Shown here: one piece after another, positions 1 to 64,000 of the stretch
Layout of the letters: every line of letters starts with the position of its first letter
Numbering within the stretch: the first letter of the stretch is position 1
NCBI RefSeq assembly: GCF_001194135.2
Contig: NC_068985.1
Location: forward strand, 2,595,070 to 2,659,069
Origin: Octopus bimaculoides
Lineage: Eukaryota
DNA: 64,000 nucleotides
Direction of reading: 5' to 3'
Notes under the pieces: generated by a model
Seen by the model: only the letters and a program-made list of their open reading frames with translations
What the model was told of the DNA's origin: nothing
Databases searched by the model: none
Translations under genes and position numbers: made by a program

Positions 1-68
1 GTGTGTGTGTGTGTGTGTGAGAGTGAGGAGAGGTATATAAAACATTTTATGAAATGGTACCTATAGAT

Positions 69-305
69 ACAGGGATGGTTGTGTGGTAAGAAGTTTGCTT
101 CTCAACCACATGGTATGTGTGCTTGAGAACCGGTGTTGGTGTGTTTATGTCCCCATAACCTAGCAGTTCAACAAAAGAGCTTGATAGAATAAGTATCAGT
201 CTTAAAAATAAAAATAATTAGGACTGGGTGTCAATTCATTCAATAAAACATTTCACAAGTCAGTGCTCCAGCATGCCCACAGTCTAATGATTGAAACATG
301 TCAAA
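69..305 (+). mobile_element. SINE family A, internally deleted copy
   Basis: Head gtgtggtaagaagtttgcttctcaaccacatgg and tail cagtgctccagcatgcccacagtctaatgattgaaac, shared with about 20 copies in the window. Confidence 0.75.
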
Positions 306-574
306 GATATAAAAAAAATACGCTAGAAATAATGGAAGTTTTTGGGGGTTTTTTTGGGATGAAGTTCTCATCAAACTATTAACATATCTGAAAGTTTAAT
401 ATATTTTATTTTTTTAAATATAATTATATATACCTCTACATACACACACACATACACATATATATATATGTCTCATTTGTGTCTGTCTTAGAAGAAAAGC
501 ATAACTGAACACATTTCTATTGCAGCATGTATTGTTGTACGAGATATTTAATTGAAACTGTTTTATTATCAGCC

Positions 575-985
575 AGGACCACCTGACTGGCTTCCTTGCC
601 GGTGGCACATAAAAAGCACCAACCAAACATGATCAATGCCAGTACCACCTGACTGACTCCTGTGCTGGTGACATGTAAAAAGCAATATCTGAATGTGATC
701 GATGCCAGTAGCCCCAGAATGGCTTCCGTGCCAGTGGCATGTAAAAAAGCACTATCTGAACGTGGTTGATGCCAGTGCCATCTGACTGGCTCCTGTGACA
801 GTGGTATGTAAAAAGCACCCACAACACTCTCAGAGTGGTTGGTGTTAGGAAGGGCATCCAGCTGTAGAAACAATGCCAGATCAGATTGGAGCCTGGTGCA
901 GCCTTCTGGCTCTCCAGACCTCAGTCAAACCATCCAACCCATACCAGCATTGAAAACGGAGATTAAATGATGATGATGGTGATGA
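575..985 (+). mobile_element. SINE family B with four tandem ~66-bp subunits and a (GAT)n tail
   Basis: Subunit accacctgactggctcctgtgccggtggca(c/t)gtaaaaagcacc repeated about 4 times, then ggttggtgttaggaagggcatccagctgtagaaa...ccaacccat...ttaaatgatgatg. Other copies at about 2700-2890(-), 20310-20517(+), 21480-21690(-), 24255-24465(+), 36145-36415(+), 36730-37030(-), 37068-37441(+), 39090-39600(-), 42215-42420(-), 50270-50455(+), 63480-63670(+). Confidence 0.85.
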
Positions 986-1524
986 TGAACTTATCATTTA
1001 AGTAGCAGACATATGTTTTACCTAAGATGCAAAAAACAGTAAACTCTGAGAGTATGCATATATGAATGTATGTATATATGTGTGTGTATATACTTGCTTG
1101 TATACACACACTAAATGTGGATACATAAAAAGTAGTGAATAATAGAATAGCAAGTAGTTGTAGTACTAGTAGTGTCGTGACGAAAGAAATGTAATTTAAA
1201 GAACAAAATAAATTTATGTTTCAATGATTCCTAAAAATTGACTTTTGAACAATTTTTTTTACATCATATTTCAAGCAGAAATACAATTTACTTTTTGTGA
1301 ATCATTAAGCCAAATAAATCTAAATAACTTAATTGATAAAGATAAAATTAGGAGAGATAACAGGAAAACCTGATCTAGATAATTTGTGGAAAAAATCCAA
1401 TTTTAGTTTTTTTAATATCTTTTGTGATAAATGATGAGATCTGTGTGACATACTGAGTAAGTGGAGTCAACCTTGTACACTTTGAATAATCAATGATATA
1501 TGTGTGTGGTGGTGGTGGTGGGGC

Positions 1525-1895
1525 AATGGTGTGGCTGTGTGGTAAGAAGCTTGCTTTCCAACCACATGGTCCTGAGTTCAGTCCTACTGCATGGCACCTT
1601 GGGTGAGTATCTTCTACTATAACCTTGGGCTGACCAAAGCCTTGTGAGTGGATTTGGTACACGGAAACTAAAAGAATCCCATTGAATGTGTGTGTATGTC
1701 TGTGTTTGTCCCCACCACCGTCGCTTGATGATCAATGTTGGTGTGTTTATGTCCCTGTAACATAGTAGTTCAGCAAAAGAATCTGATAGAATAAGTACTA
1801 AGCTTACAAAGTATAAATCCTGGGGTCAATTTGTTCGACTAAAGGCAGTGCTCCAGTATGGCCGCAGTTAAACGACTGAAACACGTAAAAGAATA
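1525..1895 (+). mobile_element. SINE family A, near full length (tRNA-like head, CORE-like caccttggg(c)aagtgtctt segment)
   Basis: Same modular sequence recurs at about 2965-3225(-), 7645-8110(+), 11575-11995(-), 15290-15565(-), 17520-17635(-), 31305-31660(-), 33915-34080(+), 35388-35730(-), 40365-40530(+), 45425-45590(+), 48225-48675(-), 53095-53435(+), 53715-54120(-), 59350-59720(+), 61855-62020(-), 62985-63360(+). Confidence 0.85.
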
Positions 1896-2164
1896 AAAAA
1901 AATACATACATCCATATCAGTGTGTGTGTGTGCACGTGCATGTTACTGTCTCTGTACCTGACAATAAATGATACCTGGAAATGGATGTCACCATCATGCA
2001 AGAATCTGTGGAAAAATGCTTAGTGATGGGGCAATATCACATTGGATAGAAACAGGAGATGGTTGGCAACAGGAAGGGCACCCTCCCTTACAAAATCTAC
2101 ACCAATAATAAATTCTGTCTGATCCATGCAAGCATAGAGAAGGGGATGTTATGACACTGGTGAT

Positions 2165-2370
2165 GATGATGACTTTTTTTTGTACGTTCTGCTTTTTCCT
2201 CGTTGTCGTTTCTCTCAATCTGCACTTATTTCTGTTGAAGAGCATAGGCTCGAAACGTAAAAGACTTTCTCACTTCCTGAGCGTTAAACTAATACATCTG
2301 TTTGTTGTTTTCACACCCGTCTTCATCTTTTGTTCTTTTTTTTGTAAATTCTCACTATGTATGTATATGT
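2165..2370 (+). mobile_element. Penelope-like terminal-repeat fragment; copies at about 17300-17480 and 32410-32690
   Basis: Shared tttctgttgaagagc(g/a)taggctcgaaacgtaaaagactttctcacttcctgagcgttaaactaatac...(TA)n. The Penelope assignment rests on the hammerhead-like core and is inference. Confidence 0.55.
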
Positions 2371-3225
2371 AATATTGTAAAATTGATAAATTGTAGTGAT
2401 GAGTGGAAAAAAGACAACATTTTGGATAGAGTCCTTCTTATGGAAAAGTTGAAAGGAGAGAAATTAATGAGAGCTCTCCTTTCATGGTGGGACTCTCTCC
2501 AAAACATAATCCACTCCTCATGCCATGTTCACTTTACTCTTTTTATCAGTTTCACCACATACTATAAGTCTTACTGATGTAAACCAACACCAGCCTCTTA
2601 GGATTATGTTTAATCATATATGTGTAGATGTTTGGGCTAAATTCCATAAATTTTTATGTCTCCTTTTTACAGGAACAGCTTGATGATAATGATGATGATG
2701 ATACAACCATTTTCACTGCTGGTATGGGTTGGATTGTTTGGCAGGTGTTGGTAAGCCAGAGAGCTGCACCAGGCTCCAATTGTCAGTTTTGGCAGGGTTT
2801 CTACAGTTGGATGCCCTTCCTAACACCAACCACTTTACAGAGTGTACTGGGTGCTTTTTATATGGCACCTGTACAGATGCTTTGTACAAGAACCCTGCAG
2901 GGGTGCTTTTTATGGCGCAGCAGCACAGATGCTTCATATATAGATGTTTGTATGTCATTCTTTCTTGCATTCTTTCATTTGATTCAGTCATTTGACTGTG
3001 GCCATGCTGGAGCAGTGCCTTTAGTCGAACAAACTGAACCCAGGATTTATTCTTTGTAAGCCTATTACTTATTCTATTGGTCTCTTTTCCCGAACCGCTA
3101 AGTTACAGGGACGTAAACACATCAACATTGGTTGTCAAGCCAAATCCACTCACTAGGCTTTGGTTGGCCTGAGGCTAAAGTAGAAGACTTATCCCAGAAC
3201 CACGTGGTTGGTAAACAAGCTACTT

Positions 3226-5138
3226 TATTTCATAGAATTGGCTATAAAAGCCGTACATAGAAGTAGCTGCGGGCTGGACAACACACAAAATGAAATGAAT
3301 GAAAAAATGATTAACGAAATTGGTGAGGAAAGACAGATGATGCCTGCCGATCACTGCTTTTCAAAAACATTGTTCTTTGTACAACAACCAATTTGAGGTT
3401 ATAAACCTCTTACTTTTATTCCTTTTCGACGTAAGGTCCATAAAAATGAGGCACTAAGCCTCTTACATTTTTCATAAATGGGTCATATGCACCCACAATA
3501 TGAGGCACTAAAAGCCTCTTAACTTTTTCCGTTATTTTCTGGCCTGCCAGCACCCGACCAGGCTCAATGCCTCACTCAAGCACCTCGATGGTGCTTCAGC
3601 TGGAAGCAAAACGTGTCTTCGGGGAAGGAGTTCATCACCTTACACAAATCAGTTTCCCACATGACCTCCACAGCTACTTGTGAAGGCCAATCAGGGTCCT
3701 TAATGCAGGTTAGAACCCCTCCCCTCCGACCTTCTTTAGCAAACTTTTAATAAAATCCTGAACTGCCCCTCCCTTGTGGAATAAGACTAAAAATTCCTCC
3801 TCCACATGGGGCGAGGCCACAGTTTCCACCGTCAGTGGTACAATTCCCACCGACAGGGTTTCGAGATACGCTGGCAGAGTATTAGTAATGGCCAGCAATG
3901 TCCCATTTTTCCTTTTTTTCTCTTTTACCACGGGAGGGTGGAGTTCTTCCATTTTGTCCTGAAGATTTTCCTTCCCTCCCGTAGCCTTAGGATCCCTCAG
4001 TGGGTAACCATTGTTACCCACCTTCTTCCTCACCTTCCGAATGAGGATGGGGGCGCTTCTTCCACCAACTGCTCCAGGACCCTACTCTGATCCTGTGGAC
4101 AGTTCTTTTTTATATGGCCTGGTTCCAGGCACAGGTGACACCAGGGGTGGGGGCGTTCCTCAAGTATCACCAGATACCTGTGTTACCAGCCATAGTCAAA
4201 AAGCCTGGGAAGACCAGATTTCTTGCAACTGATTGGGTTCACAGGGTCAAAACAGCTTTTGACCCAACCCAGTCAGCAGCTTGGATCTGTTGCTACCCAG
4301 ACCCCAGTGGATAGTATCTTCTATCCACTCAGGTTCCATTCCAGATGACAACCCACAGATCCAAGGTCTTGTTAACTTCTTCCCGCAATATGTGGGAAGA
4401 AACAGAATTTCCTGACCCTCCAAGGGCTGGCTCGCAAATCTGCAAGCCTCCTCAGAGGTGTCAAACAGCAGCCACACCATTACATATTTAGCACCCCTGG
4501 AAATAAATCTTATGATTGGCAGATACTCTGCCAACTCTTTTTCTATTTCTATTGTTTTTGAAGACGGCGATGGTGTCGAGTGACTTCGGGTATGTCCTCA
4601 ACACCACTGTCCTCTCCTCAAAGTCTTTCACCCACTCTTTGGGTGGGACAATCTCCCACTCCAAAACAGTGTCCATTTTCTTCACCATGTTTAGAAGAAA
4701 AGTTTTAAAAAAAGTTTAAAAAGTCCAAAAAAAGGAAAGTAGGAAGAAGGAAAGAAGACAGTTCAAAAACACAGCAAACACGATTCCGGCCAACTAGTAC
4801 TCCACTTGTAATCCAGGGGCACAGCAACAGGAACACAGCTCCACAAATTTCACCAAAAATTGGTGGAAAAAATTCCACAATTTTTTGGAGGTGGGATACA
4901 CCCACCAAAACAACACTCTTCTCACAGCTAAGTGAGACACTTAGCACAACTACAGGCAGACAAATGCCTGGAATCCAGTAGGGATTTCTTGTTAAAAAAA
5001 AAACAAACAACAAACCCCCACTGGATCCCAAAAAACAAATGCCTTACCTTACAGTTGTGCTTCAACAATTGACGACACTGGACACCAACGTCATGACACC
5101 ATTCAGTGAAAGGAAAAAACTGACACACACATGCGAAA
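3226..5138 (-). mobile_element. ORF1-only non-LTR retroelement (L1/Tx1-like or half-L1-like), about 1.9 kb, inserted into a SINE head
   Basis: Flanked by a 14-bp TSD (3212-3225 taaacaagctactt and 5139-5152 taagcaagctactt, 13/14 identical). More GC-rich than its flanks. Contains a broken gag-like ORF with a CCHC knuckle and no RT or endonuclease. Removing it rejoins a SINE. Confidence 0.8.
3576..4688 (-). pseudogene. Frameshifted ORF1/gag-like nucleic-acid-binding protein with CX2CX4HX4C zinc knuckle
   Basis: Fragments in several frames: MVKKMDTVLEWEIVPPKEW..., ...LLFDTSEEACRFASQPLEGQEILFLPTYCGKKLTRPWICG..., WCHLCLEPGHIKKNCP (knuckle at 4099-4140), then a basic/low-complexity tail ending TGA at about 3576. 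Confidence 0.75.
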
Positions 5139-5303
5139 TAAGCAAGCTACTTACCACACAGCCACTCCTGTGCCTATGTATAAACTAAGTATGTATAAAC
5201 ATTATTTGCAAAAATAGCCTTAAAATAGAAAATATGCAGAACAGAATGTATTATAGGATATGGTCTCTTTTTATATGTTACAGACTACACTTGTAAATGA
5301 GTT

Positions 5304-5344
<41 letters not shown>

Positions 5345-5959
5345 ACACACACACAGATATTGTCAGTGAAGGAGTCTAGAAAGAATATGTAACAATTATG
5401 TGAAATGACTATAATGGTGGTATGTGAAAGTAGAATATATTGTGGTACAAGGAAAAACTATATCTGATTGACTTCATTCCAACTCTGTCACTGCAACTAA
5501 TTGAACTGATCATGGGAAGTTGGAAGGTAAAATTGATTCTGATGAGGAATTGAACTCAGGAACATGAGATAACATAAATTCAAAGAAGTAAAACTTTTCC
5601 TCAGTTCTACTCTGCAACATGGGGTAATATCTAAATATTATTGTTAATAAACGTTGAAACGATAGCACAGTGGAATTTGGTTTAATTAGCAGTGTGGAGA
5701 AGAGAGCTTTCTGGTAACAAAAACTAACCAGTATATATGACTCCACTGACTGTGAGTAGTGCCGACTATTGAGCGAAGCCGATTTGTTCTGGCAGTCAGG
5801 CAGTTGATGAAATGGACAATGGCTGAGAAATATTCTCCATAAACAATATTTCAATTATATAGAATTCTATAGTATTATTTAATTGCTTTGGTAATTACAG
5901 GCATCTTCAAGATTGAAAGGAAGATGCCACATAAATAAAGCGGTCAAACTGATGTGGTA

Positions 5960-6570
5960 AAGTACCACCACCACAACCACCACCACCACTGTTGCTAATG
6001 TTCTTCCTATTATTACCAACACCTACCACCACTGCCACCATAACTACATATTAATAGCACTATATCAACTTCTACCACAGCTACCCCACCACCATAATGT
6101 ATCCCACTCCCACTAACACCACTATTAAATATTCTGCCACATACCTAAAACATTCAATAATACAACCACCACCACCACCACAGTCTGCTGCTGCTGCCAC
6201 CATCACCAACAGTAAACATCTGTGCAGTATTACTGTCTTCTGACTTTAGCCATAACGAGATGAGGAAAGAGAAATGATTTGCATTGCAAGAAGACACAGC
6301 AGTGCAACAACACGGTGCCAATGGTGTTTTTATGAATTGTAGCTGGGCAAGCAAATGATGGGTTTGCGACATGAAGCGTCGATGGTGACACAGTATATCA
6401 ACAGAGAACACACTTAGATATCAGCTTCTAAGAAGATATAGAAACTAGTTTGAAATGCTTGAGTGTAGTGGTGATAATGGTAGTAGTAGTAGTAGTCGTA
6501 GTTCAGGTGATAGTATTAATAAATGCTGTGATGGTAATGCTGTTGTTGTTGTTGTTCCTTTTGTTGTGAA
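5960..6570. repeat. (CCA/ACT)n and (AGT/GTT)n low-complexity tracts
   Basis: Visible directly. Confidence 0.8.
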
Positions 6571-6933
6571 TTGGTCTAATAAATGTTTGATATCAACTGA
6601 ACTTTACTTGATAGCTGAACTAGCTGCAACAATAACATCTTTGTTGAAGTCAGTGCTATACTGTGCAGGTCAAATGAAAATGTAGAAGTTCACTATATCA
6701 TTGCTTGTGGAGTGTATGTGCTGTTTCTGGCGGTTGTTCATTTGCTGTCAAAGCAGTTTTGATGTTGGCACTCTTGAAGTGGCTTTGATGACATAGGTAC
6801 AAATATTTTTGTACTCCCAAACTTTGCTCTGTAGTGGTGGCCGTGAGCAATACAGTCGTGTTGTCCATGATTATACTTTGGCTTGCCCCCAGAACAATTG
6901 CATAGTTTGAAAACCAATAAATATTATTCTCAC

Positions 6934-7044
6934 CTTCAAAATATGTTGTGTCTGTCTCATCGCTTGGTTGTGGTTGGAAGGGAGCTGGCTGTTCAAGTAG
7001 TTTCTCCCAAGCCACATTCTCAAAAATCTTCATGTTTTTAACAC
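6934..7044 (-). CDS. MASTL: Internal coding exon, AGC-kinase C-terminal region, most similar to Greatwall/MASTL: (x)VKNMKIFENVAWEKLLEQPAPFQPQPSDETDTTYFE
   Basis: 111-nt exon bounded by ttgcag| and |gtgaga, phase 1-1, no stops. The peptide matches the AGC C-tail pattern (F..V.W..L......PF.PQP.DETDT.YFE) as I recall it from Greatwall/MASTL. No other kinase exon was found in the window, so the symbol is tentative; MAST1-4-like is possible. Confidence 0.72.
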
Positions 7045-7225
7045 CTGCAATGTGAAAAATGAAAATATATAAACACAAAACAAAGAAAACCTAATTTCAC
7101 TCTCTAATACCTAAAATAGAGTGACGAAGACTTGGAATAAAACTAACATGTATTAACACAAGTTATTTACAGCGGGGGGAGCGCTAAGCAGTGATAAGTA
7201 AAATTGCAATGTTGCTATCAGTGTG

Positions 7226-7608
7226 AATATGCTTGAAGCACGTTCAAACTGGGGAACAAGCTACTCATGTTTTGTCATGGAAAATATAACCCGTTTGTTG
7301 ACAAATGGGGTATATACACCTAGATCAGCTCACAGCCCCACCTATTCAGGTTGTGAGATGCTAGCATTTGAGAGTCGTCATCTCCTCTTTGGTCACAGGT
7401 ACTAGGCAGGCAGAACTATGAGTTGGCTAGTGTCTGTGACTGAGAGGAGATAACTTCCCCAAAATGCTAGCATCTCACAGTCTAGGTAGGTGGCACTGCA
7501 AGCTGATCTAGGTGTATACACACAATTTGTCAACAAGTGAGACATATTCTGCATGAGAAAACACAATGAGTAGCTTATTCTCTCGTTCAAATGTGCCTCA
7601 ATAACATT
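7226..7608. repeat. Long imperfect inverted repeat (about 180-bp arms, about 20-nt loop)
   Basis: caagctactcat / atgagtagctta, tatacacctagatcagct / agctgatctaggtgtata, tgtgagatgctagcattt / aaatgctagcatctcaca, gtcacag..actag / ctagt..ctgtgac. Confidence 0.9.
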
Positions 7609-7680
7609 AAAATAACACAAGTTAATCCAAATACACATACAAGCACAGGCGTGCTTGTGTGGGAAGAAGCTTGCTTCCCA

Positions 7681-7807
7681 TTTTTTACTCATCTTTTTGT
7701 ATTCATTTCATTCATTAATGTCCGTGTCCAGCCCGCAGCTTCTTTATATCTGTCTGTCTTTGTTTGTCCCTTCTATGTAATGCCTTTATGGCAAAATTTA
7801 TGAAATA
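7681..7807 (+). mobile_element. 5'-truncated 3' end of the same element family as 3226-5138, inserted into a SINE head
   Basis: Shares attcatttcatt...tgtccagcccgcagct...cttctatgta...tatgaaata with the 3' end of the 1.9-kb element. Flanked by a 17-bp TSD (7664-7680 aagaagcttgcttccca and 7808-7824 aagaagtttgcttccca). Confidence 0.8.
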
Positions 7808-7947
7808 AAGAAGTTTGCTTCCCAGCCACATGGTTCTGGGTTCTCTCCCACTGCATGGCACCTTGGGTAAGCGTCTCCTACTATAGCCTCAGGCAGACCA
7901 AAACCTTGTGAATGGATTTGGTAGACAGAAACTGAAAGAAGCCTATC

Positions 7948-7979
<32 letters not shown>

Positions 7980-8509
7980 CCACTACCACCACTTGACAAC
8001 TGGTGTTACAGTCTTGAAAAAACAACAAAAAAAAGTACTGGGGTCAATTTGTTTGACTAAAAATTCTTCAAGGTAGTGCCCCAATGACTGAATCAAGTAA
8101 AAGACAAAAGATACCCAGCATTAAGTAATGCCTAAAATAAAACTACAAGGTTTCCTCCATTCTACAAGGGAGATCTAAACCTTACCTCACCTTTTGCAGA
8201 GCATTGTTAAAGAAAGTACATTAATGTATTTGAGGAGAAGATTTACAAAATGCTGAAGAAAATGACAGCAAAATAACAATCAGTTTCTCAACTTTGATCG
8301 TTCATTTACAAACCCAAACAAAACAAAGTTTTGAGAAAATCTCAACAGAAAAGTAATGAAACACAGAACAGGTGTTTTTACACACTAACAATACAGAAAT
8401 GCATAATCAGTGGTGGATAATTAGTAAAAATCGCACACCTTTCATAAATAGGACCAAACTCACAGCCCTTAATTAGAAGATTGCCTATTTGAGCTTTACT
8501 TACAAAAGA

Positions 8510-9500
8510 TGATACACACACACTTACACACACTTCCCAGTCATAAAAGCTGATGGTTAATATTGATTAGTTATGTACAAGTTAATAAGTATGTGTGCGT
8601 ACATGTATGTGCACACACACACACAAATGTGTATCAATAAACACAATTTTATCAATATTCTTATAAAAATTATACATCATATAGAAAGTTAAAGTATATG
8701 CTCCAACATAAGTGGGTGTTACTATACACACAAATACAACACATAAAAGCATGCATACGTTCGTATATACACATGTAGAAGCCAATACACACGCACACAC
8801 ACAAACACATAGATAATCATGGTACATATTTATAGCAAGCTCCGAATCAATTAGCATCTCAGGGATAAAAGTATCTAAGCAAGTAAAATAAGTAGAATAA
8901 ATACTTGATGGAAAGAAAAAAAAAAAAAAAAAAAAAATCAATGTATGAGTGTGTGGAGAGAGAGAGGGGGGTTGGGTGGGGAGATGGGGACACCTTGCTG
9001 AAGGTGAACCTTTGATCTTTGATTACCTGGGTTTGATTTTACAACTAGGAACAAAGTGGAAAGATAAAACACTGACAGTTTTATATTGAATGAGATATGA
9101 TGGGGGAGGTGATGAATGAGAGGGAGGAAATGAGAGAGAGAGAGAGAGAGAGAGAGGGGAGGAGGAAATAATGGATAAGAACACACGTAAACGTACACAT
9201 ATACTTGACCTCATACACGAATGCACACATGAACATACACATGTGCATGCACACACGCACACACACTGTAATATATGTGTGTATATTTATAAACTTAGAG
9301 ACTACAATGAGTAGGTTATGAGATCGACTCACAGACATTTGCATACATAGATATAGTGATAAAACATACTGACACACACACACACACCAAGTGATATACT
9401 GAATAAACATACAATTTATTACACACACAATGACAACACATTTACACACGTAAGGAGACAGTTCAATAGTTTCTTCAAACACACACACACACACATTATT
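8510..9500. repeat. (CA)n-, (GA)n- and poly-A-rich region with short unique islands
   Basis: Visible directly. Confidence 0.8.
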
Positions 9501-9611
9501 ATAAAATGATGAACATTCACATATAAAAACACAAACATATATATATTATATACTAGTATATAATAAAAGTATGGAAAAACAGACTAATATTAAAAAGTAT
9601 GGTATATATAT

Positions 9612-10010
9612 TTGGTACGGGAGATACAATGGTCCAGTGGTTAGGGCAGTGAACCCGCAGTCAAGGATCGCGGTTTCAATTCTCAGAATGGACGTTGTGA
9701 GTGTTTATTGAGCGAAAACACTTAAAGCTCCATGAGGCTCCGACAGGAGGGGGGGGGGGCAAACTCTGCTGCACTCTTTCATCACAACTTTCATTCTTTC
9801 TTCCTGTTTCTGTTGTACCTGTAATTCAAAGGGGCCAGCTTTGTCACACTCTGTGTCACGCTGAATCTCCCCCAAGAACTACGTTAAGGGTACACGTGTC
9901 TGTGGAGTGCTCAGCCACTTGCACATTAATTTCATGAGCAGGCTGTTCCGTTGATTGGATCAACTGGAACCCTCGTCGTCGTAATCGACGGAGTGTCACG
10001 ATGATGATAT
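9612..10010 (+). mobile_element. SINE family D with tRNA-like head
   Basis: A-box-like cagtggttagggc and B-box-like ggtttcaattct, followed by a GC-richer body. Partial inverted copy at about 12610-12940; related head at about 49330-49640(-). Confidence 0.7.
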
Positions 10011-10164
10011 TTGGTACAATGATACATCTCTGATATAGAACATTACATATTCTAAACAATACCAATATTATGGTTTGCAAATTCCATACAAGAGTAAGCA
10101 ATGGGAAATGGAAACGTGCAAGATGTAAAGTAGTTTTATCTGTCGTTGTTGACAATGACCAAAG

Positions 10165-10470
10165 ACATCACATGGGAGAAGAAGACGAGGGATGGTGAGT
10201 CCGGTTGTGACTGATCAGTCCGATGTGTCCTCGGAAGGCTTTGCTACAGATCAGGCACTGGGAAGTCCACAGGGACTGAAGGCAGGCAGTTGGCTCTGGA
10301 CTTGTGCAGTTTGTGTTTTTGCTTTGTGACCATGACCCTGCAATGCTGTTCTGTTCAATGGAAGTGGCCTCCCAGTTGCTGCAGCTTTGCCAGGTAGGGC
10401 AGTATTGTGCTTGTAGAGCATTAATAAAAACAATATCAGTGAGAGTCGCTGCAGTGGGTAACCATTATCA
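10165..10470 (-). mobile_element. RTE-clade LINE 3' end
   Basis: Translates to ...QCLICSKAFRGHIGLISHNRTHH, the C2H2-like C-terminus typical of RTE ORFs. Confidence 0.7.
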
Positions 10471-11082
10471 AACATCAACTCTAAAAGGTAACAACATACA
10501 TCATAGATAAAGACACATTCAATATCCTTATACAACATGACATATACCTGTACATACAACATGGCATACACCTTTACATACAATACAACATGACATATAT
10601 TCGTGCTGTCACCTTGAGATACAATAACACTTTTCACATGACACCTAATTAATACAATCATTTATGAATGTAATAACAAATTCTTAATCACCTCCCAAAT
10701 ACTATAAAACAATTCACAATGACTATTACTTATATCATATTTCTACAAGCCCATCATTCTTACATTCGAAATGGCAGCAAAAAGATGTGACTTTCTCTTT
10801 AGAAATTACAATGAGTTGATCCTACAACATTTGTGGACTCTCTGCAAACTCTAAATAAGTCTCAAATGATGTATTATTCTCTTGATGCACAACCTTCAGG
10901 AAGTTCATTCAATGAGTACTCTTTATTGCACATCTTCCAAGTGCAGGCCATTATTCAGGTGTTACTGCAATTAATATAGTCTGGCTGGCTCTACCATCAC
11001 ACACTCATACTAACGAGATTTCTCAATATTCTGCTGACATTGTTTCTCTTTACAAACCAAACCTTGATTACAGTCATTTCTC

Positions 11083-11124
<42 letters not shown>

Positions 11125-11769
11125 TCTACTTGGTCAGTGGTTATTTAAATATCATCTAAATCATCCCAGAATTACATTGGATAATGTCCTAAGCAGAGAC
11201 AGGATGGTCACAATTGAAGTTCTTAGATCAATGGGGCAGTTCGACGAAGGCCCAGAGTTTGTATACACCCTTCTCTCGATATCACACAAGGGTTGTAAAT
11301 GTGCATTGTTGCTATACAAACAAGTGGTTTCATTTCCAGTCTTCAGTGAAAAACAAGTCTAAGCATTAGTTAGTTATCCTCCGTGCCATGAGGCACATGA
11401 GGCTGCAACACAATCTCCAGTGTCCACATTTAGTGAGGTATTACATTGCTGAGGGTTGGTGACAGGAATGGCATCCGGTTGTAGAAAATTTGCTTCAACA
11501 AATTCTGCTCGACTCATGGCACGCATGCGGGTGTGAAATGAGGAGAATGAATAAACGATGCTGATAAATGTTTTAACTTTTACTTGTTTCAGGCATAAAA
11601 TTACGGTCATGCTGGAGCACTGCCTTAAAGCATTTTAGTTGAACACACTGATCCCAGTACTTATTGCATTGATCTCTTTTGCTGAAATGCTAAGTCACAG
11701 GGATGTAAACTCCTCAACACTGGTTGTCAAGTGGCACACAAACACATTTACATGCATGCATGCACATAT

Positions 11770-11832
<63 letters not shown>

Positions 11833-13499
11833 GCAGAATTCGTTCAGTTTCCCTCTACAAATCTGCTCACAAGGCTTTGGTTGGGCCAAGGCTATAGTAG
11901 AAGACACTTGCCCAAGGTTCCACACAGGGGAACGTTGAATTAACCCAGATCCATGTGGTTGGAAAACAAACTTTTTACCACACAGCCACACCCATATGCA
12001 TAGATGCACACACACACACACACACACACAGCATAAAGGCAGAAAAGCATTAAATTTCACATCCGGCTGTGAACTTAATGCTATTCTCTCTTTTCTTCTA
12101 AATATTCATTGTCCTTAAGGATTGTTTTAGTTGATTATGCATATTAAATGCAAACTGCCTCCCCTGGATTTATTGCAAAGTAATAATTACCTGTTGGAGT
12201 TTAACGACCTCTTATTAACCAAGTTTTTAATCACTGTGGATATACATTTTTTTAATGTTTCCTGTATCATCATCCTCTTTCATAAGAACACACACACACA
12301 CACACACACACTATAGAATGCAGCAATACAAACCAGTGCATAAATCAACATAGGAAGGTGCCTCTATGAGGTTGCTCGCTTTACAAGAAATAGCAGCTCA
12401 ACCCTATTGTCTTAAAACAAGAAGGACAAATTATATAATGAAATCCTGCCATTGACCATTGGGTATGCTTAATCAGGGTTACCCTGGGGCTAAACAACAA
12501 ACAGGCAGTGCATAGTACCACATGTACACACATACTAATACAAAATACAACCTATTAACACACAAAGAAACATTCATTAACAGGAGATATACAACATTAT
12601 GATTGATAAGAACACATGCTCACATATACTAAAACTGGTGCTCCGTCGGTTACGATGATGAACATTCCAGTTGATGCAATCAACAGAAAAACTTGCTAGT
12701 GAAAATAACATGCAAGTGGCTGAGTACTCCATAGACATGCATACCCTTAACATTGTGTTCAAGGAAATTTAGTGTGACACAGAATGTGACAAGGCTGTCC
12801 CCGGGAAATAAAGGTGCGACTCATTTTTGCCAGCTGAGGGGATTGAAGTATTGTGAAATAAAGTGTCTTGCTCAAGGACAGAATGTGCCGCTGGGAATTG
12901 AACTCATGACCATGAGGTGAATACACTAATCAGTCAACCACTTGCCTTCCTTGCACACACACACACACACACACACAGACATATGCAAACATGCATACGT
13001 ACAGAAATGAACTTATAATAATCACACAGTAATATCTCCTCACAAGCCATAGATATACACACACACACACACACACAGAGCAAAGTAAAAATAGCCATCA
13101 AAATATCAAGACCGTTTTAGAGGCAGTTTATGTTTTGTAAAGAAATGTTATAGCAGCTGTAAACTAAAACACACACACACACACACAGAATATGCGCAGA
13201 ATGCGGCAGCATTTTAGGGGGTGCAACATCAGCAATAAATGCAAAATGGGTGCACAAGAGGCAAGATATTTTACTTCCTTCATGCAACTTAGTCAATATT
13301 CTACAAAATAATTGCTGCCGATAATGGCAGTGCCAAGTTTGAAGCAAAGACGAAAAAAATTTAAGCATGAGAAAAAAAAAGGAAAAAAGAACACAACAAT
13401 AAAACAATACAAACAAAAACAACAGCAAAAAAAAACACAAGTGGAAAATAAGGTGACATTTAATATTATAATGGATGAGTAAGAGATAGAACAAGAATG

Positions 13500-14560
13500 A
13501 GTGACGTTAGATATGTGTGCGAGGGGGGGGTAGATGTGCAATGGTAGGTGACAGCACTCAGATACTGCAGTGGTGGTGGAGTGGGGGGGGGGGATGATCT
13601 TGCTGATTGTTTTCATGGGCAATGTCAAGAGTGGTGTCTGTTGGTAATGGCTGCAGTAAAGGTTGGGATTCCGGTGGTGCTGGTGGTTCTTAATGAATCA
13701 GTGGTAATGATGACGATTGGCGATTAGGGTTTCTATTGTCATAGTCAAAGATGAGAAGGAAGATAGCCATAGCTGTTGTTGTTGTTGTTGGTAGTGATGA
13801 TGACGATGATGCTGTAGGCAATGTTATTCGTGGTGGTGGTGGTGGTGGTGGACTGATAGAAGACTGATGATGTTGATAGTCATGGTGATGGGATCAGAGA
13901 TGGCGAGGGTGGAGTGGTTTCAATAAAGGTGTTGGTGGTGGTGGTGGTGGTGGTAAGGATGGAGGTGTTGATGATGATAATGGTGAGGAAGGCAATATGT
14001 GGTGATGATTGCCATGAGGATGGTATCAGAGAGGGGAGTGTTGATTGTGTCAGTAATAGCAGCGGTGGTGGTGGTGGTGGTGGTGGCAGTGATGGTTGCA
14101 ATGTTATTAGTGATGATGATGATGATGATGTAGTGGTGGTGGTTGCAGTTGTAATGCGTGGGTGGTGATGGTGGCTGCAATTTCTAGCAGGTCAAGTAAA
14201 TGTCTTGTAGGTCCCCTCACGTGTGTCAATGATATGCTGGTAATAGTGGGGGGTGGGGTGGGGGCTGGTTATTGTTACTAAAGTTAATTGCAGTTCATTA
14301 CGGTGGTAATGACAATACATATGGAGACTTTCAATTAGAAGAAATTAATTGTCAGTATCAACACTGCCATCGACCACTCAACCAACACCACAACTACCAC
14401 CACTACATACAGCACCTCCACCACCTCCACCACCCTCGACAATGCTACAAAGATCAATACCAACAGCAACAACAACAACAGCACCAACATTACAAAATTC
14501 CACCCACCGACACCCAAAACAATCACGAAATAAGCTTTAGTTACCAATTAACTAATCCAC
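13500..14560. repeat. Cryptic trinucleotide low-complexity tract: (GGT/GAT/GTT)n, then (CCA/CAA)n
   Basis: Visible directly; produces spurious poly-T/H/P/V ORFs. Confidence 0.9.
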
Positions 14561-15565
14561 CATCTTAACCGGAAGCTGGGGTTTTTTTTTTATATATATT
14601 TTAAATGCAATTGAACATGATTTCCATTTATTTCATTTTATTTCTATTTTCTTTTTTACATTCTCTTGGTAACATATTTTCCAGTTATGATTTTCACAAA
14701 ATTGTATATATTTATATGTTTCTTCATTCATTTATTAGACTGCTTTTAGTGTAGATAAAATAATTAAAATATAAAAATGAATCAAAAGTCAGGGAGGTGA
14801 ATAAAAGATTAACAAGATTTTTAATTGTTTTAAATGAGTTACAAAACAGTGACATATTAATTGGAGAGGAAGCTTACAACAATGAGCACAATTGAAAATT
14901 CTATTAACTCTGCAATAATACTGATTTCTACTGACAAAGCAGCTACAAAAGCAGATTTTATATGGAGAACAACAACAACAAAAAACAAAAAGAAAAACTG
15001 CAAGAAAACTACCCAATAATGTTATTCATAATATGAGTCAATGAAAGAACCTTTACCTGGTCATTTGTTATACTAGAAATGGCAGCTTAGTCACCAGCAA
15101 ACCTGGTTCTATGGTCTTAAATAAGGGAATGGCACATTAAGTAATGTAGTCCTAGATAGCCTTAAAAAAAGATCAACCAAGTTGTCATGGTTGGATTGTC
15201 TTTTATCAGAGGCTTCCTTAATCAAGGACCTCAGTAGTTATGTTTTTTTGGTAATTTCTTTTGGGGGGTGGGGGTTAAAGCCTGTTACTTATTCCGTTAG
15301 CCTCTGCTTGCTGAACTGCTAAGTTATGGGGATGTAAACAAACCAACAACGGTTGTCACATAGTGGTGGGGCAAGCACAGACCGAAAGACACATGCACAC
15401 AAACATATATGGTAGGCTTCTTTCAGTTTCTGCCTACCAAATCCAAGTCACTGCTCGACCCAAAGCCATAGCAGAAGACACTTGCCCAAGGTGCCATGCA
15501 CAGGGATTGAACATGGAGCCATGAGATTGGGAAGCAAGCTACTTACCACACAGCCACACCTGCAC

Positions 15566-15599
<34 letters not shown>

Positions 15600-15763
15600 A
15601 ATAATTGTTAAAGAGGACAACAATTATCCGCTGCATTGGAAACCTGCAATGGCTCCATAACTACCGTCTTGGCTTTAAGTTTGGAGCCCTAATAATCTGT
15701 TACAGCACTTACCTAGCGTACCTAATCATTTAGATCACCTGTGAACTAAATCCCCATAATTTC

Positions 15764-15804
<41 letters not shown>

Positions 15805-16639
15805 NNNNNNNNNNNNNNNNNNNNNNNNNNNNNNNNNNNNNNNNNNNNNNNNNNNNNNNNNNNNNNNNNNNNNNNNNNNNNNNNNNNNNNNNNNNNNNNN
15901 NNNNNNNNNNNNNNNNNNNNNNNNNNNNNNNNNNNNNNNNNNNNNNNNNNNNNNNNNNNNNNNNNNNNNNNNNNNNNNNNNNNNNNNNNNNNNNNNNNNN
16001 NNNNNNNNNNNNNNNNNNNNNNNNNNNNNNNNNNNNNNNNNNNNNNNNNNNNNNNNNNNNNNNNNNNNNNNNNNNNNNNNNNNNNNNNNNNNNNNNNNNN
16101 NNNNNNNNNNNNNNNNNNNNNNNNNNNNNNNNNNNNNNNNNNNNNNNNNNNNNNNNNNNNNNNNNNNNNNNNNNNNNNNNNNNNNNNNNNNNNNNNNNNN
16201 NNNNNNNNNNNNNNNNNNNNNNNNNNNNNNNNNNNNNNNNNNNNNNNNNNNNNNNNNNNNNNNNNNNNNNNNNNNNNNNNNNNNNNNNNNNNNNNNNNNN
16301 NNNNNNNNNNNNNNNNNNNNNNNNNNNNNNNNNNNNNNNNNNNNNNNNNNNNNNNNNNNNNNNNNNNNNNNNNNNNNNNNNNNNNNNNNNNNNNNNNNNN
16401 NNNNNNNNNNNNNNNNNNNNNNNNNNNNNNNNNNNNNNNNNNNNNNNNNNNNNNNNNNNNNNNNNNNNNNNNNNNNNNNNNNNNNNNNNNNNNNNNNNNN
16501 NNNNNNNNNNNNNNNNNNNNNNNNNNNNNNNNNNNNNNNNNNNNNNNNNNNNNNNNNNNNNNNNNNNNNNNNNNNNNNNNNNNNNNNNNNNNNNNNNNNN
16601 NNNNNNNNNNNNNNNNNNNNNNNNNNNNNNNNNNNNNNN
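15805..16639. other. Assembly gap, preceded by (TA)n
   Basis: Run of N. Confidence 0.99.
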
Positions 16640-17109
16640 CATCAAAGAATGTATATATGCATTTTAATACTCAAACTGTTTTTTAACATTTTTTATTATT
16701 CTCAAAGACTTTTGATAATCATTTTCTAAAAAAGTGAAACCGGTTAAGTAAATAAATATTTTTAAAAAATAAGTGCATTTTCAAACCTTCTTTCATATAT
16801 ATTTCCACTCGTACGGTATTCCACAACTTTACTTTATTATATATATATATATATATATATAAACAAAAGTAAATGAGTATATGCATATATACGTACAGGT
16901 ATGTGCATACCGACATCCACCTGTATGTATAGGTGCATATCTGGGTACAGGACATTGCAAACAAACGTAGACGAGAACACACGAGCCACATAGAGAACAT
17001 TCTACTTCATCAGCTACCCACGTTTTAACACCGGCGTTTCGACGAGCTTGTATGTATGTATGTATGTATATATATACATATATATATCATTGAAAAAACT
17101 TGGAGTGAA

Positions 17110-17189
17110 CAAGAAGGAGTATGGTTGGACATTTATTTTTCTATTACTACACAGATTGAAAAATAAATGTCCAACCGTACTCCTTGTTG
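17110..17189. repeat. Hairpin with 32-bp stem and 16-nt loop
   Basis: caagaaggagtatggttggacatttatttttc pairs with gaaaaataaatgtccaaccgtactccttgttg with few mismatches. Confidence 0.85.
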
Positions 17190-17474
17190 ACTACAAATGC
17201 TTTCAATTATCTATTCACACATGACAGAAGCCCAAACGCAAACCTGGAAGTATGTATAATACTCCAAACTGGATAGCCCAGGGTAAACCTGAAGGTGGAT
17301 GAGCTTTATACTGTTCTCTGCTATGTTCTTTACAGAATATAACATCTCTCTGTTTATTTCCACGTGTTCCTTTCTGTTGAAGCGTGTAGGCTCAAAACCT
17401 AAAAGACCTTCTCACTTTCCTGAACGTCAAACTAATAATATACCTGTCTTTGTCTTTTGTTTTTCTGTAAATTT

Positions 17475-17532
<58 letters not shown>

Positions 17533-18129
17533 TAGAAAACACTTGCCCAAAATGCAAAATTCAGTGAGACTGAACCTAAGACTACATGGTTGGGAAGCCG
17601 GCTGCTTAAGCACACAGTCATGCCTGTGCCTGTTTGACCAATTTGGCCACTCATTACACATCCACATATTGCATGACACCTTCAAAATTGTATGGCACTT
17701 CAAGAGAGCTGGAGAGTCTGAGTTGTGACAGCTAACTATCCTTGGCATAAACTGGGTTTTATCCACCTGAGACAGCAAAGCAGCTGACTACAATAATAAT
17801 TTTGAGCACGTCTCTTCGTGTCCTTCACTCAACAAAAGATCATCATCATCATCGTCGTCGTCATCTGGTCGAGCTTGCTCAGACATTTTGAACCCATACA
17901 CAACATCCATCTCAGTCCTGCATCAGTTGAGGGAGGTCTTTGGGGAGGCATCCAATATCTCTGGTGAGTTGATCTCATGCGTGGTGTTCGCTTGAGTACG
18001 GCCATGCTTTAGCATCCATAGCTGTAAGTCACTTGCCAGCTCTTTTTTAGCTCACCAGCAATGTCCCATAAACTGCAGCTATCTTTCTCTTGTAATGATG
18101 GAAGCAGAAGATAAACCTTACAAAGAATT

Positions 18130-18860
18130 GCTTTCTGCAATACCTTAATTCTGTTGCTCACCTCTTTAGCCCCAAAGCTAGATTACCAATTAATTCTTCA
18201 CTATTGTTTCTGTATCCTTGTATGGTTTGTTGAAAGCAATGGCAATACACATGACATTACGGAACCCTTTGACTGTTTCAGGCATCGGAACCACCAAACT
18301 AAGTTGACTGCCAATGGGCTTTATTTGTTTCTTACTCTTTGGACTGGAAACTTCTTCCATCGTATCATACCACCACAGCATGTACTGAAACGGCTGTCAT
18401 TAACACACATTCTATCAAAATTAGTTATGTCTCTTTGTTTGATTATATGATGCACACTTGAGTCCTGGTAAATTAATAAGCTGTTTGGTGTCGCCTTTCA
18501 CAGCATCACTCTACTGGTCATTCTTCAGCACACAGGGGTCAACATAGAGACCAACTAGTTGCATACCATCACTCCCCAGGCCAGACTACTACAACAATCT
18601 CCTGTTATCATCCTTTTTACAGCTTACACTATCTACTTCATCAATCCATTCCTTGCAAAATGGCAGTCTCCTTGAATTATCTTCATTTCTAGGGTTTTAT
18701 TGCAGATATCAACTTACAGACATTTAAGCTGAAGATGAACTTCATTGATCTCACATCATCTGAATGGGACAGAACGAGCAAAGATCAAGGGCAATAAACC
18801 TCCCTCCAGGCTAAAACATGCTACCTTACTGTCTATCAAGAGTTATAAACTACCTCATCT
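18130..18860 (-). mobile_element. Highly degraded LINE endonuclease-region fragments (L1/Tx1-like?)
   Basis: PGGRFIALDL and LVGLYVDP-like pieces with many stops. Confidence 0.3.
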
Positions 18861-19689
18861 CTGTGAATGATTTAAAACTATATATAAGGAATAACACCCA
18901 GTTGGAGAATCTAAAAGAAACTGTATAGGAATTCTAAGATGTCAAAATGAATACGGCATTGAATAGATATACCATTAAGTTAGATTTAAACACTGAAACT
19001 CATCAAGACTAGTCATACAAGTTCTTTGGAAATGGATGAAAATGACTGGATGTAACATGCAGAAATTAAGGAGAAAATTCAGACTAATATATATAATGCC
19101 AGAAGTAAGATAATCTGTATGGTGTTTTAGTCGGTATTTAGTTGTTTTTGAAAACTAACCATCTTAGATATAGCTACAGCTTTAGTACAACTGTAGCGGT
19201 TAACGAAAATATTTAGAAGCCAGAAGAAATAATGTTGTTAATAAAACTAAAGACAAGGTAAGGGGGAAAAAAAAGATGAAAACATAAAAAGTTTTCTGTA
19301 CATAGAAGAAATCAATAAATAACTAATTAGAAGCTAATTACACACAGGAAAGACTTAGATAAGGATTAAGCAACGTTGAAGATTGAGAAAAAATATATGC
19401 ATTCAAAATGGAACTTCAAAATATATTACACAAAACAAAAAAATATCAAAACCTCATAACGGCTCAAAAGCTCTGAAGAAATGGAATGATTGATTTTGGC
19501 AACAGAGGATCAATTCCTAGCCACATGATATAGTCAAAATAAAATAATAAATGAATTAATGTTAATTAGGTGAAATAAACATCAGAGATGCTTTGCCCCA
19601 TGCAGAAAGGGGAGGAGCAACTCAGAGCTTTTGCTGGCTTTCCTTCTAAATCCTTTGCAATAATGGAAATCCTTCCATAAAGTCAGCAG

Positions 19690-19890
19690 GTTCACAAGCG
19701 TTTTGCCCCTTAACCTGTATGCTCCACATGAGTGGGGCAGGGAGTACTGATCTAGTCTTCACCTATGGAAGAGTTCCATTTACAGTCTCTTATCAACCAT
19801 AGCTATCCTGAGCTAGTTTCAGCTTCTGTGCTTATTTCCTTGATGGCTTTCTTTGGTCGTCTGGGTTCTAGGCCTATCTTCTGCAAGAAA
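19690..19890 (-). mobile_element. 3' end of a restriction-like-endonuclease LINE, HERO-like
   Basis: FLQKIGLEPRRPKKAIKEISTEAETSSG*LWLIRDCKW resembles the EAAE..S.WLW..R C-terminus of HERO-type elements, as recalled. Confidence 0.55.
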
Positions 19891-20177
19891 TTACAGCTTA
19901 TGTAATCAGCATAAAGAAAGAATCGACCACTTTTTCTGGTTACACAGAACAAAGGCAAAACATATTGTCAGACATGATCAAACATTATATACAGACACTT
20001 CTAGATTCTTTTTTACACCACAGAACAGTGCTTTCTCTCTATAAATCTAATCCTGTTAAAAACTAGAACCGTTTTTATAAAATGAAATTAGTCCAATATA
20101 AAAGTCATAAAAATATAACTATTGCATAAATTTGGAGGAAACTGGCTAAATATGATATAATGATTGTTGGTGTACAT

Positions 20178-20655
20178 CAGTGATACCCAACCATTTTTAA
20201 CCTAAGGACTCACTTGATTGCCTTTTTCCTCTACTTGACCCCTAAAGCCATTTGATGTTTAAATAAAATTCCCATTTGATTTTTATAATTAAATATTATT
20301 AGCCAAAACTGTCTGACTGGCCCTTGTGCCAGTGGCATGTAAAAGCACCCATTACACTCTTGGAGTGGTTGGTGTTAGGAAAGGCATCCAGCTGTAGAAA
20401 CTTTACCAGATCAGATTGGAGTCTGGTGTAGCCATCCGCTTCGCTAGTCCCCAGTCAGACCGTCCAACCCATGCTAGCATGGAAAGCGGACGTTAAATGA
20501 CGACGATGATGATGATATTAGGGATTGTAGAAAGAATTGTTGAAGCATTTTGTGTATTGTAGGAGTATAAGCAATAATGTATTGCACATAACCTGAAACT
20601 GTTAAACCTTATATGGACCCCCAAGGATTATATAGACCCTGATTGAGAACCACTG
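20178..20655. mobile_element. hAT-type MITE with 8-bp TSD, carrying a nested family B SINE (20310-20517)
   Basis: Termini cagtgatacccaacc / gattgagaaccactg; TSD gtgtacat (20170-20177) and gtgcacat (20656-20663). Confidence 0.8.
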
Positions 20656-21134
20656 GTGCACATTGTGTGTGTGTGTGTGGTTTTTTTACTTGTTGTCATG
20701 CCTTTTCACCTGCCAAGGTAGGTTGAATATAGTTAAGTCGATTACTCATAGGTATTTCGAAATATATTTGTAAGACATCAATTTCTGGGCATAAATTTAT
20801 TTCTCAATTCCATCATTAACAGATAAATAATAATAAATTGTTAATAAACAATACAACTGAATTTTAATTTTGTGCTTGCGGTGTTAGCTGCAACTAAGCA
20901 TTAAAATCAAAGGATGAAAAAATAGTTTGGAGAAATTTACTTTTCGAAACAATCTTATATAAACGCACAGGGCGTAAACAGGAAGCTGGTCTTAAAATGG
21001 GGCTGAACTTCCTTTCTTATGCGGAAAAGTGCTTGTTCTATCTTTTGAACCCTCAACAACGCTGCATGAACTGCAGTTCCCTGTGGTTCCAGTGATAGAT
21101 GTTGAAGTTGAAAGAGCTAAAACTGAGAATTAAT

Positions 21135-21285
21135 TACAGAAACTGTCTGCAAGAATGTGGCAGTGATAAGGCTATGGCGCTTTGGAACAAACCTGCCGAA
21201 ACTGGTAACAAAATCAGAGCTAACCACCCAGGTATAATAATCAAAGACAGAAGGAAATCAATGTTAGATATGAAGAGAAACATTA
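21135..21285 (+). mobile_element. REL-endonuclease LINE fragment (R4/NeSL-like)
   Basis: LWNKPAETGNKIRANHPGIIIKDRRKSMLDM matches the LWD..I.TD..I.ANRPDI...D pattern. Confidence 0.55.
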
Positions 21286-21734
21286 AAATGTAAACAAACA
21301 AGATATGGGGAATGAATGTAAAAATGGTTCCAGTAATAATTAGTGCAGAGAGCAAGATTAAGGAATATGAACAAAATAATAAACAGCATACCAAGGTTAA
21401 GAATTTCTAAGACAAATTCAAAAAACATGAATACAAATTCTGTGTGCATCATATGCATATACACCTCTCATACATGTCATCATCATCATCATTTAACGCC
21501 CGTTTTCCATGCTGGCATGGGTTGGACAGTTTGACTGAGGTCTGGCAAGCCAGGAGGCTGCACCAGGAGGCTGCACCAGGTTCCAATCTGATCTGGCAAG
21601 GTTTCTACAGCTGGATGCCCTTCCTAATGCCAACCATTCCGAAAGCGTAGCAGGTGCTTTGTATGTGCCACTGGCACATATACCATTGCCATTGCTGTCA
21701 TCATCATCATCCTTAGATTTCCATTTTTCCATGC

Positions 21735-22085
21735 TTGCATTGGTTGGATGGCTTTAACCAGCACAATACCTTTCTACTTGGGGAGTTTTTTCTGTCATTA
21801 TTATTGTGAAGGCCAGCTTCCTCATTACTTCTTTCTGTGCCTTGCTTTTTATTCCTCTTCTACAGAAGGTTCCTTCTGCTTTGATTGCTAAACACTTCTT
21901 TGACCAGTTGTCATTGTTCGTATGCATCCTATGTCCACACCAGCGTGGTCTTGGTTTCTTACACACTGAATCTGATTGTACAGACCTCATAGTTGAGAGA
22001 GGCAATGGAACTGAGGACAGTAGCTGTATGCCAGGCAAGAGGTTAGAGTATGACAGAAGACACGTCATTTGTGCCACACAACTTC
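21735..22085 (-). mobile_element. RTE C-terminal fragment
   Basis: ...KKPRPRWCGHRMHTNNDNWSKKCLAIKAEGTFCR..., resembling the RTE RLRW.GHV.R motif. Confidence 0.6.
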
Positions 22086-22394
22086 ATAAGCTTTGATCCC
22101 TTTTTATTCTATGTGTCATAACAACAACCTACATGTGATTTAGAATAGTGTTACTACCCAACATGTCTACTAACATCATCCTCTCTAATAATAAAGTCCT
22201 TGCCATCTGTTATAGAGGTTAATCTGCAAAAGGGACTCCTTAAAATGGTCCACTTTGTCCATCAGTCAGTCCTGATTGTGATGTAGAGTTCACTGTTGCT
22301 GCCTTGTGGCCTCTGACTAGTCGGTATCTCAATTATCTTATCCCTCTACAATAATATAGCAACACTGCCAATTCCATTACTGTTACCTACCCAG

Positions 22395-23520
22395 GATTTG
22401 TTTATCATAATTCTTAAAACTGGCTGATTGTTGGAGATTCTGTTTAACAATGACCAAGTTCTCATAGCTGAATCTGCTGAAGAAATAGATAAATTCCAAA
22501 ACTGTAAGAAAAGCCTAAAATTTTTAAGTAAACCTAGCAAAACCAAGTGTTTTAGTTAACAGGAAAGAAGACAGGACTCTGCTGCCATCTGGGAAATGGC
22601 TGTAATTGATATGCAAGAAAGAGCAGATCAGAATTCTATATGGATGCACTCATTGTAAATTATGGGTATACAAGAGTGTAGTGAATTCAGCAGGATGGCA
22701 AAACACTTCGTATATAACAGATGCAGGGAAGTATTTAGCAGTGAATAAAGTACCCAAGAACTGAATCCTTTTAGATGCCATAAAGGCTCCCTAAAGGTAA
22801 CTGATAGCATCTATTAATGAGGTAATCTAATTAGTAGTGGTGGTGGTGGTGCTCCAAAAGCATAGAAGAAGAAAGGGGTACATGAAGTTTGGGGAGCCAT
22901 TAATTCTGTTGGTAATAAAAAGTTCCTCCCTCAAAATGGAGAGAAGAATGTATGATGTTTGTGTATGAAGTGCAATGTTGCAAGCTAGTGAAACATGGAT
23001 ATTTAATGCAGAGAATGTGCAATAGCTAGAAAGGAAAGGAAGAAGGCAAGCATACACCATTGGACATGTAATATTAGTGAATGTGCATGAGGGAACACAA
23101 ATGAGCTGAGAAAATCAAGCTATAAGAGGGATCAGTAATAGCATGCTAAAACTTGTATGGACATGTGGTACATATGAAGGATGGCAGCTGGGTAAAGAAG
23201 TACTAAGCAATCGAAGTAGAAGAAATCTGCAGAAGAGAAAGACTGAGCAAGGCATACAAAGGAGTGATAAAAGCTGATTTCAATGAGCAGAAGATGATAA
23301 ACAACCAGAATATATGGTGAGATTTTGTGTAGGAGAAAATCTATGTAACCCATACAAGCATGGAAAGAATGGGCCTAAATTGGTTATGGAGATGGTGGCA
23401 GCAAAGACAGGTGCTAAGTAGTGTGGAAAAGTACACTAAAAATTGATGAGTAGTATGAATAGAGAAAGAAACCAATCTACAAGGAACGGTTCACATGAAA
23501 TGGAAATGTTCCCCAATGTA
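22395..23520 (+). mobile_element. Scrambled RTE RT-region fragments
   Basis: LLEILFNNDQVLIAES (decayed LLYADDLVLIAES), ...KTKC..., and further RTE-like pieces out of normal order. Confidence 0.55.
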
Positions 23521-23653
23521 TACATGGCTACTGTTTTGTCTCAACTGATTCAGATGCACAAGAAAATGATATGAACTTGTGATGATGACTTCCTTAGGCA
23601 AACATCAAAAAGATAAAGAGATTATGCCTTTCCAAAAACATTGAATGAAGCAC

Positions 23654-23791
23654 ATTATTTACATTTGACGGATATTTGTTCTCATCTTTTTTGTTGTTAA
23701 CATAACGTTTCGGCTGATATACCCTCTAACCTTCATCAGGTGTCTTGGGGAAATTTTGAACCTGGGTTCACATTCCTAAGCTATATTTCAA

Positions 23792-23828
<37 letters not shown>

Positions 23829-23908
23829 GTTATTATTCAGGTCACTGCCTGGAATCGAACTTGGAATCTTGGGGTTAGTAGCCTGCGCTCTTAACCACTA
23901 TGCCATAT
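23654..23908 (-). mobile_element. tRNA-headed repeat with Penelope-like tail (left arm of palindrome)
   Basis: Reverse complement of 23909-24119 plus the complete head catatggcatagtggttaag. Confidence 0.8.
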
Positions 23909-24119
23909 GTGGTTAAGAGCGCGGCTACTAATCCCAAGATTCCGAGTTCGATTCCAGGCAGTGACCTGAATAATAATAATAACATCGAAAAATGCCTTAG
24001 GAATGAGAACCCAGGTTCAAAATTTCCCCAAGACACCTGATGAAGGCTGGAGGACATATCAGCCGAAACGTGTTAACAACAAACAAGATGAGGACAAATA
24101 TCCATCGAATGTAAATAAT
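23909..24119 (+). mobile_element. tRNA-headed repeat with Penelope-like tail (right arm of palindrome)
   Basis: gtggttaagagc (A-box-like), gagttcgattcc (B box), (TAA)n linker, then a tail containing CTGATGA...GAAAC and ending gtaaataat. Confidence 0.8.
24032..24074 (+). ncRNA. Degenerate minimal hammerhead motif; mirror copy at 23699-23744 on the minus strand
   Basis: gacac-CTGATGA-a-ggctg-gaggacatat-cagcc-GAAAC-gtgtt. Stem II is perfect; the stem I/III junction is damaged in both arms. Confidence 0.5.
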
Positions 24120-24489
24120 TCCTCATCTCTTAAATATAGAACTGTATTATTGAATGTTGAAGTGAAAATAAATGTTATACCATAAGCCAAGTTTAATAAA
24201 ACTTACCCTACAAATAGTATAAGGTAAAAAAAAAAATGCAGTTTTACATCATATAAAGCATGGATGCTGGTGTCACATAAAAGACACTGATGCTGGTGAC
24301 CGATAAAAAGCACCCAGTACACTCTGTAAAATAGTTGGTGTTAGGAAGGGACTCCAGCTGTAGAAACCATTCCAAAGCTGACACTGGGGCCTGGTGCAGT
24401 GTCTGGCCTTACCACTTCCTGTTAAACCGATGCCAGCATGGAAAGTGGGCATTAAATGATGCTGTTGATGAAATGAAAATATGGTTTGT

Positions 24490-24860
24490 TTTCATAGAGG
24501 TTTCATCTCAACCATGCCACAGATCAATGGCTGAGGGATTTCAACCATGTTTCGTGGTTTGCTACCTCAACAGCTCCTTTATAAGATCCAGTGGCTAAAG
24601 ACATCATCAGGAGGAACTACGTCCGGTTTCGGCCCCTACTCCTCTACCGTTTTAGACATGGCAGCCCCCACTCCACTTCAGAGGTTCTTCAGCTCTGGTA
24701 TTGAGTACATTTCTTCTTTCTCCTTTTTTCTTCTCTTCCCTGGCCTCTTCGATGCAGCATCCGCTAATTTCAGCGGGCAACTGACCATCCTGCCAAATTC
24801 CCCTTTAAATACTCACTGGTAGGCTCCAGCAGCCAGCACCAGCTAACTGTCATGTGACAC
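24490..24860 (-). mobile_element. Possible 5' fragment of a related ORF1-type element
   Basis: GC-elevated patch translating to a basic N-terminus and MSKTVEE*GPKPDVVPPDDVF, weakly like the start of the 4688 ORF1. Confidence 0.3.
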
Positions 24861-27800
24861 TGTCTAAACTTCAACTGACCAATGGAGGGGAATGGTTGAA
24901 ACTATTTCCGGGATGAGCTAGCAAAGAAAACTTTATGTCACAGTTCATACCCAATCACTTTTTAAAAAAAAGAATGGCATGTCGAACAACAACAGTCCTT
25001 GATTTACTAAATGACTGGTCATAGCTGAAACACGTTTCTCCTTGACCAATACAGACCTGGGACCAAACGACAACAACAACAACAACAACAACAGCTGCTT
25101 CTGGATGTAAGTTGAAAGACAGCATTACTCATGACTAAATATTTTTAAAGCTTTAAAATTTCCATATGTGTTCTTCACTAAATCATGCTGACTATATTGG
25201 AAAAAAACTCCACTTTGGCTATGTATTAAAGACATAAACAGTTGAAAACATTCATGCTGTATTGAAGCATCTCCCCTAATTTATGCTCTCAAACTGTTTC
25301 ATATTCCTATTTTAACTGTAGTTTTTATACATTATAGCAATTTTTATACTGTATTATAGTTCAATTTAGTTATGAATTCTCTCCATAAGGTATTTTTATA
25401 GTATTAGTTTGTTTAGTTTGCTAAAACAGTATTTTAACACACCTGAAAAGCTGGTGGACATTTTCATACAAAGTTGTTAGGTTTTTTTTTTTTGATGGTG
25501 CATTATCGATTTGTTGCTATATTTTCTCTGGTTTTCATGTTTATAGTCTAATTTTAACACATTCAAAATTAGTGTTTTCTTTGTTTTTAACTTTTCTCCT
25601 TCACTTTATTTTTCTTTTTTTTTTTTCATTTTGCTTCTTCTTTACAGATTTTATTTTTGAAGCTCTTACCACCTTCAGTCCTTATAGTTTTCAAAAAAAC
25701 ATTTATTTTATAGTGAGATATCCACACAATTATATGGGTAAACTATTTCATATTTCAACACCAGTTATATCACTTTTTTTTTTATTAATATTTATATATC
25801 ATAATTCAGTGTAGTAATTATATTAAATCTTTTCTTTATGTTTTTGCAATATCAATTTGCATTATTAGTTTATTCATACTGTATTTTAACACACATATAA
25901 ATCTGGTGGGCATTTTTATTACATTTTGATCTTTATTTTCTCTATCTTCTTACTTTTAAACATTTTCAAAATTAGTATGGTACATTTTATTTATTCCTTT
26001 GTGCTAAATTTTTTCGTCATCTCTAAAGCTCTGTGGTATCCTACCATGTCTGTTTTCAAATCCTTTTGTTCACATTAAGTGATTATATACACATGTGGTA
26101 ATGTGTATGTATAGAAGGGGGTGCAAAGGCAAATAGAATGTTCCAAACTAAATAGTACATCCCTTTCAAAATACATATGGCAGGACAAGGACAAAGAAGT
26201 GGACAAAATGATTTCATTGGGTATCCTCGATGCAGCAACGTCTTTTAAGAAGAGGGAAATGAAATATAATATCTGTTTAATATAATTGATGATATTGCTT
26301 ATAGAGAAAACTTACATTAATGACTGCTTTAATATTTTATTTCATTCAAAATGTACCCATAAACATTGCAAATATCTCTCTGTAATCATAAATTCAATCT
26401 GTAGGAAGAGTCTATTATTTTTTAAAGGCGAACAAGAAGAAAATATATTATAATCGCTTGTCTATGTTTCAAATATTCATTAAAGCAAGCAATTATGTGG
26501 ATGGTCCCACCATTGCCAACAACACACATACACTACCAACACAAATCAGAAAATATAAAGAAAGTGAAAGATGAAATAAACAGCAAGACACAGCAGCAGT
26601 AAGCAACCAGCAGAGAAGTGGAAGACATGAGGATCCCCTATAATCATGTAGATATACACTGAGTGACCTAACCAATAGATATCAACAGAAACTTAGAATT
26701 CTCAAGATGGTAAACGAAGCAAACAATTGGAGCTGCACAAATTCAATCCATAAAATCGCAAATATATATTCCAGATTTTCTTAATTCCTCAAATTCAACA
26801 TCAAACTCCATTGGTGAAATCGGTTAAATGTTATCTCGGTTTCAACAAACAACAAACTTTCTACTTAGGAAGATGTCTTCTTTATAACAAAATTTTAAAC
26901 AAATATAAAAACTACATCAAGTTCACATGATATTTATGGTTTTGAGTACATTAATGTGTGTGTGTGTGTGTGTATATGATATATATGTGTGTGTGTATAT
27001 AGCTTGATACACTACCATTTTATATGGCTTATTCTTGAATACACATTAATATTGGCCTTGCATAAGACATGTATGTTGAAGCTGGAATGAACATATGCAA
27101 GCTTGACATATAAACAGACATTTCAAAAAAAAAAACTGCAAGTTTCTATCGTTTTGAATTATAGAAGATAACAAAATGACTAAAACTGAAAGAGAGAGAT
27201 AAACGAAAGACGGAGAGGAAGAGAGAGACGAAACCACAACAAGAAAAGTCAAAGCAAAGAGTGAATATTGTTACAAAATGCATTCTTTTCTCTATTTTGT
27301 TTTTATTGGTTTTAATACATATCTTACTGTAAATAACTGCATAGCAGCCGACAGAACAACCTCAGCAACACAGAATAGCAACGGGCCTACCAACAGGATC
27401 ACCTCATTACAGTCAAGAGCATACAAAATGAAGCTAGACGTTTGACCAGTTACCAATGATGTTAATAAGAACTGGTCAGTGGGCTGGCATAATAACAATG
27501 CCAACAGTGAAAGCATTGCAGGGATGCACACACGTCTGTGGGCAGTCGGACAGAGAGCTACAACCAAGATCAAATGCAGAATGGGGCATAATGTATGAAA
27601 ATACTGGCAAAAGTAATTTATATCATACAACAAATGCAAAAGATAAAAGATAATGAAAGCAGTGGGAAGGGCTTCTCCCGACACACATTACCTCGCCTAA
27701 CAATGGCATTTCAAAATGTCAACTTTGCCACATGTTTCCAGAATTATTTCAGTGGTATTTCTGTCCAGGTTTTAAAGCCACAAAACTGTAAACATGAAGT

Positions 27801-30800
27801 ATTTAGGGGTGAATTATACCATTTGTGAAGAAAGGCATATCTTAAAGTTCATGTTCTACCAATATCGATCAAACGTCCATTGATAGGAAACAGTGGATGT
27901 TTTGATTACTTAAGGCCAATTTGCCAACAGTATGAACATGTTGTGTCCCTGTGAACATGAGGTTGAGTTAAGAACAAGGGGGTGGGGGAGGGGGGGGAGG
28001 TTGGAAGGAAATGAATCAAGTTGCCAGTTACATTTATCGCAAGCAGTATTTACTCAGTCGATTTGCTGTTAATAAGTGTCAAAGGACCAGAATATCAAAA
28101 GTCAAATTAATATATGCCTCGTTTATTCAGATTTTTAAGGTCACAATGACTGAAATAGCAAACTGATTAGCTAACATTGCACAGAAGACATAATATGGCA
28201 TCAGAGGATAATACTAAGTGCCAGCCATCTATTCTGATGAGATCAACTGAAGTTTAATAAGTCTGTGCATGCTTCTGTATGTATAGGCGCAGGCGTGGTA
28301 AGAAGCTTGCTTCCCAACCACATGGTTCCAGGTTCAGTCCCACTACATGGCACCTTGGGCAAGTGTTTTCTACTATAGCCTCGGGTCGATCAAAGCCTTG
28401 TGAGTGGATTTAGTAGACGGAAACCATGTGGTTCGTAAGCAAGCTTCTTACCACACAGCCATGCCTGAGTTTTAATCAAAACTGTATTGCAAGTTTTATT
28501 CAATTGTTGCTTACTTATACCCCATTCCAAAGTCCCATGCTCCACTTAAAGAAAACACTGGTATAGAATATGAATTATAGATAAAAGAACATAGCAAATA
28601 CTAATTCTTAGGTTGTGAACTAACATTTGGTTGCTTAACTCCAAAAGTCTGCTTAAGTAAGGCTAAAGGCTAAATTAGGGTGCTCTCAGTCTTTCCTTTT
28701 TTAAAGCCATCTAGCCCCCAAATAACCAAAACCCAGTCTTCCTTAAACACACCCTTTCTTCTTACAAAGGGCTTTTGATGATGTAATCTGAGGTTTCTCT
28801 ATATCTGAAAAAGGATGGATTGACTCTGACAAATACTTTTAACCCTAGGTTTGCTGTTACTGAACTGGTCTATACTTAAAAGATGACAAACATTTACAGC
28901 AGCAGACCTGTTATTTTAACAATAATAAGGAACTAATAGATGTTATTGTTTTTAAGTGTTAATGTGTTTTAGTCGAAAGGTGTAGTTGTTGATCAAAAGT
29001 ATTCCAGTGATCTTGTCTTTCTACTGGGCATTACTTATTTAGGACGACATTATTCAATGTATTCTCCTATTTCAGAGTATATAATTTGAGAGAGCTTTGG
29101 CTGCTACTTCTAGCTTGTCAGGTGACCATACAGAGAAAGCATCAGGGTACACACACTGAAGTGTTGTCATATCAAACTACCAGAAATCAGAATATTTTTT
29201 GACACAATCTTCCAACTGAAAATTTTGAAAAACTGAGTTCTTCTAAATTTATTTATAAGATTACTTTATGAGGTTACAGTGAACAAATTAAAATGTCGAT
29301 TTATAAAACAGACACAGAGATTGCAAACTACTGGTGTAATATTTTCATATACTTTCTGGAACTGTATAGATTGAAGAAGAAGACCACAACAATTAACAAT
29401 GCTATTTGTATGGCTGTTGTCTTTCTGTACTTTTATTTCTTACTGGAGTTGGTATATGGAAGTGGTGACTGCGTAGAGAGCATTCTTTTGAATAGATTCT
29501 AATTTATTGGTGTTCTGATATCTTATATGTCACTAGCTTATCACATCTCTTTGTGGTCTTGTATCCTTTGCCTGAAAGCTTGTCTTCTTCTTCTTCTTCT
29601 TCTTCACTGTCTCTCAGTCCTTGAATATTTCTTCATATTCATAGCTAGACAATCTTATGATTTTACTATTCTTTCAACATTCAGTGGAGTTTTAGTAAAA
29701 TAATTATTGTTATTTATCATGATTAACCATGCAAGCCAAAAGCACACTGTCTAGACAAGTAATCCAAGTGTGTGCAGTAGGCAAGCTTGTATGGTAGCAG
29801 TATTTGAGAGATCAGAAAATCTCTTCTTCATATGTGGCTACAAGATGGAGCCAGATTGGCTTATATAGAAACAAACTTATATTAGTTTTAATTTTTAAGA
29901 ATTGCACGATATATTTTTTTCTTTTTTCCCCTATCAAGTACATCATCAATATGTGATCTGTTTGGCTTATGTAAATGCAAAAGCAGAATTCATCTTATTT
30001 AATATTTCCAAGTCTCAGGAGCAAAAAAAGGGACAAAAATTGCAGATGGGTGGACAATTCTGAACGAAGCTATTAGCACAGTCAGAACAATGAAAAAATG
30101 TGAGATATATGTTTAGATAATGCAACATGCATGGACAAATCTTTATGCTTGTATAACTAGAAATACACTCACATACACACACAATGATTTTCCTTGGTTA
30201 CTTCAATGAATGCTGTATAAAAATTACATTGTTTCAAGTGAATCATTCCAGTGTCATATTTTTATAAAACAGTCACATGTACATATACTTTTTTTTTTCT
30301 ATAGTAAAATCACTAAATAAGAAAGAGCACCTAAGATAATATTGTGCTGAATAGCTAAAGTATCCTGCAATTAATTTAAATGTGATTACCAAGAAAAATA
30401 TGATTGAATAGGAATCTTATAATTTAACAGCAAAATTCTAAAATGGTTTGCATTTATTTGTGGGTGTGCATGTGTTCGCACACGTGCATAGTCGCTGGTT
30501 GCTATGAGTCATATGTGTATTAAAATGCTGCTGTGTGTTGAAGTTTAAAATGTGTATGTGCAGTCATTCTATAGCTATATGTGTTACATATTTTCTGTGT
30601 GTATGTGTGCCTTTTCTAAAACTGATATGCATTGTGTGATGACAGACAGGGATTTTAGATTTTTGAGGGTAGTTTCTGCAACAACATATCTGATATTAAT
30701 TTTAAAATTTTAACTTTTTGTTTTTAATAAAGTGGTGACTTTACTTGTTATGGAATAAATATTAAATACCAACTAATAACCAACAGGAACTTATATATTT

Positions 30801-31930
30801 AAAATAGTATAAGTTATGTCAGCTTCTGCATATTTTGGGGTTGGCAACTGTCATCCAAAAAATGAAAGCTTTATATTCATACTAATTATATTTATATCAA
30901 GTCAGTATTTTATTGGAACCAATATGTAAGGATAACATTATTTTTTTTTTTGTTTCAATAGTAAGTAAAAAAAATTTGGTTTGTTGGTAACTTGGTGACA
31001 GTTATTTTACTATTTTCCTGTCAATTTTTTATTCTAAGTATAACATGTTTCTGTAATAAATTATAAATTTTAGGAGTTGCTGTTGGTTCTGAATGTCATT
31101 GTTGAGAGAATTGACTCATATGAAGATAAGCTTAAAAATAGATTATTTGAATAATATCTGACCAGTGAGTCCTAAAACTGGACGCATATTATTCAAATAC
31201 AAGTAATATTTCATAGAAGATACTAATATCCCTAAGACTGTTCACCAGCTTTATTTGAAAGGTTAAAAACATGTTGAAAGGGAAATATGTGGATGTGTGT
31301 CTTTTCATCTTTTACGTGTTTCAGTCATTAGACCATGGCCATGCTGGGGCATCACGTGGAAGAATTATCAGTCGAATGAATCAACCCCAGTAATTATTTT
31401 TTTAAAGCTTGGTGCTTATTCTATCAGTCTCTTTTAATGCGCTGCTAAGTTACAGGTAGATAAATACACCAACACCAGTTGTCAAGCAGTGGTAGGGGAC
31501 AAACACAGGTACAAAGACAGACACAGACATGTATTATATGACAGGATTCTTTTCAGTTTCTGCCAATCAAATCCACCCCTAAGGCTCATGGCCATAGTAG
31601 GAGACACTTGCCCAAGGTACCATGCAGTGAGACTGAACAAACTTCTTACCACATAGCCAAGCCTGTACCTACCTACCTACCTACATATATACATACATAC
31701 ATAGATAATAACAACAAATGGAGCAAAACGCATGTCGGACATGCGTTTTGCTCCATTTGTTGTTATTATCCATATATTCTCAAAATGTATCACGTTAACT
31801 CGGTATATCAACCTGTAAATCGGCTGGGATATCTTGTTTTTTAGTGTAATTTTGCTACCCATGGTAACTATTAACGTATTCAAATTATCGAAAGTTTCAA
31901 TAACTGAGATAATATTAATACACATAAAAT

Positions 31931-31979
<49 letters not shown>

Positions 31980-32044
31980 CAGAATGAGATAACAAAGCCA
32001 AGGCTGTGAGGAGTTTTCAGGATATTTATAAGGAAAGAAATATA

Positions 32045-32092
32045 GTCTTACAGCTGTTTCTGGGATATCATGGATTTCCCTTCATCAGAGAC
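32045..32092 (-). ncRNA. Minimal type-I hammerhead ribozyme motif in a Penelope-like repeat
   Basis: Minus strand reads GTCT-CTGATGA-A-GGGA-aatccatgata-TCCC-A-GAA-ACAGCTGT-A-AGAC: intact CUGAUGA and GAAA cores, 4-bp stems I and II, palindromic stem III, GUA cleavage triplet. Confidence 0.65.
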
Positions 32093-32364
32093 AATGGGAG
32101 AGAGGTATATGTTTGATTTCGAAATAAGGAATTATTATGGAAAAGAAGAAGATAGGGAAAATAGAGGGAAATAAGAGAATTAAAATAGAAATAACATACA
32201 AAACATTGTAGTTGCAGTTCCATTATTTGAGGAAAATGGTGTATAGAAGTGGTAGAAAGTTTCCTGTACACGGTTTGTAAGTTCCACTAGTAGTTTGTGT
32301 TTAGTCATTTCAAAGTATGGAACCATGGATTTAACCTTCATACTGCCTAATATTCTCCCAATAG

Positions 32365-32402
<38 letters not shown>

Positions 32403-32891
32403 GTCAAGGTCAGCACTTGGAATCACCACTACTTTATTATCTCCCTTTCTTCCTAGCTCTCCTGTGTAACCCCTCTATCTGGCATTCACCATGATAGATT
32501 GCTAGCCACTAAACCTTTTCTATTTTCTCTCATTGTTTATTTCTGTGTTCCTTTCTGTGGAGGAGCGTAGGCTCAAAACGTTAAAGACTTTTTCAATTCA
32601 CGAGCGTTATACTAATACATCTGTTTGTTTTCTACACCACCTGTCTTCGTCTGTTGTTTTTTTGTGAATTCTCCCTATATATATATGCGGAGTAGATGGA
32701 ACAGGGACAACTGACGAAGGGGTATACTCTTTATGTTGCATGTCTCGTTTCTCTGTTTGTTTTTTACGCTGTTCGAAAAAAGTTTGTTTTCTGTTTTCGT
32801 TTCTCATTGTGTTTAACGTTTTCTTTTATGTCCTGTACCCATACATGCATGTATGTATACATATATGTATGGATATATGCATATATTATTG

Positions 32892-32942
<51 letters not shown>

Positions 32943-33236
32943 NNNNNNNNNNNNNNNNNNNNNNNNNNNNNNNNNNNNNNNNNNNNNNNNNNNNNNNNNN
33001 NNNNNNNNNNNNNNNNNNNNNNNNNNNNNNNNNNNNNNNNNNNNNNNNNNNNNNNNNNNNNNNNNNNNNNNNNNNNNNNNNNNNNNNNNNNNNNNNNNNN
33101 NNNNNNNNNNNNNNNNNNNNNNNNNNNNNNNNNNNNNNNNNNNNNNNNNNNNNNNNNNNNNNNNNNNNNNNNNNNNNNNNNNNNNNNNNNNNNNNNNNNN
33201 NNNNNNNNNNNNNNNNNNNNNNNNNNNNNNNNNNNN
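32943..33236. other. Assembly gap within (TA)n
   Basis: Run of N. Confidence 0.99.
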
Positions 33237-33290
<54 letters not shown>

Positions 33291-34677
33291 CTATTGTGGA
33301 CAATAGTAGGCAGTATGAAAGTTGAATTGTTCAATGAGAGAAGTGTTCAGTGTTCCAAGTTCTTCGACCATTTATTTTAAGATAGGTGATTTATATTTGT
33401 TTTATAAGAAAGTATTGCATTCCTCCTACACACCTACAAATACATTAATAAAGTAACTGCACAACTTTATCAAGGAAAATATTCATTCAACAGAAATAAT
33501 GAAAAGAGTATTCACCATAGGTTAAAAATAAATATATAAATAAAAAATAAATAAATAATATCAATAAATGAAAATCTAAAAATCTTCTTTCTGATAGTAA
33601 CACCATTCAGTATGAATTAATGTTTTGTTTCCTCTATGCAGATTTCCCCTCTAACGAGTTTACTTTGGTCAAATACATTGTTTTGTACAAATAAGTGTTT
33701 ATAGTATGGCAATATGGCTGTGTTGCGAAGAACTGGGAATGAAAGAAGCAAATGGAAATAATGGGATGCTGCAAATATGTGCAATCCAAGCCAAGTGAAC
33801 AAGAGAGTGATGATGACGATGGTGGTGGTGGTGGTGATAATATGATGATGACGCTGATGATGATGGTGGTGAGAGATGTTTGGCACTTGAGTTCAATTTC
33901 GTTTCAAGTGTAAAGTACAGGCATGGGTGTGCGGCTAAGAAGTTTCCTTTCCACCCACATAGTTTGGGGTTCAGTCCCATAGCATGACACCTAGGGTGAG
34001 TGTCTTCTACCATAGTCCTGAGCTGACCAATGTCCTGTGATGGGAATTGGCAGATGGAAACTAAAAGAAGCCCATTGTGTGTGTGTGTGTGTGCATAGAT
34101 GTACAGCAGAAAGAAAGAATGGAGAGGTAAACAGTTGGTATCAGCTCAAAGTCTGGAATTTCTATATTTAAACATAAATTGCAGAGCTGTTACACCTGTG
34201 TGCATCATAGAAATAATGGCATAAGGTGTACAGATTGTCTGTTACAATTGTTTCCTGAAAAGGTGCACATATGGGGCTTTTGCCAGCAAACCGATATAAG
34301 CTTTCCATATGGTAGTGGACCATTCCATCTTCAGAGAGGTGGAGCCTTAGTACAAGATTTTATCTGTTAGCAGGTCCATCTTCAAAGAGAAAGTGAGGTA
34401 GGTTATTAGTGGAAGAGATGTGAGATATAAAGAAATGATAGGGGCAGTATGAATGTATGAGGGTAGAGAGAGAGAGAGAGAGAGAGTAACTCTTGTAGCA
34501 AGTGACAGGCATAAACAGATTATGAGTTATATTTGTATATATATAGGTATGTGTGTGTATATATGTATATATAAGTCAGTAAATAGTGGGGTTGTGTTAA
34601 CCGCACGTGGAGAAATAATAGGAAAATGAAAAATAATAATAAGGCAGAATGTTAAACTGGAAGCATATTTTAATAAA

Positions 34678-34687
34678 NNNNNNNNNN
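34678..34687. other. 10-N assembly gap
   Basis: Run of N with duplicated flanks. Confidence 0.99.
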
Positions 34688-35000
34688 GAATGTTAAACTG
34701 GAAGCATATTTTAATAAAGATTTCTCTAACCGGCTTTCATTGCGAAGCAAATTTTCAAGAAGAGGGAGAATGAAAATGTTTTTACAAAGAAGTACAAAAT
34801 GAAGAAAATAATATGTAAAAAAAAATAATATATAAAAAAATATATATACCAATACATTATATTGTCTTTGAGCTTTTGAAGTTCAATGGTAATTCATGTA
34901 TATAATGTTTGGAAAAATAAGGATGCATGAAAATTGAGAATTGTGTTAGGTTTAAAAAAAGGGTTAAAAGTTTGTGTTAAGCTGGACGTGTGGTGTCAAA

Positions 35001-35351
35001 NNNNNNNNNNNNNNNNNNNNNNNNNNNNNNNNNNNNNNNNNNNNNNNNNNNNNNNNNNNNNNNNNNNNNNNNNNNNNNNNNNNNNNNNNNNNNNNNNNNN
35101 NNNNNNNNNNNNNNNNNNNNNNNNNNNNNNNNNNNNNNNNNNNNNNNNNNNNNNNNNNNNNNNNNNNNNNNNNNNNNNNNNNNNNNNNNNNNNNNNNNNN
35201 NNNNNNNNNNNNNNNNNNNNNNNNNNNNNNNNNNNNNNNNNNNNNNNNNNNNNNNNNNNNNNNNNNNNNNNNNNNNNNNNNNNNNNNNNNNNNNNNNNNN
35301 NNNNNNNNNNNNNNNNNNNNNNNNNNNNNNNNNNNNNNNNNNNNNNNNNNN
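35001..35351. other. Assembly gap
   Basis: Run of N followed by (TA)n. Confidence 0.99.
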
Positions 35352-35390
<39 letters not shown>

Positions 35391-36729
35391 TTTTACTTGT
35401 TTCAGTCATTTGACTGTGGCCATGCCTTTAGTCAAGCAAATCACCCCAGGATTTATTCTCTGTAAGCCTAGTAATTATTCTATCGGTCACTTTTGCCGAA
35501 CTGCTAAGTTACGGGGACATAAACACACCACCATCGGTTGTCAAGTGATTTTGTGTGGACAAATACAGACACACAAACATATATGTATACCACAAACTTC
35601 TTTCAGTTTCTGTCTACGAAATCCACTCACAAGGCTTTGGTCAGCTTGAGGCTATAGTAGAAGACACTAGATCAAGGTGCCATGCAGTGGGACTGAACCC
35701 AGAACCATGCGGTTGGGAAGCCAGCTTCTTACCACACACCCACTCCTGCTAAAATGAGTAGGGAAGAGAAAGATGAAGGATAAAGTAGGCAGAAGACCAT
35801 ATGCATAATGGCAAAGATCATAATTATTATGGTAACACCTTTTGTGGTGAGTTAGAATTATCAGATAGTCAATGGGGTAGGCAATGTATGTATGTGTGTG
35901 TGAGTTTGTGTTGTTCCCAGTTTTCTGTGTAATCATGCTCAGGTTGTTTGTAGTTGGATAGGCCAGGAGATTATTACCTCATTTGGAAACAGAGAGGGGT
36001 TGGTATCAAGAAGGGCAATGGACTGGACAAAGCTCTGCTCTAACTAACTCTCATCTGACCCATGCAACCATGTAAAAGTAGATATGATGATGACGATGAT
36101 GTAAGGAAATGTAATTTAGATTACGTGGCTAGATTATAAAGTACCTGTACTGGTGTCACATAAAATCACCCATGATGGTGCCTCGTATAAAGCACCCTTG
36201 TAGGTGCCACATATATATTACTGGTGCTAGTGTCACATGAAAAGCACCCAGTACATCCTGTAAAGTGGTTGGTGTTAAGAAGGGCATTCAGCCATAGAAA
36301 CCATGCAAAATCAAAGGAAAGGAACCCGGTGTAGCTCCTGGCCTTGCCAGCTCCTGTATAGCTGTCCAACCCATGCCAGCATGGAAAATGGACATTAAAT
36401 GATGGTCATGATGACATATATATCATGTATGTCTAAGAATCCATGAGTCAAGAAAATACAGGCATTCCTATATTTCTCAGTGATGTGGTGATACTAATAT
36501 TTATACAATATATTATAGATTCATTTCGGTTTGTTTAAAAATTGGTTTTGTATACAACAGTTCCGAAAACCAATATTTGACAGTCTTTGCAGAAGGGCTG
36601 ATTAGAAGAGTAAAGTGGCAAATCTTTGCCCATTATGGATCAATGACTTCCAGTGGTAAAGAGCTACCCACAAACTCACATGTATGAAACCAATTGGAAA
36701 ATCAACTAAAATGGATATATAATACAATA

Positions 36730-37030
36730 TCATCGTCGTTTAACATCAGCTTTCCATGCTGCCATGGGTTGGACGGTTTGACTGAGGACTGGCAAGCCAG
36801 AAGGCTGTACCAGGCTCCAATCTGATCTGGTAAAGTTTCTACAGCTAGATGCCCTTCCTAACGCCAACCATTCCGTGAGTGTAGTGGGTGCTTTTACATG
36901 CCACCGGCATGAGAGCCAGTCAGGTGGTTCTGGCAATGATCATGCTCAAAAGGTGTTTCTTACATGCTACCTGCACGGGAGCCAGTCCGGTGGCACTGGC
37001 AACGACCACACTCAAATGTTTTTCACGTAC
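36730..37030 (-). mobile_element. SINE family B copy (left arm of inverted pair)
   Basis: Reverse complement of the family B tail plus about 3 subunits. Confidence 0.8.
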
Positions 37031-37067
37031 CCTGCATAAATACTAATATGTATATATATAAAATCGC

Positions 37068-37441
37068 TATCGTGGCCGATGACAGTACCGCCTGATTGGC
37101 ACCCGTGCCAGTGGAACATTAAAAGCACCATTCGAGCGTGATCGTTGCCAGGGCTTCTGACTGGCTCCTGTGCCAGTGTCATGTAAAAAAAAAGCACCAT
37201 TCGAGTGTGGTCGTTGCTAGTGCTGCCAGACTGGTTCCTGTGCAAGTAGCATGTAAAAAGCACCATTCGAGTGTGATCGTTGCCAGTGCCAGTGGCATGT
37301 AAAAGCACCCACTACACTCTTGGAGTGGTTGGCATTAGGAAGGGTATCCAGCTGTAGAAACTTTGCCAGATCAGATTGGAGCCTGGTGCAGCCTTTTGGC
37401 ACGGAAAGCGGACGTTAAACGATAATGATGATGATGATGAT
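37068..37441 (+). mobile_element. SINE family B copy (right arm of inverted pair)
   Basis: Several subunits plus tail ending (GAT)n; internal deletion in the tail. Confidence 0.8.
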
Positions 37442-39089
37442 GATATATGTGTGTATGTATGTTCATTTGTTCCCCCACCATCGCTGACAGTTGGTGTTGG
37501 TGTGTTTATGTCCTTGCAATTTATCAGTTCATCAAAAGAGACCAATAGAATAAGCACCGGGCTTAAAAAAGAAATAACTCCTGGGGTTGATCTGTTTGAC
37601 TAAAATTCTTCAAGGCAGGACCCTGTACAAAGAAAAGCATCGACAAACAAAGTCATCAATGTTGCAAAAGATACTTAGGGGATTTCTACAAAATACTGAT
37701 CTAAAAAGGGAGCTCTACCTGTGATATCTGTAAATTGAACGAAACAGAATGTGGGACACACACTCCCTTATATGAATCCAAACTCAAGGTTGACTTCAAT
37801 GACAAGACTTACTAAAGTAATCACTGAACTCTGTCTGAAGTTGAATGCTCTAAAATATTTGCTTTACAATTTCGTCTGCCATTACGTTCTGAGTTCAAAT
37901 TAAGCTGAGGTCGACTTTGCCTTTCATCCTTTCAGGGTCAATGAAATAAGTACCAGTTACACACTGGGGTCGATGTAATTGACTTAATCCCTTTGTCTGT
38001 CCTTGTTTGTCCCCTCTGTGTTTAGCCCCCATTCCCTGTGGGCAATAAAGAAATAAATATGTGCTTTGTATTCTCATGTGGATAGGTGAACAGATGCAAT
38101 GCAGAATAAAAGTGTTTTTTGAACGGAAAAAACAATGAAACCCTTGTAGTGGATTTGAACTCTTGACTCATAATCAGATAAATCCAGTCAATCATCTCAC
38201 CATTATTATAAAACACCCAACTCTGTAGTCTTCCAGGAAAATCAATTAACAGTTAATCAACCCCCTCATCCCCCCCAAGAACCTCTCTTCCACTACTATC
38301 AGCATGAACTGAAGGTGTAGGTGTGTAATGTAGTTTACAAAGCCTTGATGGTCTGTATTAGGAGAGGGAGGGGAATAATTTATAAAAGCTGTATCGTTTA
38401 TACCACCACAGGAAAAGCAAAGGCCTACATACTAAGAAAAAAAAACAAAAAGAAAAGAATCATTTAGCATGACTTGCAGATAACATGCATGTTTGGGGTT
38501 TGTTTTATGGAGAAATTGTGTGTGAAGACTTGTGGGGATTTATTAGCAGGGGGGGGGGGTATAGTAGGTGGCTCCATCAAACTGTTGCAAGAGTAAACAC
38601 AGGCAGGTGGCAGAACAGAAGCAACAGTTAATGGAAATCAATGGATTATCTTTATAATTTTCCGTTTTATCAAAATTTTGTTGCTGTTTAAAAAGAAAAC
38701 AAAAACATTTTATACACTTTTTTTTCTCTCTCTCTATTATAGCAGGAGTTAAATCATTCTAGAAACTAACAAATTTAATATATGAATTTCATGGGCAGGT
38801 GTTTTACAGTCGAATGCACTTTCTAATATTGGTTGCTCAACCATGAAGAGTGTTGTGATGACTGACACAGTAAAACCCCTGAGCTTTAAAACATTTAGTT
38901 CAATAAGTTAGCTCAGTGGGTTCAAATCCTTTCAACATTCACTTTACTTTGTCTTCCATTTATACAAAGTTGATAAAATAAGCAACAGGAGGGTCAATTC
39001 ATTTCACAAGGACTCTATTTCTCGACAAAAGATGGCTTCTGCTAACAACAACCAAAACCAGCTGTTGTTACCACCACCGCTTCCACCAC

Positions 39090-39600
39090 CATCATCATCG
39101 TTTAATGTCTGTTTTCCATGCTGGCATGGGTTGGACGGATCAACCGGGGTCTGGGAAGCCAGGATGTTGCACCAGGCTCCAGTCTGATCTGGCAGTGTTT
39201 CTACAGCTGGATGCCCTTCCCGATACCAACCACACCGTGAGTGTAGTGGGTACTTTTTATGTGCCACTGGCACAGGGGCCAGAGGAAGCTTCAACGACCA
39301 TGATTGGTTGGTGCTTTTTACGTGCCGCCAGCAAGGAAGCCAGTCAAGGTGGCGCTGGCATATTCCACATTCGGATGGTGCGTTTTACATGCCACTGGCA
39401 CAGGGACCACAACTACAATTTCCATTTGATTTTGATGTTGATGTACTTGACTCAACAGGTCTCCTCAAGCACAGTAGGTTGCCATACGATCCAAGGAACT
39501 TTTGAGTGGGCTGGTTATGCGACACTGGTGTACGTTACAGCTGTGAACTCACTTTATTTGCCGGGTCCTCTCAGTCACAGCATATCTCCAGAGGTCTCGT
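39090..39600 (-). mobile_element. SINE family B, longest copy, including upstream body
   Basis: Tail, subunits and about 200 bp of additional 5' body. Confidence 0.75.
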
Positions 39601-39617
39601 TCTCTTATAATATTCAA

Positions 39618-39651
<34 letters not shown>

Positions 39652-40689
39652 GTGTGGATAGGCTTAACATTTTTATGTCTGAATTTTGACTTTATTAATA
39701 CTTGTCTCACATTAACAAAATTAATCTCATATCAAAGTTAAATAATTCTACAATAACCAAACCAAACACTACAAAACACTCTCATGAGTTTTCATAAGTA
39801 ACAATTTTTCAAAAAAAAAAAAAAAGCAATAATTTATATGGCGGTTAGTTTAATTAAGGCACTAGAATAAAACTGAATTGCTTAGAGGCACAACAAAATT
39901 TGAATTATGGAAACTGATCAAAAATATGAAAAAGAAGGAGGAATATATTATGAAGCTGCCTCAGATATCTTATCTAGAAAGATATATTAAATTTCCAAAT
40001 GAAATTTTGAAATTTTAATTTTGAATTAAAAGTATATAAATTTAGAACTGTTTAAAAACATTGCTGACATTTTCTTACAAGTCTGAAAGAGAAACTTAAA
40101 AGGTAAACATAAGAACTTGATATGAAAATTATCAAGAAAATCAGTTTAAAAGTTTCCAATTCCATGATGGGACAATAATTGTAAATTCGGACAGGATTAA
40201 GTTGTGTGATATCTCCATTGCTTTTGTGAGATTCTTTTATCAGGGGTGTTAACTAAAGATGTCAACGAATGCAACATGCACAGAAAAACACACTATTTAA
40301 GTTATAAAATAAATTATTATGATTTACTCAATCTTTTCCCTTCTTTGCTGTTTTTTTTCACTTTGTGAGTAGATTTAGTAGATGGAAACTGAAAGAAGCC
40401 TGTCATATGTGTGTCTGTGTTTGTCCTCCCCCACTACTGCTTGACGACCAGTGTCAGTGTGTTTATGCCCCCCATAAACTTTGCAATTTGGCAAAACAGA
40501 CTAAAAGAAATCAGGCTTAAAAAAGTGCTGGGAATATATACCTGAGATGTACATTGCAAGGGGACAGAAGCCTTCCACACTCACGGCTCCTCTGTAATTT
40601 TTCTAAGAAACCCTAAGAGTAAGAACAGAGTGTACAACTGAGTGAAAAGTGTGCTCCAGGTTAATAGAAGAAGTTAGGTGGAGTAGCTC

Positions 40690-40845
40690 AGCCCTAGCTA
40701 AGTACTTTTCCAGGGTCTCACTAAGAAGAGGGTATCAGTGATATCCTGTTCTGGAATAAACTCAAACTGCATCTCATTCCAGTTAATTCTCCCTCTAATC
40801 AGTTGTGCTATTACTCCTTCAGAAACTATAACCATTGATACAAAT
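40690..40845 (-). mobile_element. RTE RT fragment
   Basis: VSEGVIAQLIRGRINWNEMQFEFIPEQDITDTLFLVR, homologous to the 42.5-kb copy. Confidence 0.65.
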
Positions 40846-41407
40846 CTGTGTAGAAGTGTGTGTGTGTGTGTGTGTGTCAGTGATTACTGACTGAGAGAAT
40901 GTTATGGTTGAAGGAAGTGTTTCTTAGTGTGGCTGTCAGCATTAAGTTTAAGTAAACAGCTCATTATTATAAGAAAGAAAAAAAAAGTGTTGACCACGAT
41001 GTATTGAAAGTAAGCAAAATAACAAACAAGATGCACCTTCAGAAAGAGCCAGCATTCTATTGTGCTTGGATTAGAAGCATTACTAAATGAATCACAATCT
41101 CCCATTGTTCACAGCATGTTCTATAGTTTTTCGCAGTATCGTACAGCAAACCTGCACAATGGAACTGAGTGCAACAAAAAGCAGGAAGGATTGATCAAGA
41201 TGCAAAATGCTTGTTATTTGATAGGGTAAAAACATTGAAGGGTTATCGAATCTGTTCATTTCACATGCTCTAATAGTGAAAACAGGAATCACACGGCAAC
41301 AAACAAGAAAACAAAAGTCGTAAACAAAATTGAAAATAAAACAATTTACATATACACACAGACACACACACACACTGGCATATTTACATATGTTCATATT
41401 AAATTAA

Positions 41408-41460
<53 letters not shown>

Positions 41461-42424
41461 ATTAAATATAACACCTTGTGGAGATTTGTTGTCACTATAT
41501 TCTGAGTTCAAATTCTTCTATGATTCATTGTACACTTTGTCTTTTCAATAGAATATGAACGGGAACAGTGCCCCAGCATGACCACAATCCAATTAGTGAG
41601 ACCACTAAATAAAAAGAAAAAAAGAAACCCCTCTCATTCTCACACATAAACATACGTATGCACACACACATTTAAATATACTTGTATGTATGTATATAAA
41701 TATCTACAGTTCAGGTGAATTGCACTTTTCCTCATACAGTTTCTAATACCATCATAGTGTATACACAGGCATATACTACCGTCCTTAAAGTTAAAATGTG
41801 TAATTAATTTCATAGATATCTGTCAGCATTTTCTGAATATTACAGAATGTTTATAAGGTTTCTCTGAAATACTATGACAAGTACAGATTGATATAGTGAA
41901 AGTTTAAAGACTTCAATCACAACTCTCAGTTTCATTACCATGCTTTCTTTCATTGATTTAGGTTTCAAACAAACACAATTTTCATATAACAGAGTGGGGC
42001 TTCATTCACTTAATACTCATAACAAATGAATATATACCTAACGATATAAGTATGAGTTGGCATATGTTAAATTTATATAAATGCAGACCTCCACCACATA
42101 CATTCGTCATATACATACAGAATCTTAGCTTGATAATGATGCCCAATTACAAGACTATTATATACTGCTCTACATCTTAGAGTGTACTTCTATTGGATTT
42201 ATGTATTCATTATCATCATCATCATCATCATCATCGTTTAATGTCCGCCTTCCATGCTAGCATGGGTTGGACGATTTGACTGATTACTGGTGAACCAGAT
42301 GGTTACACTAGGCTCCAATCTGATTTGGCAGAGTTTCTACGGCTGGATGCCAACCACTCTGAGAGTGTAGTGGGTGCTTTTACATGCAACCGGCACGAAG
42401 GCCAGTCAGGCGGTACATGGCCTG

Positions 42425-44215
42425 TACAGCTTTCACCAGCCACTCTTCCACCCCTAGCCTCCTCAGAGCCCATCTTATTACACAGTGGGGTACTTTATCA
42501 AAGATTTTCCTCTAGATCAACAAATGCCAAGTATAATGGTTTATTCTTAGCTAAGTACTTCTCTTGCAGTTGCCTGACTATGAAAATAGACTGAATTTCA
42601 TCTAGCCTAATTATGCACCTAATTAACTGGGCTATAACTCTCTCAGTAATTTTCATCACCTGGTCAAGCAGTTTCATGCTTCTGTCTAAAGCATCACCCT
42701 TACCCTTGTAGCAGCTAACAATTATGATGCTACACCAGTCATTGAGTATCACACCTTCCTGAATGACCTTATGTGGGTGACTAGCATGTACCCTACTTTA
42801 CTGGATATTTTGAACATCTTAGCCATGATTCTGGATGGACCAGTGAATTTTTCGCTTCTCATGGTTTTAATTGCCTTATCTACCATACTGTTGTCCACTA
42901 GGATAGCTGGTCTCTCTGTTGGGTTCACATGAGGGAAACTCTCTTTATCCCATTCACTCTCTGCATTCAACAGTCTCACAGTAACTTTACCATGCCTCTT
43001 CTCCACATCACTAAGTGCAAGCATGCCATTATCTATCCTACTTCTCTCCTACATCTCGATTCTTACAGACACACGATCTGGCAAACCTGACCTCCTCAAG
43101 ACTCTGATCTTCATGTCATATGACTTTGGCAGACCTCTTCTTTTCTGCTTCTACCCTAGCTAGACAGGCCTGGCGTCTAGCTTCCCTTTTAGCCTCTTGA
43201 TAAGATTCTGAGCTACCACCCCTCATTTCCACTCTTTCTAGGCCCATCTTTTCTCTTTTATGGCCCTGCTAATGCCACTGTTCCACCAACATGTCATGTT
43301 CGGTCTAGCAGGAACTTTGTTCCAACCATAAATTTGGTCTGTTGCCCCTAGTAGATTATTCTGTAGGAACTTCCAGTTGTCCTCTATAACATATGTCTCT
43401 ATCTCTCTCTCCTTCTCATCATAGGTCTTAGTGTGGACATCTCTAAATCTCTGCCCATTTGAGGGATCCTTGAGCTTCCACAGCCTCTGTTTCCATATTG
43501 GTTTGTGTCTCAAGATCTTTCCAGCCCTAAGCCTGAAGTCACTAATCACTAGCTTATGCTGAGTTGTACATTTTTCCTCTGGGAAGGATTTTACATTTAC
43601 GAGCATATACCTATCCCTGTGTCTGGTGAGGATGTAGTCAAAGTGGTTTGTGTATACCTCGGATTGATAAGTGATCAGATGGTTGGCAGGTTTTCTGAAG
43701 TTGGTGTTGCAGACCAGTAAGCCATGAGAATTGCAAAACTCCAGCAGCCTTGTCCCCTCCGTAGTCACCATGTACACCCTGAAATCCATCGGATGTTGTC
43801 CAACATGTCCATGTCCATTGAAGTCCCCTGCCATGATGTCATCGTCTTTTGTCATTAAGGTGGTCCTCAGAAGAGATTCATAGAAGTGGTCCTTCTGAGC
43901 ATCTGCAAGTCTGGCATGTGGAGCATATGCAGAGATAGTTGACACAGTTACATCAGACAAGGTTATTCTTAGCTTACTAATCCTATCACATACCTTGACT
44001 ACCCCAATCACCTTTTGCACCCATTTCTCTGCTAGTAGAATACCTAGGCCTTTATTGTTGCTTTCCCTGGAAAATTTGTATCTACGCCCTTTCCCCGTAA
44101 GCAGTCTAGCTGAGGCTCCCCTCCATCATACCTCGTGAACACAGCACACATCTACATATCTCCGCTCAAGCATCTCAACTATCTCTCCAGACCTACCTTT
44201 AATAGTGCCATCAGT
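42425..44215 (-). mobile_element. RTE-clade LINE, degraded; AP endonuclease through the start of RT
   Basis: GTIKGRSGEIVEMLERRYVDVCCVHEV*W, ISAYAPH, MAGDFNGH, DYILTR, TQHKLVISDF (APE); KGKGDALDR...IFIVRQLQEKYLAKNKPLYLAFVDLE (RT). Contains stops and frameshifts. Confidence 0.92.
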
Positions 44216-47200
44216 GATTGTGCCAGAACTGGGAAGAAGGTTGGGGGAATTCTTCAGTTTCTGGAAAGGAAAAGATCTTTGGGGATGCATGCTTGGAGGC
44301 TGCAAGTCCTTCTGAATTAGGTAGACAAATATTACAATAACATTTTCAATTTCCTATGTCTAGGGGCTGTAGATGTTTGTTTTTATGTTCAGTTACAATA
44401 AAACAATTTTACATAAACTAGGAGTTGTTCTATACTGTTGCAGATAATTTAAATTCATTATTCTTAAAGAAGGATAGTAATGATAGTGACATTGAAGGGA
44501 TTAAATCCAATAAAACTGAAAATATCTAAAGCAACTAACACATCTTGTACCTACCGAATACAAAAGGACACACCTCAATAAGCACACTTGTTTACAAAGT
44601 TCTATATACATGGGGAAATTCTAATTTAATCAATAAAACTTTCTCCAAAGCATTTCTCCATAACAACCAACCCTAAAACCTAATTACCACTCTACTCAAA
44701 CACACACAGCTGAGCAACAGGGACTGTAGAAAGCCAAGATTAACTTCAGTACATCACAGTCTGATGATGGCTTAGCTGGCCAAAACTTTGAAGTCACTGT
44801 CAATAATATTTTAGTCTAAGAATAATGTATGTATGTATGTATAGCTATTTATAAGCATTTATGCAGAGACACAAAAGAGCATTGATATTTGTTCATTGAT
44901 TATTTTCAAAGAAAACTATTTAATATTTAAGATGAAACTAAGATGGTTAATCTATACATGTGTATTTTTGCAAGTAGGCTGTCCATGTGGTGATACAGTC
45001 AGTTACATACATTCACAATGTGTGATACAGATGTGATACAATCAGTTACATATATTTACATATTGGGATTTGGTCATCTGAAATAGTTAACATCATTTAT
45101 CTGTAATATCTTCATCATTTTCTGGCATGAACTAGAATGTAGGTAATGAAGTGGAGGCAACAGATGGTATTTCCGGGAATTTGGCACAAATGAATGAAAA
45201 GGACTCAGTGATGCAACAGTGCCAATATTAAATATTGGCAGTGACAACCAATGTTGCAAATTAAGAAATGATGCTAACAGTATTTCTTATTCCACTAACA
45301 ACATTAGAAGACTTATAAAGAAGCCAGCTCTGGCCCCTTTCTTCTTAATTATGGCAAATAAATTTTCATTTCATTTTACAGTTGGGATTAGATTCTCCAA
45401 ATCATGAAGAAGTCTTTTATATGAAGGCATGACTGTGCATAATAAAGCTTGCTTCTCAATCATGTAGTTTTGGGTTCAGTCCCACTGTGTGGTACCTTGG
45501 GCAAGTATTGTCAGTTATAGCCCAGAGTCAATTAAAGCCTTGTAAGTGGATTTGGGAGATAGAAACTGAAAGAAGCCTACCACACACATCTTTGTCTTTG
45601 ATTTGCAAGATCCTTTATGTGAATTAAAGTGTTGAAAGAGATTTCACTGTCTTTTGGGAGGGTCATTACACCAATAAAAATAACTGCATGTTTATTATTA
45701 TTTGCATAATGACTCTCCCAAGACACACCAAGTTATGTGTGTATATACGTGCATGTATGTATATGTATGTGTGAGTGAGTTCTTGCCTTCACAGGTGTTT
45801 TTGCTGGTCGTAAACATTGGCTTTACTAAAGATGTCATTTGTTTGCAGTCCACTAAGAAAGAATGTTCAGGACGTTTGTTGTTTAACAGCATGGGAAATG
45901 ATCTCACTTGGAAACAGGTTGGGGCTGGTGACAGAAAGGGCATCTAGCCATAGAAAACTCTGCCCCAACATTCTTCCCTTGATCGGACAGTATCACCATC
46001 GTCATCAATTTAATGCTTATTTTCCCATGCTCTCAAGGCAAGAATATTTCACTTGCATGCTTTTCAATACATTTTGTTTTCTCCTAAATGAGCGTTATGA
46101 GTGAAGTACTGCTTTTCATTATAGAGCAGCAAAACAAACTGTATTGTCATTGGAAGCTTTGATGGGTTCATAGAAGGTCTTCTAGGTTTTTTTCTATTGA
46201 TGATGTCCTTTTTGGTTTTTAATTTCTTCCTTCAGAAAGAAGAGCCACATATTTCAATAGTTATGTTTAATTATTTATTTGTATGACACTCGCTAGGGAT
46301 AAAATATTATTCTTTTCATGAGTATTGTTGATATTTAACCACATATAAGCTCAGATCAAGCAAGCTGTTAATTGAAAACATTCAATGACGATATTTTTTC
46401 CCCTGGGGCACTAGATATAAGCATAGGTGTGTGGTTGAGAAGTTTGCTTCGCAATCACATGGTTCTGAGATTAGTACCGCTTTGTGCCATTTAGTGTGAG
46501 AAAAATACCTTAGGAATGAGAACCCAGGTTTGAAATTTCCCCAAGATGAGGACAAATATCCATCAAATGTAAATAATGTACAATCAATTTTAATCACAAT
46601 GCATGGGTTTGTCCAAGGAGTGACACAGTGGATTGAACCAGGGACCTTGTAATTGCTTCTGATCAATTCAGTAATACTTTCTGTGTCATGCACTGTTATA
46701 ATGTAGTGCTAAATACTCTTAGAGTCTGAGAAAAGGTTGGATGGTCACAGCTGGAATAGTTTTGACCATGAGCAAACTTGACTGGGGTTAAACGAAAATA
46801 GAGAACAGGGCATGTACACACATATATATTCTTGTATACACACCACTGAAATACATACACAATAATACAGCATCCTCCCACTAAAAAAAATACAAAAAAA
46901 AATGGGAGGGAAGGAGGGAGGGAGGGGGAAATCCTGTGTGAAGCAAGCATGCAAATCAGGAGATATTAAAATATGTAAAAACATGTAAAAACAGGAAGTA
47001 CACAACAAATGATATGAACTGCAAAACAAAAAGAAAAAAAAAAAAGAAAAAAAGGCTTGTGACTAAATGACAAAAGCTAAAATATAAGATCCTTGCTTTC
47101 TATTTTGAAGGGAAACTGACAACAATATATAAAGTTTATCTCTTCCATATTTCCTTTTTTTTTTCTCTGAGTTTTGTTTATTGTTGTTGTTGTAGGAAAG

Positions 47201-47589
47201 TTATTGTCACTTTGTCATGCCTTTCATTCTTTTTGTTTTTTAATCAAATTTCATTTTGCGACTGCATCTGCATGTGTTACATTGAGGTCTTCTATGTAAA
47301 TTTATTATAAATAACACCCCTCACACACACACATGCACAAGAGTTCATGCTTATATGATCATATAGTTATCTATTTATACATACACACACACACACACAT
47401 TTAGAAAAACAGGCAGATAGGAGAAAATAGAGATTAACAATATTTTGAATATTAAGCATATATTCATGTGTGTATTGTGAGATGTAAATCACCATAGCAA
47501 CACCACATGATGTTTGACTTCAACTACACAAACAGCTTTCTATATGTGACACTGCTGGAGTCATCAGCTCCATCGCCACCACCACCACC

Positions 47590-47960
47590 ACCATTACCAC
47601 AACTAATTTAACATCTCTACAACAAGGCATTCCCTATGCATCTCTATCAAGCATTATCTCATCGTGGAAAGCCAGAACTTCAAGGTTCTGCTTTAATTAC
47701 CTGACACTGAATGGATTAAAAGCCTAACTCCATCCCATGATCCTGCATTGTACCCTCTCGTGATAATTTTTCTTCCAGAATTCATTTATTCATATTACAT
47801 GGCCTTATCAACACAGTCCCTTTACTTGCATATATCAGTTGGTGTTTTTCGTAATCCAAACGCTATGTCAATTCACTGGGGCTCAACCTATCACTGTCAA
47901 GTTCACGCTGCACATCTAATGGACCAGACGTAACTTATTCTTTCCCAATCATTAAATGAC
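47590..47960 (+). mobile_element. Probable CR1-like RT C-terminal fragment
   Basis: Degraded similarity to the late RT region; multiple stops. Confidence 0.35.
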
Positions 47961-50226
47961 CCCAAATGTCACCACCAAACAGCAGTATTGCAAAATATAT
48001 CACACATACACAATAAACACCCATTAATGTCTGCTACAGACACACAAATGCACAAACCCCAGTGGTTTCTCTTTTTCATAATATGCCTGGCACCACTTGC
48101 TCCATGTTGCTCCCATTACAAATAAAAAATAAAAAAGAGAAAACCAACAGGACAACATTCTTTTCACCTGTTTAATCAACCTAGGTCCGTCCTTATCTGG
48201 TCACCCAATCTTTTTTATATCTTTTAAAATTTCCTTCAGTCATGAGACTGCGGCCATGCTGGGGCATTACTTTGAAGAATTTTTTGTCAAATGAATCGAA
48301 TCCCAGTGCTTATTTCTCTTTTTCAAGTCTGGTACTTATTCTATCGCTCTCTGTTGCTGAACTGTTAAGTTACAGGAATGTAAACACACCAACACCAGCT
48401 ATCAAGAGGTGGTAGTGGTGGTGGTGGTGGAAGGCAAATACAGACACCAAGACACACACATATATATATATATATATCTATATATATATATAGATATATA
48501 TATATATATATGACAAGCTTCTTTTAGTTTCCATCAACCAAATCCACTCACAAGGTTTTCATCAGCCTGTGGCTATAGTAGAAAACACTTGCCCAAAGTG
48601 CCACACAGTGGGACTGAACTCAGAACCATGTGGTTGGAAGCAAATTTTTTTATCACACAGTTACACCAGCACCTGTATGAATTACTATTCTTTTTAATTT
48701 GAATCTTCATCAACTATTTTGATTAAGATAAGAAATTACATTCTAGGGGAGGGTTAAAGCCTATTAAATCTTGTCAACTTAGGACAAAAAAACAAAACAA
48801 AACAAAACAAAACGAAAAAGTCAACCATTATTCTTTTCTTCTCTAGACACAAGACCCAGAATTTTGGGGGATGTGGGGCTAGTCAATTAGGTCGACCCCA
48901 TTACACAACTGGTATTTAATTTATCGACCTCGAAAGGATGAAAGGCAAAGTTGACCTTGGCAGAATTTGAACTTGGAACATAAAGACAGATGAAATACCA
49001 GTAAGCATTTTGCCCAGCGTGCTAGCGTTTCTGCCAGTTCGCTGCCTTCAACCATTATTATTAGAATGCAATGGGATGTAATATAGTCTGGTTGTCTACC
49101 AATTCTACCAACCTGTTGCTAGCCATGCTAATTCTGTACTTACCAACTGACCAACACTACATATTGTACACATTTTCAAAATAACACATAGAATTACACA
49201 TACAGTATAATTATCTGACACATGCATGGGCATATGTATATTGAATAGTTCTGCAGCAATGAGCCAATCAACTTTCAAACTTCAAATATAGTTGAATGTC
49301 TTCTTTATATTCACAAAGAATTCTTTGTGAAGAGTAGAGCCTCTTCACGGTATCGACCAGACTATCAGATGTTGTTATACATCACTGATCACAATGCTCT
49401 TCGCACTGTTTTAGCTTTCCAATGGTACCACCCTGCTGGTTAGGCAAGAGGGCCAACGTTCCTCCGGCTCAGAAGGTTATTCCATTGCAGGGTTCACCCA
49501 TTTGCAGCTGAGTGGACTGAAGCACATGAAATGAAGTGTTTTGCTCAAGAACACAATGTGCTACCCAGTCCAGGAATCGAACCCATGATTTTGTGATTGT
49601 GAGAGCAGCAGCCTAACTACTAGGCTGTGCACCTTTTAAGTAGAGCTGATTAGATCAGTTAATCCCCGAGAGTTGCTTTTATAAATCATTACACAACTGA
49701 GTGTAATCCTTCTAGATCAGTCACATGGCTGAGAGCCATCTTTCTAAAGAAGCTGCACAGCTTTGAGACTATTCGGTCAATTGCATATTTGTGCATGCAT
49801 TTCGGTGCAGTGTCTGACTGGCGACAAGAAATTTGAATGCAAGTCTAAAATTATTTGTACAATCATAGAAACACACTATCTCTCCTCCTCAGTTTGAAAG
49901 GGGGGGGGGTGAGGGAAGATGAATACTGTTTAAAATATTCAACAATACAACAAGCTATGAATATTCCAACACTTGCCATACCTAGCTTCATCATGATTAC
50001 AATTATCATGAGCAGACTGTTTATTTTCAATATTATCAAGACTTAAAATATCTGTAAACTACTTCATGAAAAAATTATATTGTGGAACAACCATTTTAGC
50101 CATTTGAGATACACAAAAAATTAAATATATTTTTCATTTATTTCAGCAGGTGTTGACCATTGTTATTGTCCAACTGTGACATAGTGACAAAACTCAAAAA
50201 ATATTTACAAACTTTATTGACATTAT

Positions 50227-50264
<38 letters not shown>

Positions 50265-51589
50265 GTGTGTGGTGCTACATAAAAAGCACCCAGTACACTG
50301 TGTAATGGGGTTGATGTTAGGAAGGGCATCTAGCTGCAGAAACCAGGCCAAAACAGACAACAGAATCTGGTGCATCTCCTGCCCTTGCCAACTACTGTCA
50401 AACCATCCAACCCATGACAGCATGGAAAATAGATGTTGAATGATGAAGATGATGATAGGGGTGGTGTAGATAAGGGGTCCTCATGTCATCCATAATATAT
50501 TGAAGCTTTTAATTTAAACATGAACATTTCAGTACAGACAGTGTTTAGCAGATTAGTATTAAAAGATTGAAGTTGTATATAGCTTGATTCAAATATGGCT
50601 AAACATAAAAAAAAAAAAAATGATCGACCTAAATTTTCTGAGTGTATCTGCATATATATGAGTAAATATAGATGTTAAAACAATAAAGATTATGATGTTT
50701 GTGTGTGCATGTAGCAGCAATTGAAGTACTGGTCTGATTATACTTGTTCAGTTCAAAAATCAACCAGAAAGAATGGCAACTAATTTTGGGCACATTTAAC
50801 TTTGCTAATAGAATGTTTGTTTGAATAGTATAAGACAGGGTTATAGTGTGTTTAGCATACAAAGAGAGAAACGAGATAAGATCAACTAAATTCTTTGGCA
50901 CATTTGCAGCTCTCTTTAGAATTGTGGATTAAAAAGTGAACCAAGTGCTTTACTTATTTATGAATGGTTGAACATAGAAAAAAAAAAATCACTAATTTAA
51001 AGAAAAAAAAAAGACACCATCAAGAATTCAATAAAACTAAGGGATGGAATATGTTAAGGTGGGGTGGAGAGCAGTTGATAAAATTAATAAAATAAGGTAA
51101 GTTTGCATGCTGTAAAGAGATGTTAGTTCTGATATTTCAAGCGTGGCCTTTCTTCTAAGAAATGAGAAGTGTGAACATCAGAACTCAGTTCTCCTCACGC
51201 ACACTTGTCTTATTTTATTAGTAAGAAACATGAGCTTCAAGGGAAGCATACAAACAAGAGATGGGGGGTCGGCTTAAGGGAGATCAGATGCACAGTGATT
51301 GATTGATATTTAAAAGGAGCAGCAGTTTCTATCCTATGTATGGTTAAGATGAGTGGAGTAATTGATATGGTGGTGCAACTTCAAGCTTATTTCATTTCCT
51401 ATTTTAGTTCAACTTCCATAACACTAGACAACAAAGATATGGTACAGGAAAAAAAAAAACAAAAACTGTTGTTGCTAGGTAAATTCAAGTCATTATTTAG
51501 AATTTTTTTTATCATGTCCAGATTTTTTGAAATTTAATTCTTGTTAGTTTGTGCATGCATTAAGATTGATACATAGTCTTACTTGTTTT

Positions 51590-52110
51590 CACATGACAGG
51601 GTGCAAATATAATTACTTTCACAGATGCAGAGCAGTAATTAAGAATGCCATCAAATAGACTTGCTTGGATAAATCAACCAGACAACTCTAGGTCTGTGAA
51701 CAATGTACACTCATTCAACAGAGTAACACCGTCAAAGCTGAAGCTTGAAAGTAATATTTTGGTTGTAAGGTAGGAGATCAAAACAAGGATTGGGCTCCAC
51801 ATATTGGCCATGCACAGTACAATGCAGTGTTAATTAACAATCTGGCTGAATACTAACAGGAAAGCAATTCCATTCACAGTATCTGTGATTTTGTATGACG
51901 AAGATCCTGAAGAGTGGAGACTTTTCATTAAATCTAGTAAAGTGGCTCTTAAAGCTGTCTTACTCCACAATACCAACGAGAAACCTTCAATAACTGTAGA
52001 AATAGCACTGATCTTCAGAAAACTTGTGAAAACAAGAGACTATTGTTGAGGATCAGCAAATACAAGGAGCACGCATGAAACATTGGCGTCACCTTAAAGT
52101 TATATTATTG
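51590..52110 (+). mobile_element. DNA transposase relic, tentatively Chapaev-3 (CMC) type
   Basis: YFGCKVGDQNKDWAPHI and DPEEWRLFIKSSKVALKAVLLHN, juxtaposed by a large internal deletion. The family name is from memory. Confidence 0.65.
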
Positions 52111-52329
52111 CTTCTTGGCTAACAGCTGGGCAACAAAAAAAGAAGTAACTTGTTGTTTCTAAGGGAATAACAGAGTTTATAAAAGCAAAAGCAGTTAAAA
52201 GCTGATGCTGATGGATCAGAGAGAGCCATGGTGTCATCTGTGAGTCATCACTTGCCTCAAAAAGAACAAAAAAAAAAACAGAACTGAGAACATGAAGATC
52301 TCTAAGGACAAACTCAGTGCATTATCTCT

Positions 52330-53090
52330 GGAATATGTTATGAATATTCAAAATCATCATCTGTAGAATGGGAATTTAAAGGTTGCAAAAAATACAAATC
52401 TTGAGGACAAGACAGTGATGATTCTATGGTAACAATGTCAATGGTGTAGAAATCCAAAGAGTTACAGTTTAGCTAACAAGGCCTATGAATCTTAATAATT
52501 TTAAAGATATTGATGGCTAGCTGTAATGATTTAAAAGCTGCCATGGAATGTAACAAAATTACCCATGGTAAAATAGGGAGGACACCAAACAAGGAAATCA
52601 AACCATCCAGAAAGAAATTAAATGACTTTTCAAGTATGAAAGGCCCCTAATTACCCAGTAAAGAGAGGATGAAGCTGGATGGTTTTGGCAGTCTACTTCA
52701 GAAATATTCAAGCTTTTAAGAAAAAAGTCACTAGACATTATATGAACACAGATGGTATGTGCTTTTTAAAGTTTATTTTGGTGAGGGGGTCAGCATATCT
52801 GCAAGTTCTGCAAGACATACAAGTATTTATTACCATAGCAAGAAATTATGGCTCAACATGAATATTTCCAATTACTGGTTCTTCTCACATTTCATTCTTG
52901 AGGTGCAGAAATATCAGGAGGATGTTCTTACTTTCTACTGATGAATGAGGTCACTGCTAATTTTGGACAATGCACCTGCTCTCCTATTTGGTCCCTAACT
53001 AGTACCTAAAGAACAGAAAATATGGGGCATGTTGTTGCAATTCTATAGTACCTCCATGATCTAGAAAATGGATCAAAGTATAATTTTAGC
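52330..53090 (+). mobile_element. pogo/Tigger (CENP-B-type DDE) transposase relic
   Basis: DEAGWFW (DETGLFW-like), KKLWLNMNISNYWFFSHFILEV, LLILDNAPA, MDQSII, in the expected order. Confidence 0.7.
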
Positions 53091-53094
53091 CTGA

Positions 53095-53435
53095 TTATAC
53101 CACATGGTCCTGGGTTCAGTCCCACTACATGACACTTTGGGAAAGTGTCTTCCAAAATCACCTCAGGCTAACAAATGCCTTGTAAATGGATTTGGTGGAC
53201 AGAAACTGAAAGAATCCCATGGTACATATATCTATGTGTATGTGTGATGTGTGAGACCACTGCTTGATGACTGGTGTCAGTGTGTTTATGTCCCCATAAC
53301 TTAGTCGTTAAACAAAAGAGACCACTAGAGAAAGTATTAGGCTTAAAAAAGAAAAATGTACTGGGGTTGATTCATTCAACAAAAAATTCTTCAAGGCAAA
53401 TGCCCCAGCATGACCACAGGCTGAAACAAGTAAAA
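53095..53435 (+). mobile_element. SINE family A copy
   Basis: cacatggtcctgggttcagtcccact...ggatttggtggacagaaactgaaagaa...gccccagcatgaccacag. Confidence 0.8.
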
Positions 53436-53714
53436 ATCTTTTAAAAAATTATACTAATATAGAACTTTAGCTTGTGCCCTTCAAAGAGGGTCTCTGCATA
53501 ATTTTACAAACACATAAATTTCGAAGGGAATGTGAGGTACCTAAATGGTGGTTGTCCTTCAGATGTAAGCCTTTACTCTTAGTTCAGTCAGTCAAATAAG
53601 TAACCTTTTCTCCTAATTAGTATAATTTAAGAAGGGATGTCAGAGTTAATTATGTGCGTTTGTCTAAATGCACTGATTTTTAAAATAAGGACCTATTCTT
53701 ATCTGATTGATTTA

Positions 53715-54120
53715 TCTTTTATCGTTTACTTGTTTCAGTCATTAGACTATGGCCATGCTGGGGCACCGCTTTGAAGAATTTTTAGTTGAATGAATTGATT
53801 CCAGGACTTATTTTTTTAAAACCTGGTACGTATTTTATTATTAGTTTCTTTCACTGAACCACTAAGTTACAGGGACATAAACACACCAACACTGGTTGTC
53901 AAGTGATGGTGCTGGTAGGGCTGGTGGGGGCAAACACAGGCACAAATACATATAATATGACAGGCTTCTTTCAGTTTCCATCTACCAAATCCACTCATAA
54001 GGTTTTGGTTGGCTTGAGGCTATAGTAGAAGACACTTGCCCAAGGTGTCACACAGTTGGACTGAACAGAGAACCATGTGGTTCAAAAGCAATCTTCTTAC
54101 CACAGAGCCATGCCTGTGCC
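53715..54120 (-). mobile_element. SINE family A copy, inverted relative to 53095-53435
   Basis: Reverse complement of the family consensus from tail to head. Confidence 0.8.
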
Positions 54121-54145
54121 TATTTGTTATTAAGGATATATTTCT

Positions 54146-54378
54146 TATTTCTTTATTGCCCATAAGGGGCTAAACATAGAGGGGACAAACAAGGACAGAC
54201 AAACGGATTAAGTCGATTATATCGACCCCAGTGCATAACTAGTACTTATTTAATCAACCCCGAAAGGATGAAAGGCAAAGTTGACCTCGGCGGAATTTGA
54301 ACTCATAACGTAGTGGCAGACGAAATACCACTAAGCATTTTGCCCAGTGTGCTAACGTTTCTGCCAGCTCACCGCCTT
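54146..54378 (-). mobile_element. SINE family C (tRNA-like head), full length with perfect 15-bp TSD
   Basis: taaggatatatttct at 54131-54145 and 54379-54393. Head ggcggtgagctggcagaaacgttagc...gttatgagttcaaattcc. Related copies at about 37850-38060(+) and 48865-49045(-). Confidence 0.9.
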
Positions 54379-56186
54379 TAAGGATATATTTCTCTGTACT
54401 TAGACATGATTCATTTAAGAACTTATTTTGTATACAACTGATCTCAGATACACATCATACATAAAAAGCAGGGCAGCAGACAAGTGATGATGGGACATAT
54501 ATGTAGCCATGGAAACCTCAGTCAAAATTTCATGTCATTGAAACAGGTGTTCTGTTTACATTAGGGTGGTTAGATAGAACAGAACTGAAATTACAAAAAC
54601 GATGCTGTACTGAATATCCCTTTAAACCAATTCCAGCCTCGGAAAATGAATGACGATGGTGATGATTTCAATATATATATATATACATATATATATTTGA
54701 AAAACTAACTCTTTATTATAAGCTGGAAGATTTGAAAGAAATCATTCTCCAAAGGAATTATGAAAATGCCATAAAAGAATGGTGCAATGAAGATTTACAG
54801 GAAAGGACATGTGAATAGATTGTTAGCATTGGGTTTTCAATGATCCTCCTTATGTTATCCTGAATATATTTACTAGGATATTCAAAATAGATATGAGAAC
54901 ATCTTATGGTTCCATACATAGTATGTGATGTACAAACAAACATAAGGTTATTATTAGATATCAGAGAGAGACAGAGAGAGAAGAGAAAGGAGAGAAAGGA
55001 GAAGCAACAGAGAAAAGAGTTGGATTGATGAAAATGTATACAAAACATTATTTATAATTTTTTTTTTATATAATCTACCCAGTCATTCCATGGCATATGA
55101 TGTCTTATATAAGTATTAAAACTAGCCATTCTACCAGGTTATTATCCAACAAACCCATTAGAGAAAATCATATTTCTCCCGTCATTCAATTCTATCAGGT
55201 ATCCAACAAAAAAAGTATACAACATGAGCTTATTTAAATAGAAAAAAAACTCACAAAAAAACAAACTGAAAGCCACCCAAAACACTTCCATTCCACGAAA
55301 TCTTCTTACTATGCAAATCACTCACTTTATCAAATGGCATATATTATAAGAAATCTCGTTACTTCTCCAACTAAACCGTCTACAAGCTATTCAAAAATGT
55401 ATGGTTAACCCACTGAGTGTCAAGCTATGAAATCATAAAAGAACATCTTAGAATTTAATTCACTGTTCTCTTTGCAATCCTATTCCTTTTAATTCTTTCT
55501 GTTTGTTCATTTTGTTTTTGTCTTGATTAAGTAAAAATAATTAATGAAGATAATGATTTCAGATAGGAGAAAACTCTTCAAATGAAGATAGGATGATAGA
55601 ATACTTTCTAATTTTCTTTTTAATATGAAAATTCTTTTTTAATATAGAATGCCTTTGGTGGAATTGTCAGATCAAACTATTTGAAATTATGCCCCGCAGT
55701 CTTACGTTTTTACCAATTTAATTCGATATATATTTCCAGCTGTCAGATATTTCCTGTTTTCAAACTTTATTACATTTTATAATGAACCGATACAGGAAAA
55801 TACTAGCTATCACAGTTGTTGTAGTTGTTGCCACCACCACTATTAACAATGATGACGACAACAAAAACAACAACAACAACAATGACAATGGTAACAACTC
55901 TTTAAAATCCTACTGAAATATAAGGATAATGAGAGAATCCCTTGTACCAAATGCTTTTACTGTTTAGCAATGTCTTTGTTAATTGCTTTCAACTTTTCTC
56001 TTTCAACAGTTTTTTTTTTTTTTAACTCATAAATTAATGAAAAGAAAAAGAAAATCATAAAAATATATTTCACAATGACCATACATGTTCAGGGTAACCT
56101 CGTTAGTTCATTAATAAGATCATTAATAAGAGCTGTTTCTCCAGACAAGATGTTATCATCACTACCACCACTGTAGCTATGTCAAT

Positions 56187-56490
56187 CAGAGGTTCCCAAA
56201 ATGTTTGGGCTGCCAACCCCCTCGTGGGTACATAATACCCTTAGCGCCCCCACCCCTACTTGTTATGTATAAATAAATATTTTATATTTTACTAATTTAT
56301 ATATACTATGAATCATTTGATATTTAATATAATATTATATAATTTGTAGACAATACTATAATAATGTTGTTATAAATTTACAAGCGTCCCCCAATCCACT
56401 GCCTTCCTCCCAATGCCTCTTTTTTCTCTACCGACCCCTTAGACACCAGTGCCCACCTGGACCCTCTCAATGCCCACCGGAGGGGAGGGG
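56187..56490. mobile_element. Probable hAT-type MITE remnant
   Basis: Starts cagaggttcccaaa, similar to the hAT MITE terminus (another start at about 63914). Right terminus unclear. Confidence 0.35.
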
Positions 56491-56582
56491 TAGCAGAACC
56501 TATGACGAAGATCATAATCATAATGTTCTTTCATGTCAAATGTGCAGAGAAATCTATAAAAAAAAACAGTTTCTCAATGGAC

Positions 56583-56636
<54 letters not shown>

Positions 56637-57719
56637 CCCTACTCCTCCTTAACTTTTACATCTGTTACAACCTTCAGTATTTGTGATACTAAATAAGCAC
56701 ACATCGAAACAGTGATTTCAAAGTCACAAGTAATTAATACACTGGAACAAACTAATTATTTTTTAATGTTTTAATTTAACTTTCTGACATTGAAAAAGAG
56801 CAGGGGTTTTTTTTTCAGTTTACTTTGTCTATAAAGAAATATCACAGAAAAATAAGTGCACAGTTTCAAATAGAGTTTCTAAACCATTTTGGAGTGGACG
56901 ATCAGCACAGATCTACTCACATAACTTGCTTCTTTCTTTCTGGATATTCAGAAAAGTTTCTCAGATTATATAAAACTGGATTATGATTGTAAAATAGGAT
57001 AGACATAGTTTTGCAGGATTTATGTTTATTTAATAAAAATGTATTCAATTAGGCACAGCTTGAAGTTTAATACAAAAATGTCCATTCATAATTAGCAACA
57101 TACTAGGAGAATTTCAAAGATCCATACAACTATAAATTTTAGCAAGAAAGTAGGGGGAATCTCTGCCAAAAATGTTACATTTTTATTTAATCTTTTAAGT
57201 AAAATGTGCTGACTTAGAATTACAAATCCCATGCTTTAATGAAAGTATTTTCTGACCAGGTTTTAAACATTCAGAAACAATTGCTACTTAATGAGAAACA
57301 GAAACAAGCTACTTTGTATCATAAAAGAACAAGAAATGTATGCAAATGAAGTACACACACACACACACAATCTTGTAAGATGGAAATCATATTTGATTCT
57401 ATATTTTTTTTGAAAATTCTATAACATAATCTGATTGTAACTAACTACATCATAGAAGAGAGCAGCTATAAAACTTATGTACGATTATGTAAGAGGTCTA
57501 CAGCAGTTTTGTTTTAATGCCAAAATTAAATGAATATAATTGACTTTGAATATTTGCAATGACATTAAATATTCCAAATTATAAATTGGTTCTCAAAAGT
57601 TGAGGAACAATTTCTAGTTTTTTCCCAATACTTTAAGAAAAATCTATAGTGGAATATTGAATAATAGAAACTCTAGCCTTCCTCCTAACTTCAATGGCTA
57701 TGAAGTGCTCACTTATTCA

Positions 57720-58050
57720 AAAGATTAAGCAGAATTTCTCATTCTACTCTTGATTCATCTGACCATGTTGTTCCAGACATTCCTTCTCAATGTGATGGTC
57801 CTTTATCTTCTTTGTGTGTTACTTCTAAACAATGACAAGAATAATTTCCAGTCTTACCATTTCTTTTGCTATTTCTAGTCTTGTCAATATTTTGCTATTG
57901 TTTTTTGCAAAACCACATTTCCAGACATTCCAAGTCATTTAAACTCTTCTAATGTTTAGCTGGGTTTTTTTCCTTAGCTTGCTTGCAAACAGCCCTTGTT
58001 CTCCCTATTCTCAAAAATGGTGACCATTCCAGTTCTCGCAACTTCCCCTC
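57720..58050 (+). mobile_element. CR1/L2-like LINE fragment
   Basis: ...CLQTALVLPILKNGDHSSSRNFP resembles the WK.A.V.PI.K.GD....NYRP motif preceding RT. Confidence 0.6.
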
Positions 58051-58441
58051 AAAGGAAGCATTCTTAACAAAGACTTTGAGTTTTTGATCAATCAGATTCT
58101 TGTCTTGCACTACGATTAATTCTATCAGTTCCCAGACACACAGTATCATTTCTGTACTTTGTGTTCCAATGCCAGTCTTTTATCTACAATAAGGGAATTG
58201 TTGTCATCCTCCTCCTTCTCCTCCTCCTCATCATTTTAACATCCAATTTGCCATTCTCACACGGAACTTTAAGTAGCATGGAGTCAAATCAAACCATTAT
58301 ATAGACTGACGTTGAAATTTTCTGGAGGTGCATAAGAGTCAAGCATTTTTCATCATTCTTCAACTTACTACCTTTCATCTGGTGTTTCTCCTATGTAAAT
58401 TCTATAAATTGTCTTTCAGATGATATCATGTCCAACCTTAC

Positions 58442-58578
58442 TATTTTCACTTCTTTTTGTATTATAGATTGAATGAGAAATTTGATCTGCCTGATGGGAT
58501 GCGAATGGTACTTCCTTTTCAGCTTCATCTGTGTTTGGGCGACTGGCGTCAATACTTAGTGGTTGCTTACTTTCAAAA
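58442..58578 (-). CDS. Candidate coding exon of low-complexity, disordered character (FESKQPLSIDASRPNTDEAEKEVPFASHQADQISHSIYNTKRSEN)
   Basis: Non-repetitive stretch with ttttgcag| acceptor and |gtaagg donor, 137 nt, open frame rich in S/E/K/D/Q. No recognisable domain. Confidence 0.22.
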
Positions 58579-58790
58579 CTGCAAAACCTAACTTCTTCCA
58601 TTAATTATTCTGATGTTTTTAAAAGAGCCTAAATTGTTACAAAAAACACTGGGTGCTATTTTAAAGATAACTGTTCATAAAAGCAGTTCAAGTTTGGCAT
58701 GAGTTTAGGTTATGGTTAAAGGGGTTGAGAAAGAGTGAACGGTCAACGATTAAAACAGGGGAGCATGTTGGTAGAAATGATGGTTATTAA

Positions 58791-59012
58791 CCCTTTCGTT
58801 ACTGTATTTATTTTGAGATGCTCTGTGTTTCTTTCAATTACTTTAAATATAACAAAGAATTTAGTAAAATAACTTAGTTATCAATTCAGCTAGTGTTAGG
58901 AACATAAATTGTGACTAAGGTTTGGTGGAAGATTTTAATTCAAAATTTATGAAAACAAAACAATTGTACAACAGAGTCAGAGGTGGTTTTAGTCGGGTTG
59001 GTATCGAAAGGG
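58791..59012. mobile_element. piggyBac-type MITE, copy 1
   Basis: TTAA on both sides; TIR ccctttcgttac / gtatcgaaaggg. Confidence 0.85.
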
Positions 59013-59043
59013 TTAAGAATTGTTTCTCTATTATATATTTTAA

Positions 59044-59263
59044 CCCCTTTGTTACCATATTCCTGTTGAGATGCTCTGGGTTTCTTTCAGTAATTTTAAA
59101 TATAACAAAGAATTTAGTAAAATAACTTAGTTATCATTCTGCTAGTGTTAGGAACTTAAATTGTGATTAAGGTTTGGTAGAAGATTTTAATTCAAAACTT
59201 TTGAAAACAAGACATTTGTACTGAGAGCCAGAGGTGGTTTCAGCCAGGTTGGTAATGAAAAGG
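59044..59263. mobile_element. piggyBac-type MITE, copy 2 (direct orientation, about 30 bp downstream)
   Basis: Colinear homolog of copy 1; left TTAA intact, right end decayed. Confidence 0.8.
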
Positions 59264-59853
59264 TTACTGTATCAAAAAAAGATTGATAAAGTAGAGACAA
59301 GAGAAAGCCCTGTCACTATGCACTACAATGAAGAAGTCTAACACCTGTAGGTGCAGGTGTGGCTGTGTGGTAAGAAATTTGCTTCCCAACCACATGGTCC
59401 TGGGTTCAGTCCCACAGCATGGCACCTTGGGAAAGTGTCTTCTATAGCCTCGGGCCAACTAAAGCCTTGTGAGTGGATTTGGTAGACAGAAACAGAAAGA
59501 ATCACATCAAATGTGTGTGTATTTGTCCCCTACCACCACTTTGCAACTGGTGTTGGTGTGTTTATATCCCCATAACGTAACAGTCCAGTAAAAAAGACTG
59601 ACAATAAGTATCAGACTTTAAATAAAAATAAGTCCTGGGACTCATTCATTTGACTAAAAGACTCTCCGGGGTAGTGCCCCAGCATGACCACAGTCTAAGG
59701 ACTGAAACAAGTAAAAAAAAAAATGACAAACCTCACTGAAAAAAAAGAAAACAAGAAAATGAAAATGATGCAAAAATAACCAAACAAATGGCAGTGCCCC
59801 AGCATGGCCACAGCTCTGAGCTGAAAATGAAAAAAAAAAAAAAAAAAAAAAAA

Positions 59854-60787
59854 NNNNNNNNNNNNNNNNNNNNNNNNNNNNNNNNNNNNNNNNNNNNNNN
59901 NNNNNNNNNNNNNNNNNNNNNNNNNNNNNNNNNNNNNNNNNNNNNNNNNNNNNNNNNNNNNNNNNNNNNNNNNNNNNNNNNNNNNNNNNNNNNNNNNNNN
60001 NNNNNNNNNNNNNNNNNNNNNNNNNNNNNNNNNNNNNNNNNNNNNNNNNNNNNNNNNNNNNNNNNNNNNNNNNNNNNNNNNNNNNNNNNNNNNNNNNNNN
60101 NNNNNNNNNNNNNNNNNNNNNNNNNNNNNNNNNNNNNNNNNNNNNNNNNNNNNNNNNNNNNNNNNNNNNNNNNNNNNNNNNNNNNNNNNNNNNNNNNNNN
60201 NNNNNNNNNNNNNNNNNNNNNNNNNNNNNNNNNNNNNNNNNNNNNNNNNNNNNNNNNNNNNNNNNNNNNNNNNNNNNNNNNNNNNNNNNNNNNNNNNNNN
60301 NNNNNNNNNNNNNNNNNNNNNNNNNNNNNNNNNNNNNNNNNNNNNNNNNNNNNNNNNNNNNNNNNNNNNNNNNNNNNNNNNNNNNNNNNNNNNNNNNNNN
60401 NNNNNNNNNNNNNNNNNNNNNNNNNNNNNNNNNNNNNNNNNNNNNNNNNNNNNNNNNNNNNNNNNNNNNNNNNNNNNNNNNNNNNNNNNNNNNNNNNNNN
60501 NNNNNNNNNNNNNNNNNNNNNNNNNNNNNNNNNNNNNNNNNNNNNNNNNNNNNNNNNNNNNNNNNNNNNNNNNNNNNNNNNNNNNNNNNNNNNNNNNNNN
60601 NNNNNNNNNNNNNNNNNNNNNNNNNNNNNNNNNNNNNNNNNNNNNNNNNNNNNNNNNNNNNNNNNNNNNNNNNNNNNNNNNNNNNNNNNNNNNNNNNNNN
60701 NNNNNNNNNNNNNNNNNNNNNNNNNNNNNNNNNNNNNNNNNNNNNNNNNNNNNNNNNNNNNNNNNNNNNNNNNNNNNNNNNNNNNNN
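59854..60787. other. Assembly gap after poly-A
   Basis: Run of N. Confidence 0.99.
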
Positions 60788-60798
60788 TATTTATTTAT

Positions 60799-60900
60799 TA
60801 TAATACGATAAGAAAATAGAGAGATAATTAATAAATTATTATTTATTGATAAATAATAATAATGATATTAATTATTTCTTTATTTTCTCATCTTATTATA
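60799..60900. repeat. AT-rich palindrome (about 50-bp arms)
   Basis: tataatacgataagaaaatagagagataattaat... versus ...attaattatttctttattttctcatcttattata, centred near 60847. Confidence 0.7.
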
Positions 60901-60906
60901 TATATA

Positions 60907-61795
60907 TCAGGTCATCCCATAAGTTCTGTCCGATTTTACCTTTACTAAAACTGAATGAAATTTAACAGTATTTTAGAAAGTTTAATGGAATTGAAAATTA
61001 TTTTTATGCATTTCTGTACACTTAAACTAATTAAATATTATTTTACAGAAAAATAGAATTAAAATTTTTTTGATTAAAACCCTTTCTAACATGGAAGTAT
61101 GCAAAGAGCATTTGAGGCACATAATGCTTTATGAGGACAAAAAAGGAAACTCTGCAGCCGAAGCTATCGAAATGTTAAATGTTGTAAACAGTGACTTGTT
61201 AAAAGGGAAAAAGCTCAACCACAACCGAGAAGGGAACTTCATGGAAAAAAAGGTTCTTCTCTCTATCTAGTGGGAATGCAAAGGAGTAATTCACTTTGAA
61301 TTGTTACCAGCTAATGCAGCAATCAATGCTCAAGTCTACTGTCAGCAATTAGAGCATCTGAATCAAGATTTAAAGAGAAAAAGACCCGCTTTAGTGAATT
61401 GAAAAGGAGAGATGTTTCATCTGGACAATGCATGATCCCACTCTGCAAAGATCGCTTCACAGAAGATCGAAGAGCTTGGTTGGGAAAAAATTCCTCATCC
61501 ACCTTATTCTCCCGACCTTGCTCTTTCAGACTACCATTTGTTTCGTAGTTTACAGAATCATTTGGGGGACATAACTTTTGCAAGCCAGGAGGAGGTGGAA
61601 ACTGACATTTCAGAGTTCTTTGCTATGAAACCAAAAGAGTTTTATATTGATGGGATTAAAAAGCTTGTAAATAGATGGAAGGAAGTCTTAAATAATCAGG
61701 GACAGTACATTGATGATTAAATTTCAATTAAATATAACATTTGATCACTTGTTTTCTTTATTCAATATTTGGACAGAACTTATGGGATGACCTGA
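60907..61795 (+). mobile_element. Mariner transposon, internally deleted, with perfect 25-bp TIRs and TA TSD
   Basis: tcaggtcatcccataagttctgtcc at 60907-60931 and its reverse complement at 61771-61795, flanked by TA. Transposase relic: MEVCKEHLRHIMLYE..., KVLLSI*WECKGVIHFELL, FHLDNA, HPPYSPDLALSDYHLFRSLQNHL...GQYIDD*. Confidence 0.95.
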
Positions 61796-62701
61796 TATAT
61801 GTGTGTGTGTGTGTGTGTGTATGTGTGTGTGTGTACACATACACACACACACAGATTGGGCTTCTTTCAGTTTCTGTGTACCAAATCCACTTGAAAGGCT
61901 TTGGTTGGCTCAAGGTTAAAGTAGAAGACATTTGCCCAAGTTTACACACAATGGGACTGAACCTGGAACCATGAGGTTGGGAAGCAAACTTCTTCCCACA
62001 CAGTCACACTTGTGCCTATATGGAAACATTTCACATTGAAAAGAGAGTAAAAGAAGTGACCAAAAGGAAAGCAAAAAGTCATTTTTCATACACGCAGGGA
62101 ATTTCTACAAAGTAAGGAAATTGTGGTATAAGCATTTGGTACTAATGTACCTTTCTCAAGAATATTAGCATCATAAGAAGTTGTTCCAACTGGTTTGTGA
62201 AATTGGTTTGCTGATAAGTACCACAGTCTTTTTCTTTTGTTGTTGTTGTTGTTTTTAAAGTAAGCATGTGACAAGTGAATATATGTTCCAGTGTATAAGA
62301 ATACAGGATCAATCATTCAAGACAAAGTGACCGGCATTAAATGAACTGGAGATGAAAGAGAGCGAAGTTGTTTTTTTTAATATAATACAAGTGGGTGTTG
62401 AACAGAAATAGCATTAGTGAATTACAACTAACAGTAATAGATTGAAGCATTTATTTATTCAGCAATCCAATTATGCAGCATAAGTTGGATCTTATATAAA
62501 ACTAATGCCCATTTCATCAGTGCTGGAGAATAGAAGAAAGAGAAAAAATATTTTCATATTTAAGATTTAATTAAATTTTCCATATTCTCAATTTTTTTTC
62601 TTCATTTTCTTTGCTAAATTTTACACAATTATCCTAATACAATTTACATTGCACACACAGCACACATATATATACATGTATGTATATATGTATGAACGTG
62701 C

Positions 62702-62762
<61 letters not shown>

Positions 62763-64000
62763 CATGTGTGTGTAAATAAGCCAAGGAGCTAAGAGAAACA
62801 ACTGACAGTAGCCAGTTGAATGAATTTAGATGATGAGGAAAGGTGTATGGAATACTATACAAGACAAGCTATTGATTAAATGAAACTATCCTTGCTTCAA
62901 ACGAAAGTAAACAAATACCTAATGGCTTCTACAACAACAAATGAAATGGGGAGATAATCTCAATGATTTAACAATAAGTGCAAGTGTGGCTGTGTGGTAA
63001 TAAGTTTGCTTCCTAACCACAGGTCCTGGGCTCAGTCCCACTGTATGACACCATGGGTAAATGTCTTCTACTGTAGCCCTCCTGAGTCAATCAAAGCTGT
63101 GTGAGTGGATTTGGTAGATGTAAAGTGAAAGAAGCCTGTCATGTACATGTGTGTGCATGCACACGTGTCTTTGTCCCCAACCACTGCTTGACAACCGGTG
63201 TTATGTTTGGTTCAGCAAAAAAAGATCAAAAGAATAAACACAAGGCTTAAAACAGAAAAAAAAAAACATGTCCTGGGGTTGAGTCATTTGACTAAAAGTT
63301 CTTCAAGGCAGTGCCCCAGCATGGTCACAGTTTCATGACTGAAACAAATAAATGAAAAAAGAACTCTCCTGAATGAACATGCCATTAAGGGAAATACAAT
63401 GTTTCTTTTTCAAACATCAAGAGGACACTGGTGAATATACACAGGTTCTTGCCTCATTGAGTGTCTGCTGACATTGTGTGGTAGTCGTAAAATGAGTTCC
63501 ACTGGTATACAAGCAGTGACATTTATTTCCAATACTCACTGGAATCTTGTCCAACCTTGGGGTAATATTACCTTTCTTGGAAACAGGTGAGGTTTGGCAA
63601 TAGGAAGGGCATCCAGCTGTGGAAAATCTGCCTCAAATGATCATGGGAAATAGACATTAAATGATGGATATACACAACACACACATGTATGTAGATATAA
63701 GACACATATGTACACATACACACACACATGTCTTTATATACCTATTACAGCCATAAGGTATAGGTTATCACAAGTCTTTGAGAGGAATAACAAACATAGG
63801 AATGGAGTAAACTAGAGCTGAAGCCATCAAACATTTCAGCTGATCATGAGGAAAAAAAAAACCAATAAATAAGAAAATAAAACGATGATAAGGATAATAA
63901 TAGTTATTCTACATCAGTGGTTCCTAACCTGGGTAGTGACCACCCCTTATGAGTATTGTGAATTTACAAGGAAACAGCAGAATGTCAAGAAGGTGCTATC

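What the first reader, a model, noticed from the sequence alone, without database searches (positions are those of the whole stretch)
3212..7824. Candidate sequence-specific retroelement that targets the head of the dominant SINE
Seen in sequence: two members of one family (1.9 kb at 3226-5138 on minus; 127 bp at 7681-7807 on plus) share a 3' end (tgtccagcccgcagct...tatgaaata). Both sit in family A SINEs, in the same orientation as the host, with their 3' end joined at the same point, immediately before aag(a/t)agcttgctt and after gtgtgg(t/g). Each has its own TSD (14 bp and 17 bp), anchored at that point and differing at the other end, and the 5' junctions differ. That pattern fits independent target-primed insertions. 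Established: Tx1-clade L1 elements insert sequence-specifically into multicopy targets such as tRNA, snRNA genes and other transposons. Inference: this family uses a very abundant SINE as a safe-harbour target, disrupting the probable Pol III A-box region.
Basis: partly seen in the sequence, partly recalled or inferred. Interest (0 to 1): 0.85.

Follow-up and report, generated by a model that had tools for sequence, protein, structure and literature searches.

The report
Retroelement that targets octopus SINE heads
An old, gag-only (ORF1-only) LINE-derived retroelement of octopus genomes has inserted repeatedly at one exact position in the head of the commonest SINE. This is a new target for the known "safe-harbour" habit of site-specific LINEs, not a new kind of element.

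Summary
Copy A (3226-5138, minus) and copy B (7681-7807, plus) share a 3' tail (local score 58 against 20.9 ± 3.6 for shuffles). Both lie in the host SINE's orientation, with their 3' ends at the same bond (GTGTGG[T/G]|AAG[T/A]AG). Their TSDs are 14 and 17 bp. Removing each insert restores a colinear SINE. The two hosts belong to different SINE subfamilies, and each TSD pair carries its host's own variant, so the insertions were independent.

Two Octopus sinensis copies, found only by ORF1 homology, also begin directly after a SINE head at the same place, but their 3' sides are lost.

Copy A is not autonomous. It has a 5'UTR, a decayed ORF1 (tandem RRM-like fold plus CCHC knuckle), a possible ORF2-start remnant and a 3'UTR. 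ORF1 evolved under purifying selection (dN/dS 0.24-0.34).

Both the ORF1 and the 3' hairpin tail are homologous to APE+RT+zf-RVT LINEs of octopods. One of those LINEs sits inside an (ATT)n microsatellite. The same tail type ends a dispersed, non-site-specific SINE.

Membership of the Tx1 clade is plausible but untested. The direct autonomous partner was not found, and no genome-wide census could be run.

The parts
5139..5176 (-). Head of copy A's host SINE (approximate 5' end of the SINE down to the insertion). It contains the A-box-like TGGCTGTGTGG and the left TSD copy AAGTAGCTTGCTTA (5139-5152).
3226..5138 (-). Copy A: a 1913-bp full-length but ORF2-less retroelement, made of 5'UTR, ORF1 and 3'UTR.
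   Evidence: It aligns over its 5'UTR and ORF1 with O. sinensis copies L001 (71.5% identity) and L002 (73.4%).
4689..5138 (-). 5'UTR of copy A. The 5' terminus ..TTTCGCATGTG is shared with L001 and L002 (TGTGCATGCG / TGCGCATGTG).
   Evidence: Alignment A1.
3576..4688 (-). Decayed ORF1, with at least 3 frameshifts and several stops. The CCHC zinc knuckle CHLCLEPGHIKKNC lies at about 4090-4131. It is homologous to O. sinensis LOC115225585 (P0001, 57% identity).
   Evidence: AlphaFold2 model of P0001: pLDDT 81.5, two RRM-like domains. Top Foldseek hits are SFPQ/NONO and UP1. dN/dS is 0.24-0.34.
3394..3533 (-). Three repeats spaced about 54 nt apart in the 3'UTR, each with a GAGG..CCTC hairpin. 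One reads MKNVRGL (3445-3465), resembling the ORF2 N-termini CLNVRGL (L003) and CLNVKGL (L012). This is possibly the stump of the deleted ORF2.
   Evidence: The 355-nt 3'UTR folds with a z-score of -2.97. The ORF2-remnant reading is an inference.
3226..3307 (-). 3' tail shared with copy B. It holds a 4-bp hairpin GGCU-UUUAU-AGCC (3240-3252) and the terminal ..UAUGAAAUA.
   Evidence: Hairpin covariation across 9 tails.
3212..3225 (-). Right TSD copy of A (AAGTAGCTTGTTTA), where the host SINE resumes.
2970..3211 (-). Rest of copy A's host SINE (approximate 3' end). It carries its own internal deletion of about 34 bp relative to other copies.
7632..7680 (+). Head of copy B's host SINE, including the left TSD copy AAGAAGCTTGCTTCCCA (7664-7680).
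7681..7807 (+). Copy B: a 127-bp 5'-truncated copy holding only the 3' tail. It has the hairpin UGCC-UUUAU-GGCA and the terminal UAUGAAAUA. It also has a 28-bp segment absent from A, which matches the tail of the F2 SINE.
7808..8110 (+). Right TSD copy (7808-7824) and the remainder of copy B's host SINE.
54145..54385 (-). Related but separate: a full copy of a second, dispersed SINE (F2). Its last ~70 nt are homologous to the tail of A and B. It has its own 15-bp TSD GAAATATATCCTTAA and does not lie in a SINE head. Further copies are at 37869-38056 (+) and 48881-49051 (-).

Best explanation
Copies A and B belong to an old family of non-autonomous, ORF1-only retroelements derived from an L1-group (probably Tx1-like) LINE of octopods.

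Proposed mechanism:
1. The element RNA is bound through its 3' tail, which consists of a 4-bp hairpin with a YUURU loop, an A-rich spacer and a terminal GAAAUA. The binding protein is the ORF2 protein (APE endonuclease plus reverse transcriptase) of a related autonomous LINE, supplied in trans.
2. The bottom strand of a SINE head is nicked opposite GTGTGG(T/G)|AAG(T/A)AG, 1 nt 3' of the A-box-like motif.
3. The freed 3'-OH primes reverse transcription from the last A of the tail.
4. The top strand is cut 14-17 bp downstream, which produces the TSD.
5. 5' truncation (copy B) or full-length copying (copy A) follows.

The abundant SINE, about 12% of an octopus genome, therefore serves as a harmless landing site. 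Each hit separates the SINE's A-like and B-like boxes and brings in T-runs, so it should silence that SINE copy.

Shown: the insertions, the TSDs, the common 3' junction, the independence of the A and B events, the ORF1 fold and its selective constraint, and the homology of ORF1 and tail to autonomous LINEs.

Inferred: trans-mobilisation, an endonuclease as the source of specificity, the Tx1 clade assignment, and inactivation of the SINE.
For: - Exact junctions and TSDs.
- Empty-site reconstructions are colinear with intact SINEs.
- Each host's subfamily variant is duplicated in its own TSD.
- A/B tail homology: z of about 10.
- Only 2 of 14-16 SINE heads in the window are interrupted, both at the same bond.
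- Two O. sinensis copies, chosen without knowledge of their flanks, start right after a SINE head at +15.
- No LINE ORF2 homology in A or elsewhere in the window.
- ORF1: CCHC knuckle, tandem RRM-like model, dN/dS 0.24-0.34.
- ORF1 relatives sit directly upstream of an APE/zf-RVT ORF2 (L003) or an ORF2 start (L012). The L003 ORF2 matches only human L1 ORF2p in the PDB.
- The LINE tails of L003, L013 and L014 share the hairpin and the AAAGAAAT end with A and B. Covariation: 94% of cells paired, 3 of 4 pairs compensatory, 0 of 500 shuffles as high.
- The L003 LINE lies between two (ATT)n tracts, so target-specific behaviour may occur in this LINE group.
- Literature: Tx1-clade LINEs target transposons, snRNA genes, 5S genes and microsatellites (PMC4494074). 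Type I ORF1p in animals is consistent with Tx1 (PMC5203782). O. vulgaris has 13 recently active L1-Tx1 families (PMC13282606).
Against: - Only two insertions have both junctions. No genome-wide census was possible.
- The two O. sinensis copies have no recognisable 3' tail, TSD or SINE body downstream. They may not be simple insertions into SINEs.
- No autonomous copy with this exact tail or ORF1 was found.
- The same tail type ends the F2 SINE, whose five readable insertion sites all differ. If F2 and this element share a partner, that partner's endonuclease is not site-specific.
- The clade was never tested by an RT phylogeny.
Confidence: 0.7

Rival explanations
1. Homology-guided homing with no site-specific endonuclease. 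Resident copies are transcribed through into the downstream SINE sequence. That read-through RNA (AAGUAGCUUGCUU...) anneals to nicked SINE heads elsewhere. An ordinary, loosely specific LINE ORF2p, the one that also moves the F2 SINE, then primes exactly at the element's last base. The specificity would reside in the RNA, not in the enzyme.
For: - The tail type is shared with the dispersed F2 SINE, whose targets are unrelated to each other.
- Co-transcription with the target is known to strengthen the specificity of R1/R2-type elements, as cited in PMC4494074.
- The 3' junction is exact in both copies.
Against: - No read-through transcript has been seen.
- The A/B and F2 tails are only about 75% alike, so they may serve different partners.
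- The L003 relative lies within (ATT)n, which suggests that enzyme-level target preference exists in this LINE group.
- TSD lengths differ between copies (14, 15, 15, 17), as expected for fresh second-strand cuts.
Confidence: 0.15
2. There is no targeting. One ancestral SINE-plus-insert chimera was spread by retrotransposition, segmental duplication or ectopic gene conversion between SINE copies, and later suffered deletions.
For: - The 5' junctions of A, L001 and L002 lie within 1-2 nt of each other.
- SINE copies provide ample homology for gene conversion.
Against: - The TSD lengths differ (14 against 17 bp).
- The hosts of A and B belong to different SINE subfamilies, and both TSD copies of each insertion carry that host's variant.
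- The host of A has a private 34-bp deletion.
- The inserts contain T5-T6 runs, which would stop Pol III.
- ORF1 dN/dS of 0.24-0.34 at dS 0.7-0.9 shows descent through functional masters, not neutral decay of a dead chimera.
Confidence: 0.07
3. The roughly 45-nt SINE head is part of the mobile unit, through 5' transduction or transcription starting at the SINE's 5' end. L001 and L002 would then be dispersed head-plus-element copies at arbitrary sites, and only A and B would be true hits in SINEs.
For: In L001 and L002 the head starts at the SINE's own 5' end, and no SINE body follows within 10-30 kb.
Against: - No TSD flanking a head-plus-element unit was found.
- Both copies lack their 3' ends altogether, so later deletion explains them equally well.
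- Copy A shows no doubled head.
- Copy B is 5'-truncated yet sits at the same bond, so the site is chosen at the 3' (priming) end.
Confidence: 0.08

Closest known systems
Target-specific Tx1-clade LINEs: Tx1L in the piggyBac element Tx1D, Tx1-Mar in Mariner-N4_AMi, Tx1-9_AMi in Harbinger elements, Keno in U2 genes, Kibi/Koshi in (TC)n/(TTC)n (PMC4494074)
   Same: - Insertion by TPRT at a fixed position of a multicopy sequence, including other transposons.
- Relatives carry APE-type ORF2s.
- Type I ORF1p (RRM plus CCHC).
- One relative here sits within a microsatellite, (ATT)n.
   Different: - The target is a SINE head, which is not among the targets listed in the papers read.
- The copies in hand have no ORF2.
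- Clade membership has not been tested by an RT phylogeny.
HAL1 (half-L1), the ORF1-only non-autonomous derivative of mammalian L1 (PMC5753468)
   Same: - It encodes only ORF1p and keeps LINE UTRs.
- It must borrow ORF2p in trans.
- Its ORF1 is kept under selection.
   Different: - HAL1 has Type II ORF1p (Transposase_22) and a poly(A) tail, and it is dispersed.
- This element has tandem RRMs plus CCHC and a hairpin/GAAATA tail, and it is tied to one site.
SINEU-3, a non-autonomous passenger that inherits the Mariner-N4 preference of its Tx1-Mar partners (PMC4494074)
   Same: A non-autonomous retroelement that shows the target preference expected of a site-specific partner LINE.
   Different: - SINEU is a short snRNA-headed SINE with no ORF.
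- Here a second passenger with the same tail type (the F2 SINE) does not share the preference.
R1 of insect 28S rDNA (from general knowledge: APE-type, 14-bp TSD, aided by read-through homology)
   Same: - APE-type site specificity.
- A TSD of about 14 bp.
- A possible role for co-transcribed target sequence.
   Different: - A different clade and a different target.
- R1 is autonomous.
- Nothing here links the element to R1 by sequence.

Membership tests
Non-LTR (LINE-type) retroelement integrating by target-primed reverse transcription | Flanking target-site duplications of variable length, generated from the host sequence | tested here: met
   TSDs of 14 bp (A) and 17 bp (B), each carrying its host SINE's own variant. 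Empty-site reconstruction is colinear with intact SINEs.
Non-LTR (LINE-type) retroelement integrating by target-primed reverse transcription | Common 3' end with variable 5' truncation | tested here: met
   A is 1913 bp and B is 127 bp. Their tails are homologous (score 58 against 20.9 ± 3.6) and both end in TATGAAATA.
Non-LTR (LINE-type) retroelement integrating by target-primed reverse transcription | Encodes a reverse transcriptase and an endonuclease (autonomous LINE) | tested here: not met
   No ORF2. The only long reading frame is ORF1. tblastn with LINE ORF2 pieces finds nothing in the window. The element is therefore a non-autonomous derivative.
Non-LTR (LINE-type) retroelement integrating by target-primed reverse transcription | LINE-type ORF1 protein (RNA-binding gag-like) | tested here: met
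   - CCHC knuckle.
- AlphaFold2 model with two RRM-like domains, matching tandem-RRM proteins.
- Homologs at E down to 3.6e-14 lie directly upstream of APE/RT ORF2s.
Tx1 clade of the L1 group | RT-domain phylogeny placing the element within Tx1 | not testable with these tools
   The element has no RT. No reference Tx1/L1 RT set was available. Source names of ORF2 homologs were uninformative.
Tx1 clade of the L1 group | ORF2 with APE endonuclease, RT and a C-terminal CCHC (zf-RVT) | tested here: inconclusive
   Present only in relatives that share ORF1 or tail homology (L003, L013, L014: PF03372, PF00078, PF13966). The only PDB matches are human L1 ORF2p.
Tx1 clade of the L1 group | Type I ORF1p (RRM plus CCHC) | tested here: met
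   In animals this type is described as consistent with Tx1 (PMC5203782), but it is not exclusive to that clade.
Tx1 clade of the L1 group | Target-sequence-specific insertion (frequent in the clade but not universal) | tested here: met
   Two complete junction pairs at the same bond, plus two further 5' junctions in another species. The sample is small.
HAL1-like ORF1-only LINE derivatives | Retains only ORF1 between LINE UTRs, with ORF1 conserved by selection | tested here: met
   Structure. dN/dS 0.24-0.34. A and L002 both end ORF2 after about 10 codons (weak).
HAL1-like ORF1-only LINE derivatives | Derived from mammalian-type L1 (Transposase_22 ORF1p, poly(A) tail) | tested here: not met
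   No Transposase_22 hit. The tail ends in GAAATA with no poly(A). The resemblance is one of architecture only.
SINE | Short, with an internal Pol III promoter head and no ORF | tested here: not met
   Copy A is 1.9 kb and carries a roughly 370-codon ORF. Its 5' end is not tRNA-like.

The most novel reading that the evidence does not exclude
The target specificity may not come from a dedicated endonuclease. It may instead be carried by the non-autonomous element itself, either through read-through or complementary RNA that guides priming at SINE heads, or through its own conserved tandem-RRM/CCHC ORF1 protein. Two passengers of one LINE machinery would then have different integration patterns: this element, and the F2 SINE with the same tail type. 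That would make this a hyperparasite that both borrows a LINE's enzyme and selectively disables a rival SINE.
Probability: 0.15. Interest if true: 0.75.

Novelty: new member of a known kind. Interest (0 to 1): 0.45.

Why it matters
Site-specific LINEs are the natural models for programmable, safe-harbour gene insertion, and for how transposons coexist with their hosts. This family would add a SINE to the known list of targets (rDNA, snRNA, 5S and tRNA genes, microsatellites, DNA transposons and LTR elements).

It shows that a gag-only derivative can keep a fixed address across species for a long time.

It also offers a natural contrast for asking where TPRT specificity resides. The same tail type occurs on a site-specific element, on a dispersed SINE, and on LINEs, one of which lies inside an (ATT)n tract.

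For octopus genomics, it explains some "uncharacterized protein" gene models. It also points to one way in which SINE copies are inactivated.

Tried and rejected
- Metagenome scan for the tail pattern: 0 hits.
- The search for related loci with the ORF1 profile in metagenomes: nothing.
- Two word-indexed protein searches for close ORF1 relatives gave only the same two O. sinensis models.
- Exact look-up of a window ORF found nothing, so neither the species nor orthologous empty sites could be obtained.
- ARAGORN and Rfam did not recognise the SINE head as a tRNA.
- Source names of ORF2 homologs gave no clade label.
- No TSD was found for a head-plus-element unit in L001 or L002.
- No SINE body or tail lies downstream of those copies.
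- A junction-like string at 57324 (minus) proved to be a chance match in non-SINE DNA.
- TRF missed the three 54-nt repeats; the repeat finder found them.
- ORF1 relatives in L004, L005, L006 and L012 are other LINE families and are not next to SINE heads.
- Thermodynamic folding of the short tails alone is not exceptional (z of -0.1 and +0.7). The support for the hairpin comes from covariation only.

Full report
**What the window is.** The window is octopus DNA. The only close protein relatives of the insert are two Octopus sinensis gene models. The window holds about 15 copies of one roughly 350-bp SINE. The SINE's centre (GGCACCTTGGGCAAGTGTCTTCTACTATAGCC...) looks like a CORE-type domain. 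Octopus SINEs were described as tRNA-derived, and OR2 as a CORE-SINE (Ohshima & Okada 1994, cited in PMC4758252). ARAGORN and Rfam do not call the head a tRNA. The Pol III reading therefore rests only on the A-like TGGCTGTGTGG and the B-like GGTTC(C/T)GGGTTCAGTCC motifs.

**The observation.**
- Copy A occupies 3226-5138 on the minus strand. It is flanked by AAGTAGCTTGCTTA (5139-5152) and AAGTAGCTTGTTTA (3212-3225).
- Copy B occupies 7681-7807 on the plus strand. It is flanked by AAGAAGCTTGCTTCCCA (7664-7680) and AAGAAGTTTGCTTCCCA (7808-7824).
- Both end in ...TATGAAATA and are followed at once by AAG(T/A)AG. Both lie in the orientation of their host SINE.
- Their last ~100 nt are 78-82% identical in two colinear blocks around a 28-bp indel. 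The local score is 58, against 20.9 ± 3.6 (maximum 47) in 2000 dinucleotide shuffles.
- Removing each insert and one TSD copy restores sequences colinear with about 18 intact SINE heads.
- Of the 14-16 heads in the window that contain this stretch, only these two are interrupted there.
- The bond lies one base 3' of the A-like box, between the A-like and B-like boxes.

**Were the two events independent?** Uninterrupted SINEs come in two head variants, AAGTAG..TTTACC and AAGAAG..GCTTCCC. The host of A is the first kind and the host of B the second. In each case both TSD copies carry the host's own variant. The host of A also has a private deletion of about 34 bp. The TSD lengths differ (14 and 17 bp). 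B's 5' junction shows a 3-nt CCA microhomology, typical of truncated LINE insertions (direct reading). The inserts carry T5-T6 runs that would stop Pol III. Together these facts argue against one amplified chimera and against gene conversion.

**Copies elsewhere.** The conceptual ORF of A matches P0001 (LOC115225585, 281 aa, 57% identity) and the N-terminus of a chimeric model, P0002. Their loci, L001 and L002, were found through the protein alone. Both contain full-length 5' ends that align with A from its first bases (..TGTGCATGCG..TGCGCATGTG). In both, the base before the element is the end of a SINE head...GTGTGGTAAGTAGCTTGCTTCC and ...GTGTGGTAAGAAGTTTGCTTCC. Each head starts at the SINE's own 5' end, and the DNA upstream is unrelated. 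The implied TSD is 15 bp.

Both copies break off before their 3' ends, at (CA)n- and (TG)n-like sequence. No tail, TSD or SINE body lies downstream. They support the target only from the 5' side. They leave room for the idea that the head travelled with the element.

**What the element is.** Copy A consists of four parts:
- a 450-nt 5'UTR;
- a reading frame of about 370 codons, broken by at least 3 frameshifts and several stops;
- three hairpin repeats spaced 54 nt apart;
- the tail.

It contains no RT or endonuclease, and the window holds none related to the LINEs below. Pfam finds only a weak CCHC knuckle.

An AlphaFold2 model of the intact homolog has pLDDT 81.5 and shows two beta-alpha-beta domains followed by the knuckle. 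Its best PDB matches are tandem-RRM proteins (SFPQ/NONO, hnRNP A1 UP1). Probability is 1.0, but TM-scores are low because the domain arrangement differs. This is Type I ORF1p (PMC5203782).

Between A, L001 and L002, dS is 0.67-0.92 and dN/dS is 0.24-0.34. The copies therefore descend from long-lived functional masters.

After ORF1, A reads MKNVRGL and L002 reads LSYGYLNV followed by (TG)n. These resemble the ORF2 starts MANLRIGCLNVRGL (L003) and MSICLGCLNVKGL (L012). The family thus looks like an ORF2-deleted "half-LINE". This last point is a weak inference.

**Relatives and the tail.** An exhaustive HMMER search found 47 relatives of the ORF1, at 19-36% identity and E down to 3.6e-14. All those with names come from octopods. 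One of them, P0003, lies directly upstream of an ORF2 with Exo_endo_phos and zf-RVT domains in L003. That ORF2 matches only human L1 ORF2p in the PDB.

The 3' ends of that LINE and of two related ones were compared with A and B. The related ones are L013, from a JGI contig, and L014, from Argonauta. All show the same design:
- a pyrimidine-rich stretch, TTGTTTGTCCC.TCTATGT;
- a 4-bp hairpin with a YTTRT loop;
- an A-rich spacer;
- a terminal ..AAAGAAAT(A).

Across nine tails the hairpin is paired in 94% of cells, with compensatory changes in 3 of 4 pairs. None of 500 shuffles reaches the observed score, and slid controls give 48% or less. The alignment was trimmed by hand to the hairpin, which favours the structure.

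Both the ORF1 and the tail therefore tie the element to one group of APE/RT LINEs. The L003 LINE lies between (ATT)18 and (ATT)7, and L013 ends in a long (ATT)n. This resembles the microsatellite-specific Tx1 families Kibi and Koshi (PMC4494074). O. vulgaris is reported to have 13 recently active L1-Tx1 families (PMC13282606). A Tx1-like identity is therefore plausible. No RT phylogeny could be made, and database names gave no help.

**A complication.** The same tail type ends a second SINE, here called F2. Its copies are at window 54145-54385, 37869-38056 and 48881-49051, and there are at least three in L002. Its TSDs and targets are all different: GAAATATATCCTTAA, ATATKTGCTTT, GGTAATATATGAT, GGTSTTCTTTATGCC.. 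and GGTTATAAG... F2 is therefore not site-specific.

There are two ways to read this. F2 and this element may use different, related partners, only one of which is site-specific. Alternatively they share a loosely specific partner, and the address comes from the element's RNA (read-through into the SINE, as in R1/R2) or from its protein. The data do not exclude the second.

**Comparison with what is known.** Target-specific APE-type LINEs that land in other transposons are well documented. Examples are Tx1L in Tx1D, Tx1-Mar in Mariner-N4, and others in Harbinger and LTR elements (PMC4494074). Their non-autonomous passengers can inherit the preference (SINEU-3). ORF1-only derivatives are also known (HAL1, PMC5753468). 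I found no report of a SINE head as a target in the papers searched. That search was limited, and Repbase was not available.

**Verdict.** I classify it as a new member of a known kind, of moderate interest.

Noticed in passing
window 54145-54385 (-), 37869-38056 (+), 48881-49051 (-); L002 11666-11893, 40356-40589, 43340-43507: A second, dispersed SINE family (F2) of about 235 bp, with head GGCGGTGAGCTGGCAGAA... Its 3' tail is homologous to the tail of copies A and B and to octopod LINE tails. Each copy has a different TSD and target.
   Followed up: yes
L003 9724-9777 and 15348-15368: An O. sinensis LINE with ORF1 plus an APE/zf-RVT ORF2 lies between two (ATT)n tracts. A related JGI contig (L013) ends in at least 35 ATT repeats. 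These may be (ATT)n-specific LINEs.
   Followed up: partly
window 7226-7608: A palindromic element of about 380 bp (arms of 121 nt at 79% and 43 nt at 74% complementarity), directly upstream of copy B's host SINE. It looks like a hairpin MITE.
   Followed up: partly
L001 10001-10846; L002 10001-36638: The O. sinensis gene models LOC115225585 (P0001) and 'K02A2.6-like' (P0002) are transposon-derived. P0001 is this element's intact ORF1. P0002 splices an ORF1 start onto an integrase-like fragment across 26 kb.
   Followed up: partly
protein P0056 (NCBI, 'MAG: zinc-binding domain-containing protein [Herbaspirillum sp.]'); L013 (JGI metagenome 3300045642): Proteins 64-79% identical to an octopus LINE ORF2 are filed under a bacterial MAG and a metagenome. 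This is probably cephalopod DNA in those data sets.
   Followed up: no
window 3394-3533 (-): Three diverged repeats spaced 53-55 nt apart in copy A's 3'UTR, each with a GAGG..CCTC hairpin. The 355-nt 3'UTR folds with a z-score of -2.97.
   Followed up: partly
window 28289-28467: Two SINE heads face each other: 28295-28424 on the plus strand and 28467-28422 on the minus strand. This is an inverted SINE pair or a SINE-in-SINE arrangement.
   Followed up: no
window 5960-6210 and 6460-6570: Long imperfect (CCA)n/(CAC)n-type tracts, and their complement (GTT/GGT)n a few hundred bases further on.
   Followed up: no
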